Source: Octopus vulgaris | Taxonomy: Eukaryota | Direction of reading: 5' to 3' | DNA: 64,000 nucleotides | Assembly: GCA_951406725.2 (NCBI GenBank) | Contig: OX597817.1 | Span: 42,160,001 to 42,224,000, forward strand | Shown here: positions 1 through 64,000 of the stretch, in pieces | Layout: each line of letters opens with the position of its first letter | Numbering within the stretch: position 1 is the first letter of the stretch | Program-made: the position numbers and the translations under genes | Notes under the pieces: generated by a model | Seen by the model: only the letters and a program-made list of their open reading frames with translations | Told to the model about the DNA's origin: nothing | Database searches by the model: none

Positions 1-338
1 TTTATATATATATCTTTCTCTCCTTCTTTCTCTCTTTCTCTCTCTCTCTCTCTATCTATCTTTCTAGCTAGATAGCTAGCTATCTCCCCTGTTTCCCATC
101 CCCTTCTTTCTGCCTTTCCGCTTCCTCCTGCCCACATCCCTTCTCTCTTTCCATCTCAATCACTCGCACCACTCTCCACCCTACCACTCTCCCACCAATC
201 TCCCCACCACCTTTCTCTCTTTCCCCTCTCTTTCTTCTTCTTTTTCAACACGGCCGTCCACTGTTCTCAGTTAATGATAAGCTTAATACTTTCTCAAACA
301 GAAATATCTTATTGGCTTTCTCATGCTTTGCCTTTATG

Positions 339-382
<44 letters not shown>

Positions 383-792
383 TGCATGTATGTGATGCAT
401 ATATGCATGTGTTAGTACATGTCTTTATTAGTATGTATTTGCATGTTTATTACTTATTATCTATTTTCCATTCATTTATTTCTATTTTTACTCGAAATTT
501 CTAAACATGTATTTTTGAGACATTAGTATAAGTTTCGCTGGCTTTGAGAGTTATTTGAGCTAAAAATCATAGATCAATCTAACATTGCCCCATATTTGTT
601 CAGGTTCTTAAGAAGAAATTGACTAACACGCATGATTGATCATTCCATTGAAATCAATACCGGTTACTTAGCCGTGAAGGTGCTTAGATTTTGATGGTGG
701 GCTGCAGGTTTTCACACATTGATTGGTTGCCTGTCATCTTAACTGGTTGGTTAATCATTCAGATAAAGCAAGAGAAGCAATAAGAAAAGCAT

Positions 793-1390
<598 letters not shown>

Positions 1391-1596
1391 GATAGAAAAA
1401 ATAAATAAACCGATAAACAAATGAATCCAAAAGTGAACGGTTCATTTGGTGAGGTTCAGAAACAAGGATGTTGGATGTGAGCTGATACATGCTCAGATCT
1501 CCATGGAAACCTCTTAGTAACTATTTTAACCCTTTGCAAATATATAGCTAAATACAAACATACATTTATATATACATACAAACAAACACACACACA

Positions 1597-1645
<49 letters not shown>

Positions 1646-1982
1646 ATAGATATAGATATGGATATAGATAAATGGATATATTTATATTTATATAAATGCA
1701 AGGCAACCATATCCATGGTAATAAATAATGTAAGATATGGGACGAAAATGGAGGTGGTGGTGGTGATGGTGGTGGTGATGGTGGTGGTGATGGTGGTGGT
1801 GATGGTGGTGGTGATGGCAGTGGAGGTGGTAATGGTGAGTTAGAGTGTTGTAGTGTTGGTAGTAAATGCAGCACTGGATCAGTCAGATGGTGGTGGTGGT
1901 GGTGGTAGTTGTGATGCTGATAATTATGACTGTAACAATGATGATGATGATGACAGCGATTATGGCAATGATATTAAAAGAT

Positions 1983-2213
1983 GGCGGTGAGCTGGCAGAA
2001 ACGTTAGCGCGCCGGGCGAAATGCTTAGCGGTATTTCGTCTGTGTTACGTTGTAAGTTCAAATTCCGCCGAGGTCAACTTTGCCTTTCATCCTTTCGGGG
2101 TCGATAAATAAAGTACCAGTTACGCACTGGGGTCGATGTAATCGACTTAATACCTATGTCTGTCCTTGTTTGTCCCCTCTGTGTTTAGCCCCTTGTGGGT
2201 AATAAAGAAATAG
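1983..2213 (+). mobile_element. SINE family A, full copy (tRNA-like head, GCCTTTCATCCTTTCGGGGTCGATAAA core)
   Basis: Same ~230-bp sequence recurs at 4750, 11797(-), 17570, 26055, 26290, 29925-30630(-), 36205, 38920(-), 57795(-), 58110; B-box-like GTTCAAATTCC. Confidence 0.9.
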
Positions 2214-2429
2214 ATATTAAAAGATGGCTAGTTGTGTATTTGAAAGGTAGATAAGCAAAAGTTAGGTCTTGTTCCAAGCACAAATATCTAAAAATGAAAT
2301 CAATGAATCTTAGTGTACACCAAGGAAGTTGTCTATCTCCTTTGCTCTTAAATCTCTTTTTCGTTTTTGTCCCTGAAACAACAAATGGAAGCAATTTTAC
2401 AACTCTAAGGTTCAAACCCTGACCCAATG

Positions 2430-2620
2430 CATTGGTGGCGGCAGTAGTGGTGGCGGCAGTAGTGGTGGCGGCGGTGGGGATGGTGGTGGCGGTGGCGGTG
2501 GTGGTGGCGGTGGTAGTGGTGGTGGCGGCAGTGGTGGATGTGGCAGTGGTTGTGGTGGTGGTGGTGGCAGTGGTGGAGGAGGAAGAGGAGGAGGTAGTGG
2601 TGGTGGTGGTGGTAGTGGTA
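2430..2620. repeat. (GGT/GGC)n imperfect microsatellite
   Basis: Direct inspection. Confidence 0.95.
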
Positions 2621-3529
2621 CTACAATTCTATATTTAAGAGATGAGGAATTATGTACATTACAGCGTAATGTGTTCTTGAGCAAAACACTTCATTTTACA
2701 TTTATTCCAGTCTGCTCGACTTTAAATGAGTAACTCTGCAACAAAATGATGTCTTGTTTAGGGGGAATGTTGTGATTTTGGTCACTTGTGTGCGAGTATG
2801 TGTGCATGTGTGTGTGTGTGTGTGTGTACATCCTCCTTGTTCTCACATTGTGTGATGGTTGTAACCAAGCACTGTTTCTAAAAACTTGTCTGGCCATTAG
2901 GAAATATTAATCTTGCTTGGAAATAGGAGGAACATCGAGGAAGATCAGTCATATAAAATCTGCTTCAAAGAATTCTGTCTGATCCATGCAAACATGGAGA
3001 AGTGGACATTAAACCACTGATGGCAAAGATGATGATGATGATGATGATGACAATGATGGTGGTGGTAGTGATCATGGTGATGATGGTGATGATGATGGTG
3101 ATGATGGTGATGATGATAGTGATGATGATGGTGATGAAAACGAGGAGGAGGAGGATGGCAGACGTGTTTCACTCACCATCTTTAAAAAACAAAAACAAAC
3201 CAGTCTTTTAATTAATTTGTATTTCTTATCAATAGAAATATTTCTCAGGTTTGATATGAAATTTCATAATCTCAGTAGTTAATATGATAATACAAATAAT
3301 TTCATTAATATGAACATTTAAATAGATTACCAATACAACTGCCATAGCTGTAATCACCATTGCCATCTTGTCATTATTACAACATTGATTTTTAACCTGT
3401 TTAAATGGTTTGTGTAGGTCTTCCACTATTTGATGTCTGCATATGTTTCAATCCAGTGTTAGTATTACAACTATCTATTATCTTGTTCTTGTTTCAGTCA
3501 ATGGACTATGGCCACGCTGTAGCACCACC

Positions 3530-4768
3530 TAATGTTTCTGCCAGTATTTCACCCGTCTATTCAGTTAACAGTAATACCAGTCACAACAGTAACTGGGAGT
3601 TACTCTTAAAATAGACTGGCATCCTATCCAAGGGGAATATTCGATGTTAGGAGGAACAACAACCTGAAATTCTATTCCTGGTACAGAAGGGATTTTTTAA
3701 TATTAGCTTTAGTTACCTTTAAACTTGGCTTCATAATGTCCCTAGAAATCATTTGATATGGTGTGGTATAAAATTGCTATATTTCTTTAGCCATATCTGC
3801 AATATCATTTGTGAAGGAGCGTGGGTCAGTGGTTAGAGCGTCAGGCTTATAATCATGAGGTAGTGAGTTTGATTCCCAGACAGGGCTGTGTGTGTGTGCG
3901 CCATAGTCCATTGTTTCAGTCAATGGACTATGGTCATGCTGTAGCACCACCTTGATGGACTTAGCTTAGCTGACCAAATCAACTCTGGGACTTACTCTAA
4001 TCAGTCTCTTTTGCCAGTTTGGTAAGTTACATGGATGTAAACAAACCAACGCTAGGTGTCAAGTGGTAGGGGTGATGTAACATAACCACAGAAACATATA
4101 CATTATGTATACATTTATTACATTTATGTGTGCACACACACACACACATATATATACTACTATTACTACTAACTACTACAACTGCTACAACAACAACTAC
4201 TACTATTGCTGTGGTTATGTTACATCACCCCTATCACTTGAGAACTAGCGTTGGTTTGTTTACATCCTTGTATCTTACCAAACTGGCAAAAGAGACTGAT
4301 TAGAGTAAGTCCCGGCATTGATTTGATCAGCTAAGCAAAGTCCATCAAGGTGGTACTGCAGCATGGCCATAGTCCATTGACTGAAACAATGGACTATGGC
4401 ACACACACACACAGTCCTGTCTGGGAATCAAACTCACTACCTCATGATTATAAGCCTGACGCTCTAACCACTGACCCATGCTCCTTCACAAATGATATTG
4501 CAGATATGGCTAAAGAAATATAGCAATTTTATACCATACCATATCAAATAATTTCTAGGGACATTATGAAGCCAAGGTTAAAGGTAACTAAAGCTAATAT
4601 AAAAACCCTTCTGTACCAGAAATAGAATTTCAGGTTGTTGTTCCTCCTAACATCGAAAATTCCCCTTGGATGGGATGCCAGGCTATTTTAAGAGTAACTC
4701 CCAGTTACTGTTGTGACTGGTATTACTGTTAACTGAGTAGACGGGTGAAATGCTGACAGAAATGTTGG
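3530..4768. repeat. Long inverted duplication: arms 3530-4091 and 4209-4768, 117-bp spacer
   Basis: Arms are reverse complements with scattered substitutions; each holds unique DNA, a tRNA-like SINE head (3816-3885) and a SINE-B tail. Confidence 0.96.
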
Positions 4769-5653
4769 CATGCCAGGCGAAATGCTTAGCAGTATTTCGT
4801 CTGTTTTTATGTTCTGAGTTCAAATTCCGCCAAGGTCAACTTTGCCTTTCACCCTTTCAAGGTCAATAAATTAAGTACCAGTTGTGTACAGGGGTCAATC
4901 TAAAATTTCAGGCCTTGTGCCTAGAACAGAAACGAAATGTAAAATGAAGTATCTTGCTCAAGAACAAAATACTTCATCTAGTCTAGGAATTGAACCAACA
5001 GCCTTGTAACTGTAGGCCTACTGCCCTAACCACTACATTACATGGCATATAATAACACTGCTTGTAAAGTAATTGAAAAAATATCAAAGGAAAAGATTCA
5101 TAGAATATGGATAAAAGTTGTTCCAATAATTCGTGCATTTGGGAATAAATAATAAAATGAAACCTTAATAAAATATATACTCAACACCGAGTTTTACATT
5201 ATATACACTCACTTCAAAAGTATTTAAGATATATAAATATGTATATAGTATCATATAAATATGTTGAATAAACCTATATATTTAGTTTCCCAGTAAAATT
5301 AAGTCTCATGCTTAAACATCAGTGAGAACACAGAGAGCCATGTACAATAATATTAAACATATTGCACATGAATGTAATTTGTGTGTTTGTTATATGTCTG
5401 GTATTCTATACTGGCATTGACACAGGTTGGACAAGTATTTCTTAGTGACAGAAATTTCACAGCTGGTTGCTCTATCACCAAACTATCAGTTTTAAAACTA
5501 AGGGGAATTTTGATTCCATCATTTTCAAGAGTGTGGAGCTGCAGAAAATAATTATTACTGAGAATGTGCGTGTAGGAACACTGTTCTTTCTTTTTCTTTT
5601 TTTGTTTCTTTAATCTGACAGTGTCATGCAAGAAGCAGAAAGAAATTACAGTC

Positions 5654-5710
<57 letters not shown>

Positions 5711-6203
5711 ATTATATACGTATGCATATATATATTCTTTTGTCCTTTAATTTATTTCAGTCATTTCACTGTGGCCATGCTGGAGCACCACCTGTGGTTA
5801 AACAAATCAACCCCAGGACTTATTCTTTGTAAGCATAGTATTTATTCTATCAGTCTCTTTTGCCGAACTACTAAGTTACAGGGATGTAAACATACCAACA
5901 TCGGTTGTCAAATGATTGTGTGGGACAAACATAGACATACAAAAAGCACTAAGTATATGCTGCAAACTGGTTGGTTTTAAAAAGGGCTTCCAGTCATAGA
6001 AAGCATGCCAGAGTAGACATGAAACATGAAGCAGCCCACTTGAATCATCGGATCTTGCTGAACTATCCAACCTATACCAACATGGAAATCAGACATTAAA
6101 TGAAGATATTGTTATTTATACAGGTACATACATACATAAATGTATGTGTGTGTGCATGTATGTATGTATTTATATATATATGTATGTATATGTATATATA
6201 TAT

Positions 6204-6254
<51 letters not shown>

Positions 6255-6255
<1 letters not shown>

Positions 6256-6545
6256 TGATCGTGGCCATGCCAGCCTCGCCTGGCCTCCGTGCCGGTGCAC
6301 GCAAAAAACACCATCCGAGCATGGCCGTTCGCCAGCCTCGTCTGGTACCTGTGTCGGTGGCAGATAAAAAGCACCCACTACACTCACGGAGTGGTTGGCG
6401 TTAGGAAGGGCATCCAGCTGTAGAAAGACCGCCAGATCTGACTGGCCTGGTGCAGCCTTCGGGCTTCCCAGACCCCAGTTGAACCATCCAACCCATGCTA
6501 GCATGGAAAGCAGATGTTAAACGATGATGATGATGATGATGATAT
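6255..6545 (+). mobile_element. SINE family C (GGCGTTAGGAAGGGCATCCAGCTGTAGAAA...CCCATGCTAGCATGGAAA, (GAT)n tail)
   Basis: Recurs at 5955, 12740-13240, 25295, 30965-31365(-), 41895, 43290, 48480, 53995, 59180, 63500(-); internal ~50-bp tandem subunits. Confidence 0.88.
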
Positions 6546-6547
6546 AC

Positions 6548-6608
<61 letters not shown>

Positions 6609-6613
6609 CATAC

Positions 6614-6681
<68 letters not shown>

Positions 6682-6865
6682 GAAAATTACAGGAAAACAA
6701 AAAATGAAGACAGGTGTATGAACAACAAGCAGGTGTATCAGTTTGATGCTCAGGAAAGTGAGACGGTCTTTTACGCTTTGAGGCTATGCTCTTGAATAGA
6801 GAGAAATAAGAGAAAATAAACAGAAAGAGAATAAAAAACTTGTAAACTTAGCAATCAAGTATATA

Positions 6866-6899
<34 letters not shown>

Positions 6900-6900
<1 letters not shown>

Positions 6901-9458
6901 GTGGTGGTTTGTCTACTCCTTATGCAGAGTGTGACCACCTCCTGTACCTACACATTAGCACCATTATAGCATCTGATGTGGATTTTTAAACCAGACAATG
7001 TTCTGAAAAAACACCCACATAGATTGCACCTCTGATTTGGACCATCTAGAGCTCTAGATAAGTTCTGCTTTTTGTGAATCTTATAATGTCTCTTGAGGCC
7101 TCCATTGGATTTGCAAACCTGGTATACACTGCATTCAAAGGTGTGCACAGACATATAGGCAGAATTGTTGGTGGTTTGTTTTCCATGTGTTTGCAGATGA
7201 GATTTGAGGCTAGCAAAAGACAGGCATGGTCTGTCACAGACTGTGCACACAAAAAGGTCATTGTCATTCACCTTCTTGTTACATTCTTTCTCAGATCTCT
7301 TTTGAGTCTTACTTGTGTTATCCTGGTCTCTACAAATGCTTTCACTCCACTCCACACCTTTGTTTGCCATCCAACTTTATCCGAAGCAAGGGTTTCTATA
7401 TCTTCTGGAACCATTCCCAGTGATTTCATAGTACACCTTATGCTGTCCTTAAACCATTTTTTAAAGTTTACCCCGATAACATTTCCCCTCTGCAAGCTTA
7501 CCATAAAACAGCTGTTTCAGCATGCGTTCATCTATCATTTGAACAATATTGCCACACCATCTCAATTGGTTCCTCAAAATCATAGCTTTAATTGAGGTGA
7601 TATATGCAGATGCAAGGACATCTGTGTTTAGAGAAAAAAGTCTCTATTTAATTTTAAAAATTCGATGAAGGCATTTTTGGTGGAATTGTTCTGACAATTT
7701 AAAATGCCTTTCATAACAAGTCCAAGTTTCACAGGAATACAACAGGGATGGTAAGACAAATGATCTGTAAAGAGCCAACTTTGTATTCTTATTTATATGT
7801 TGCTGGCACCAAACATGTGACTCCAAGCCACCAAATGCTTTTGCTGCCCTTTGAATTCACCGCTGTATTTCTGTATCAAGATTTTCATCATTTTGAACAG
7901 AGCTTCCAAGGTAAACAAACAAATCAATGACCTCAAGTAATATTCCCTAAACAAAAATTTCAGGGGAGTTACAAACAGCACCACACACAGGTTGATGCAT
8001 TACAACAGCTGAGTAAAATGCAGATACAAGAGATTGCACACCTGTTTCAGAATGACTGACTAGATTGCGATCATCAGCGTACAAAAGTTCCCTAATGAGT
8101 GAAGTAAAAAACCTTCCTTTTGAATTTCAGTCTGGTCAGATTAAAAAACATTCCCTGTTGTTTCATATTTTATGTAAATACCCTCCTTTGAATTTTGAAA
8201 AGCATGTGAGAACACAACAGCAAAAGATTCAGAGAGCCTACCGCCAAAATTAACTCTAGCTTTCATATCTTGATGCAAAGCCCTTTTCTGGCAACCTATT
8301 TTCCTTAGAATTAACCACAGAGCATTTCAATTAACAATATCAAATGCTTTGCTTAAATCAACAAAGCAATAGTATAGAGCAAGATTCTGTTCAATGCACT
8401 TTTCTTGTAATTGTCTGATTGTAAAGATACAATCAGCTGTGCCCCTGGTGGAATGAAAACCACACTGTGACTCAGACACTATATTTGGAACTATAAAGGT
8501 ATTTAAATGTTCTAACAAAATGTGGGCAAGAACCTTTCCAACCACAGACAAAAGCAAAATCCCATGAAAATTACCACACAGATCCTTTGGCCTCGAATTA
8601 TACAATGGCATCAATCCAGTCTTGAGGCACTTTCTCAGTTCCCCATCAATGACAAATTAATATGTTTAAGAGTTCAAACATTTTGTCACCACTGTAGTTC
8701 AAGACTTCTGCACAGATTCCATCAAATCCTGAGAATTATTGTTATTCAGCTTATTCACAGCTAAATAGATGTAATTTAGAATTGCTTCAAATGCCATCTC
8801 TTCTATAACTGGAAGATGTTTGATTTTTTTCTGTTGTCCTCATGTCATCAGATGGTGGTCTATTCAAAAGTGCAGGAAAATGTTCTACCCGATGCTTATG
8901 AATAGAAGTGGTGTCAGACAGAAGAAAACGTCCATTTGCTGTTCTCACTGGAGCTATTGAAGAAGATTTTGGGCCATATACCTCCTTAACATAAGAGTAC
9001 AAACCCTTGGCATCATTTCTATCAGCTGCTTCTTGTGCCCCTTTTGCTCTATCATTCCACCATTCCTGTTTAATTTTCTTTAGAACTGTCTGCACTTTCC
9101 TTTTCAGCTTTCTGTAAACTTCGTTTGAGTTGGGGTTCAAGGACTGAGAAAGAAGTGTATTGCCTAAGTTTTGGTTTTCTAAAAGTAGATCATGAATTTC
9201 TGATGATCTATCTGAGAACCAGTCACTGGACTTACATGATTTAAATCCCATTGATGAACTCGCAACCTGAAATACTTTTGTTTTGAAATCTTCCCATAGA
9301 TTGTTTGGGCCAAGATTGATACTTTCTATAGCATTGTGGAATCTTTGGAAGTTGCTTTATAATTTAAAGTGTGCAACATTTAACTTTTTGGGTACCTTAG
9401 GAACAGACTGTCAATTTTTAGGCATCATTGAAAAATCAATTTTTCCACGCACTAAATA
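6900..9458 (-). mobile_element. Decayed RTE-clade LINE (RT plus C-terminal triple C2H2 zinc fingers), 5'-truncated
   Basis: CGNFHGILLLSVVGKVLAHIL, SESQCGF, CFVDLSKAFD (8327-8614), IRELLYADD (~8070-8095), SLLYSCETWT (7644-7826), three CxxC..HxxxH units (6948-7370); many frameshifts and stops. Confidence 0.93.
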
Positions 9459-9472
9459 ACATATATATATAT

Positions 9473-9890
9473 ATATATAATATTAATTAGAGACAAAACC
9501 ACTATTATGCAAATCAAACAAAGAAAGACTTAATCCAATACATAAAAAATTTTATATAAATTAAATAAAATTAAATTCGCCACTACAATTGTTTCGTGTC
9601 TCTTCTAAGGACATTCATAACTTAAAATTGAATAGAAGATCTGAATACCACCTGATGAATGTCCTTAGAAGAGACACGAAACAATTGTAGTGGCGAATTT
9701 AATTTTATTTAATTTTATTTAATTTATATAAAATTTTTTATGTATTGGATTAAGTCTTTCTTTATTTGATTTGCATAATAGTGGTTTTGTCTCTAATTAA
9801 TATTATATAATATTTTACTATAAAATTGGATTCAGTCCTAAATCTGATTTTTCCCTGTAAATTTGGATTTATTCCCTAATATTTATTATT
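9473..9890 (+). mobile_element. Fold-back Penelope-like remnant, family P-A: arms 9473-9618 / 9655-9808 plus 3' tail, in (TA)n
   Basis: ~146-bp near-perfect inverted arms; hammerhead at the junction; tail shared with 27289-27415. Confidence 0.85.
9648..9693 (+). ncRNA. Type-I hammerhead ribozyme motif
   Basis: CCAC-CUGAUGA-a-UGUC(cuuagaaga)GACA-c-GAAA-CAAUUG-UA|GUGG: stem I CCAC/GUGG, palindromic stem III ACAAUUGU, predicted GUA cleavage after 9689. Confidence 0.82.
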
Positions 9891-9977
9891 ATATATATAT
9901 ATATACACACACACACATGCATATATGGATACAGGACATCACCAACGGTGTAAATAACATGAAATACATAAACAACC

Positions 9978-10397
9978 GCAGACGCAGGAGTGGCTGTGTG
10001 GTAAATAGCTTGCTAACCAACCACATGGTTCCGGGTTCAGTCCCACTGCATGGCATCTTGGGCAAGTGTCTTCTGCTATAGCCCCGGGCCGACCAATGCC
10101 TTGTGAGTGGATTTGGTAGGCAGAAACTGAAAGAAGCCTGTCGTATATATGTGTATATATATATGTGTGTGTATGTGTGTGTGTGTTTGTGTGTCTGTGT
10201 TTATCCCCCTAGCATTGCTTGACAACCGATGCTGGCGTGTTTACATCCCCGTCACTTAGGGGTTTGGCAAAAGAGACCGATAGAATAAGTACTTGGCTTA
10301 CAAAGAATAAGTCCCGGGGTTGATTTTCTCAACTAAAGGCGGTGCTCCAGCATGGCCGCAGTCAAATGATTGAAACAAGTGAAAGAGTAAAAGAGTA
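9978..10397 (+). mobile_element. SINE family B, full copy (tRNA head + CORE-like CTTGGGCAAGTGTCTT + internal microsatellite + LINE-like tail)
   Basis: About 20 full or partial copies, e.g. 12100-12500(-), 15200-15730(-), 17895-18180, 35155-35580, 41265-41650, 46045-46475(-), 51705-52105(-); (GTAAAAGA)n tail. Confidence 0.92.
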
Positions 10398-10584
10398 ACC
10401 AAAAAGGACCCTTCATCAGTTGTCAGTTGTCTATCTACTCCACATTTCAAGCATTCAATGACAATATGAGTCTTCAAAGACAGTTGCTCCCATAAATTCT
10501 AAAATATAATTTAGGATTTATGGAGGGTCAAAAATTTGGGAACAAAAAAAAATGACATTGGAGACATAGAAAGGAAACCAAACA

Positions 10585-10617
<33 letters not shown>

Positions 10618-10914
10618 AACACACATACACACACACACACATACATATATACATATATTTCACATATAAATGTCTCACTGTGGTTATTTAAGATGCAGTT
10701 TCCTACAATTTCATATAGCACTGTGGATAATTACAGAGAACAACGATAATGAACAATGGAGATAATTTGATAAATTGATGAGGAATACAAGTAGGAAAAT
10801 ATAATAACAAAATGTCTAATTAAAATTAATGACACCACTGTACACACTCAAAAGTGTAAGAAGAAGGTGAGCCATGGTGATGAGAAAATTTGAATTGCTG
10901 GATAAATTAAGAGC

Positions 10915-10959
10915 AGCAGCAGCAGTAGAAGTAGTGGAAGTTACAAAACCAGCACCAAC

Positions 10960-11004
<45 letters not shown>

Positions 11005-11194
11005 TGCAGCAGTAGTAATAGTAGCAGTAGCAGCAGCAGTAGAAGTAGTTGTAGCAGTAATAGGAGCAGCAACAGTAACAGTAGTAGTAGTAATAGTAGT
11101 AATAGTAGCAGCAGCAGCAACAACAATAGTAGTAGTTGTAGTAGTAGTAGTAGTAGTTGTAGCAGTAATAGGAGCAGTAACAACTACAACAGTG

Positions 11195-11231
<37 letters not shown>

Positions 11232-11590
11232 CAGCAGCAGCAGCGGCGGCAACAACAACAACAGTAGTAGTAGTCGTAGTAGTAGTAGTAGTAGTAGTAG
11301 TAGTAATAGTAGTAGTAGTAGTAGTAATAGTAGTAGTAGTAGTAGTACCAGCAGCAGTAGCAGCACCAGCAGCACCACCACCAGTAGTAATAGTAGTAAT
11401 AGTAGTAGTAGTAGTGATGATGGTGGTGGTAGTGGTGGTAGTGGTGGTAGTGGTGTTATTGACAGCAGCACCACTACTACCAGTGGTAGTAGTGGTGGTG
11501 GTGGATGCAGTAGTATTATTGACAGCAGCAGCAACAGCAGCAGCAACAGCAGCAGTGCCACCCAGTGGTGGTAGTAGTAGTAGTAGTATC
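10915..11590. repeat. (AGT/AGC)n compound microsatellite
   Basis: Direct inspection. Confidence 0.96.
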
Positions 11591-12099
11591 AATTTTTGGT
11601 TTTTTAAAACAAAAGAGAAACACTCAAAATTAAAATTCAATATTGGGTGCTGAGAAAAATAATTATCCAATTTCAATACTCTGCAATTAACAAATATTCG
11701 TAAGTGGAATTTACAAAAAGCAAATAAATAAATTAACGAAGAAGAACAACAACAACAATGACAACAGCAGCAGCAACAATTATGATGATAATAATGATCC
11801 TTTCTATTATAGACACAAGGCCTGGATTTTGTGGGGAGGGGGACAGCCGATTACATTGACCCCCCAGTACTCAACTGGTACTTAATTCATCGACCCCCTC
11901 CCTCCCGAAAGGATGAAAGGTTAAGTCAACCTCGGCAGAATTTGAACTCATAATGTTGCAGCAGAAGGAATACCACTAAGGATATTGCCCAGCATGCTAA
12001 CAATTCTGCCAGCTCATCACTTTAATAATGAGAAGAAGAAGAAGAAAAATGATAATGATAATAATAATATTAATAATAATAGTATATAAATGTATATAC

Positions 12100-12295
12100 T
12101 CTTTACTCTTTACTCTTTACTTGTTTCAGTCATTTGACTGCGGCCATGCTGGAGCACCGCCTTTAGTTGAGCAAATCGAAGCCCGGGACTTATTCTTTGT
12201 AAGCCCAGTACTTATTCTATCGGTCTCTTTTGCCGAACTGCTAAGTGACGGGGACATAAACACACCAGCATCGGTTGTCAAGCACAGACACACAA

Positions 12296-12328
<33 letters not shown>

Positions 12329-12500
12329 CATATATACGACAGGCTTCTTTCAGTTTCCGTCTACCAAATCCACTCACAAGGCATTGGTCGGCCCGGGGCT
12401 ATAGCAGAAGACACTTGCCCAAGATGCCACGCAGTGGGACTGAACCCGGAACCATGTGGTTGGTAAACAAGCTACTTACCACACAGCCACTCCTGCACCT
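12100..12500 (-). mobile_element. SINE family B copy
   Basis: Reverse complement of 9978-10397. Confidence 0.9.
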
Positions 12501-12739
12501 ATATATATACATATATATATATGCATGAGTGTGTATATGTTTGTGTGTCTGTGTTTGTCCCCCCAACATCACTTGACAACTGATGCTGGTGTGTTTGCAT
12601 TCCCGTAACTTAACGGTTCAGCAAAAGGGCTCAAGTCCTGGGGTCAATTTACTCAACTAAAGGCGGTGCTCCAGCATGGCCACAGTCAAATGACTGAAAC
12701 AAGTAAAAGAATAAAAGAATAAAAGAATACGCATGTATG

Positions 12740-13240
12740 CTCGAGAAGACCCGGGCAGTCAAATGAGATTGGAGCCATGGCTGATGCTCGTGTTGCATAA
12801 CTGGCCTGTTTAAAAGTACCCTTCAATCATCAGGCAATATGCTCTGCATGAGAGGACGAGTTGAGTCAAGTGAAATCATAGCCGTGGTCGATGCCAGTAC
12901 TGCTTGACTGGCTCCATGCCAATGGCACATAAGAAGCACCATTTGAGCATGGTCAATGTCAGTGCTGCCAGACTAGCTCCTGTGCCAGTGACACATAAAA
13001 AGCATGATTTGAGTGTGCTCAATGGCGGTGCCACCTGATTGCCCCTGTGCTGGTGACATGTAAAAAGCACCCACTACACTCTCGGAGTGGTTGGTGTTAG
13101 GAAGAGCATCCAGCTGTAGAAAAATTGACAAATCAGATTGGAGCCCGGTGCAGCCTCCTGGCTTGCCAGCTTTCAGTCAAACTGTCAAACCCATGCCAGC
13201 ATGGAAAGTGGACTTTAAACGATGATAATGATGATGACGA
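12740..13240 (+). mobile_element. SINE family C, long copy with internal tandem subunits
   Basis: Similar to 6255-6545; (GAT)n tail. Confidence 0.8.
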
Positions 13241-13295
13241 CGATAATACATACTTCCCATAAACACACACACGCACATTCACTTACATATATATC

Positions 13296-13368
<73 letters not shown>

Positions 13369-13370
13369 CT

Positions 13371-13572
13371 ATCAAAATAAGCAACAAGGATATCCAGAGG
13401 TAATGCAGTATGATCGTTTCATGCGACTTCAATTAAATGGAGTCACATGAAATGATCGTACTGCATTACCTCTGGAAATCCTTGTTGCTTATTTTGATTT
13501 TAATCACCTTACTTTGAAATTGTATGGATAACACCGTACTAAATTCTGGTGCCTCAACTTAAGTACCATATT
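13371..13572 (+). mobile_element. Fold-back Penelope-like remnant, family P-B: arms 13371-13431 / 13438-13498 plus tail, in (TCTA)n
   Basis: ~61-bp inverted arms containing the 3' half of a hammerhead (GAAAyGATCGTA-CTGCAT); tail matches 56775-56885 and 59040-59150. Confidence 0.85.
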
Positions 13573-13593
13573 CATCTGTATCTATCTATCTAC

Positions 13594-13637
<44 letters not shown>

Positions 13638-13654
13638 ATATCTATCTACCTGTC

Positions 13655-14120
13655 TAGTTTTGTCTAGCGAATGTTTTAAAAAAAGATGTGTGAATGTAGC
13701 AAGGATGGCACGTATGAGTGACGAAGCCACCTTGAGTATAATCTTATGAACCCGGAAATTGCAAACAGAGGGTTACCCACTTGCAAACAAATGTGGTAAC
13801 ATGTAACAATATTGACCGAGGTTACCGTGGTCTTTTCCATAGCCTTTTCTTCCCACGGATAAACCTTATCTGCTTCCCCCTTTACACCGTACATCATGAC
13901 ACTGTGATACACGATCTCTATTAATCGTTTTTTTTTCCCCTTTTTTCCTTTTTTTTCTCCTTTTTTCTTTCTTTTGTTTCTTTTCTTTTTTTCTTCTTTC
14001 CCTTTTACGATCCCCTATGATCGAAAACCTACCCCACATTTTTTTTTCCCAAAAAAAGAAAAGCTCTACTTTATAATCTGTCCTGTCTGTGTGCAGCCCT
14101 GTGTGGCTAATAAAGAAACA
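13655..14120 (+). mobile_element. Probable Tx1/L1-group LINE 3' end between (TCTA)n tracts
   Basis: ORF end LSSECFKKRCVNVARMARMSDEATLSIIL* (stop 13749), pyrimidine-rich 3' UTR, AATAAA at ~14109 running into TATC repeats. Confidence 0.5.
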
Positions 14121-14879
14121 TATCTATCTACCTATCTATCTATCTGCATGTGGTGTGTGTGACTATACTTATGTTTGTCTGTGTAAACTTGTGTGTTGAG
14201 TTGCATTACTTTATGTCAAAAATGTAACTCACCAGTTCAATAAACAGAGATGGATGAAATAACAATCAGACTAAAATAGACACTTGTCCAATGTGATTGA
14301 CTGTAAAAAGGAAAAAAGAAAAGAAAAGATTGCATGGCCACAGCTCAATGATTGAAACCAGTTATAGACTAAAAGAATAAAGACATTTCCAGTCTGTAAG
14401 AATGGGAATAGGAAGGTAGGACGGTAGGACGGGAGGATGGTAGGATGGTTGGAGGTTGTAATGTTTATGGTTTTCTCTTGAGAGTTAGTAATATATGTGA
14501 AGTAATTTCAACTGGGAATCAAAACTAGATTACAACTTTGAAGAAAACTTAGATGTACCATGCCATATATACAACACCACACCACACCTTTGAACAGATG
14601 GTACAGGGAGGAAGAGGAAAAGGATATAAACAGAGTAAGAGAGAGAGGGCGAGGAGAGAGAGGGAGAGAGAGAGTGTCTGTTAAACTCTTATATAGTTGA
14701 ACCAATGACGAAACCTAGCAACCAAATTCTTACAAAACTGTACCACACCAACCGAGGTTCATAATCATTTTTTTTATTTTATTTCAAGGTGCATTCGAAA
14801 TTAAATATGGTTATAAAGTTAAAACTTTAAAGAAAATACAGCAAACTATTGCTTATCTTGTTTTTCTTGTTCAGAATAT

Positions 14880-15195
14880 CAATCAACCAGAAGCTGCTGA
14901 GAGACATGCAACCAAAAACCAAAAAAAAAATACATTCCATCAGTTATTAACCATCTCATGAACATCTTGCTTTTCCCAGCTTTGATAAATTAATGTGCAG
15001 GCATTTAAGAAGCCATAAGAATATCCACCATCTTTCCAGTAATGACTGAAGCCATCAATAACTTTACCACCCATGGCCACACTTGCAAAATCAAGACACA
15101 CCACAGCACCTATGATTTTCAGAAATATTTTTGTCTCAAAGCATTGAATAAACCACCCATGTACCCATCTTAGATGTTAGCTGTCAGGACACAAC
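14880..15195 (+). mobile_element. Highly decayed CR1-type LINE 3' fragment
   Basis: Resembles 62200-62330(-), e.g. cacagcacctatgattttcagaaatattttt vs cacagctcccatgactttcagaaacattttt. Confidence 0.55.
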
Positions 15196-15989
15196 ATTAC
15201 TCTCTTACTCTTTACTCTTTTACTTGTTTCAGTCATTTGACTGCGGCCATGCTGGAGCACCGCCTTTAGTCGAGCAAATCGACCCGACCCCAGGACTTAT
15301 TCTTTGGAATCCTATTACTTATTCTATTGGTCTCTTTTGCTGAACCGCCAGGTTACGGGGACATAAACACACCGCCATCAGTTGTCAAGCGATGTTGGGG
15401 GGACAACTACAGACACACAAACATATACACACACATACATATATACTCTTTTACTCTTTTACTTGTTTCAGTCATTTGACTGTGGCCATACTGGAGCATC
15501 GCATTTAGTCAAGCAAATCGACCCCAGGACTTATTCTTTGGAAGCCTAGTACTTATTCTATCGGTCTCATATGTACGACGGGCTCTTTCAGTTTCTGTCT
15601 ACCAAATCCACTCACAACGCTTTGGTCGGGCCAAAGATATAGTAGAAGACACTTACCCAAGGTGCCACGCAGTGGGAATGAACCCGGAACCATGTGGTTG
15701 GTAAGCAAGCTACTTACCACACAGCTGCTCCTTCTTCAAAAATTCCATGCTTTCCAAAATTTGTCAACACTCCCCATAATATACTTATGCTCCCTTTTCT
15801 CTCTATGGCTCTTTTACTTGTTCACTTTTCTGTCTTTTTGTTATGTTTTATTGTGTACTTTGCTGTACTTTTGGCTTTCATTGCTGCCTTTCTTTACCTC
15901 ACTTATTACTGCTTTCCAGCCTCTCTTTTACTATTTTCCAATGAGTTATAGGGTACCCGAGCAATGTATATGCGCTCATCAACTTTCTT

Positions 15990-16260
15990 CTTTCCCTCCT
16001 CCTCCTCCTCCTCCTCCTTCTTCTTCTTCTTCTTCTTCTTGTTCTTCCACTTCTTTCTCTTGTTCTTCTTCTTCTCGCTCTTCTTCTTCTTCTCCTTCTT
16101 CTTTCTCTTGTTCTTGTTCTTCCTCTTCTTTCTCTTGTTCTTCTTGTTCTCGCTCTTCTTCTTGTTCTCGCTCTTCTTCTTGTTCTCGCTCTTCTTCTTC
16201 TTCTTCTTCTTCTTCTTCTTCTTCTTCTTCTGCTTATTATTATTATTATTATTATGTTTT
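15990..16260. repeat. (TCC)/(TTC)n microsatellite
   Basis: Direct inspection. Confidence 0.95.
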
Positions 16261-16459
16261 TTCCTTCTTTCTTCGAATTTTCTTCCGTTTCTCGCCGAGT
16301 GTTTTCCATACACCTAGGGCAGAGAAGGGCATTGTATGCATCCCCAGATTACACGCGCAAATTCACAGATAAAATATGTATTTAAAAATTAATAAATAAA
16401 TAAATTCATGGATGGATGTTATTTTCACAGCAATAGTGCTCTTCTCAGTACATGAGCCA

Positions 16460-16749
16460 TTAGCTACTACTGCTACTACTACTGCTGCTACTGCTGCTGC
16501 TACTACTACTGCTGCTGCTGCTGCTACTACTACTGCTGCAGTTACTACTACTGCTGCTGCTGCTGCTGCTACAACTACGACCACTACTACTGCTGCTGTT
16601 GCTGCTTCTACTGCTGCTGCTACCACTGCTGCTGCTGCTGCTTCTGCTGCCACCACCACTGCTGCTACTACTACTGGTACTACCACAGCTGCTGATACTA
16701 CCACTGCTGCTGATACTACCACTGCTGCTGCTGATGCTGTTGCTGCGGC

Positions 16750-16807
<58 letters not shown>

Positions 16808-16808
16808 G
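16460..16808. repeat. (CTG/CTA)n plus (ATT)n microsatellite
   Basis: Direct inspection. Confidence 0.95.
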
Positions 16809-18209
16809 AGTGTGAGAGCAGTGCATGCCTTCGAAGTGACTCTGGGGTAAAATATACGAAGCCCAGTATTTTATTTTAAGTGTTACGCTATGATTAAAAG
16901 GTTGAGAAATACTGCTCTAGATGAACATTCTGTAGCTGTAATACTATACTGAAGATATGTAGAGGATCTCAACATTCTAGTTAGGACAGTCCTATTTAGT
17001 GATACCAAGGAAGATGAGAGGAGTACAAGGCAGAGCATCCAGCACATCGCTAACTGCATCCATATTAATTGTCATTCCTGAAGTATATACCATTTTCTTA
17101 ATGTTACAACGCAATGTCACTGAATTGAATAATGCATCTACTTTTGTTCAGGGGTTAGGCTATACTCCTTTCTCTTCCTATCATGAAGAGATCAACTGAG
17201 ATTTCTTTTCATTGTACAGTTATTTCATGCTTGGAAAAGTTTAATTCATATTTATATCATTTGAACTGATATATACAAGGAAATAGGATGATGGTGTTAG
17301 CAATGATGCAGGAAACAGAACAAGATAGTGTCTAATATTCAATTTGAGATTTCATAGCACTATGCTAATATTTTTAACTTAACATTTATAAAATGCGAAC
17401 AGCATGTTGAAGTTGACTAGATCGACCATGTCGTTACTATTACTGTAAATATTCCTGTCTGTTTCTTACCGATATTCTTGACCAAACTGTTCTTGAATAA
17501 TCAATTCCTATTAAAGAACATATTATACCCTTGCTACTATAGAATGATTTATAATTTTAAAATTTTTGTAAAGGCAATGGATGAGTGGAGTTATTAGAAT
17601 CAGCCAAAATATCATTTAGTATTTGTTGCATCACTTTAGATTCTGAGTTCTAATCCTACCGCAGCCAACTTCACTTTTTGAGAGTCAACAAAATATAGTA
17701 CCACTTAAGTACTGGAGTCAGTTTAATTGACTGACTCTTGACTCTTTCTCATAAATTTGTAGCCTTGCTCCAGAGGTAGAGATTATTATCTGTTTCTTTA
17801 TTACCCGCAAGGGGCTAAAAATAGAGGGGACAAACAAGGACAGACAAATGGATTAAGTCGATTACATTGACCCCAGTGCCTAAGGCTGACTTAAGCCTTG
17901 TGAGTGAATTTGGTAGATAGAAACTGAAAGCAGCCCGTCATATATATATATATATATTTGTATGTATGTATGTATTTGTTTTGTCTGTGTTTGTACCTCC
18001 ACCATCACTTAACAACTGATGTTGGTGTGTTTACTTCCTCGTAACTTAGCAGTTCGGTAAAAGGGGCTGATAAAACAAGTACTAGGCTTCCAAAGAATAA
18101 GTCCTGGGGTTAATTCATTTAACTAAAGGTGGTGCTCCAGCATGGCCATGGTCAAATGACTGAAACAAATAAAAGAAATGAAGTTTTTTATACTTCTTTT
18201 TTTTTTTTT

Positions 18210-19465
18210 TTAAATTAAGATAAGCAAAGTTCTTTTTCAATATAAAATATACTCTCTTTCATTTTCTACAATGCTCTTCTATCTGTCTGGTAGACTTGCA
18301 AGGCCCCTCTTCCAAAATTCACTTTTCCATAATGAAAAATATTCCTTCAGTACTGTTCTGACTTCGTCTACAGAATTCATATTTTTTCTGTCCTGATGAT
18401 TTTGAAGACTGTAGGTTAAATGATAATCAGATGGTCAGCCCAAGGCTATAATAGAAGACACTTGCTCAAGGTGAATATGATGGGTGGGGTATCGTTTCCC
18501 ATTCAAACTGCTCCAGCCTTTGGAATGTCATCCTTGCTGTCTGTGGCCAAGCATTATCCTTATGGAAGAACACCTTTCCTCTTGAAACCAAAGATGGTCG
18601 TTTTTCTTCTAGCACTGACTTGAGATGCACAAGCTGCTCACAGTAGATCTCCTTTGTTATTGTCTGGTTTGGGTTTAAAAGTTTAAAGTTGCCTAAATCT
18701 CTCATATCCCACCAAACAGATAACAACACTTTATGTAGGTAAAGACCTTCTTTAGCCTGGGGTCCCGGAGTTTCTCCTTTCCCTACCCACTGTCTTCAGG
18801 GCTTGACATTTTTATAGAGAACCCATTTCTCATCACCAATCGCTATTCGGTCCAAAAACGGTTCATTCGTGAGACATGACAGCAAAGAAGAGCACACATT
18901 CACTCTCTGTGTGAGATTAGATTTGGAAAGTTTGTGAGGAACCCATTGACCCAATTTACTGACTTTCCCGATGGCATGCAGGTATTGATGATTGGTTGAA
19001 TGACTAAATCCAAGCTTCTCTGCTAGTTTCGCAACTGTTATGGTGGGATTTTGTTCTACCAGGGTTTGCAGGACATCTTTGGTGAACTCTACAGATCTTC
19101 CAGGATGAGACTCACCTCCTAGGCTGTAGTTTCCAGCTTAGAATTTCTAGAAGAACCACCATTGACACTGGCTTATGCTTATTGTCAGATCCCTATATAC
19201 TGCATTAACATTCCTCACATTTTCTGTTGTGTTGTTGCCTTTATTGAACTCATAAACCAAAATATGCCGAATATGCTCCTTTATCACTTCCTTTATAGCT
19301 TTGAAAAAATAGCAGTTAAAATCGAACTGCACTCTTTAAAACTTTCACTAACAATAAAAAGAAGGTAAAATTACTACCTGTATTTATAGCAATTTGATGC
19401 AGGTAGTATATCCTATCCCTCTCCAACTTTTAGTTCATGCAATTGAAAAAAAAACGCATTATTTT
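18210..19465 (-). mobile_element. Decayed mariner transposon, with a short SINE fragment at ~18437-18472
   Basis: KEHIRHILVYEFNKGN (HTH), MLLSVWWD, FHKDNAWPQ (HDNARPH-like), PHPSYSP; frameshifts. Confidence 0.9.
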
Positions 19466-19569
19466 AGGATATACATATCCAATAATGCATTATATATATA
19501 TCTTTAGAGAGAGAGAGAGAGAGTGAGAGAGAGTGAGAGAGAGAGAAATTGGTAGATAGATAGATAGAC

Positions 19570-19634
<65 letters not shown>

Positions 19635-19779
19635 TAGACAGGTAGATTGATAGATAGATAGATAGATAGACAGATAGATAGATAGATAGATAGAGATAGG
19701 TAGATAGATACATACATACATACACACACATACATATATATATTTAACTGAGAGAAAGAGAAGTCAAATTGATCTTACG

Positions 19780-19933
19780 TATGTTTCAGTATACGAATGC
19801 CATTTATTTCAAATTACATACAAAGCAGGTCATGCAATAAATTAAGTGTTCACTCACTTCTTCAGGCATTATAACAATTAACATACAAAGTGAATGTGAT
19901 TTGAAATAAATAGCATTTATTTACTGAAACATA
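19780..19933. mobile_element. ~150-bp MITE with 40-bp terminal inverted repeats
   Basis: tatgtttcagtatacgaatgccatttatttcaaattacat (19780-19819) pairs with 19894-19933; TA ends. Confidence 0.7.
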
Positions 19934-21215
19934 TCAGGTTGAGTAAAAAGTTAGCAATGTTTTGAACCATGAAGAATTTGTGCCGGAATTTTGCAGTGTT
20001 TCAAATTTTTTAAAAACTTTTTTTTTTTAATTTTCTGAAAATTCAGACATAGACCTGCCCAAATACATCGATAAATTAGCATTGATATTTTTTTCACTAT
20101 TCTTACAATCATCTGAAATGGATCTGTCAAAGAGAGATATTTGAGCAATTTTGCTATTGAACTTCAAAAAAGGATTTAAAGTAGCTGAAACTGCTACTGA
20201 TTCTTGTGGTGTCAATGAAACGTTTGGTGAGGAAATGACCAGTGAGTGGTCAGCTCAAAAATGGTTTAAATGATTTTGCAGTGGAGACCTGAGCCTTAAA
20301 GATCGTGAGTGAATTGGATGCCCATTTTTCATTGATGAAAGTCAATTAACGACTTTCATTGAGAAAGATCAACATAAAACCACTTGGGAACTAAAAAAAG
20401 AACTCCAAGTTAGCCAGGAAACTGCCTGCAACCATTTGCATGTGGCCAGAAAATCAAAAGATCTCAACAAATGTGTACCACATGATGTGAATGAAAATCA
20501 GAAAATGCACAGGTATGAAATTTGCTCGTCACTTCTTCTCTGTAACCAGATCAATCCATTTCTTGACTTTGCAATAGAAAGTGGATTCTGTAAAATAATA
20601 AAAAAAGTTCTTCGCAGTGATTGGACCAAAGATGAAGCACTGTAAACTTTCCCTAAACCCAAGCTCTTCAAAAAGGTTATGGTGACTGTTTGGTGGTGTA
20701 CTGTTGGACTCATCCACTATAACTTCTTAAAACCCAGAAAAACCATTACTGCAGAAACATATTGTCATGAAAGTGCCAAAATGAATGAAATACTGCTACT
20801 TCTCCCCAGGCTGATCAACAGAAGAAGGTCAATCATTCTTCATGACAATACTCGACCATGCGCTTCACTAATGATGCTTCAGAAGCTGAGGAAACTTAGC
20901 TACGGTGTTCTTCCCCACCAAGCTTATTCCCCAGACCTTTCTCCTACTGACTATCACTTTTTCAAGCACCTTGTTGGTTTCCTGCGAGAGAAGCAGTTAA
21001 AAAATAAAACCGATGCTCAAAGTGCGTTCAAAGAGTTCATCAGCTCCAGAACACCAGATTTTTATATTATCAGAATAAACAAACTTGTAACTCATTGGCA
21101 AAAATGTGTTGATTGTAGAGGTACTTACTTTGATGAGTAAATTTTCTGTATTGTTGAAATATATTCTGATGAATTTCATGTTTCAAAACGTTGCTTACTT
21201 TTTACTCAGCCTCGA
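19934..21215 (+). mobile_element. Full-length decayed mariner (DD34D) with ~39-bp TIRs and TA TSD; transposase pseudogene 20118-21140
   Basis: TIR tcaggttgagtaaaaagttagcaatgttttga and its complement ending at 21215; CVPHD, MVTVWW, HDNTRP, YSPDLSPTDYHFF motifs; stops and frameshifts. Confidence 0.95.
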
Positions 21216-22964
21216 TAAAAATTATTGTTATTCCTTCTGTGAGGATTATAACATACTTATTTGATATATATATGTCTTGGATTGGCCGAGTGATCCTTTA
21301 ATATTTGTCTAAAGTGCAACCAATCATTCTTTGGCTAACTAAGAGGTGCAACCTTTACACCACTGTTTGAACACAATGCTAGACAGGCTCAAACATGAAG
21401 TGATACTAAGGTGATCACTTGGATTTTAATTATCCCTTCAATTATGTGTGTGTGTGTGTGTGCTGTAGTAGAAGATACTTGCCCAAGATGTCAAGCAGTG
21501 AGAACGAACCCCAGATTGCTTGATTGGGAAGCTTGCTTGTCAATCATGCAATCTAGATTTCATTTTGACTAGCTACCTGCTCGAAAGCAAAGCAGTAAAT
21601 GCATTTTGTGTTTGTGAGTGTGTGCATGTGTGTGAGCATGCAATGTGTAACTATGTGTATACATATGTATGTGTGCCTGTGTGTATAAATGTATTTGTAC
21701 ATACGTGTGTGTATCTATATATTTGTAGTGTATATGTATGTATATGTGTATACATATGTATGTGTGCTTGTGTGTATGAATGTATGTGTACATACGTGTG
21801 TATATAGTGTATATGTATGTATATGTGAATATGTATGTGTGTGTGTGTGTATGTATATGTGTGTATATATATATATTTGAAGTGTATATGTATGTATATG
21901 CATGTATTGGACCTCATCAACTGTCTTCTAATCATGAAGTTTCTTATTAGTTGAGGAAAGACATTAACGAGGAAAGAAGAGGGAAAGAAGCAATGTTTTT
22001 TCATGAACAAAATTCACTAATTTACATTTTTAATGATTAAATGCTGTCCAAAATCTTGTTTATTTTCATTAATTATGTAATGCAGGTGAATATCAATCGT
22101 TATCAGATTTATTTTATTATTAAAACTTTGTTAATTGACAAGATTTGGAAGTAAAAAGTAAAAAGTAACAAAAACCAAAAACCAAAAGAAAAAAAACCAA
22201 GAATGTTATTTAAGATGTTAGTCTTTATAAGAATTTGTATAAATATTCCAGAATAGAATCTTTTTAATTTTTAGTTTAATAGAATTTCAGTAAATACATG
22301 TCTGCATTATTGGAAAAGATAATGCAATCTATAATTTCAAAGAAATAATTTCATAACTTGCCAATTAGAACTGAATACAAACATCATTAATTAGAACTAC
22401 ACCCATGTTTCGCTAATTAGAACAACTGAGGTTTATTATTTATCATTTGAATTACTTATGTACCTGTCTCATTACAACTCCATATCCAATCCTCAAATTA
22501 AAAGCATTTATAGAATAAATTTTGTCTTTGGTGGTCATTTCCTGTTGTGTGATCAGGTTTTCTCAGCTTCCATCCAATTAATTCCATATCTCCTTCAGCT
22601 AAAATTTTCCTGAATTTTACACATCAACAATTCATACCATTTCTCTCGTCTTTCCTTTTTTTTATCCTCCATGCAATACATATTCCAACATGTATACTAC
22701 CTGTCTCTTATTGATGAATCTCTAAATACCTCACTAGCTCTTGGGAGCCATTTTAACACCATTATTTGGCCCTTGGGGTGGGGGGCATTAAAGATAGAGT
22801 CCTCACTGTTTCAAACATCTGTATTGAGTATACAGCCTGACTAGAGTTTATATGAGGAGTGAGTTCAGATGGTTTATCAGGGGAATGGAGAGACAAGGAG
22901 AGGCCATAGTTATTAAACATCCCTATTTCATCCCTACAAACACACACATACATACACACTTCTT

Positions 22965-23825
22965 GAACACAGAGTGAAGTCACTTGGCAAAGATTGACCT
23001 TCAACTCTGCTGTGCACTAAGTTTTAATGTTCTAGCTCCCTTTCACTGTTTACAGCAGTGCTTGGAAGGAAGGTGTGTAGCATGTGATTGTTGCATTGAC
23101 CATGACAGAGAAAGTTATCATGGCGATACCTGCGCTAGAGGCCTATGCAAAGTTGCAGAAAGTGTACAAGGAGAAGTGAATGAGCTACACACAAGTGTAC
23201 AAGGAGAAGTGAATGAGCTACACACAAGTGTACAAGTGGTTCAGACATTGAAAAATGTTGATATTGACGAACATTCTAGGAGATGCGCAACCAGCAGAAC
23301 TGAGAAAAACATTAAAGATGTGCATGCAGCTGTGAGGGTAAATCATCGAATTGCCATCTATGAGTTATCAGAGGATGTGCAGATTAGTTACAGTTCAGTT
23401 CAGTCCATTATCATTGAAGATTTGGGTATGAAACAAGTGTCTGCTAAGTTTGTGCCAAAACTGCTTTCAGCTACCCAAAAGGAGTCCTGGGTTTTAGTTA
23501 CACAAGATCTCCTTGATTGTGTTGGGAACGATGAAAACTTTTTGAAAACTTTGTGTAGGCTTCTGAGCATATATCGCCAAGCTTTTGACAAACTTTGATG
23601 TAGATTCTCTGCTCAACTTTCTCTGTCATGCTCAATACGATGATCACATGCTACACACCTTCCTTCCAAGCACTGCTGTAAACAGTGGAAGTGAGCTGGC
23701 ATGTTAAAGCTTAGTGCACATGCACAGCAGATTTTAAGGTCAATTTGTGCCAAGTGGCTTTACCCTTCATGTTTTAACTTCGTTACTATGGCAACAGTAC
23801 AGGTACTCATCGATCAGACCACATA
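22965..23825. mobile_element. Mariner derivative with two inverted 5' ends around a transposase N-terminal fragment
   Basis: 22975-23116 is the reverse complement of 23614-23765; internal ISYSSVQSIIIEDLGMKQVSAKFVPKLL; inverted MTEKVEQRIYIK start at 23629(-); 33-bp internal tandem duplication. Confidence 0.85.
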
Positions 23826-24014
23826 TGCTCTCTATAAATACATTTATCTATATCTACTCTTTTATTCCTTTATTCTTTTACTTGTTTCAGTCATTTGACT
23901 GCGGCCATTCTGGAGCACTGCCTTTAGTCGAAGAAATCGACCCCAGGACTTATTATCTGTGAGACTAGTACTTATTCTATTGGGCTCTTTTGCCAAACCA
24001 CTAAGTTATATATA

Positions 24015-24143
24015 TAAAACAAAGAGATGTATTTCCATGCAGGAAAATTTATAAGCAAATTTGTTATTGAAAATGTACCTAAATTTGTTTAAAAACAAAT
24101 ACAAGTTTTTAAAATTTACATGCATTTTCAACAACAAATTTGC

Positions 24144-24148
<5 letters not shown>
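24015..24148. repeat. Imperfect hairpin (24055-24143) with a one-sided tail, inside the (TA)n of a SINE-B
   Basis: gcaaatttgttattgaaaatgta...tgcattttcaacaacaaatttgc. Confidence 0.65.
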
Positions 24149-24181
<33 letters not shown>

Positions 24182-24669
24182 GGCTTCTTTCAGTTGGTGT
24201 CTACTAAATCCCCTCACAAGGCTTTCATTAGCCTGAGGCTATAGTAGAAGACACTTGCCCAAGGTGCTAAACAGTGGGACTGAACCCAGAACCATGTGGT
24301 TGGTTAGCAAGCTTCTCACCACACAGCCATGCCTGCACTTATCTACATGAATACTCATATTGTTGTACATATGTATTTATCTACTGTATATATCTAGTTA
24401 TATGTATCTCTGTATATCTCTATACGTGTAACTATATGTGTATATGTTTATATGTATATTTATATATGTCAAACCTAGTAGTGTTCATCTGCATCACACA
24501 CATGCACAAACACAGAGACATGCACATGCACTCACACACACACTCACAAGCACGAACACATTACACACAATCACACACTTATACACACACACATGCAAGG
24601 ACTGATGAACTCAGAAGAGTCAATGGCAATCTAATTACATCATGTGTGTGTTTGTGTGTGTGTGTGTGT

Positions 24670-24709
<40 letters not shown>

Positions 24710-27043
24710 ATGTGTGTGTGTGTATGTGTGTGTGTGTGCGTGCATGTGAGCATGAGCATTTAGAAATTCCAGTGTCTTCTAGAAATTCCAGGTTTGATGC
24801 CTAGGAGTGCATCTAACCCACTGGGGTGGGTTGAACTCTGAGCAGGGGCTAAAGGCAACAAGACTAGGAAATGGAAAACTCAAACAAGAAAAGCCTGAGG
24901 TATGTTATTTACTCAGATTATGGCAAATATTTTCTCCAACATTCTGCTATCTTCATTTCCCAAAATCACGGCTGATTGAACACAAGCCATCACCACTGAA
25001 AACAAATAATTTGTGTGTGTAGACAAAGAATCAGTATTACAAATCAATTTGGTTTTTACAACCAGCTGAGAACTTATCTCACTGTTATTCACTCTTATTT
25101 AATAGATGCAGTATCTATTACAAAATGGAATTTATGGTATATTTGATATGAATTTTAATGTACGTTATGTATTTTAATACATATACATATCGGTGCAGGC
25201 ATGGCCGTGTGGTAAGAAGATTACTTCCTAGCCACATAGATCTGGGTTCAATCTCACTGTGTAGCACCTCTATTGTAGCTTCTGACTGACCAATGCCGGT
25301 AGTACATAAAAAGCACCCACTACACCTTTGGAGTGGTTGGTGTTAGGAAGGGCATCCAGCTGTAGAAACATGGCTAGAACAGATTGGAGCTTAGCACATC
25401 CTTCTGGCTTGCCAGTCCTCAGTCAAACCATCCAACCCATGCCAGCATGAAAAGCAGACATTAAATAATGATGATGATAGGCACAGGCGTTGATATGTGG
25501 TAGGAAGTATGCTTTCCAACATTTGGTTCTGAGTTCAGTCCCACTGCATGTCACCTTGGGGAAGTGTCATGTACCATGGCCTCATGCTGACCAAAGCCTT
25601 GTGAATAGATTTTGTAGAGAGAAATCAAAAGGAGCCAGTCTTGTGTGTGTGTCAGTCATTTTTCAGTCATTTGACTGCGGCCATGCTGGAGCACTACCTT
25701 TAGTCGAACAAATCAACCCCGGTACTTATTCTTTGTAAGCCTAGTATTTATTCTATCGGTCTCTTTTGCCGAACCGCTAAGTTACGGGGATGTGAACACA
25801 CCAACATCGGTTGTCAAGCGATGGTGTGAGGACACCACCACTTGTCAACCAGTGTTGGTGTGTTTAGATCTTCATCACTTAGCAGTTCAACAAAAGAAAT
25901 TAATAGAATTAATAATACCAAGCTTCAGAAAAAAAGGTGCTGGGGCTGATTCCTTTTACTAAATTCCTTCAAGGAGGTGCCCCAGCATGACCACAGCCTA
26001 ATGACTGAAACAAATAAAAGATATAAAGATATTTTAATATATTAAAATGCAGTGAGGTGGTGAGACAACAGAATCATTAGTTTGTCAGGTAAGGCCCCTA
26101 GCACTATTTCATTTGGCTTTTACATTCTGATTTCAACTTCCGCAAAGGTTGACTTTGCCATTGATCTTTTTGGAGTCAATAAAATAAGTACCAGTTGAAT
26201 ACTGGAGTCAATATAATTGACTTACCCCTTCCCCCAAAGTTGCTGGCTTTGTGCCAAAATGTGAAACCAATATATATTAAAATACAGTAAGGTGGTGAGC
26301 TGGCAGAAATGTTATCACACCGGGTGAAATGCTTAGTGGTATTTCATCTGTCATTACATTGTGAGTTCAAATTCCGCCGAGGTCGACTTTGCCTTTCATC
26401 CTTTCGGGGTCAATAAATTAAGTACCAGTTACGCACTGGGGTCGATGTAATCGACTTAATACCTATGTCTCTCCTTGTTTGTCCCCTCTGTGTTTAGCCC
26501 CTTGTGGGTAATAAAGAAATAAGTATTTCTTCTATCTTTATGTTTCAAGTACAAATTCCACCAAGGTCGACTTTGCCTTGTGCATTTCAATATATATTGT
26601 CTAAATAGATATTCTTTAATATATATTAAAACAACGTATATAATCCCCATATATTATTATACATTATATTCTTAAATGTTAATATCATACATTAGTTATT
26701 CTAATAGTTTTCTTCATTTACTTAAAAAAATACGTTTCCATCAGTATTCTCCCTTGCTTGTCATCTCTAACACTATTAATGGTTATTCAAATATATCTAA
26801 AGCTTTCACCTTTTATTTTTTCTCATTCTTATTTGTGAACACAAACAACTTAAAAATATGGAACAATTAAGATAACTTCACTACTTTAATAAAGGAGATT
26901 ATTCATAGGTTTTCCTAATTAGGAGAAATTCAAAAATTAAATATTAAAGAGAAAGAAGCTGTATGAAGATTCAGAAAAATAATTATGTATTTATTGCGAC
27001 ATTTCCAAATATCTTGCGAAATTAGTCTAAATGAGGTATTTGT

Positions 27044-27083
<40 letters not shown>

Positions 27084-27110
27084 CATACATACATATATAT
27101 ATATATATAC

Positions 27111-27204
<94 letters not shown>

Positions 27205-27227
27205 ACATATATATATATATGTACATG

Positions 27228-27288
<61 letters not shown>

Positions 27289-27293
<5 letters not shown>

Positions 27294-27415
27294 ATATTAA
27301 ATTAGAGATATCTCTAATTTAATATAACATAATATAATATATTTATACTATAAAATTGGATTTAATCCTAAATCTAATTTTTCCCTGTAAGTTTGGATTT
27401 ATTCCCTAATATTAT
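27289..27415 (+). mobile_element. Family P-A minimal copy: 20-bp hairpin plus 3' tail
   Basis: atgttatattaaattagaga-ta-tctctaatttaatataacat, then ctataaaattggatt..ttccctgtaa.tttggatttattccctaat as at 9818-9880. Confidence 0.82.
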
Positions 27416-27506
27416 TATTATCATCATCATCATCATCATCATCATCGTTTAGCGTCCGTTTTCCATGCTAGCATGGGTTGGACAATATATGTTATATATA
27501 TACATA

Positions 27507-27730
27507 CAGTAATCCCTCATCATATTGTAGTTCACCTATCATGGTTTATTATTTTAGCTTATGTCAATTCCTCTGTGGTGTTGTTTTGAATTTATAATAA
27601 AATAAATATGTATAAATTATAAAAGTAATTTTTAAAAATATACAGTACAGTACTGTTTCTACTTTGCTGATTTTCACCTATTGTGGCAGCGTTTTGGAAT
27701 GTAAGTCCTACAATAATCAAGGGATTACTA
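27507..27730. mobile_element. Tc1/pogo-type MITE
   Basis: TA-cagtaatccct...agggattacta-TA termini. Confidence 0.7.
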
Positions 27731-28629
27731 TAACAATAAAATCAATGAAACGTGAGGTTTATATCACAGTATCCTGTGATGTGGTGACATTAATGACAAA
27801 CAGGTAGGCTGTAGTTGTAAGTGTTGTTAACCCTAGATCAGCCCTGAAATAGTAGAACTATGATTAGTCATTCCAGCCATGACTATCTCAACATTTTTAT
27901 TCAGATGTTGTGTACCTAGAACTACATCATCAAATATGTCCTTCTTTTCTAAGATGGTAAAGAGCAACTGGAGGAAGATTTGTTTGCTGTTTCTGGCACA
28001 TCATAGAACCATATCTCTTTTTCTCTATCTCTCTTCCTCTTGTTTCGCCCTCTTTCTCTCCCTTTTTGCTCTATCTCTCTCCTTCTTTTTTCTCCCTCTT
28101 TCTCTCTCTTTTTCTCTATCTCTCTCCTTCTTTCTCTTTCTCCCCTCTCAAACATACACACACACACACACGCACACGCACACACACGCACACGCACACA
28201 CACACACACGCGGTGGTTACAGTAAATTACATAGATGTGAAATTTGCCGTTGGGTTTCAGAAATTGGTGGAATCTTAAAGGCACTTTGGCAGGCAATGGC
28301 AGATAAGTGAAAATAATACATTGTCTATTTTTATGATAACAAATTCTACCTACCACTTCTAATTGGGTGTCAAATATATTGTAAAATTGTTTGCGTTTAT
28401 TGTATTGTCATCTCATACAAACTCGGATAATACCTTTCCATTGTCCAAGAGGATGGAAGTGTTGCTAAAGATGGATTTACAGCAGCAACAAGAAATGGTC
28501 TAAATGAATTTGGGAATGATTGATTTAGCTAAAGAGTAATAGGAATCTGGAGATGGGTTTCCTTGAATCGAAACCATCGTAAACCATAAATGTTCTGTTG
28601 AGTAATCCAGAACGTGGTAGTTGCAACTG

Positions 28630-29790
28630 CAGAAATCCCAATCCGGTAAGTCTGGATGTTTTATTACACACACAAACACACATAATACACACATATATGC
28701 ACACACACACACACATACACACATATATGCACACACAAAATACACACGTATATGCACAAACATATACATACATATTACACACATATATGCACACACACAT
28801 ACACACATATTACACATATATATACACACACACATACACACATATTACACACATATATGCACACACACATTTACACATAATACACACATATATGCACATA
28901 CACACATATATGCACACACAAAATACACACATATATGCACAAACATATACACACATATTACACACATATATGCACATACACACATAATACACACATAATA
29001 CACACATATATGTACACACATAATACACACATATATGCACATACACATACACACATAATACACTCATACACATATAATACACACATATATGCATGCACAC
29101 ATACATACATATTACACACATATATACACACACACATACACACATATTACACACATAATACACACATACACACATAATACACACATATATGCATGCACAC
29201 ATGCATTTCTTGCACACACACCTACATACTCACACATGTGCTCATGTATGCATGTGCGCGCACACATATGCTTGCACACATGTGCACAGAGATCTCAATC
29301 CTGTAAGCCCAGATGTTTTATTATACATGTTTCTTGTGCACACACACATGCACACATGTATACACACACATATGCTCATGTATGCATGTGCACACACACA
29401 CACATGCACACATGCATACTCACACACACATGTACTCATGTATGCATGCATGCACACGCACACACACATACACACACACAAATACAAAGACACACTCATG
29501 TGCATATATCTGCAGAGAAATCCCAAGCCAGTAAGCATTGATGCTTTATTACACCCATTTCTACACACACACGTACAAACACACAGACACACACATGCAC
29601 GCATGCACACTCACATACATGTGTGCATGCACACACACACAAACTTTGAGGCACACACACACATGCACAGAAATCCCAATCCACTAAGTTCTCATGTTTT
29701 ATACCACACATGTATGCACACACACATGCAGACATGCATGTACACACACACACAAACACCGAGATGCACACACACACACACATATGTGCG
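28630..29790. repeat. CA-rich minisatellite punctuated by four copies of a ~40-bp unique motif
   Basis: cagaaatcccaatccggtaagtctggatgttttattacac-like motif at ~28631, 29287, 29513, 29668. Confidence 0.8.
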
Positions 29791-29924
29791 CACATGGGCA
29801 GCTGACTTGAGGCTATTTGTGTTGAGATGTTTCAGAACTTGAGAGAAGCATAAAACTTTGCATGTTTATCTTTCATAAGAGAAGGAAAAATACTGCTCAA
29901 AATATTTTCCATCAACAGTTATAA

Positions 29925-30333
29925 TCTTTTCTACTCTAAGCACACGTTACGAAATTTCGAGAGAGGGGGATCCAGTTAAATAGATCGACCCCAGCATGCA
30001 ACTGGTACTTAATTTATCGACCCTGAAAGGTTGAAAGACAAGGTCAACCTTGGCAGAATTTGAGTTCAGAACGTAAAGATAGACAAAATACTGCTAAACA
30101 TTTCACCTGGTGTGCTAATGTTTCTTTTCTACTCTAGGCACAAGGCCCGAAATCTTTGAGGAGGGGAGCAGTCAATTAGATCGACCCCAGTATGCAACTG
30201 GTACTTAATTTAGCGACTGCAAAAGGATGAAAGGTAAAATTGATCTCAGTGGAATTTGAACTCCGAACATAAAGACACAAAATACTGCTAAGCATTTCAC
30301 CCGGTGTGCTAACGATCCTGCCAGCTTGCCACC

Positions 30334-30394
<61 letters not shown>

Positions 30395-30630
30395 TAATAA
30401 TAATAATAATAATCTTTTCTACTCTAGGCACAAGGCCCAAAGTTTTGGGGGAGGAGGATCCAGTTGATTAGATCGACCCTAGTATGCAACTGGTACTTAA
30501 TTTATCAACCACAAAAGGCTGAAAGGCAAAGTCGACCTCAGTGCAGAATTTGAACTCAGGATGTAAAAACAGATGAAATACCACTAAGCATTTTGCCTGG
30601 CATGCTAACGTTTCTGCCAGCTCGCCGCTT
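29925..30630 (-). mobile_element. Three tandem SINE-A variant copies
   Basis: Repeated tctactctaggcacaaggccc..gatcgaccccag..ctggtacttaatttatcga. Confidence 0.88.
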
Positions 30631-31394
30631 TCCAACAACAGTTATAATCGACTTAATATGGATACAGAAGACTGAACATGCCTTCTTTGTTACATTTATA
30701 GACCTGAGTGCCTTCCAAATGGCAGAGTTCCACATAGTGATGTTACTGTTCAGTGTTGCAACAGGTTTGTTCTAAACGACACCCAACAACAAAAGTCACA
30801 TGGGTTCAAGTTCAACTTCCTTGAGTACAAATAGTAGATGAGTGGTATAAGCTTCACCTAGAAATGACCCTGTTCATGCTTTGAAGCCTATGGTTGTGTA
30901 GAGTCTTGAACAGGTACAAATTCATTCAGATCATAATGTCTAATGATCACAACATCAGAAATTCAGCATCATCATCGTTTAATCATCATCTGCTTTCCAT
31001 GCTAGCATGGGTTGGACGATTTGACTGCGGACTGGCAAACCAGATGGCTGCACCAGGCTCCAATCTTGATCTGGCAGAGTTTCTACAGCTGGATGCCCTT
31101 CTTAACGCCAACCACTCTGAGAGTGTAGTGGGTGCCTTTATGTGCCACAGGCAAGAGGGCCAGTCAGGCGGTACTGGCAACGGCCACGCTCAAATGGTGT
31201 TTTTTACATGCCACCTGCACAGTAGCCAGTCCAGCGGCACTGGCATCAACCTTGCTCAAACGTTTTTTCATGTGCCACTAAGGCAACGCTGGTAACAATC
31301 ACACTCGAATGGTGCTTTTTACGTGCCACCAATACAGAAGCCAGTTAGCTGCTCTGGCAATGATCAAATATTCAGTAGTGTTATTTGTTAAGAC

Positions 31395-31813
31395 CAGGGT
31401 AGGATTAAAACCTATAGAGGCCCAAACACTTAAATGGTTTTGGTGTCCCCATGTGTAATTCAAAATATAAACAATAATAAACCATAAAATGAATTTTTAT
31501 TGTTAGAAATAAAACAAAGCTAGCATTAAGTTGGAAAATAATATTTATTTTTGTATATACTTCCGTTTTATTTATAGTTGAAGAGCTTTCTCCTACTCTT
31601 TTAATTGCAAAGTCTTTGACCAAATCTTCAGAATTAATCAGTAACACATCTGCTTCTTTACTTAGTAGAAATAAAGGCATCCCAAATATCATTTTAACAA
31701 GTTTAAAGTGATTTCTTTTGTGCCGTAAACCATTTACCATTTCTGTGGTGCCCCCTAATTCCCTTGATGCCCTAAGCACGTGCTTATTTTGCTTAATCGG
31801 TAATCCAGCACTG
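31395..31813 (-). mobile_element. Internally deleted hAT transposon
   Basis: Imperfect TIRs cagggtaggatta / taatccagcactg; 8-bp TSD gttaagac (31387) / gttaagat (31814); minus strand LLSKEADVLLINSEDLVKDFAIK resembles the end of the hAT dimerisation domain. Confidence 0.85.
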
Positions 31814-32160
31814 GTTAAGATATATTTCGGTGAAATGAGGTGCCATCCCTTGTTTATCACTTTCAACAAGTCCAAACTCTACCTCCGAGGTTTTGGGAGG
31901 TTCGAATGCAATAGTCCTGTAGTTGTACCATTTGATGTGTTGGTCAACGGCAGATATCATTCAATGAAGACTCCCACTTTCGCTCACATATACTTAAGGT
32001 AACTGAAAAGCTTTAAAACTCTCCGAGGTTTAACAGCATCAGAACAGATTGGAAACATAATTTTATGCCAAAGACATTTTTAATTACCCAGTGTATCCAT
32101 CCTCCTGCTCACACATGGTCTTGGTCCTGCCTTTGGACGGATTTACTGTAAAAGATCATT

Positions 32161-32493
32161 TTAACCATTTTGATACCAACCTGGCTGAAACCAACTCTGG
32201 TTCTGAGTACAAATAAGTTTTGAATTGAAATCTTCAACCAAACCTTAGTCGCAATTTATGTTCCTAACACTAGTTGAATGATACTAAAGTTATTTTAATA
32301 AATTCTTTGTTATATTTAAAGTAATTGAAAGACACACAGAGCATCTCAACAGAAATATGATAACAAAAGGATTAACAAATGACTAATTCAACCCTTTTGA
32401 TAGTAACCCGGCTGAAACCGGCTCTGGCTCTGAGTACAAATATCTTGTTTTCATAAGTTTTGAATTGAAATCTTCCACCAAACCTTAGTCACA
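32161..32493. mobile_element. TTAA-flanked (piggyBac-like) MITE plus truncated tandem copy
   Basis: ttaaccattttgatacc...taacaaaaggattaa (32161-32375), repeat at 32388-32493; opposite-orientation copy at 42195-42424. Confidence 0.65.
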
Positions 32494-32659
32494 AGAAACT
32501 GATAGAATAAGTACTGGGGTGGATTTTTCCGACTAAAATTTTTCCAAAGGGGTACTCCAGCATGGCCACTGTCAAATGACTGCAACAAGTAAAGCTTCTT
32601 GATTTATGATACTTATTTAAACATAAAATTCGAAAATAGTTTCAGTTTAAGTTGTCCAG

Positions 32660-32686
32660 ATCTGTGTGTATGTGTGTGTTTGTGTG

Positions 32687-32719
<33 letters not shown>

Positions 32720-32990
32720 TTGTGTGTATGTGTTTGTGTGTGTGTTTGTGTGTGTATGTGTGTGTGTGCATGTCTGTATGTTTGTGTACATGTGTGTGTG
32801 TATGTGTGAGTGTTTGTATGTGTGTGTTTGTGTGTATGCTAGTGTGTTTGTGTATGTGTGTATGTTTGTGTGTGTGCGTTTGTGTGTGTGTGTATACATG
32901 TGTATGTGCATGTGTGTGTGTGTTTGTGTGTGTGATTGTGTGTGTGTGTGTATGTGTCTCTGTGTGTGTGTGTGTGTGTGTGTGTACACA
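32660..32990. repeat. (TG)n imperfect microsatellite
   Basis: Direct inspection. Confidence 0.95.
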
Positions 32991-35068
32991 CGATTCAAAA
33001 TTGGGATTTGTTATTTGCAACCATGAAATTTATGATAAACATAAACCAGACAAATCAAAAACCAGACTGATGATGGAAACAATAAACCGATCAGTCAAGA
33101 TTGATGAATGTGCAACAAATTCTTTGAACAAACAGCCGACCCGCCATACAATATTGTTCTCCACAGTGTTTATCACACAAGACGTCCGACATTCAAATGA
33201 AGTTTGCTAAAAGTATTTAGTCACCAAATGTTGTTTATTTTGCTATCTTTCACTTTTTACATGTCTCAGTCATTAGATTCTAGCCATACTGGGGCACTGA
33301 CTTGAAGAATTTTAGTCGAATGAGTTGACTATAATACTTACTCCTTTTAAGCTTGGTACTCACTTTATTAGTCACTTTTGCCCAAGCACTCAGTTATGGG
33401 GACATAAACACACCAATACCATTTGTCAAGCAGGAGGGGAAAACACAGACACAAAGACACAGAGACACACAGATAAACACACACACACACACACATGCTC
33501 ACACACACACACACACACACACACATATAATCTTGTGAGTGGAGTTGATAGATGGAAACTAACAATATATATGTGTGTGTGTATATATATATATATATAA
33601 ACGCTGTAAAGCTAAATACTTTATGGACGTGAAACCTAGGGTAATCCCATGGACTGGCCTTATCTATCTTGATATATATCATCATCATCATCATATATAT
33701 ATATATATATATATGAAGGGTTGCACTTGCAACCCCTATCTCAATTTGTAACTATATATATATAACTTAATACTAAAACTCTAGCGATGTTTGTTTGTAC
33801 CTGAAATATCTCAGAAATAGTATATTTTATCTTACTTTTTTTTTTGCATATTTATTTTCATACTTACCTTTGGCAGTGCAGAATAAATTTTTGTGGCATC
33901 TGGTCCTCTATTTATTAATGAAAACGAGTAAACACAATTTTTGTGTTTACTCATGACATCAACACACATACACACATACCGAATACAAACATATATAATG
34001 AATGTCATGGATTCGGTCAACATAAACACATGTCCACTATCTGTAACATATACACACACATAGTCTTCACACTCTCTAAGAAAAAAAAACGTTGACTTTT
34101 TGGTGTACACAATATTTTAATCATTTAGAAATATTTTTTACTGAATGTGATTTCAAAAATGTAAGTTGTTTGTACAGTAGGTATTTATATTTTAGCTTTC
34201 TGTAAATAGACCATATTTTAATGTTTTTTTAATTATTTTTAAGTCGTTAATTTCCATAAAAAATATTTTATTTATTTACTTTTGTTTTAGAATGAGAGGA
34301 GAAAGTGAAAGATGTATGTATGAAATGGACATATGCGTGTGAAAGAGAGAGAGAGAGAGAGAAAGAGAAGGAGGGAGGGAGAGAGAGAGTGAAGAGGTGT
34401 GTTGTCGTGTATATGTACATATATCAATACATATGCATACATCTTTTTTGTATGTACGTGTGCATGTGTGTGTGTGTGTGAGAGAGACAGAGAGTGAGTG
34501 AGTGAACGTGTGTGTTCCCATGGATGTGTAAGCGGCATTCTCTCTTTCTCTCTCACATGCACGCACACATACACACATACACATCCATTTCATATACACA
34601 TTCAGATATCTTTCACTTTCTTCTCTCACTTTAAAACAAAAGTGAATAAATAAAAACATTTTTACGGAAATTAAGGAACGAAACCAGCTGATCCAGATGA
34701 CAGTTCTGAGAGTCAAAGCAAAAGATCACCCCATGGGAATACCAATACAAGAAATTTTTTCAAATGCATTCAATGTATCTCAGCTCCAAAGATTTGGCTG
34801 CTATTTCTAGTATGCCCCGCTACCATGTAACTCCTATTTGCAATAAAGGACCAGAAATACTTGTTACATGGTAGCAGGGCATGCAAGAAATAGCAGCTAA
34901 ATCTTTCCTTTTCCAGTGAAAGAAGCTGTTTACACATGATTTTGATGCCACATTCGTTGAAAGCATGCAAAATAACCTAGATAAGAAAAAATAACCCATG
35001 AAACTCCATTGCTGAGTAACTCAAAGTTTCCAGGTGTCCCAACAGGTCACAGGTAGTCCAGTATATAT

Positions 35069-35730
35069 ATAAGGATAAAATTTTCCAAAAAAAATTTTAT
35101 CAGTGGCTAGCATATTAAAATACCTTTCAAGGTGAAAATCATAAACAATAATAAGGCGTAGAAGTTGCTGTGTAGTAAGTAACTTGCTTACAAACCACAT
35201 GGTTCCAGGTTCAGTCCCACTGCATGGCACCATGGGCAAGTGTCTTCTACTATAGCCTCGGGCCGACCAAAGCCTTGTGAGTGGATTTGGTAGACGGAAA
35301 CTGAAAGAAGCCCGTCGTATATATATGTATATATATGTATATATATGTATGTGTGTATATGATTGTGTATCTGTGTTTGTCCCCTCAGCACTGCTTGACA
35401 ACTGATGCTGGTGTGTTTAGGTCCCCGTAACTTAGTGGTTCGGCAGAAGAGACCGATAGAATAGGTACTAGGCTTCCAAAAAATAAGTCCTGGGATCGAT
35501 TTGCTCGACTAAAGGCGGTGCTCCAGCATGGCCGCAGTCAAATGACTGGAACAAGCAAAAGAGCAAAAGAGCAAAGAGCAAGGGCAAAAGAAAAAAAATT
35601 TTTATGCCAATATGCTGGAAAATAGACCTTAGATTGTCTAACCATATACAATATTGTATTTGGTTAGACAATCTAAAGTCTATTTTCCAGCATATTGGCA
35701 AAGAAAATATTTTTCTTTTGCCTTTATGAT
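35069..35730 (-). mobile_element. Fold-back family P-C, split by a SINE-B (35155-35580); spacer-less palindrome centred at 35652/35653
   Basis: 48-bp arms 35605-35700 with 2 mismatches; tail 35069-35152 matches 56900-56980. Confidence 0.8.
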
Positions 35731-36204
35731 TATTTATATATATATATATATTATTTATTTATATATTTCCAACGAAGAGCTATGCCCAAAATGTCAAAAG
35801 CTCTCTCTCTTTTTACAGAGCATAAAACTAATACACTCCATCTACACGTCCTCTTGTTTGTTATTGTGTTAATTTTGAAGTTCACTTATTTGATTTGACT
35901 CTGTGTGTGTGTGTGTGTGTCAGTGTGTGTGTTTGTCTCCCACCATCACTTGACTAATGGTGGTGTTGTTGTGTTTACATCCCTGTAACTTAGCAGTTCA
36001 GCAAAAGACACCAATAGAGTAAGCACCAGGTTCACCAAAGAAAAAAATTTAGTGCTAGGGTGTTGATTCATTTGACTCAAAATTCTTCGACAGCTGTGCT
36101 GAAGCTTGGCTGCAGTCTTATAACTGAAACAAATGCAAAGATAAGCATACCAACCTGTCTTCACACACAGCAAAGACAGCTTTAAAGCTATAGAAAGTCT
36201 TATA

Positions 36205-36803
36205 GGCGGCGAGCTGGCAGAATTGCTAGCACGCCGGGCGAAATGCTTACTGGTATTTCGTCTGCCATTACGTTCTGAGTTCAAATTCCGCCAAGGTCGA
36301 CTTTGCCTTTCATCCTTTCGGGGTCGATAAATTAAGAACCAGTTATGCACTGGGGTCAATGTAATCGACTTAATCCCTTTGTCTGTCCTTGTTTTGCCCC
36401 ACTCTGTTTAGCCCCTTGTGGGTAGTAAAGAAATAGGTATTTTGTCTGCCGCTACGTTCTGAGTTCAAATACCGCCGAGGTTGACTTTGCCCTTCATCCT
36501 TTCGGGGTCGATAAATTAAGTACCAGTTATGCACTGGTTCAATGTAATCAACTTAATCCGTTTGTCTGTCCTTGTTTTTCCCCACTCTGTTTAGCCCCTT
36601 GTGGGTAGTAAAGAAATAGGTATTTCGTCTGCCACTACGTTCTGAGTTCAAATTCTGCCAAGGTCGACATTACCTTTCATCCTTTTGGGGTCGATAAATT
36701 AAGTACCAGTTACGCACTGGGGTCGATGTAATCAACTTAATCCATTTGTCTATCCTTATTTGTCCCCTCTCTGTTTAGCCCTTGTGGGTAGTAAAGAAAT
36801 AGG
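36205..36803 (+). mobile_element. SINE-A trimer (one head plus three ~184-bp bodies) within one TSD
   Basis: TSD tatagaaagtcttatag (36189-36205) / tatagaaaatcttttag (36804-36820). Confidence 0.9.
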
Positions 36804-37158
36804 TATAGAAAATCTTTTAGCATTCCAGCTTGTCTTTAAATACAATTAATGAATAGTGAATCCATATTTGAAACAAAAACATCAAACTCAACAACTCAGT
36901 GTTGTTAACCAAATGATTTACCAGTTAGTTTAATGCAACTGGAACTGAAATACAGACTGAAAGCAAAAGAATAAGTTTGTTAGTTTTAGATTTTACAGAC
37001 AGGAATTGATGTGTTGGCCTATTGATTTGTCAGGCACTCAAAGATACAGTGAATTACCTGTTCAATGAAGAATGTATTAGATAAGGCCACAGCATTTTTT
37101 TTTAATGGATATAGTCGACTGAACGTAGAAAATATGTGCATGCGTGTGCTTCCATATC

Positions 37159-37261
<103 letters not shown>

Positions 37262-37919
37262 GTATATATATATATACAAGCAAATACGTATATATATATA
37301 TATAGATATAGATATATATATATACAAGCAAATACGTATATATATATATATAGATATAGATATATATATACACACACACATATATATATATATGTGTGTG
37401 TGTGTGTGCATGTATATATATCTATATCTATATATATATATATACATATTTGCTTGTACGTGTGTATGTGTATCTCAGTGTGTTTGTGATTGTACGTATG
37501 CATAAATGTATTTGGTATATTTCTGTTACTGGTTATGGATGACACTACACGTAAAGACATGTGTGCAGAAGCCTAACGAGTATGTTGGAATGAAATGGAA
37601 GATGATTCTTTGCAAAAGTTATGGAAGCATAAATGCTAAAAACACTGGTCGAAATATTGACCTTAAAAACAAAATGAGAAGACAGCGAAAAGGAAAAGGT
37701 TAATAATAAAACAGAATGAAGAATGCATCCAAGTTTTTGACTAATATCTGGCCACTGACCAGAAGCTAGGTTACATACATGGAGCTGTGGCTTCTTTTAG
37801 GAAATATATTTTTGCTTCAGCGATTCTGAAATGGTAAATGGCAATACCATCATTATCATCATCATAATGGTTTCTGGATTCTTTAACATTGTCTTCATTA
37901 TCATTATCAGCATCATCCT

Positions 37920-38108
37920 CTGCTGTTGTTGTTGTTGTGGCAGTTGTGGTAGTAGTAGTAGTAGTTGTTGTTGTTGTTGTTGTTGTTGCTGTAGCAGTTG
38001 TAGTAGTTATAGTAGCAGTAGCTGTAGTAGTAGTAGTAGTAACAGTAGTTGTAGTAGTTGTAATAGTAGTAGTAGTAGCAGCAGCAGCAGTAGCAGCAGC
38101 AGCAGCAA

Positions 38109-38159
<51 letters not shown>

Positions 38160-38178
38160 CAGCGGCAGCAGTAGTAGT

Positions 38179-38217
<39 letters not shown>

Positions 38218-38265
38218 TATAGTTGTAGTAGCAGCAGCAGCAGCAGCAGTAGTAGCAGTAGTAGC

Positions 38266-38316
<51 letters not shown>

Positions 38317-38400
38317 TGTAGCTGTAGTGGTAGTAGAAGTACCAGCAGCAGCAGACGTAGTGGTAGTAGTAGTAATAGTAGTAGTAGTGCTGGTGTTAGT
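37920..38400. repeat. (TGT/AGT/AGC)n compound microsatellite
   Basis: Direct inspection. Confidence 0.95.
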
Positions 38401-39078
38401 TATTGCTGTTTGGCCTCAGATATATTTTATGGAATGATGGAAAGCAATCCAACAGCAACCACCCTCTCTTTTTATAGGTGTACAAGAACTACATTATCTA
38501 TTTTCTTTTCTTTTCTTTCTTTTTTTCTGACTTAATGAATTTATGTAGGAAAAGGGGGTGCTATGTGTTTTTAGTCTTTGCAGACCCTCCAAGACTGATG
38601 TAATCAATGCAATAAAACTCCTTCTTGATCAGCTGAAATTCGATGTCAACAACAAAGACACATGCAGAGAGGAATCTTAGACGGATGATGTTCCGGGGAA
38701 GAAGGATTTGGAATAAAGGTGAGTGTGTTGTAGTTTGTGTTAGTGAGGGGATACCAAAAGCTTGAGAGTTGGGAATACCATATCTGAAAGCATAAAAGAT
38801 ACAGGCATATTAGATGCAACTCAATTTGAACAGCACATATTCAGGAAAAAAAAGTATATTTAGTTGTAATAGTTGCTGATCCATTCTTAGGATAATTTCA
38901 TTTACAGCACAAATAATAATAACCTAAAATTTTGGCATGGGGCCAGAAAATTTGGAGAAGGGGGGTTAAGTTAATTAGCCGAACCTACTATTCAATTAGT
39001 ATTGATTTTATTGACTCCAAAAAGATGATAGGCAAAGTTGACCACAGCAGAATTTGAACCCAGAACATTCGAATGGAC

Positions 39079-39552
39079 AAATTGGCTAGCCATGTATGGG
39101 ATCTGAAAACCAACTTCACACCACATACAATCATGTGTAGAATCATGGAGAAATCTTTGCCATATGTAAATGGATTGAAGAGATGCAATTCATGTGTAGC
39201 TCAAAGACCACACATTCTTTTTAAATCCAAGAATTCTACCACACTACTTAATTCCAGATCTGAAATTTTTAGCATATACAAGCATATTGACAAATTACTT
39301 TTGGAAAACTGGAGAACACTAACCTCTCCAGATTGAGCAGCTGTCTTTCATACTATGGACCCCCTCACCATTGAATTATCCTACACCAGCTCAATGAATT
39401 AAATACAATTTCTATGGTCAAAGGGATGTTACTCTAATTTTATTTCTTTTTATTTATTTATTAACATATTAATTTACAGATAAATTTCCTCTATTTACAT
39501 AATAATATTGAGGTCTCTTTCTTTCTTTTTGTTATCTTACCGTTTTTACCAA
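39079..39552 (+). mobile_element. Penelope-like element 3' fragment: GIY-YIG endonuclease C-terminus (39079-39336) plus 3' UTR ending in (TA)n
   Basis: LASHVWDLK..PY.NG.KRCNSC..LLNSRSEIFS.YKH fits the Naiad-type pattern WxLK..W..PY..CxxC..LLN.R.E...CxH. Confidence 0.8.
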
Positions 39553-39570
39553 TATATATATAGAGAGAGA

Positions 39571-39814
39571 GATGTACTTGCATAGCAAGTGATTTGATCT
39601 GAGATCATGTGCTGGAACAAAAACAATTGCAGCGTGGAAGGTGTTTGTAAGCCATTTAAGAAACACACAAAAGCCGTTCGATTCACTTCAACATTTAAGT
39701 TTAATTTGTCAAGCGACGAAAATATTTTGACAAATTAAACTTAAATGTTGAAGTGAATCGAACGGCTTTTGTGTGTTTCTTAAATGGTTTACAAACACCT
39801 TCCACGCTGCAATT
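39571..39814 (-). mobile_element. Fold-back family P-D: 88-bp arms 39625-39712 / 39727-39814 plus one-sided tail
   Basis: One mismatch between arms; spacer gcgacGAAAatatt resembles a hammerhead 3' half; flanked by (TA)n/(GA)n. Confidence 0.8.
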
Positions 39815-42451
39815 ATATATGTATATATATATATATATATATATAAGAATGGTAAATAATTTTCCTGTGAGAAAGCGCGCATGGCAGAATTTTGGAGGGA
39901 AAATTTACGTTCCCAGTCGCCACTTATTTTTTCTTTATTTTTTCTTTACTATATATATATATATATACACACACACTCACACAAACCCCACCACATATAT
40001 GTATGTACATATGCACGTGCATGTGTGCGTGTGTGTTTTGTACACTTCACCACTTGACAACTGGTGTTTGTTTGCATACCTGAAACTGAGCAGTTCAGCA
40101 AAAGAGACCAATAGAATAAGTACCAGACTTTAAATAGTGGGGGGTAATTGTTTGACAAGGCAGTGCTCCTGCATGACAATGAAAAGTAAAAGACAAAAAT
40201 ATATGGTAAATTAAAAGCCATTTTATGATAAGAATAAAAACAACATTTAATCGGAAAACATTTCCCAAATCTCTTAACTACAATCCACTCACCATAAAGA
40301 TAGATGACACAGAGGCATTACTAACTCTCATGGCATAAGCTTAAGTTTAAGCAAAACTAGATTCCAAAATGGAAAATGGCTAGCTAATAGAAGCTAATCC
40401 TTTGGCATTAATATAATAAATGCTGTACAGATGTTGCTGATAAGCTTCAGTCAGTTCAGCTTAAGAAAACCTAAGATACAAAGGCAGCTACCAAACAAAT
40501 AAAGCAATCAAACAGCTTCTGTGGCTATAGCCATTCGATCTATATTGTAGTTATATTGGCCTAGGATTGAAGACTGTCTTAAAGATGATGAAGAATTTAT
40601 TGACGGAGATTTGGCTGTTAAGTTGACCAGGTCAAGTGCCTACATGGAAGTTCCTTTATTGGCTGCCAGTATTTCCACGAGGCAAATTTAATATCCTGTT
40701 ACTGTGGTTGTTGTTGTTGTTTTGTTTTTTTTTAAAGTAAAACAGATAGCTTGAACACAAGATGAATTTCCCAAGAATGGAGAATTATCTGTTTCAATAA
40801 ATATCAGCAAATATTTCTAAATTAGCTGAAGATCAAATTCTAAAACCAAAGAAAGATAATACGAAACGATGTCATCAATATCAGAGAAATGAGTTTTGAC
40901 AGGATCCCGAGAAATTTGAGTTAATATCATGATAAGAAAACTACTTTATGCAAGAATGGTGCTTATAAATAAAAGTTGAATATAATAGATAAATGATTAG
41001 GGTTTCAAGTGAAAGATCTAAGGTTTGTATCCTGTCACCAGAACAGTGTTGTATCTTCAACAAAGACATTTCAAGCTATCCTTTATAAAATTAGCAATAC
41101 ACTGTCTTTGTAACAACCAAACTGTAAAGCAGCTGATACCATCAGGAGGTACAGTTTGCAGTTGCAGTAGCTGTTTGTTGTAATTTAATCCCTCAGTTCA
41201 AGACATATCATCAAAGACAATCTTGTGATGACCAACTTGTTCTATATATACATATATATATATATAAGTAGCTTGCTTACCTACCACATGATCCTGGGTT
41301 CAGTCCCACTGTGTGGAACCTTAGGCAAGTGTCTTTCTACTATAGCCTTGGGCCGACCAAATCCTTGTGAGTGGATTTGGCAGATGGAAACTAAAAGAAG
41401 CCCATCATATATGTGTATATATATGTGTGTGTGTGTGTGTGTGCATGCATATGTGTTTGTGTGTCTGTGTTTGTCCTCCCAACATCGCTTGACAACCATT
41501 GCTGGTATGTTTACATCCCTGTAACTTAGCAGTTCGGCAAAAGTGACAAATAGAATAAGTACTAGGCTTACAAAGAATAAGCTCTGGGGTCGATTTACTC
41601 GACTAAAGGTGGTGCCCCAGCACAACTACAAGTAAAAGAATAAAAGAATATATATATATATATACTTTTTTACTCTTTTGCTTATTTCAATGATTTGACT
41701 GTGGCCATGCTGAGGCACTGCCTTAACAGATCTTTTAGTCAGAGAAATCAACCCCAAGACTTTTTCTTTGTAAGCCTAGTACTTATGGTGTTGGTCTCTT
41801 TTGAAGAACTGCTAAGTTAAAGGGATGTAAACACACCGACATTGGTTGTCAAGTGATGATGGTGGGGGGCACAAACATAGACACAAAGACACACACTACA
41901 CTCTCAGAGTGGTTGGCATAAGGAAGGGCATCCAGCTGTAGAAACTTTGCCAGATTAGGTTGGAGCCTTGTGTAGCCATGACTACACATTATTATGTTTT
42001 TCCCTTTATGCTTTCATGTGTGACTTGTAATTCTTATTTTTGCCAAGAACTTTTTCTTGCATATTTGGCATTGAAACGACTGGAACATTCCTTTACATGT
42101 CAGCTTGTAAATTGATTGTTTTCTCATCAAATGTTTTTAGATGTTTTTTTCTTTTCCTCTTGCTTTGACTTTAGCACATCTTTTTAACATCTTTTTAACC
42201 TTTACGTTACAATATTTCTGTTGAAAAACACACACTTTGTTTTAATTAATTCTTAAAATAATTAAGAATTTAGTAAAATAACTTCATCATCATTAAGCCG
42301 GTGTTTGAAACTTAAATTAAAATGAAATTTTGATGAAAGATTTTAATTTCGATTACTTTAAAACAGGATGTTCATGTCATAGGACCAGAAGTGGTTGCAG
42401 ATAGGTTGATATCAAAAGGGTTAAATTACTTTGAGCTTTGGTGGTCTGTCT

Positions 42452-43277
42452 TTGGTCACGCTTCCTAATCTGTTTTGTAGTTGGCAAGTTCTTTCAGTGA
42501 GGTTTTGACAGAATCTTTAACCTTTTTGCATTCAGATTACTCTATTAAATGCAATGCTTGTTTATTCACATTGTTTTGAATTGATCACGTGATCCTGTTA
42601 CCATCCGGACTATTAGATGTTACACATCGTTGGTCACAATGCACTTTGCATTGTTTTAGTCTTCAAATAATGTCAACCCATTGATTAGGCGAGAAGGCCA
42701 ACATTACCCCCTGATAGAAATTGGGGACTGGAGCAATGTGAAATAAAATGTTTTGCTCAAGAACTGTCTGGAAATCAAACCCACAATTTAGCAATCATGA
42801 GGGCAGCAGCCAAACCACTAGGTCACACACCATTGTTTTTAATTAGTCATAATTACCACTAACTAGAATTTTTTAGAACTTTGTAATAAATAAACAAAAA
42901 AAAAAGAAAAATTAAATATGTGTGTTCTATGCATTTTTTGCTTTTTCCTTAATTTCAAATTCAAATTTATAATCTCAACATATATTATGAAGAAATGCTT
43001 ATCTCCCTCGTACTAAATGTCTGCAAGGGAACACCATGTGCTTCAAAGTCAGGAAATGATATTGAATACCTCCAAGGCAGTAAACGACAAAATAATGACA
43101 AATTATGACAAATTTAATTTTCAAAGCAGATTGGTCACGCTTCCTAATCTGTTTTGTAGTTGAAAAATTCTTTCAATGAGGTTTTCACAGAATCTTTAAC
43201 TTTTTAGCATTCAGATTATTCTGTTAAATGAAATGCTTGTTTTCTCATATTGTTTCGAATTGATCACGTGATCCTGT
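42452..43277 (+). repeat. ~146-bp local direct duplication (42452-42598 and 43131-43277)
   Basis: ttggtcacgcttcctaatctgttttgtagttg...gaattgatcacgtgatcctgt occurs twice. Confidence 0.9.
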
Positions 43278-44004
43278 GACGAACCAGACTCTCATGCTGG
43301 TGGCACATAAGAAACACCATTCAAACATGGTTTATGTCAGTGCTGCCTGACTGATCACCATGCCAGTGGCACATAAAAAGTATGCACTACACTCTCGGAG
43401 TGCGTGGCATTAGGAAGAACATCCAGCTGTAAAAACCTTGTCAGATCAGATTGGGGCCTGGTGCAGCCTCCTGGCTTGCCAGTCCTCAGTCAAACCATCC
43501 AATGCATGTCAGCATGGAAAGCAGATGTTAAACGAGGATGACAATGATGGGGATGAGGATGATGATGATGATGATGATGATGACGACGACGACGACTAGG
43601 ACGATGACAACGATGATGATGATGATTGAAGCCTTTTGGTATGGTGAAATTTCTAATTAATTCTGTACATTATTTGAATGTCAAGACCACTGTCTAAGAA
43701 AGCATCAATAAATATCCCAATGGATGAAAGATTGGCTAATTTGGAGGATAATGCACAGCACCATGGGGTACCTTAAAAGCAGCTGATTAGTCATGCCATT
43801 CTCTGTAACACAGACCATCATGCCAGCACTAAAACTCTTAATGAGCTTAATGAATTTATCGTGTCAAACACATTTAATTATATTTATTATTCTTTGTTAA
43901 TTAGATCAAATGCTCTTGTCAAGAAGATAAATGTGATGTACAAATCATAATTTTACTCAAGGCATTTTCTCATTGTTTAGTAACCATAGAATATCATATC
44001 TACT

Positions 44005-44254
44005 TTATTTACATTATTTACATTCGACAGATATTTGTCCTCATCTTGTTTGATGTTAATACAACATTTTGGCTGATATACCCTCCATCCTTTATCAGGT
44101 GTCTTGGGGAAATTTCAAACGTGGGTTCTCATTCCTAAGGTATTTTTCGATGTTGTTATTATTACTATTCAGGTCACTGCCTGGAATTGAAATTGGAATC
44201 TAGGAGTTAGTAGCCCGCACTCTTAACCACTATGCTTTGAATAATAATGATAAC

Positions 44255-44304
<50 letters not shown>

Positions 44305-44486
44305 CAACACCGAAAAATACCTTAGGAATGAGAACCCAGGTTCGAAATTTCCCCAAGACATCTGATGAAGGCTGGAGGGTATATCAGCTGAAACGTTGAG
44401 TTAACAAACAAGATGAGGACAAATATTTGTCAAATGTAAATAAGGTAAATAATGTACATAATTCCTCATCTCTTAAATATAGAATT
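44005..44486. mobile_element. tRNA-headed, hammerhead-bearing fold-back element (family P-G) with 14-bp TSD
   Basis: TSD atatcatatctact at 43991-44004 and 44487-44500; minus copy 44235->44005 starts with A/B-box-like head; plus copy 44238-44486 lacks the head but has the full tail. Confidence 0.88.
44356..44402 (+). ncRNA. Minimal type-I hammerhead motif (partly mutated)
   Basis: gacau-CUGAUGA-a-GGCUG(gagggtatat)CAGCU-GAAA-CG-UU|gaguu; two-copy consensus gives stem I GACAC/GUGUU and palindromic AACGUU. Confidence 0.7.
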
Positions 44487-45599
44487 ATATCATATCTACT
44501 GTCTCATGTTCACTAAAGAACATAAATTAACTTTCATCCAGATCTGTTTGATGATGTTGATTAAGTAGTTAAGCACCATAAACTGAAATCTACCTACTGA
44601 TAAAAGTGAAATACCACTTTGATGGTCACCAATATACCTATAACTATTACATTTGTGAAACTGAATGATGGAGTCACTCCAAGGAACTTGAAGAACCTCT
44701 AACTTTTCTCATTTCAATTTAAACAATTCCATTAGATTATTAGTTGGGATGAAGTTGCTTGTATTGGCAATTATATTTGGCATCTGCACTTGGGATGTTT
44801 TTTCTTAGTTTGAAAATTGCTTAATTACATTGATGACTTCTGGTGAGTAGGGTGGATCATTCAGCTCTCTGTTGGTATCTGCTTGAAGTAATCTAAGAAC
44901 CAACTTCCGTTTTTATGGAGGACGGTCTTTTGAGAGCAATTTAAACATGATCTGTCCAGTGATTCAGAATTTAAGACATTTCACAGCAGTTTAACAAAAA
45001 ATGGTAATTCCAAAGTGTAAAAACTATATAATTCTATCAAAGCATCACAAAAATTAAGTGACCTTTCTGTTTCCATATCCTCGGATTTCTTTAGCTCTTA
45101 TGTTAATCTACTCACTCATCCTGCAGTTTCTGAAGTCCAAACTGGACCTAGACTACATTTTCTTTAAGCTATTTTCTCTTCAATTTTGACTGTAATTTTT
45201 TTTGTATAAAAACAGTTAAAAGGACATACATACATTTGCTTGCCATGTAGGTTGATGGAATTTGTTTTTACACAGTGGTCTCAAGGGTAATTTTTAAGCA
45301 ACATCTCTCAATAAAGTACACTTGTTATTGAATTTTTTTTGTTTTTGTTTTTAAATTAAGAATTTAGTTTTCTAGAAGTCTTTCAAAGAAGATTTAATTA
45401 TTCCATTGTTTTTTTAATTCCTGAAATATTTAATCTTCCTCCAGACTTAGTAAATTGGCATGTCTGTTTAAAATGAAACTTGGGTTTGGAGTTGATTTTA
45501 CTCTTTGCAAAGATTTTTGCCATATCCTGAACATTTCTCTTAGTAAGTAGAAAAGATCAATTGATGACACTTTATGTTCCAATAAGTTGCAAAGGTAAG

Positions 45600-46264
45600 A
45601 GCTTAAGGTTTACATGAATAATGTCTCTCAAAGGGAAATCTTATTTAGTTCTGTGAGATGTCAAAAGGCTTCACCATTTTAGTGAGATTAATCTAATGAG
45701 AAATTTGAATGCATCTAAACGTCATGATAATTTGGCTTAGAAGCATTCTTGGTAGTTATGGCAGTGGCAACATTAACTCAAAAGGTTTCTTGCTCCTTTC
45801 CTTATTTAGAGAGTTTGATTATTCCAAGAACAGATACAAAATCAGTTGTAGACATCTAAGGTCACGTTATTTACATCTTCTTCATTCATTATGTGATTTC
45901 TCATCACTGTTGTCATTCTGATGTGAAACTCATTCAATCTTACAAGGCAAAGAAAAGTTGGTTCGATTACTCAGTATTGGTATGAAGATGGTAGCACTAG
46001 TAAGACGCAATCAGAAAGCAATACCATGGGTTGTGAATAAAAATTTACTCTTTTACTTGTTTCAGTTATTTGGCTGTGGCCATGCTGGAGCACCGCCTTT
46101 AGTCAAGCAAATCGACCCCAGGACTTATTCTTTGTAAGCCTAGTACTTATTCTATCGGTGAATTTTGCCGAACTGCTAAGTTACAGGGACGTAAACACAC
46201 CAGCATCAGTTGTCAAGCGATTTGGGGGGAACAAACATAGACACACCAACATACACACACACAC

Positions 46265-46315
<51 letters not shown>

Positions 46316-47720
46316 TACGACGGGCTTCTTTCAGTTTCCATCTACCAAATCCACTCGCAAGGCTTTGGTTGGCCCGAGGCTATAGTAGAAGACACTTGCC
46401 CAAGGTGCTACACAGTGAACCTGGAACCATGTGGTTGGTAAGCCAGCTACTTACCACACAGCTACTCCTGCACCTACATTGATGATTTTTCAATATAATG
46501 TTGAATTATGTCTCCAAGTAATATATAAACCTTCAAAAGAAATTTTAGACTTTGTCCTTCATAAAATAAGGATTGGTTTGAAGAAAATAGCTTTGAGGTA
46601 CAACCAGCTTTTGAGAATAGGCAAAGCTTGTATTACTTCTGGATAGGAAATATAAATTCTTTTGCCTAGTCTGCTATAACTAACATACAGGTAAAACTTA
46701 AGTGAATAAAATAAAATTGGTCTTCAAGGGACAACTAATAGACAAGATGTTAAATCATTCTAAAACACCTTAAATGCTTAAAAGGTGTATCTGGGCTTTC
46801 AGCCAATGAAAGTTTTCCTGGAGATAATCGCTTCAGTAACAGTAGTAATATTTTAAAACTAGAGGCAGAACATTTTAACAATGTTTTAAATAGAGAATTG
46901 AAGGTTGTTAAGTCAGTAATTAACAAATTACACCAGAGGCCAGTAACAGATTCTCTTGTATCCATTCCAATTTTGGCAGAGATAAAATCAATCATAAAGT
47001 AACTTGTAAATAGCCAGTCTCCTGGTTATAATGGCATTCTGCTTGCAGCATGCTCATTAGTAAGCTAACAGAATTTTTAACTTTATTGAGGCAGTAATGT
47101 TCTGTACTGCAGTAGTTTACAGAGGCTTTGTTCTTTTGTACAAACACAAAGGCAGGAGGTGTCGATATGAAAATCACAGAGGTATCTTTCTGTTTTCTAT
47201 TGCAGCGAAAATTATTCCACATCATCTTAGATTATTTAAATTCCAGTTTTATTGACTGTATATCCCAAAGGTGAGTGTGGATTTAGGCCTGGCCAAATAA
47301 CAATAGACATGATTTCTCAGCCATGATCATTTGCTGTAAAAGGTTAGCGAATAAACCAAAGAGTTCTATGTGATCTTTCTTGACCTCATCAAGCTTTTAG
47401 AATGTTCAGGTTAACTTGAGCATTCCTTGAAATGTTTAAATGTCTAAATGTCATCTCCATCCATGAAGGAACAAAAGAATCATTGCAACCAAATGCAGAA
47501 TAGTTTAACTATTTTGACATGAACTATGAATCCGAGCAAAGGGACTTTGCTTCTGTTCTGTTTGCTATATTATTTTCTCTCATACTTAATCTGTTTAAGA
47601 AGTGCATTTGTTTAACTTTGAACTACAGGGGAAGTTTACAATCAGCAACACTTTATGGCAAGAAGCTAAATCAATGCTTCAACGGATGTGAGATCAATTT
47701 ATTAACATTTGAACTTGTAA
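45600..47720 (+). mobile_element. Highly decayed RTE LINE (APE endonuclease, linker, RT), split by a SINE-B at 46045-46475
   Basis: GSYGSGNINSKGFLLLSL..KISCRHLRSR (EN); AEHFNNVLNR..SPGYNGI; LYKHKG..NHRGIFLFSIAAKI; ECGFRPG; VIFLDL. Confidence 0.82.
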
Positions 47721-48728
47721 CAACATTATTTTAACTGCCAAATCATGTGTTGTTTTTCGCCTCTTCACCCTGTTTCACTTTGCAAACCAGCCTGAGACAC
47801 TGCATATGAGTAGAATCTAGTTTGGAATGCATGATTCGGCGATGTGGAGGAGAACTGTAGCAGAAACAGCTTTGTAGACATTAATCTTTGTTCTCAAAAG
47901 AGACATCGTGAGAATTTCATAACATCTTTATTTTGACAATCCTCGCTCATTTCCAAATAATATATTTTCCTTATAGTCAGAGATGTTTTCATGGGAAATC
48001 AGAAACAAAAAACACTGCTTGTATAGCAACAACACTCGTTTACAACTATCTGGTGATGCCAACACAAGGAGAAACTTACACCTCACAACTCACCACCACT
48101 ACCTATAGATATGACAGGCTTCTGTTACTTCCCTCATCCAAATCCACTTCCAAGGTTTTGCTTAACCCAAGGCTATGTTAGAAAACACTTGCCCAAGGTA
48201 CCATGAAGGGGAACTGAACCTAATATCTCATGGTTGGGAAGTGAATAATTCAACCACACAGCCATGGCTGTACCTGAGCAGCTGCATAAAGTAGTGCCAA
48301 GTACTAATTGTGGAGGGAAACAGTGGAAGGGGTTGACCCTGGACGATGGTGAGAAAGGATCTTCAGGTGCTGGGCCTCACTGAGAAAACAATAAGAGACT
48401 GGGAGTTGTACTGATTTGCTGTACTCAGGAGGATGCATTAAACCAAGTAACATCATTGTCATCCATACATACAGGCTTGTCCTTTACAGGTGCCAGTGCC
48501 ACAGAAAATGAACTCGTGCCAGTTTTGTATAAACATACCTCTGCCGGTGGCACATAAAAAATGCCCAGTGCACTATAAAGTGGTTGGCATTAGGAAGGGC
48601 CTCCAGCTGTAGAAACCACAGCACATAAGACAATTTGGAATCTGAACAACTCCCCAGCTGGCCAGCTCCTGTCAAACCATCCAACCCATGCTAGCATGGA
48701 AAATGGACATTAAACAATGATGATGATG

Positions 48729-48760
<32 letters not shown>

Positions 48761-48769
<9 letters not shown>

Positions 48770-49212
48770 TAGTGTACATTTAAATACATAAGAGGCATTC
48801 ATCATAGGACTCCTTGCACGCTAGAGAACAGTTAAATTCCAAACAACTATTAGGGGTAAAATTTCGAAGGGAATGAAAAATATATATATTTAATCTAAAG
48901 TGTACCTGCTGAAGAAGACTTCGCCTAGCAAATTATTTTTTTGCTAAAAAAAAGTCTGAAACCATTGGTCCAGGAGTTAGATGATAAATATTTTTATCTT
49001 TCATTCCCTTCGAAATTTTATCCCTAATAGTGGTTTGCAATTTAACTGTTCTCTCTAGCGTGCAAGGAGTCCTATGATGGATGCCTCTTATGTGTTTAAA
49101 TGTACACTGTATTTATATGAATAATATATAGTCTATTGACTAAATTTTTACACACTAGGCCACTGGTAATGGAAATTTCTAATATTTCTGATTACCCTTT
49201 GATATTATTAAT
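48761..49212 (+). mobile_element. Fold-back family P-E: arms 48761-48878 / 48999-49118, hammerhead in the spacer, tail to (TA)n
   Basis: ~118-bp inverted arms with a few substitutions; (TA)n on both sides. Confidence 0.86.
48905..48974 (+). ncRNA. Type-I hammerhead ribozyme, intact core
   Basis: CCUG-CUGAAGA-AGACUU..UAGCAAA(loop)UUUGCUA..AAGUCU-GAAA-CC-auu-GG-UC|CAGG; predicted GUC cleavage after 48970. Confidence 0.88.
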
Positions 49213-49540
49213 TATATATATATATTGTAAGGCAAACATTGAATTGATAGTTAGAGAGTTACTTTAAGGTTGCATCTACGTTGCTTTCATCAGACAACCA
49301 TCTGATTAAGGTTATGCCAAAACTTTGAAGTAGCTATGAGCCTTTTCCTCATAAAAATAAATAAATATGTTTCTCTAATGAAAGATATTGAGTGATTCAT
49401 CAGTTTAATGCTTAGCTGTTATTGTATATAACTACATATAAAAACAAGTACCAATTCATATATACACATATATGATAGATAGATATACTATAGACATATG
49501 CTTGTATATTTATATGTATATATACATGCTCACAGATATG

Positions 49541-49583
<43 letters not shown>

Positions 49584-50569
49584 TTGCATGAAGATTTATG
49601 CATATGTATTTGTGTATCTCCTTATAGAAACATAGATATACATACATATACTATATAAACACAATAAGCAGAAGCTAAGCATAACATACATGCAATGAAA
49701 ATATTCATAAAGATAAAAAGAGAGAAAAAAGATATGTAATGCACATACACACATATTATATACGAGATCTAAGATACAATTATTTATTGTTTTTACTTAT
49801 CTTTTTAGGAGTTATACTTAGACCCTTAAACCTATAGTGGAGGGATAAAATTCAGCATATGAACCATCAACATTTACTATAAAAATTGATAGTATATTTT
49901 TATTTTATCTTTGAAACATATTCCTGTCCTTATTTTTGATCAAAGAATGCTAATAGGTTGTCTACCCCATTTCTAAATGTAGACATAAACCCTCATTTTT
50001 TCTTTATTTTTCTTGGTGGTAATATTTTTGGATTTTTTTTGTGTTTTATTTTGGTATTATTTTTTCATTGTTTAAATCGGCATTTATTTAGTTTTATATT
50101 TTATCTATGTAATTATGTTCTAAAAAAAAATTTTTTTTTTAATATATATCAAAGTGATAAATGTTAAGATTAGTGTAAATTGATTTTTTCCAGCAAAGTA
50201 ACTAACCCTTACACATATTCTGTGAACTGACTGTAACAAAGAGAGTTTCACTGATGCCAATAAACATAAGTTTAAGAATATATTCTGACTATGATTTTGA
50301 ATCCCATTTACAGAGAACTTTAAAATGAAAATAAAAAAATAAAAGAATATATAAGCAAATGGTGTTATCTTTGGAACAAACCATGATCTTTATGGTTGGT
50401 TAAATCTAGAAAACAAACAGAAAAAATTGCTATGTGAAGAAAGCAACTAACCAAAAAATATAACAATAAATTATAGATAAGCTAACTTGATAAAAGGACC
50501 GAAACAGAATTTTAAATATGTGATTATGCATTAGGCTCTTGTGTTTACTGTTGTTTTTATTGTAGTGTG

Positions 50570-50684
50570 GTTGGTGTGTGTATACGTGTGTATGTACACA
50601 CACATATATTAACATGCATATACATAATACCTATATATATATGTGTGTGTGTGTGTACATATGTGCATGTGTGTGTATGAATGT

Positions 50685-50719
<35 letters not shown>

Positions 50720-51089
50720 TATGTGTGTATGTGTATGTATATATGTATGTATGTATATATATATATGCATATATGCATGTGTTTATATATATATGTGTAT
50801 ATATATATATATATACACACACACACATGCATACACATACATATATTCATATATACATACATATACATAAATATGTATGTGCATGTATATATATATATAT
50901 ATATACACACATATATATATATATATACACACATATATATATACATACCCATACATACATTCATGTATATACATACATATACATAAATATATATCTGCAT
51001 GTGTATGTGTGTATGTATATATATGTATGCATGTATGTATGTGTGTATGTTTGTATGTATGTATGTATGTATGTATGTATGTATGTACG

Positions 51090-51145
<56 letters not shown>

Positions 51146-51230
51146 CATATACATATATATACATACATATACATACATATACATATATATAGATAGATAT
51201 TTACTCATTCACACACATATATATGTGAAG
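50570..51230. repeat. (TA/TG/TATG)n compound microsatellite
   Basis: Direct inspection. Confidence 0.96.
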
Positions 51231-51449
51231 TGACTGACTTTGACTCAATACTCCAGTGCTTTACCAAGACACTTTCTATGGAGGAATAAATATAGTCAAT
51301 GTTAGTTATAGCTGCACCGAAGATCTTGCTATTTTCATTTGAAAGATTCATGGAAGAAATTATACAAACACTAATGCCAACAACAATGCAATCACAAACA
51401 GGTGTGAACCTTACTCTTCGTCTTTCTCTCTCAATATATCATCATCATT

Positions 51450-51492
<43 letters not shown>

Positions 51493-52559
51493 CATTTGAC
51501 AGCAGCATTCAACATCTGTTTTCCATGCTGGCATGGGTTAGATCAGTAGTTCCCAAAGTGGGCAGTCCTACCCTCTTGTGGGTAATAGAAAGATCCTTTG
51601 GGGTGGGCATTGAAGAAAAATGAGGCAATAATGGTGTGGCCACAAAGGGGCAATGGATGTAAAAAAAAATAATAATGGTCTAATTAGGTTAAGTTTTGTG
51701 TGTCTCTTTTACTCTTTTACTTGTTTCAGTCATTTGACTGTGGCCATGCTGGAGCACCACCTTTAGTTGAGCAAATCGACCCCAGGACTTATTCTTTGTA
51801 AGGCTAGTACTTATTCCATCAGTCTCTTTTGCCAAACCACTAAGTTACAGGGTCGTAAACACACCAGCATCAGTTGTCAAGTGATGTTAGGGGAACAAAC
51901 ACAGACACACAAACATATACATACATATATATATACATATATACGACGGGCTTCTTTCAGTTTCCATCTACCAAATCCTCTCACAAGGCTTTGGTCAGCC
52001 CAAGGTTATAGTAGAAAGACACTTGCCCAAGGTGCCACACTGTGGGATTGAACCCGAACCATGTGGTTGGGTAGCAAGCTACTTACCACACAGCCACTCC
52101 TGCGCCAATACAGTTGTTTTGAATTTGCTTCAGAAAGTGGTCTCTGTTTATGGTGGTATATATATATAAATATATATTATGTGGATATATATGTATGTGT
52201 GTGTGTGAGTTATGAATGTATTAATGCTATTGTCATCCTCATCATCATCACAAACACACAAATACACACACACACACATACTCATATGCATATGTATATA
52301 TATATATATATATATATGTACACACATATGAGAGAAAGAGAGAGACAGAGAGAAAGCTGACTCTCATACAATCTCTGTCTACCGAAATTCACTCGCAAGA
52401 TATCAGTCCGACGGAAGCTATCAAAGAAGACACACTTTAAAGTGCTGCTTCCTGTAATAGAACCAAGAACCACATCATTGCAAAGCAAACATCTTGATAG
52501 CACTGTCATGTCTTACATCCATAGAATGTCTGTAATTTTATTTTGAGGGATTGACCAAG

Positions 52560-52960
52560 CATTTCAGATCAGAGAACCTATAACATCCTGGTTAGATGTT
52601 AAATCTTTATCCATTCTTCTTTGTACATCATTACATCAGACAGTCTAGCAATATCCTTCCAATGTCATTACTACGTAATAGGTTATTTCATACACAGTTT
52701 ATTACTTGTTCATGTAACATTCACATTTTTTGTTTTATTTATATTCAGTAGAATAGCAAGAGTTACAGAAGCTTTCTTTCATTTTTTCCAAAGTAATTTT
52801 CCTTGAAGTGATGCAACCTTTGACATTTATTGCATTTCTTAATAAAATATCGATCATCGCATTTAAACTGATGTAAACTCAGCCAACCAATCCCTGGTTC
52901 TGTTTATTTCTTCTGATGTTTTTATGACAGCAAGAAATACATTTGTAAGTTTGTAGCAAA
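52560..52960 (-). mobile_element. Decayed LINE ORF1 (gag-like zinc knuckle) fragment
   Basis: Minus strand DDRYFIKKCNKCQRLHHFKEN followed by further CxxC remnants. Confidence 0.5.
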
Positions 52961-53344
52961 AAAAAATAATAAACCTTTAAATTTTTCCTTATTGGAGTGA
53001 ATTTCTGGGTTCTTTGACTGAATTTTGCCTTACCATTCCTGACAACAGTCTTTTGTATTTATTTTTTGTTTTGTATTTTTCTTGCCCCACCCCCTCCCCA
53101 CTCTATCCCCCGAATTAAGACTGCTGTATGGAGAAACAGTTTCTTTGAAACGACTCTCTTTGTCCTCCAGCAGTACAAAGAAGTATGATGTTGATTGGTA
53201 ACTTTGTTAGTAAACCATTTGATTGGCATTATTTAGTCTGTTGACCTTGCAAAAAAATGAAAGACAAAGTCAGCTCAAACTGAGGAGCTGGTTTTCTGCC
53301 ACTTCTACTCAGGTGATTTTAAGGAAATTTAGATGGAGTAACTG

Positions 53345-53380
<36 letters not shown>

Positions 53381-53386
<6 letters not shown>

Positions 53387-53520
53387 ATAACTCTAAGAAT
53401 ATCTGAAGAAGAAATATTATTCTGAAATATCACATCAGACTATGGGTGACTAAATTACAACAGGTATGTAGCCCAATGTCTGTATTATAGTACATTGTTG
53501 TACCTTTCAAAAATTTTTAT
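53381..53520 (+). mobile_element. (TA)n-embedded remnant with a degenerate minimal hammerhead (53403-53431)
   Basis: CUGAAGA-AGAA(auauua)UUCU-GAAA-UA-UC; stem I poorly paired. Confidence 0.5.
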
Positions 53521-53539
53521 TATATATACACTTAGATAC

Positions 53540-53839
53540 CTGCAAATATTTTATATATACATAATTTATTATATACATAATTATAACAAGGGCTTGGCTT
53601 GCGCCTCACCACGCACTGAAAAAAATAGATGTCAAAAGACACTATTACTGAGAATGTTATTCTTGGAGAATTTATGGTGTTAATAGTGTCTTTTGATGTC
53701 TATTTTTTCGTTGCATGGTAAGGTACAAGCCGAGCCCCTGTTATAATTATGTATATAATTATAAAATATTTGTAAGATTTATCTATGGGGCTTTTATTTC
53801 TGCGCTGACCAATGATTTTTACCCTTTATTATTATAATT
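53540..53839 (+). mobile_element. Fold-back family P-F with 10-bp TSD
   Basis: Arms ~53540-53647 / 53681-53776; tail to 53839; TSD acttagatac at 53530-53539 and 53840-53849. Confidence 0.8.
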
Positions 53840-54122
53840 ACTTAGATACTTAGGTAAGTTTTGGTCAGCATTGGCCCAGACCATGTCTAACTTAATAACA
53901 CCATCTGGAAAAGACATTTAAAGATGTTTCATATTAGTCATTCTTTAGCCTACTCAAGAAGAGTGTTATTGTTTTATATATATATATATATATTGGCGTT
54001 AGGAAGGGCATCCAGCTGTAGAAACTCTGCCAGATCAGACTGGAGCCTGGTGCAGCCATCTGGTTAGCCAGACCTCAGTCAAATCGTCCAACTCATGCTA
54101 GCATGGAAAGCAGACATTAAAC

Positions 54123-54158
<36 letters not shown>

Positions 54159-54339
54159 ATATATACATTATTGTATCTGGGGAGAGTCATTCTCTTTTAG
54201 AACCTTATTTATTTAACACACTCACCGATTTCCACTCATTTACTTATTTATTTTTACTAAAATTTTTCTTGCCACTTGCAACCTTATCAATAGTCTTTGA
54301 TTCTGTCCGTTATCAGAATGGCATCCTTTTTATTCTTTT

Positions 54340-54647
54340 GTACACATGTGTGTGCGTCAGTATGCATGCACATACACATGTATATATGTATGTATGTATG
54401 TGTCTATATATGTATGCATGTATGTATATATGTGCATATATGTGCGTGTCTATGCATATACACATGTATGCATGTTTGCACGTTTGTATGCATATATGTA
54501 CTCTGCATGTATGTGTGTTTATATGCATATGTGTGTGTGTGTATATATATACATGTGTACATGTTTGTATGTATGTATGCATGCATGTTTGTATGTATGT
54601 ATTCCGCATACCCATGTGCTTTGTGTTTGCATGTGTGTTTGTGTGTT

Positions 54648-54691
<44 letters not shown>

Positions 54692-54922
54692 CCTCTGTCT
54701 TCTTGTGTGTGCATGTTTGAGTGTGTCTCTGTATGGGTTTGTGTGACTGTACTGCATCTGTTATGTATGGATTGTGTCTCCATATATGTCCTTATGTGAT
54801 GTGTGCATGTAAATGTATATAGTCATGTGTTTCAGTCTTCATTTGTATGTATGTTTGTGTGTATGTGTGTGTTTGTGCCCATCTGTCAATATTACCTATG
54901 TACCTGTATATCTACCTACATG

Positions 54923-54980
<58 letters not shown>

Positions 54981-54998
54981 CATACATACATATATATA

Positions 54999-55038
<40 letters not shown>

Positions 55039-55121
55039 TACATACATACAAACGTGGACATATGCATACATATGTATATGTATAGATAGACACACATACA
55101 TGCATACACACATGCACACAC

Positions 55122-55201
<80 letters not shown>

Positions 55202-55215
55202 ATATATATATATTT
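54340..55215. repeat. (TG/TA/CA)n compound microsatellite
   Basis: Direct inspection. Confidence 0.95.
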
Positions 55216-55249
55216 ATATCAATATAAGCAACAAGGATATCCAGAGGTA

Positions 55250-55338
55250 ATGCAGTATGATCGTTTCATGCGACTCCATTTAATTGAACAATGCAAATAT
55301 GACATCAATTTAAAATGTAGAGCAATCTTCAGCTGCAT
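55250..55338 (-). ncRNA. Type-I hammerhead motif with long stem-loop II
   Basis: AUGCAG-CUGAAGA-uUGC..GCAu-GAAA-CGAUC(A/G)UA|CUGCAU; perfect 6-bp stem I; the 13449-13466 copy supplies GUA. Confidence 0.78.
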
Positions 55339-55371
55339 AAAAATATAGAATTTAGTTAAAATTTAGATAAC

Positions 55372-55596
55372 ATTTGGGAGTTAAAATAAAATGAAATTAG
55401 ATTTAGCCTTAAATGGGACATTGTAAGCAAAGCACAACCTTATAAAAATAATAGATATGGATGTGAACTTTGCTCCATGGAGATATATGAAATTTTGAAA
55501 CATAGGGATAATGTAAACTTATTAAATAACTGTTTAGAACTAGGAGAATCGTGTATACATTGTACTACCTGTACCTTTAGATATTTTTTAAAATAG
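55372..55596 (+). pseudogene. Penelope-type GIY-YIG endonuclease C-terminal fragment (one in-frame stop)
   Basis: IWELK*NEIRFSLKWDIVSKAQPYKNNRYGCELCSMEIYEILKHRDNVNLLNNCLELGESCIH; homologous to 39079-39336. Confidence 0.82.
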
Positions 55597-55779
55597 CATT
55601 TTATTATTCCTGAATTTTAGATCTTAATGCTTACCTATTGATTTTTTAAAAATCAATAAAGAAATAGCATACCCTGCTATATTTATTATTTAATCAGCAC
55701 TAGGTATTAAGAAATTTAATTATCATAAACAAATTGAATAAAGTTGAATAAAATAATTTTTAAATTTCTAAAATTATTA

Positions 55780-56222
55780 CATAGACGAGAGAGGTGTGCA
55801 GTAATATATATCTGGAAGATCCTGGAAGGAATTGTGCCAAATTTTGGCATTGAAAGCTACACCAATACCAGAACGGGACGACATTGCATAGTGCCAAAGA
55901 TCCCAGCAATGCTATCATGCTTCAGGACCAGTTACTGCAACAACCTGGGTTTCAAGGGCCCACAGCTTTTTAATATTCTCCCAAAGAGTCTGAGGAACTT
56001 GCACAAAGTAGATGTAGGGGCTTTTAAATCAAAGCTGGACCTCTTCCTGTCAAGAGTCCCAGATGAACCTACCTCACGGCAAGAGGTGCAAATGAGGGTA
56101 GCTATATCAAACTCCATTCTTCACCAAGTGCCACATATTAGAGGAGGCTCTTAGTAATAACAGCGTAGCACAAAATGGCAGTGCATCAGCATGCCCACAG
56201 CTCTGAGCTGTAACTAGAAAAA
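55780..56222 (+). mobile_element. CR1/L2-group LINE 3' end nested in the Penelope UTR
   Basis: RRERCAVIYIWKILEG..GPQLFNILPKSLRN..FKSKLDLFLSRVPDEP; 3' UTR matches the SINE-B tail. Confidence 0.85.
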
Positions 56223-56894
56223 ATTTTTTAAATAAAACATAAATTCTATGTATATCTAATGAAGTTATTAAGTTGTATACTTACTCCACAATAAATTTTA
56301 ATGATTTGGTAATTTTCACATCTATTTCTACGAGAATTTAGCTCCATCTAATCTTTTTCGATATTATAATAATACCTTTACATAAGCCTAAATTATTATA
56401 CCCCATATAACCATACTTTACTCTTAATATAAAATATAAGATTTTCCCCCTCCAAAAAAATTAAATTAATTCTTTTTCTCTATATTTTCATTTTATAATT
56501 TTATTTTTGGTTACCTCCCTTCCATTGTAATTTAAGGTTTTTGGTATGTGAGTAAATTAATGCCTTATTTACTGGGAATCTCCTCTTCAAAAGATCTTCT
56601 AAATCTCCTTAATTAATATTTAAATCCTGATAAAAATAGATAATAATATTTAAATTTTTGAGAAATTGCTTGGTTTCTATTTCTCTCAAATAGCTCTACC
56701 CTCATGATCTTTGCATGTATTAGAAAGCTTTATAAAAATAAATTATAAAAAATTACCAATTATAAAAAAGTACCAATTATTTTGATTATAATCACCCCAT
56801 TTTGAATTATATGGATAATACCATACTGAATTCTGGTTCCTTTAACTTCAGTACCATATTCGACTGAATCTAAATTTTACTGAATATATATATA

Positions 56895-57052
56895 TCTAAT
56901 ATAGGATAAAATTTTTCGAAAAAAAACTTGATCAATGGCCAGCATATTAAAAATACCTTTAAAGGTTAAATTTATAAGTAACTTATAAAATAAGGGCAAA
57001 AGAAAAAATTCTATTTGGCATTAGAATTTTTTCTTTTGCCCTTATTTTATAA
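56895..57052 (-). mobile_element. Family P-C minimal copy: perfect 31-bp hairpin (56983-57013 / 57022-57052) plus tail
   Basis: Tail and arm homologous to 35069-35152 and 35581-35610. Confidence 0.82.
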
Positions 57053-57240
57053 TATATATATAGCCCGAGGCTATAGTACAAGAAACTTGCCCAAGGTGCC
57101 ACGCAGTGGGATGAACCTAGAACCATGTGGTTGGTAAGCAAGCTACTTAGCACACAGCCACTCCTGTGCCTATATATATATCTATTTGAATGTTTAATAT
57201 ACACTTATATACAAATTATGTGTATGAAGTGTATGTTTGT

Positions 57241-58968
57241 ATTGTTTAAATATATTTCCCAGTTAATATCATCGCTCATGTCAGAGCATAAATTGTCTTT
57301 ATCTTTAAGGATGTTGCTTTCCGTTTTCCTTATCTGTGTATCTTTATAATTTGCATATGACCAAGTATGCAGATATTCTTTGTGGATTGACTTTTAACAA
57401 TTTGCACATATTTCGAAGATCTTCTATCATGAACAAATCAAGCAATTTCTTTGATGGAAAACAGCAAACACATGCTTCTCTGAAATATAGACCATGTTTA
57501 GAGCCAATGAGAAAATCACTAAGCAGCCACTCAACTTGCCAGGAACAGCAGCTAAATTTCCCTCAAATCACACACTGTCCTTTTCTGAAATGACAGGAAC
57601 ACAATGGATAATGTGATTTAGATTTATAGTTTTAAATAAAAAGCAGGGAATAATTGCAGCTGGAATATCTTTGATCCTAGGTTTGCTCAAGCAGGGCAGA
57701 CCTGGGGTTAAACAGCAACAACTTAGACCCTGTATTAGATATTACAGGTTATGTTTTATATTATTATTATTAAAGACATCATACAATATCCAATATCCTT
57801 TCTACTCTAGGCACAAGGCATGAAATTTTGGGGGAAGGGCCCAGTCGATTAGATCAATCCCAGTACACAGCTGGTACTTAATTTATTGACCCCAAAAGGA
57901 CGAAAGGCAAAGTTGACCTCAGCAGAATTTGAACTCAGAATGTAAAGCTTGACGAAATACCACTTGGCATTTTGCCCAGCATGCTAACATTTCTGCTAGC
58001 TCGCCACCTTATACAGTATCCAATATTGTGATGTTGTTGAGTGAAGATATTGCGTCTATCAGGGGTTTGTACTGTCTATCAAGTCACAACATATTATTAT
58101 TATTATTAAGGCAATTTGGCTGGCAGAATTGTTAACATGCTGGACAAAATGTTCAATGGCATTTTATCCATCCTTATGTTCCGAGTCCAGATGCCACCAA
58201 GGTCAACTCAGCCTTTCGCTTTTTCAGTCAATAAAATAAGTACCAGTTGAGTACTGGGGTCGATGTAATCAACTTAGTAACTTCTCCTAAAATTGGTGGC
58301 CTTGTGCCAAAATTTTTTTTTATCATTTCATTACACATAAACCCCCACACTTTATGTCTGTCTTTGTATTGTCCACTCATCCTTCGCCCTTGCGGCAAAT
58401 AAATGAAGTCATTATTGTTGTTGTTGTTGTTATTATTATTATTTTTATTTTTATTATTATTAAGTTCTTTAATTGTTTACCCTATTTAAGCCCTCAAGTC
58501 AAATGCCATGCCAGAGCACTACCTTATAATTCAGCTACAAAAGACAAAAATCTAAATGAACGAAATGGGTCAATGAAATAGCCTCTAAGAGGTCTTTTGA
58601 GTAAACAGAAATAGGAGCTACATCCCTCACAAATCATTCAATATTCTCTCTGAAAAAGTGGGTAGAAATACATAGAATAAAATACTAATAGATACATGAT
58701 GCTTGAACAAAAGATGGAATGTTTGTGACTAGAATGTCTTTGATCATAGGTCAATAAGAATCAGGATGACCTGGGGCTAAACAATAGCTAAAACTAGAAT
58801 AAAAGAGAAGATTAATGATAAATGAAAAAGACATGGATTAAAATTGAAAATGATCAACACTAAAATACATACAATCACATGCACAGTCATACACACAATA
58901 ACATTAACAATACATATACATATTTGTGAGTGTGTGTATATGTGTGTGTGCGTGTGTGTGTATATATA

Positions 58969-59014
<46 letters not shown>

Positions 59015-59146
59015 CAAAATAAGCAACAAGGATTGCTTATTTTGATTATAATCACCCCATTTTGAATTATATGGATAATACCATGCCAAATTCTGGTGCC
59101 TTTTAACTTAAGTACCATATTCAACTGAATCTAAATTTTTACTGAA

Positions 59147-59181
<35 letters not shown>

Positions 59182-60196
59182 CTGGAGCCTGGTGCAGCCT
59201 TCTGTCTTGCCAATCCTCAGTCAAACCGTCCAACCCATGCCAGCATGGAAAGCAGATGTCAAACAAGGATGATGATGATGATGATGATGATACATACACA
59301 CGCACATACATACACACACACATGCACACACACATGCACACACATACACAGATACACACATATATATCATCATCATCATCATCAATATGCATATATGCAT
59401 ATTCATGCATGTATGCTTACTCATATATTATAATGTTATATAAATATTAGTAATGGTCTTATAAAATAATTTGCTAAAAAAAAAAAGAAGCCGTTTTAAG
59501 TAACAGTTGTGGAAGATAAACACATTGGATTAATGGAAGCGAGTAGTTGCTTTGCATTGAAATGTATGAGACCACTTCAAAACTCAAGTTGAATTTTCAT
59601 TTAAAAGTAATGCTTCCACAAATATGTATAAATCTTTTTACACAGACCTATGGAAATGGTGTTTTTGATTTCCTAATCAAACTAAATTGAATAAGTTTCA
59701 TGGAGAAATTATGAATAAAAGAAATGCTTTATCAATCTCCGAAATGAGAAAATATCAGATATTAATTCTCACAGCAATCCATTTGTATTAAAAATTCAAT
59801 AACTTTCTATTGGTTTGATATCAACATACCAGAGGCTAGAACTGATTTCTACACAACCATTTTAATCAATAAATATCTCTTCAAACATCTATCCCAGTTC
59901 TTCATGGATTTCAATGATTTATTTAGATGTTTTGAAAAGACAGCAAAGATAAAGAAATTTTATTTGATAAAGGCACACTATGTTTTTATAAAATAAAAAT
60001 TGATCATCAAAATTTTTCATTGATTTTTCTTTTATTTTTTTTTACTTATTGTTATTATTACTGTTGCTGTTTTTATTTTTTGTTTTTTGTTTTAATTTTT
60101 GGTCTATTTTTAATCTAAGGAATTGATGCAGTAAATAAGTATTCAAATTTCTTTATTAATTTCTGAGATACTTGACTGATTAACTTTTTCAGTACA

Positions 60197-60253
<57 letters not shown>

Positions 60254-60404
60254 CACATCACACACACACACACACATACACAATATATGCACACATACAG
60301 ATACATTCGTACACACAAAAAAAATTATAACATTATTAAAAAATATAGGGACAAAGATATATATATATATGTATGTATGTATGTATGTATATATATATAT
60401 ATGC

Positions 60405-60435
<31 letters not shown>

Positions 60436-60481
60436 CATACATACATACATACACACACACACATATATGATATATATATTA

Positions 60482-60526
<45 letters not shown>

Positions 60527-60728
60527 TACACACACACACGCACACACTCACTCCCACAAACACAGTTATATATGCAAACACATATATTATGTATATATGT
60601 GTGTGCATGTGTGTATTGTTTAAATATGTATAGCAGTTAATATCACATGTATCAGAGCATAAATTGTCTTTACCTTAAAGGATATTGTTTTCAGTTTCCC
60701 TTATCCGTGTATCTTTATTTATAATTTT
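57241..60728 (+). repeat. Dispersed ~110-bp direct repeat (57241-57352 and 60615-60728)
   Basis: attgtttaaatat..cagttaatatca..tcagagcataaattgtcttta..ccttatc.gtgtatcttta in both. Confidence 0.8.
59009..59150 (+). mobile_element. Family P-B minimal copy: 18-bp hairpin plus 3' tail in (TA)n
   Basis: tataatcaaaataagcaa-caagga-ttgcttattttgattata, then the P-B tail. Confidence 0.85.
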
Positions 60729-60943
60729 CATTATCAATTTTTTTTTTGTTAAAAAATGGGAAAATAAATCAGGCAAAGAAAACTTAATGAACATCAAAGA
60801 ATAGCATCTATTTTTATCACCTTTATTTAATCCATTATATAATCATATATTGTATAAATATATATAAATATATACGCATATATATATATATATACATAGA
60901 TATATATATATATACACACGTGCATACATGCATGCATACAAAC

Positions 60944-60992
<49 letters not shown>

Positions 60993-60997
60993 TATAA

Positions 60998-61064
<67 letters not shown>

Positions 61065-61319
61065 CATACATGTTTGTACGAAGTAAGAAAATATTTGTAT
61101 TTCAGAAGATAATTATTTTGGAAGTGATTGATACTTGCCAGTAACTGAATATAGAATTGTAAATATGTATATAATGAATGAATCATAGAAAGATGTATGT
61201 AGAATGGAACCTTCCCAATATATTTTTGTATTCATTGCTTTTGAAGAAAATTTTTTTTCCAAAAGCCTTGATGTAATGGATTCTGCAGTAAAAACTATGC
61301 TTTTATCCAAAACCAATTT

Positions 61320-61640
61320 GTTTTTTTTTAACAAAGGATTAATAAAAGCCCTGGGCTCTGTGTGTTTGACAAGAGATCCTGCAAAGCCAATTGATTTGCT
61401 AGAAATGGCAGCTAAAATATCCTTCAACAATTGTTTCTTTAACAAAAGCCCTAAGTTGTGTGGGTTGCCAGGAGTTCCTACAACATAATTTCATCTGCTA
61501 GAAACGGCAGCTAAATATCCATCAAATAACAAACTTTTTTTTTTAACAAGCTATTGATAAAAATCCTTGGGGTGGTTGACAGAGGCTTCTACGTGTCATC
61601 TGACTTGCTAGAAATGGCAGCCAAATATCCATCAAATTAG
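61320..61640 (+). repeat. Three tandem ~100-115-bp units with TGCTAGAAATGGCAGCTAAA
   Basis: Motif at ~61397, 61496, 61606; also dispersed at 34885 and 57537. Confidence 0.7.
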
Positions 61641-61987
61641 AACAAATCATCTGAAGAGGAGGCCAGTTTCCATGATGCAGTTTTTGGTTATGTTGAGGAC
61701 ATACATTTGCGCATTTTCCAGAAGAGAGGCCCCTGGTGAGTTTGACGGTTTGCAGTGACCTTCAGGGTTCTTGTTGTATGGTATTTATATTTAAAGATGA
61801 AGTTGGGGTCGACAGTGTTTTCTTGACATGGTTAATCTTGTCCCAACAATGCACTAAAGAAAAATGGTCACTGTTGAAATGTTTTTAATTAAAAGGATAG
61901 GAAGTTTGCTTGATAGAGGCTGACTGATGCCCAAATAATGATTACATTACATAACCAACGATGGAGCTTCTACATGATCATTCAATT

Positions 61988-62720
61988 TAATAATAATAAT
62001 AATGAAATTAATTGTGTATAGTGCTCAGGTGCACTGCAACTCATCAAAGGTACATGTACAGTACATAGAATTATGTACAAAAGTCAGGAAAGTGAACAGT
62101 GTATGAGTCATGATAGACATGTGTGCATGCATATGGAGTGGGGGGAGATATCAGGTATAGTGTTGGTGAATTTCAAGAAGCATAGAGGTTTTAAAGGATG
62201 ATATGTCTCAGCAACTAACAACTGATGCAGGTAGTTTGTTCCATGCTTCAACAACTCTGAGTATGAAAAAATGTTTCTGAAAGTCATGGGAGCTGTGCTG
62301 TTTTCTGGCTTTGTAGGCATGCCCACCTAAGTTAGACATATGGAACTCAAAAAGGTGTTCAAGGCGGTTGCTGGCATGATGGTTAATAATTTTGTGCATG
62401 CTTATCTAAGTCAGTTGCCAGACATCAGAGTTTCAATGCATCTATTTCCAAGGAAACAAGGTCTTCAGAGTATGGTAGATACCCGATGGAGGGTATTCAC
62501 TTGGATGCACATCTCTGAAGTTTCCAGGAGGTCAATGTCCTGAGCAAGATAGAGGTTCCAGACTGGTGATGCAAATTCCAAGTGTGGCCACACCATAGCC
62601 ATATACAGCCTTAAATAGATAACTGGAGAGTGACTGACCAAGGGCTTGCCGAGTGATGCTAAGGCACCTTCAGCCTTCTTAACAATTTGTGTGAAATAAT
62701 TGCCAAATATCCCTCTGATC
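61988..62720 (-). mobile_element. CR1-type LINE 3' end
   Basis: LYMAMVWPHLEFASPVWNLY..DIDLLE; GHAYK..KHFFILRVVEAWNKLPASVV; (ATT)n tail. Confidence 0.9.
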
Positions 62721-63702
62721 ACTCAATGTCTTAAAATAAGATTGGACAGTCATGGTAGGATAGTCTTTAATCATATGTTTGTCAAGTCAGTGTTGATCTA
62801 GTGTTAAACATCAAATCATTACGAAGTCAGTATAACATTCATAACACTTAAGAATTTGCATTTGTTATCAATTCAAAATTAGGGATAATTAAGAAACATG
62901 CAAATGCATCGACTAATTTACATATTAAGAAATTAGTAATACATCATCACAGCAGGAAAATTACCAAACAAATAAATAAATAAATAACTAAAACAACCAA
63001 AGAAAGAAAAAAACACTTGAAATAAAATCCCTCTGAATCACATTTCCACAGTTTTAAACTGAAATCTTTGATAGTTTTAAAATTATTTTTCTTGAAATTT
63101 TCATGTTGTATCAGCTTATTAGTGGTTTCTTAACAGTTTTCAAGCTAAAACTAATATGCAAATTTGTTATGTGAACTAGGAAGCATATTCAATAGGGTTA
63201 CCATTCTGACGGAGTGAAATATGTTCTTATAAAGATTTTAAATCTAAGACTGCTCGGAGTTTAATGTCTGTGCTTGGTGTTGTGTTCTTGAAGTATATCC
63301 TCCTGGGTTTCGTTCCATAACAGGTTGAGGCATTGCTGTATGATTGAAAAGTTCAGTTCCCAACTGTGTGGTGTGTGATTCAATCCCACTGCATGGCAGC
63401 ATAAGCAAGTGTTGCCCATTGTAGCCTTAAACAAACCAAAACCTTGTGAAACGGAACTGAAAGAATTCCATTATATGTATATATATGGATGCACAATCAT
63501 CATCATCATCATCAACATTATTCAACATATGTCTTCCATGCTGGCGTGGGCTGGACAATTCAACAGGAGCTGGCAAGCCAGAGGGCTGCACCAGGCTCCA
63601 ATTCTGTGGTTTCTACAGCTGGATATCCGTCCTAACACCAACCACTTAACAGAGTGTACTGGGTGTTATTTTACATGGCACTAGCATGGGTGTGTATATG
63701 CT

Positions 63703-63746
<44 letters not shown>

Positions 63747-63765
63747 CGTGTGTGTGTGTGTGTGT

Positions 63766-64000
63766 GGAGATGCAATGGCCCAGTGGTTAGGGCAGCAGAC
63801 TCGCAGTCGTAGGATCGCGGTTTCGATTCCTAGACTGGGCGTTGTGAGTGCTTATTGAGCAAAAACACCTATAAGTTCCACGAGGCTCCGGCAGGGGGTG
63901 ATGATCCCTGCTGTACTCTTTCACCACTCTTTCTTCTGTTGGCCTGCTCACTTAGCCAGCGGGGTGGCGTCATTCGAAGGCTAAAACAATGCGAACGCAT
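63766..64000 (+). mobile_element. SINE family D (tRNA-derived head), runs off the window
   Basis: A box TGGCCCAGTGG, B box GGTTTCGATTCC; body matches the reverse complement of ~42640-42700. Confidence 0.85.

What the first reader, a model, noticed from the sequence alone, without database searches (positions are those of the whole stretch)
43991..44500. tRNA-headed, hammerhead-containing element inserted in Penelope-style fold-back form: candidate Penelope-mobilised ribozyme SINE
Seen: a perfect 14-bp TSD (atatcatatctact) brackets one insertion. It has a minus-strand copy starting with a tRNA-like head (GCATAGTGGTTAAGAGTGCGGGCTACTAACTCC..ATTTCAATTCC), then (AAT)n and a hammerhead region, joined to a plus-strand headless copy with the complete 3' end. 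The two-copy consensus reads GACAC-CUGAUGA-a-GGCUG/CAGCC-GAAA-CG-UU-GUGUU. Known: Penelope-like elements carry minimal type-I hammerheads in their pLTRs, often with palindromic stem III acting as dimers, and leave inverted partial repeats; conventional SINE tails come from LINEs; the schistosome Sm-alpha repeat is a precedent for a Pol III repeat with a hammerhead. Inference: a Pol III non-autonomous element using Penelope RT/GIY-YIG machinery instead of a LINE. I cannot verify here whether this family is already described.
Basis: partly seen in the sequence, partly recalled or inferred. Interest (0 to 1): 0.9.

Follow-up and report, generated by a model that had tools for sequence, protein, structure and literature searches.

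The report
tRNA-headed end of a Penelope retrotransposon
This insertion is two back-to-back broken copies of the terminal repeat of a protein-coding Penelope-type retrotransposon, and that repeat carries a tRNA-like stretch that likely serves as the element's promoter, which would explain the thousands of short SINE-looking copies in this genome.

Summary
The anatomy is real: a 14-bp target-site duplication, two inverted arms, a tRNA-like head and a minimal hammerhead. It is not a separate SINE. In this 2.8-Gb genome the head lies 29 nt behind the stop codon of an autonomous Penelope/Poseidon-type ORF (RT + GIY-YIG); 25 of 30 loci found with the endonuclease alone carry it. The hammerhead 'body' is the first ~156 nt of the same ORF, i.e. 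the pseudo-LTR. Short and ORF-linked copies share sequence and age (0 of 1230 variant tests significant after correction). Inverted partial copies, a ~30-nt tail and a minimal hammerhead are textbook Penelope features. The unusual part: 79 of 89 sampled arms that reach the head stop at its 5' edge, about 14 nt before an A box. The captured tRNA-like segment therefore likely marks the element's transcription start (Pol III-type, untested); an RT stall at a local hairpin is the rival. 44 of 56 two-armed insertions pair one long with one short 3' end, supporting priming from both target ends. At this locus both boxes are damaged and both hammerheads are mutated. New variant of a known kind.

The parts
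43991..44004 (.). Left copy of the 14-bp target-site duplication
   Evidence: family D3; family TSDs of 10 nt or more in 32 of 56 two-armed insertions vs 9 of 300 shuffled pairs, mode 11-13
44005..44235 (-). Minus arm: pseudo-LTR copy from tRNA position +10 to the SHORT 3' end (ORF about +128)
   Evidence: alignments (89% head, 92% body to the family majority)
44170..44235 (-). tRNA-like segment, 5'-truncated at +10; A-box remnant 44227-44235, mutated B box 44183-44192
   Evidence: Rfam tRNA only 22 bits in a better copy
44149..44169 (-). Short (AAT)n linker between head and ORF start on the minus arm
   Evidence: sequence
44058..44103 (-). Minimal type-I hammerhead, core broken (G8>A, G12>A), inside the ORF start (ATG at 44132)
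44236..44237 (.). 2-nt joint (TT) between the two arms
   Evidence: sequence; arm ends
44238..44486 (+). Plus arm: pseudo-LTR copy truncated at the end of the head, expanded (AAT)n, ORF start, LONG 3' end (ORF about +156)
44328..44486 (+). First 53 codons of the Penelope-like ORF (one stop); aligns with the N-terminus of the 847-aa relative P0003
   Evidence: (window peptide 38% over 42 aa, E 0.005; longer natural copy L097 E 1e-27)
44357..44402 (+). Minimal type-I hammerhead: CUGAUGA and GAAA intact, palindromic ACGU stem III, three substitutions (C2.1>T, C11.1>T, stem I mismatch)
44462..44486 (+). Penelope 'tail': the stretch between the two family 3' ends, present on one arm only
   Evidence: PMC11167929, PMC8557442
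44487..44500 (.). Right copy of the target-site duplication

Best explanation
The locus is a decayed, two-armed insertion of the pseudo-LTR of an autonomous Penelope/Poseidon-type retrotransposon, and the tRNA-like segment inside that pseudo-LTR likely acts as the element's internal promoter, so that short head-to-tail copies would be reverse transcripts of the element's own 5' leader. SHOWN: unit order is ORF (RT, GIY-YIG) - stop - 29 nt - tRNA-like segment (A and B boxes) - (AAT)n - ATG of the next unit with the hammerhead inside its first codons; family 3' ends fall at two sites about 27-30 nt apart (ORF +121-130 and +154-156); most arms end 5' at -7 to +9 of the tRNA-like segment; short and long copies are one sequence family of one age. 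INFERRED: (1) transcription starts at about G-6, 14 nt before the A box, as on Pol III type-2 promoters; (2) the element's protein nicks both target strands about 11-14 nt apart and starts reverse transcription internally on the RNA, at the long site from one nick and the short site from the other; (3) starting on the first copy of these sites gives a roughly 270-nt head-to-tail cDNA, starting on the downstream copy gives ORF-bearing copies; (4) two cDNAs join head-to-head, often through the TGCCC-AC-GGGCA palindrome at the RNA's 5' end, giving the inverted structure. The Penelope identity alone I put at 0.97; the confidence given is for the whole account including the promoter role.
For: Autonomous parent: shared sequence upstream of the head translates as a GIY-YIG C-terminus; RVT_1 at E 1e-9 and 6e-8 in linked ORFs; 569-aa open frame in L113 with 1537 relatives at E<=1e-20. 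25 of 30 loci found with an endonuclease-domain query run on through the head. In L095 and L097 the body continues in frame into the ORF, and relative P0003 has the same hammerhead-overlapping peptide. Same family: 45 long vs 94 short arms, best of 1230 Fisher tests p=0.008 (not significant after correction); non-CpG divergence 5.0% vs 4.4%, p=0.12. Sharp 5' edge: exact CpG-free 20-mers number 896 just upstream of the head, 5148 in the head and 9103 at the ORF start; in 100 position-ordered loci, of 122 head arms 79 start at -17..+9, 10 read on, 33 start later. At base resolution (94 arms) 41 end at -6..+6, 20 end in a snap-back through -7, none at -8..-19. Direct-orientation switches onto G-6 in L359 and L338/L345; L343 and L348 start at the head and run past the tail into the ORF. 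Two-ended priming: 44 of 56 two-armed insertions have one long and one short 3' end, none two long; in 16 of 37 such pairs the short-ended arm reaches further 5', as at this locus, which a self-primed fold-back of the long arm would not give. In vitro a Poseidon protein cuts and extends both strands and starts at two internal sites (PMC11167929); the Drosophila Penelope promoter is internal and lies in the pseudo-LTR (PMC2377424).
Against: No direct evidence of Pol III transcription: three RNA runs showed no discrete start and equal depth on both mate directions (strandedness not on record). The 5' edge coincides with the left end of a palindrome and with a predicted RNA hairpin (-14..+10, -9.1 kcal/mol), so an RT stall or snap-back fits the same coordinates. 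Other template switches land at scattered positions, which weakens the G-6 switches as evidence, and L338/L345 are probably one event. The head does not fold as a tRNA (no ARAGORN call down to -ps80; Rfam 22 bits). Absence of T4 terminators in the 2.4-kb sense strand (p 0.01-0.03) is not significant against synonymous shuffles (p 0.10), and other retroelement ORFs in the loci are also T4-poor. Samples L125-L224 were anchored on exact 20-mers from one chromosome arm and lean to well-preserved copies; the head-anchored half cannot show ends 3' of the head. Hairpin opening with resection could also give unequal arms.
Confidence: 0.62

Rival explanations
1. Same autonomous Penelope-like element, but the tRNA-like segment is a passenger (an old SINE or tRNA fragment caught in the 3' UTR). 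The pile-up of 5' ends is caused by the reverse transcriptase stalling or the cDNA snapping back at the TGCCC-AC-GGGCA palindrome; the short copies are ordinary 5'-truncated copies.
For: The edge at -7 is exactly the palindrome's left end; 20 of 94 arms show snap-back; hundreds of RNA-run reads show the inverted head joined at -7; predicted RNA hairpin of -9.1 kcal/mol; heavy 5' truncation is general in PLEs (PMC8557442).
Against: The RNA hairpin should stop RT at +2..+10, yet 26 arms end at -6..+1 without snap-back. The cDNA hairpin is only -2.1 kcal/mol and would have to displace an RNA:DNA hybrid unless the RNA ends there (inference). About 89% of arms reaching +9 stop within this window, a lot for so weak a barrier.
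Confidence: 0.25
2. One reading: a separate non-autonomous Pol III SINE lineage with its own source genes, sharing its tail with a Penelope partner.
For: Short head-to-tail copies outnumber ORF-linked ones about six-fold by exact 20-mer counts; intact A and B boxes in the family majority and 49 box matches in 100 loci; any short copy with intact boxes could be re-transcribed; Schistosoma Sm-alpha is a precedent (PMC6765202, passage).
Against: The head is part of the autonomous element (25 of 30); no diagnostic variants and equal divergence; short copies keep 1-6 nt of the ORF-side flank upstream of tRNA +1. The test has modest power (139 arms) and would miss source genes identical to the parent.
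Confidence: 0.12
3. Chance nesting of a tRNA-SINE fragment into a Penelope remnant at this one locus.
For: None beyond the general abundance of tRNA-SINEs in the loci.
Against: Head followed by body within 300 nt in 25 of 29 other head-selected loci, further off in 3, absent in 1; fixed position behind the ORF.
Confidence: 0.01

Closest known systems
Poseidon PLE of Anolis carolinensis (PAc; PMC11167929, parts 1-2 of 4 read)
   Same: Single ORF with RT and C-terminal GIY-YIG; hammerhead overlapping the ORF start; two internal RT start sites about 30 nt apart giving the 'tail'; AT-rich targets (TSDs here 76% AT); both strands cut and extended.
   Different: No tRNA-like segment or A/B box is mentioned in the parts read; here the ATG lies about 35 nt before the hammerhead core rather than at stem II.
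Minimal type-I hammerheads of metazoan PLEs (PMC4209133, parts 1-2 of 4 read)
   Same: Short helix I (5 bp), extra base between 9 and 10.1, G10.1-C11.1 pair, palindromic stem III; that paper already notes pairs of motifs 100-700 bp apart on opposite strands, as here (about 255 bp apart).
   Different: No tRNA-like head is described in the parts read.
Drosophila virilis Penelope pseudo-LTR promoter (PMC2377424, passages)
   Same: Internal promoter within the pseudo-LTR, partial tandems, inverted terminal copies, 34-37 bp tail.
   Different: That promoter is a TATA-less LINE-like (Inr/DPE) promoter with an intron; here the candidate is a tRNA-type A/B box and no intron was seen between head and ATG.
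Schistosoma Sm-alpha / Sj-alpha (seen only through passages of PMC6765202; the original paper was not held)
   Same: Pol III-type promoter followed by a hammerhead in a repeat.
   Different: Sm-alpha is non-coding, often tandem, with a canonical hammerhead and no shown Penelope parent; here the unit is the terminal repeat of a coding PLE and occurs as dispersed, mostly inverted pairs.
Non-LTR retrozymes (bioRxiv 10.64898/2026.07.22.740005, part 1 of 5 plus passages; PMC7761336, passages)
   Same: Short hammerhead-bearing derivatives of PLE pseudo-LTRs, thought to use PLE proteins.
   Different: Retrozymes are head-to-tail tandem arrays; these copies are single or inverted pairs. The preprint's main text has no occurrence of 'tRNA' or 'promoter'; its supplements were not seen.

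Membership tests
EN+ Penelope-like element (Penelope/Poseidon) | Single ORF with PLE-type RT (DKG, YVDD motifs) | tested here: met
   RVT_1 above cut-off in 2 of 4 ORF pieces; motifs; 1537 relatives. All sampled copies are degraded.
EN+ Penelope-like element (Penelope/Poseidon) | C-terminal GIY-YIG endonuclease with CCHH motif | tested here: met
   By motif and alignment (CVYSIPCSCGRLYKGET...EEH...ADH); three listed relatives carry PF01541 (that this accession is GIY-YIG is recalled). Pfam itself gave no hit on this family's C-terminus.
EN+ Penelope-like element (Penelope/Poseidon) | Pseudo-LTR: 3' end of insertions equals the 5' region and ORF start (partial tandem) | tested here: met
   Body continues in frame into the ORF in L095 and L097; partial tandems.
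EN+ Penelope-like element (Penelope/Poseidon) | Minimal type-I hammerhead in the pseudo-LTR | tested here: met
   same architecture in 18 of 79 related loci (19 listed rows include one without it). No Rfam match. Cleavage not testable.
EN+ Penelope-like element (Penelope/Poseidon) | Inverted 5'-truncated copy and 30-40 bp tail at one end | tested here: met
   56 of 100 loci two-armed, 44 of them long+short; bimodal 3' ends.
Penelope/Poseidon vs Neptune/Nematis | [quoted passage not shown] | tested here: met
   Linker read in alignment A1; criterion from PMC8557442. No tree with named reference elements was built.
tRNA-derived SINE | Internal A and B boxes | tested here: met
   Present in the family majority and in 49 matches in 100 loci; absent from the window copy.
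tRNA-derived SINE | Transcribed by RNA polymerase III | not testable with these tools
   Indirect only: 5' edge; RNA runs uninformative; T4 test weak.
tRNA-derived SINE | Head is foreign to the autonomous partner; only the tail is shared | tested here: not met
   The head is inside the autonomous element in 25 of 30 endonuclease-selected loci.
tRNA-derived SINE | Own non-autonomous lineage (diagnostic variants) | tested here: not met
   0 of 1230 tests significant after correction; same divergence; modest power.
Non-LTR retrozyme | Head-to-tail tandem units each with a hammerhead | tested here: not met
   Copies are single, inverted pairs or occasional partial tandems.
Non-LTR retrozyme | Self-cleavage and circular RNA | not testable with these tools
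   Needs bench work.

The most novel reading that the evidence does not exclude
An autonomous, protein-coding Penelope-like retrotransposon replaced its promoter with a captured tRNA-type A/B box and is transcribed end to end by RNA polymerase III: its 2.4-kb sense strand has no T4 terminator, and internal RT initiation frees it from needing a defined RNA 3' end. Every short copy with intact boxes would then be a ready-made SINE, so this family would be a snapshot of a SINE being born inside its own Penelope partner.
Probability: 0.2. Interest if true: 0.85.

Novelty: new variant of a known kind. Interest (0 to 1): 0.55.

Why it matters
Penelope-like elements are the least understood retrotransposon class: their promoters are mapped in one fly element and their insertion chemistry in one in-vitro study. 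This family gives two handles. First, a tRNA-like A/B box sitting exactly where most copies begin suggests a Penelope promoter of Pol III type and a route by which tRNA-headed, hammerhead-bearing repeats such as Sm-alpha could arise from a pseudo-LTR without any LINE. Second, the one-long-one-short rule in 44 of 56 inverted insertions is genomic support for priming from both target ends at two internal RNA sites, which would explain the long-puzzling inverted Penelope structures. Practically, automated annotation would likely file these tens of thousands of arms (rough estimate 2-4 x 10^4) as a tRNA-SINE when they are Penelope ends.

Tried and rejected
Rfam at gathering score and ARAGORN: nothing in the window; Rfam at E<=5 gave only hairpin/low-complexity miRNA matches and one 22-bit tRNA match. 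Source of the head: the nearest other A/B-box SINE heads in the held loci scored only 30-40 against it (self about 120) under a first, stricter pattern, so its donor was not found. Terminator test: 0 T4 runs in 2428 sense columns vs 4.4 expected by base shuffle (p 0.01) and 2.9 by triplet shuffle (p 0.03), but 1.9 by synonymous shuffle (p 0.10), and other retroelement ORFs are similarly poor: kept only as 'compatible'. RNA: no listed holder was on record as RNA; three added RNA runs of organism B were laid on L232 at 85% likeness, about 6% of each run; both mate directions equal, no start site: no evidence either way. Related loci: 18 of 79 metagenome loci (29-48% protein identity) have a sense-strand minimal hammerhead, none with an A/B box within 400 nt upstream; the one box match (L270) lies outside the element. 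DNA around the closest protein relatives (55-68%, P0001-P0007) was not obtained, so when the head was captured is open. A search of the own genome with a relative's endonuclease returned this same family in all 30 loci fetched, so sister families were not examined. PDB search gave only weak RT matches. Copy-number calibration is noisy (about 4,000 / 38,000 / 20,000 arms for upstream / head / ORF start). Literature: ten searches found no paper describing a tRNA-like or Pol III promoter in a Penelope pseudo-LTR; Repbase, Dfam, SINEBase, subscription papers, Lunse 2017 and Ferbeyre 1998 could not be seen, so the family itself may already be deposited. Earlier scan notes: none. The host looks like an octopod cephalopod; this is recalled from the look of the repeats and was not tested.

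Full report
Observation. An exact 14-bp duplication (43991-44004, 44487-44500) brackets 482 bp made of two inverted arms about 85-91% complementary. The minus arm (44005-44235) reads head, short AAT linker, body; the plus arm (44238-44486) reads long (AAT)n, body, and ends about 25 nt further 3'. ARAGORN and Rfam call nothing at their cut-offs; the head is tRNA-like by its A and B boxes and reaches 22 bits against the tRNA model (cut-off 29) in the best of 10 family loci.

It is a large family. The window lies in a 2.8-Gb genome. Among 29 other loci found with the head, 25 have the body behind it within 300 nt, 3 further off and 1 not at all, which disposes of chance nesting. Exact CpG-free 20-mers occur 5148 times for the head and 9103 times for the start of the body.

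The parent is an autonomous Penelope-like element. Some copies continue upstream of the head into shared sequence that translates as an endonuclease C-terminus. [quoted passage not shown] One copy keeps a 569-aa frame with 1537 relatives at E<=1e-20. Of 30 loci fetched with a relative's endonuclease domain, a query blind to the head, 25 run on through the head and 5 break off before or at its start. The stop codon is 29 nt before tRNA position +1 and the next ATG about 106 nt after it. In L095 and L097 the body continues in frame into the ORF, and the 847-aa relative P0003 has the same N-terminal peptide across the hammerhead (E 1e-27 for L097; 38% over 42 aa, E 0.005, for the window's own 53 codons, which hold one stop). 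So 'head + body' is the pseudo-LTR. The linker lacks the Zn-finger motif that marks Neptune/Nematis (criterion from passages of PMC8557442), pointing to Penelope/Poseidon; no tree with named references was built. Contigs of a run labelled as another organism (X20) also span ORF end and head.

The hammerhead is the standard minimal PLE type: 5-bp stem I, CUGAUGA, one extra base, 5-6-bp stem II closed by G-C, GAAA, palindromic ACGU, predicted cut after GUU. These traits, and pairs on opposite strands 100-700 bp apart, are described in PMC4209133 (parts 1-2 of 4 read), where such motifs cleaved weakly and only as dimers. The same architecture is in 18 of 79 related metagenome loci. At this locus the minus-arm motif has lost G8 and G12 and the plus-arm motif has three substitutions; both are probably dead.

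How the inverted form arises. In 100 loci taken in chromosome order from the pattern lists, 3' ends cluster at ORF +121-130 and +154-156. 56 loci are two-armed and 38 one-armed; of the 56, 44 pair one long with one short end, 4 two short, none two long, 8 have an odd end. Duplications of 10 nt or more flank 32 of the 56 against 9 of 300 shuffled pairs (a few of the 32 are low-complexity). A fold-back primed by the first cDNA would have to start from the long-ended arm and leave the short-ended arm nested in it, yet in 16 of 37 clean pairs the short-ended arm reaches further 5' (13 the other way, 8 level), as in this window, where only the short arm has the head. This fits the in-vitro behaviour of the Anolis Poseidon protein, which cuts and extends both strands and starts at two internal RNA sites whose spacing is the tail (PMC11167929, parts 1-2 of 4 read). 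I infer two cDNAs primed from the two target ends and joined head-to-head; hairpin opening with resection is not excluded.

Is there a SINE? Not as a lineage. 45 ORF-linked and 94 short arms gave no diagnostic site (best p 0.008 of 1230 tests) and similar non-CpG divergence, 5.0% vs 4.4%, p 0.12. A 20-mer 11-30 nt upstream of the head occurs 896 times, about six-fold fewer than the head 20-mer. Of 122 head arms in the 100 loci, 79 begin at -17..+9, 10 read on upstream, 33 begin further 3'. At base resolution, of 94 arms 41 end at -6..+6, 20 snap back through the palindrome TGCCC-AC-GGGCA, 6 read on, 27 fall at the anchor's edge (+8 or later, a few of them indel-bearing copies that do read on), and none ends at -8..-19. 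G-6 is 14 nt before the A box, the usual place for a Pol III start (established knowledge). Two independent direct-orientation switches land on G-6, though other switches land at scattered sites, and two copies start at the head and run on into the ORF. Since the Drosophila Penelope promoter is internal to the pseudo-LTR (passages of PMC2377424), the simplest account is that this family's transcript starts at the head and that reverse transcription started on the first pseudo-LTR yields the short copies. The rival is a stall or snap-back at the same palindrome (RNA hairpin -9.1, cDNA hairpin -2.1 kcal/mol).

Tests that did not help. The sense strand has no T4 run in 2428 majority columns, but this is not significant against synonymous shuffles (p 0.10) and other retroelement ORFs look alike. 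Three RNA runs gave equal depth in both mate directions and no start site. None of the 18 hammerhead-bearing relatives has an A/B box upstream, so the head looks lineage-specific; DNA for the closest relatives was not obtained. The window's own head lacks the first A-box bases and has a broken B box, so this copy is unlikely to be a source.

Comparison and novelty. Everything Penelope-like here is known (PMC8557442, PMC4209133, PMC11167929). Pol III repeats with hammerheads are known from schistosomes (passage in PMC6765202), and non-autonomous pseudo-LTR derivatives are known as retrozymes (bioRxiv 10.64898/2026.07.22.740005, part 1 of 5 and passages, supplements not seen; passages of PMC7761336). 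Ten searches found no report of a tRNA-type A/B box inside a Penelope pseudo-LTR; PMC10886601, PMC6962438 and PMC8967140 (passages) added nothing on it. Repbase, Dfam, SINEBase and subscription papers were out of reach, so the family may be catalogued already. Verdict: real feature, new variant of a known kind, interest 0.55; the whole-element Pol III reading has probability about 0.2 and would deserve 0.85.

Noticed in passing
window 48748-49130: A 383-bp inverted pair (81% self-complementary) with a different hammerhead-like core near 48908-48960 (CTGAAGA-A-GACTT...AAGTC-TGAAAC): probably a two-armed end of a second Penelope-like family.
   Followed up: partly
window 2625-2661 (-): A 37-bp piece identical to the long 3' end of this family: a tail-only insertion.
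   Followed up: partly
window 3535-4762, 9469-9813, 39617-39822: Further long inverted pairs (87-90% self-complementary); type not determined (MITE or Penelope-like ends without a hammerhead).
   Followed up: no
window 9960-10404, 12099-12508, 35133-35581, 41265-41622, 46044-46479, 51694-52126: An abundant ~430-bp repeat with a tRNA-like 5' part and an internal (TA/TG)n tract, at least six copies in 64 kb; a conventional-looking SINE unrelated to the head studied here. At 41452-41893 two copies meet tail to tail.
   Followed up: partly
window 36204-36806: A second SINE-like repeat with a ~184-bp internal unit in tandem; related copies at 1983-2218 and 26290-26579.
   Followed up: no
L336, L338, L345, L360 (G000 C12, C3, C3, C19): Four of 30 loci switch template at the same ORF position, about 238 nt past the tail: a possible third RT start site or a preferred RNA 3' end.
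   Followed up: partly
L339, L340, L342, L358 (G000 C29 and C8): The same composite junction occurs in four loci, so this rearranged piece was multiplied as a unit, by duplication or inside another element.
   Followed up: no
window 43997-44004: The last 8 nt of the left target copy match the element's continuation beyond the short 3' end at 6 of 8 positions (pair I2); possible target-RNA pairing at priming, not tested across copies.
   Followed up: no
L270:1465-1539: A tRNA-like SINE head about 490 nt upstream of an unrelated truncated PLE; outside the element.
   Followed up: yes

What the first reader, a model, noticed from the sequence alone, without database searches (positions are those of the whole stretch)
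55218..56885. Key copy linking a hairpin family to a Naiad-like Penelope endonuclease and a hammerhead
Seen: the arm that forms the hairpins at 13371 and 59009 here extends into a complete hammerhead (minus, 55250-55338; 6-bp stem I, unusually long loop II). It is followed by an unlisted reading frame IWELK..LKWDIV..QPY..CELC..LLN..EL...CIH and ends with the same 3' tail. Known: this WxLK/CxxC/LLN/CxH C-terminus resembles GIY-YIG endonucleases of the Naiad/Chlamys PLE clade (recognised from memory, not by alignment). This is the direct in-window evidence for the origin of the hairpins.
Basis: partly seen in the sequence, partly recalled or inferred. Interest (0 to 1): 0.78.

Follow-up and report, generated by a model that had tools for sequence, protein, structure and literature searches.

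The report
Broken Hydra-clade Penelope retroelement copy
This is a broken copy of a Penelope-type jumping gene of the known Hydra group, not the Naiad group; its flipped end carries a predicted self-cutting RNA with an unusually long arm, and the nearby DNA hairpins are very short insertions of the same element, so it is a new family of a known kind.

Summary
55218-56885 is a 5'-truncated, 5'-inverted copy of a Penelope-like element (PLE). [quoted passage not shown] That is the published Hydra-clade definition (PMC8557442). Naiad/Chlamys have an N-terminal endonuclease and no canonical hammerhead. No cysteine-position UGA was seen. The window copy is dead: in-frame stop, nested LINE fragment, about 0.9 kb deleted. 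Its hammerhead is antisense to the ORF and has a stem III mismatch. The hairpins at 13371 and 59009 are very short inverted insertions with variable junctions. The roughly 100-nt tail is the element's 5' UTR. All 41 genuine inverted pairs carry it at exactly one end, which fits two internal RT start sites (PMC11167929). The 58-nt stem II arm covaries across subfamilies and is longer than in listed Hydra hammerheads. The family differs from Hydra-1_Obim. The scan noted the same fold-back architecture earlier on other DNA of this genome. New member of a known kind.

The parts
55218..55360 (-). Inverted copy of the element's 3' end (pLTR), tail-less, ending at the inner fixed end (site 1) against (TA)n
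   Evidence: 143 nt, 90-99% identical to the sense 3' ends of other copies; same end point in the tail-less ends listed
55250..55338 (-). Type I hammerhead: 6-bp stem I, core CUGAAGA/GAAA, U.U then 3-bp base of stem II with a 58-nt arm, short palindromic stem III with a C.A mismatch in this copy; antisense to the ORF
   Evidence: covariation; no Rfam hit
55361..55366 (.). Inversion junction, 6 unmatched bases
55367..55596 (+). C-terminal half of a Hydra-type GIY-YIG endonuclease (CxxC..E..LN..CxH), with an in-frame TAA at 55387-55389; true stop at 55594-55596
   Evidence: full domain in L110 gives Pfam GIY-YIG E 0.0086 and I-TevI fold
55597..55783 (+). AT-rich 3' UTR, first part
   Evidence: 78-90% identical in EN-bearing loci
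55784..56236 (+). Nested later insertion: 3' fragment of an abundant LINE, possible 5-bp target duplication; CR1/L2-like label is recalled
   Evidence: absent from relatives; 69% identical to the C-terminus of a longer LINE frame in L097; edges; very high depth
56237..56776 (+). 3' UTR, second part, ending at a deletion of about 0.9 kb with 3-nt microhomology that removed the sense hammerhead
   Evidence: comparison with L032, L039, L040
56777..56790 (+). Remnant of the pLTR end up to site 1 (TTATA inside a 12-bp palindrome)
56791..56885 (+). Tail of about 95-100 nt between the two fixed ends; it is the element's 5' UTR in full-length copies; followed by (TA)n
13371..13584 (.). Short inverted insertion of the same family: arms 72 and 74 nt plus tail
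59009..59147 (.). Very short inverted insertion of the same family: arms 24 and 17 nt plus tail

Best explanation
This is a dead, 5'-truncated and 5'-inverted copy of a Hydra-clade Penelope-like retrotransposon, and the neighbouring hairpins are shorter insertions of the same family, likely made when two reverse transcriptions start at two fixed points about 100 nt apart on the element RNA, one on each nicked strand of a (TA)n target, and are joined head to head. Shown: the layout pLTR with hammerhead, site 1, tail, site 2, about 50 nt, ATG, RT, Asn-rich linker, CxCX5C, GIY-YIG, stop, long 3' UTR, pLTR; insertion in (TA)n; two fixed outer ends; exactly one tailed end per inverted pair; variable inner junctions; read-through of the hammerhead cut site. 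Inferred: a transcript running through a pLTR into the next 5' UTR is the template; the endonuclease nicks both strands; a protein dimer primes at site 1 and site 2; both cDNAs usually stop early and are joined at short homologies. In this copy the site-2 cDNA ran to the endonuclease and the site-1 cDNA stopped after 143 nt; the stop codon, the LINE insertion and probably the deletion came later. The hammerhead is predicted to cut only as a dimer or with protein help, and cut RNA is not the main template.
For: Domain order and motifs in genome copies. Hydra definition. Seven RT homologues at 37-41% identity, all with DKT, CNC-X5-C-like linker and C-terminal CxxC/CxH; C103, C106, E109, N124, C133, H135 invariant with the window peptide. 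GIY-YIG: Pfam E 0.0086, 18 of 100 relatives at E<0.01, top fold match I-TevI, probability 0.99. Tail = 5' UTR: 17 tail ends continue into the UTR and ATG, 53 into (TA)n, 8 other. Inverted pairs: 43 called; 2 were false left ends and 1 a missed tail, leaving 41 of 41 with exactly one tailed end, none with two; 17 of these came from loci not picked by a tail query. The tail can sit on the sense or the inverted arm (13 and 4 of 37 loci tabulated). 50 of 58 tail-less ends abut TA repeats. Exact counts 1778, 1365, 1171 show no drop at the cut site. In vitro precedent for two internal RT starts, both strands nicked and extended, a predicted dimer, uncut template: PMC11167929.
Against: No RT tree with named Hydra references was built; membership rests on motifs and on reading the paper's alignment by eye. 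Pfam and Foldseek matches are weak (below Pfam's cut-off; E 0.022) and a profile search of PDB sequences found nothing. The element is longer (about 4.3 kb) and its tail longer (about 100 nt) than published (<3 kb; 30-40 nt). Palindromes at some short junctions (L066, L068) also fit self-priming. Arm-length correlation holds in the tail-selected set (rho 0.94, n 13) but not in the hammerhead-selected set (rho -0.19, n 11; selected for one long arm). The two-start mechanism was shown for a Poseidon element, not for Hydra. The 0.9-kb gap could be a template jump rather than a later deletion. No cleavage or expression data. Confidence: about 0.95 for Hydra-clade identity and hairpin origin, about 0.6 for the two-start mechanism.
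Confidence: 0.85

Rival explanations
1. The peptide is a Naiad/Chlamys endonuclease, possibly a selenoprotein.
For: Naiads exist in octopus genomes, insert in (TA)n and show the same inverted and tail layout.
Against: The endonuclease is C-terminal, after RT and before the stop; motif is DKT, not DKA; no CCHH cysteine pair between the GIY and YIG strands; a canonical hammerhead is present; CxxC/CxH is described for Hydra; no cysteine-position TGA. The Naiad_Obim protein start seen is unlike this family.
Confidence: 0.02
2. Same element, but the hairpins form by self-priming (snap-back) of one cDNA at a palindrome, as proposed for rotifer PLEs.
For: Palindromes at some short junctions and near-equal arms in short hairpins; arm lengths correlate in the tail-selected set; proposed in PMC3846280.
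Against: The tail-less arm is longer than the tailed arm by more than 10 nt in 15 of 26 pairs and shorter in only 4; a strand copied back from the tailed cDNA cannot be longer unless later deletions intervene. It does not explain why the second arm always stops at site 1, or why the tail can be on the short inverted arm of ORF-bearing copies.
Confidence: 0.2
3. The hairpins are a separate non-autonomous family (MITE-like or retrozyme) that amplified as a unit.
For: Short ends greatly outnumber ORF-bearing copies: hammerhead-bin depth is about 220-250 times endonuclease-bin depth in three runs (a rough guide, not a copy number).
Against: All 26 measured pairs have different arm lengths and junctions; many lack a whole hammerhead; no tandem arrays with a hammerhead per unit were seen among the fetched loci. 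Some stubs could still come from shortened non-autonomous transcripts.
Confidence: 0.07
4. Hammerhead-cut, circularised unit RNA is the template, and the fixed ends arise by pairing of internal TATA motifs with the (TA)n target.
For: Both fixed ends fall at TTATA-like motifs in most subfamilies; circles were proposed in PMC4209133; a religated circle would also read through the cut site.
Against: The end point is kept in copies with TTGTA at site 1, and the young subfamily has a weaker motif at site 2; full-length copies carry up to 512 nt of upstream pLTR; PMC11167929 found initiation without homology to the target and no need for cleavage.
Confidence: 0.15

Closest known systems
Hydra clade of C-terminal EN+ PLEs (Craig et al. 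2021, PMC8557442), including Hydra-1_Obim
   Same: Single ORF, RWK-like and DKT motifs, CxCX5C linker, C-terminal GIY-YIG without CCHH, CxxC..E..N..CxH, canonical type I hammerhead with the U.U / TGC..GCA stem II base seen in several Penelope_HM families, (TA)n targets, inverted 5' copies.
   Different: Not Hydra-1_Obim (different N-terminus, hammerhead and length, compared by eye). About 4.3 kb against <3 kb for nearly all; long Asn-rich and low-complexity inserts between RT and EN; 3' UTR about 1.3-1.4 kb; stem II region 58-59 nt against roughly 10-26 nt in the listed Hydra hammerheads; tail about 100 nt.
Poseidon_Ac in vitro (Frangieh et al. 2024, PMC11167929)
   Same: Tail bounded by two fixed ends inside the pLTR-ORF junction, AT-rich target, cut site read through.
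   Different: Different clade; there the tail is 30-40 nt and inside the ORF, here about 100 nt and in the 5' UTR. Here the evidence is genomic only.
Adineta vaga Penelope families (Arkhipova et al. 2013, PMC3846280)
   Same: Inverted pLTRs, optional one-sided tail, Asn-rich insert between RT and EN, palindromes at junctions.
   Different: Other clades; low copy number.
Naiad/Chlamys PLEs (PMC8557442)
   Same: GIY-YIG endonuclease, (TA)n bias, inverted ends and tail.
   Different: N-terminal EN, DKA/DK, CxC, IFD, no canonical hammerhead.
Metazoan non-LTR retrozymes (bioRxiv 10.64898/2026.07.22.740005)
   Same: Type I hammerhead related to PLE pLTRs, non-coding, abundant.
   Different: Retrozymes are tandem direct repeats with a hammerhead per unit; these are inverted stubs of variable length.

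Membership tests
Hydra clade PLE | Single ORF with RT and C-terminal GIY-YIG EN | tested here: met
   Order ATG-RT-linker-EN-stop across L100, L108, L110 and others; each examined copy has breaks; fold match to I-TevI
Hydra clade PLE | DKG changed to DKT; RWK motif near the N-terminus | tested here: met
   ADKT in L108 and L110; RRIRW(I/K) in full-length copies
Hydra clade PLE | CxCX5C linker motif | tested here: met
   CNC-R-I/T/V-K/R-S-H/K-C in L002, L006, L100, L108
Hydra clade PLE | No CCHH motif in the EN | tested here: met
   One cysteine only between the two core strands, no CxxC there
Hydra clade PLE | [quoted passage not shown] | tested here: met
   Invariant across the window peptide, L110 and seven homologues; definition
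Hydra clade PLE | No IFD, no CxC | tested here: inconclusive
   RT is collinear, 1% gaps, with a Hydra-type homologue; not aligned against Naiad references
Hydra clade PLE | Canonical hammerhead in the pLTR; (TA)n targets | tested here: met
   50 of 58 tail-less ends abut TA repeats
Hydra clade PLE | Generally short (<3 kb) | tested here: not met
   L108 unit about 4.3 kb; the paper gives this as a tendency, not a criterion
Hydra clade PLE | RT groups with Hydra in a phylogeny | not tested
   Named reference proteins were available only as paper text
Naiad/Chlamys | N-terminal GIY-YIG EN | tested here: not met
Naiad/Chlamys | DKA (Naiad) and CCHH (Naiad); no canonical hammerhead | tested here: not met
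Naiad selenoproteins | UGA at conserved cysteines plus SECIS | tested here: not met
   No TGA among the five commonest residues at EN cysteine columns in 84 stretches; SECIS not searched with a dedicated tool
Type I hammerhead ribozyme | Core CUGANGA, GAAA, NUH with three helices | tested here: met
   69 of 90 copies parse, 40 of 90 fully paired; window copy has one stem III mismatch
Type I hammerhead ribozyme | Helices supported by covariation | tested here: met
   45 double-change cells against 15.7 shuffled, 21 copies; shared ancestry inflates this; the middle stem II helix shows no double change
Type I hammerhead ribozyme | Self-cleavage | not testable with these tools
   No pile-up of truncations at the cut site
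Non-LTR retrozyme | Tandem direct repeats each with a hammerhead | tested here: not met
   Inverted stubs with variable junctions; only fetched loci examined

The most novel reading that the evidence does not exclude
The family is a large genomic record of an asymmetric PLE dimer: one subunit always starts at the inner site and the other at the outer site of one RNA, and the two copy in step, which gives exactly one tail per insertion and matched arm lengths. A duplicated hairpin-plus-box motif in the 5' UTR would position the two subunits, and the covarying 58-nt stem II arm would be a selected docking or folding element not described in PLE hammerheads.
Probability: 0.3. Interest if true: 0.6.

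Novelty: new member of a known kind. Interest (0 to 1): 0.3.

Why it matters
It corrects a clade call and explains a common hairpin repeat as PLE debris. The family offers more than a thousand ends with which to test how PLEs make inverted ends and one-sided tails, a step the in vitro work left open. Its hammerhead escapes Rfam and exceeds the stem II sizes listed for Hydra elements, so such ribozymes are probably undercounted. The window copy itself has no likely function.

Tried and rejected
Rfam: no hammerhead hit in the region; the whole-window list shown was simple-repeat miRNA noise (150 of 248 rows seen). Pfam on the window peptide and on RT fragments: nothing relevant. First homologue search with the EN region against longer proteins: 0 of 27 candidates. 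PDB sequence search with a 100-sequence profile: none. Stem II folding z-scores are weak in the young subfamily, including the window copy (-0.4 to -1.1), and stronger in three older copies (-2.2 to -3.4); unconstrained folds often miss the hammerhead. A generic hammerhead scan of the window printed nothing, not even this motif, because of lazy matching; no conclusion drawn. Sequencing runs: no RNA holder listed; the guessed-RNA run X13 did not cover the endonuclease part; neither bears on expression. Pile-up of truncations at the cut site: not found (77% retention over the 5 nt before the site, 86% across it, with degenerate CpG positions in the second pattern); the next step upstream was not measured. 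A fixed ruler from box to start site: the spacing differs (about 43 nt after site 1, about 20 nt after site 2). A second structure model and a VIA-align search were not finished when last polled. Earlier findings near this place or by sequence: none. Literature searches; none listed this family or a long-stem-II Hydra hammerhead, but Repbase, Dfam and subscription papers were not searchable.

Full report
Observation. The stretch from 55218 matches the arms of the hairpins at 13371 and 59009, and 56777-56885 matches their tails. On the minus strand 55250-55338 reads as a type I hammerhead with a 6-bp stem I, both core boxes and an AUA cut triplet. Rfam finds no hammerhead there. The plus-strand frame at 55372-55596 has the motifs reported and one in-frame TAA at 55387-55389. 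The window lies in a 2.8-Gb genome of 227 contigs. That it is an octopus comes from an earlier AI note and my recall of the repeat landscape; I did not test it.

Anatomy of the family. A search with 55218-55640 gave 2794 candidates, 40 scored. In relatives the hammerhead arm and the endonuclease fragment are separated by 330-470 nt or by the whole RT, so their contact here is an inversion junction. Longer copies give the layout. L108 has a direct upstream pLTR of about 512 nt, then an ORF with RRIRW and ADKT, RT, a low-complexity Asn-rich region, CNC-X5-C, the endonuclease, a stop, about 1.3-1.4 kb of 3' UTR, the hammerhead and the tail; the unit is about 4.3 kb. Among 30 loci found with its 5' end, the full-length ones run hammerhead, site 1, tail, site 2, about 50 nt, ATG; 16 of 17 checked begin ATG-(G/A)A(A/G). 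The tail is therefore 5' UTR. Of 78 tail ends, 53 run into (TA)n, 17 into the UTR and 8 into other sequence (a few loci are the same place fetched twice). Several subfamilies exist, 74-99% alike. Each copy whose frames I listed is broken by stops or frameshifts; I did not look for an intact one.

The window copy. It has the inverted tail-less arm (55218-55360), the endonuclease C-terminus and 3' UTR, a nested LINE fragment (about 55784-56236; 69% identical to a longer LINE frame in L097; possible 5-bp duplication), more UTR, a gap of about 0.9 kb with 3-nt microhomology that removes the sense hammerhead, and the tail. It cannot encode a working protein. Its only hammerhead is antisense to the ORF and has C.A at 15.2-16.2, as do 11 of 69 parsed copies, against 54 with C-G.

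Protein. The RT of L100 finds seven unnamed homologues at 37-41% identity, E down to 3e-60. All have DKT/DKS-type, CNC and C-terminal CxxC..E..LN..CxH motifs, and six of these residues plus two hydrophobic positions are invariant with the window peptide. The L110 endonuclease finds 2873 representatives at E<0.001, and in the longest hits the match is near the C-terminus. Pfam GIY-YIG is weak, E 0.0086, below cut-off, and hits 18 of 100 relatives. A model of mean pLDDT 70.8 has I-TevI and UvrC GIY-YIG domains as top matches, best E 0.022, probability 0.99. A PDB profile search was empty.

Clade. Craig et al. define Naiad/Chlamys by an N-terminal endonuclease and the lack of canonical hammerheads (bioRxiv 10.1101/2021.04.23.441226, parts 1-5 of 7 read). 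They define Hydra by a C-terminal endonuclease, RWK, DKT, CxCX5C, no CCHH, CxxC and CxH around E and N, hammerheads and (TA)n targets (PMC8557442 section 11; passages). All motif criteria are met; length is not; no tree was built. Their supplement (parts 1, 2, 52, 53, 58 of 59 and one search) lists one octopus Hydra family, Hydra-1_Obim, 2507 bp, whose N-terminus and hammerhead differ from these by eye. No TGA appears among the five commonest residues at any cysteine column of 84 endonuclease stretches.

Hammerhead. Of 90 near-full-length copies, 69 parse and 40 keep stems I and III. The region between the core boxes is 58-59 nt in 64 of 69. In 21 copies chosen across subfamilies, the named structure has 45 double-change cells against 15.7 in shuffles, in stem I, the base of stem II and an apical hairpin; the middle helix has none (the structure was drawn from these sequences, and relatedness inflates counts). 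RNAalifold recovers the stem II base and the apical hairpin unaided but not stem I. An earlier set of 26 gave 20 against 6.6. The Hydra hammerheads tabulated in the supplement have much shorter stem II regions but often the same U.U-closed TGC..GCA base. The short palindromic stem III fits the dimer-dependent type (PMC4209133, parts 1-2 of 4). Exact genome counts fall from 1778 to 1365 over the 5 nt before the cut site and to 1171 over the 5 nt across it, so at least 86% of young-subfamily arms that reach the site read through it.

Hairpins. Tail-less ends stop at one position, after TTATA in a 12-bp palindrome, and 50 of 58 abut TA repeats. Of 43 called inverted pairs, two had false left ends and one a missed tail. 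All 41 genuine pairs have exactly one tailed or UTR-continuing end. About half were picked by tail-containing queries, which forces one tail but not the absence of a second; 17 were not. In ORF-bearing loci the tail is on the sense end in 13 and on the inverted end in 4 of 37 tabulated, never both. All 26 measured pairs differ in arm lengths and junctions. Arm lengths correlate in the 13 tail-selected pairs (rho 0.94) but not in the 11 hammerhead-selected ones; the tail-less arm is longer by over 10 nt in 15 of 26 and shorter in 4. Depth over the hammerhead is about 220-250 times that over the endonuclease in three runs from three organism labels, a rough sign that stubs dominate and that relatives share the family.

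Mechanism. Frangieh et al. (PMC11167929, parts 1-2 of 4) showed for a Poseidon element that both target strands are nicked and extended, that RT starts at two internal sites bounding the tail, that a dimer is predicted, and that hammerhead cleavage is not needed. The genomic pattern here fits: one cDNA from each site, one per target strand, joined head to head. That step is inferred. Snap-back priming (PMC3846280, passages only) explains palindromic junctions but not longer tail-less arms. Retrozymes (bioRxiv 10.64898/2026.07.22.740005, part 1 of 5) are tandem units and do not match. Earlier notes of this scan reached the same fold-back reading, and the two-start wording, on other DNA of this genome; they are leads, not support.

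Novelty. Inverted ends, one-sided tails, pLTR hammerheads and Asn-rich inserts are all published. New here are a second, longer Hydra family in this genome, a 100-nt tail in the 5' UTR, a long covarying stem II arm and the 41-of-41 count. Five literature searches did not list this family; repeat databases and subscription papers were not searched, and 54 of 59 supplement parts were not read. Verdict: new member of a known kind, interest 0.3.

Noticed in passing
L144-L168 5' UTRs; window 56830-56845: A 9-nt box (TTCTGGT-R-C) preceded by a small hairpin occurs twice in the 5' UTR, once inside the tail and once 24-26 nt before the ATG, in 15 of 17 full-length copies. The second hairpin keeps its stem while its 5-nt loop varies. 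Spacing to the two fixed ends differs.
   Followed up: partly
window 3695-4605: Inverted repeat with 400-nt arms, 95% complementary, around a 111-nt microsatellite spacer; unrelated to this family.
   Followed up: no
window 34792-34902 and 35614-35691: Two further near-perfect hairpins of about 110 and 78 nt, not matching this family's probes.
   Followed up: no
L032:2698-3312 and L098:6217-6828: Frames of other Hydra-type families lie beside fetched copies; the L032 frame resembles Hydra-1_Obim by eye.
   Followed up: no
G000 C29:29.57-29.69 Mb and C4:130.84-130.97 Mb: Copies recur at about 9-kb spacing on C29 and three times on C4 with shared flanks, suggesting capture in tandem or segmental duplications.
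   Followed up: no
L167 subfamily: A distinct subfamily with a tail about 20 nt longer and a better-paired stem II has many 96-99% identical ends (2580 candidates), so it expanded recently.
   Followed up: partly
L073, L077; run X5 joints to 56777: Several tailed arms stop within about 15 nt of site 1, as the window copy's gap does; a bound second RT could block the first there.
   Followed up: no
L004/L005 (G000 C8:23112083-23112709): The endonuclease C-terminus is itself duplicated as a 329-nt inverted repeat inside one copy.
   Followed up: no
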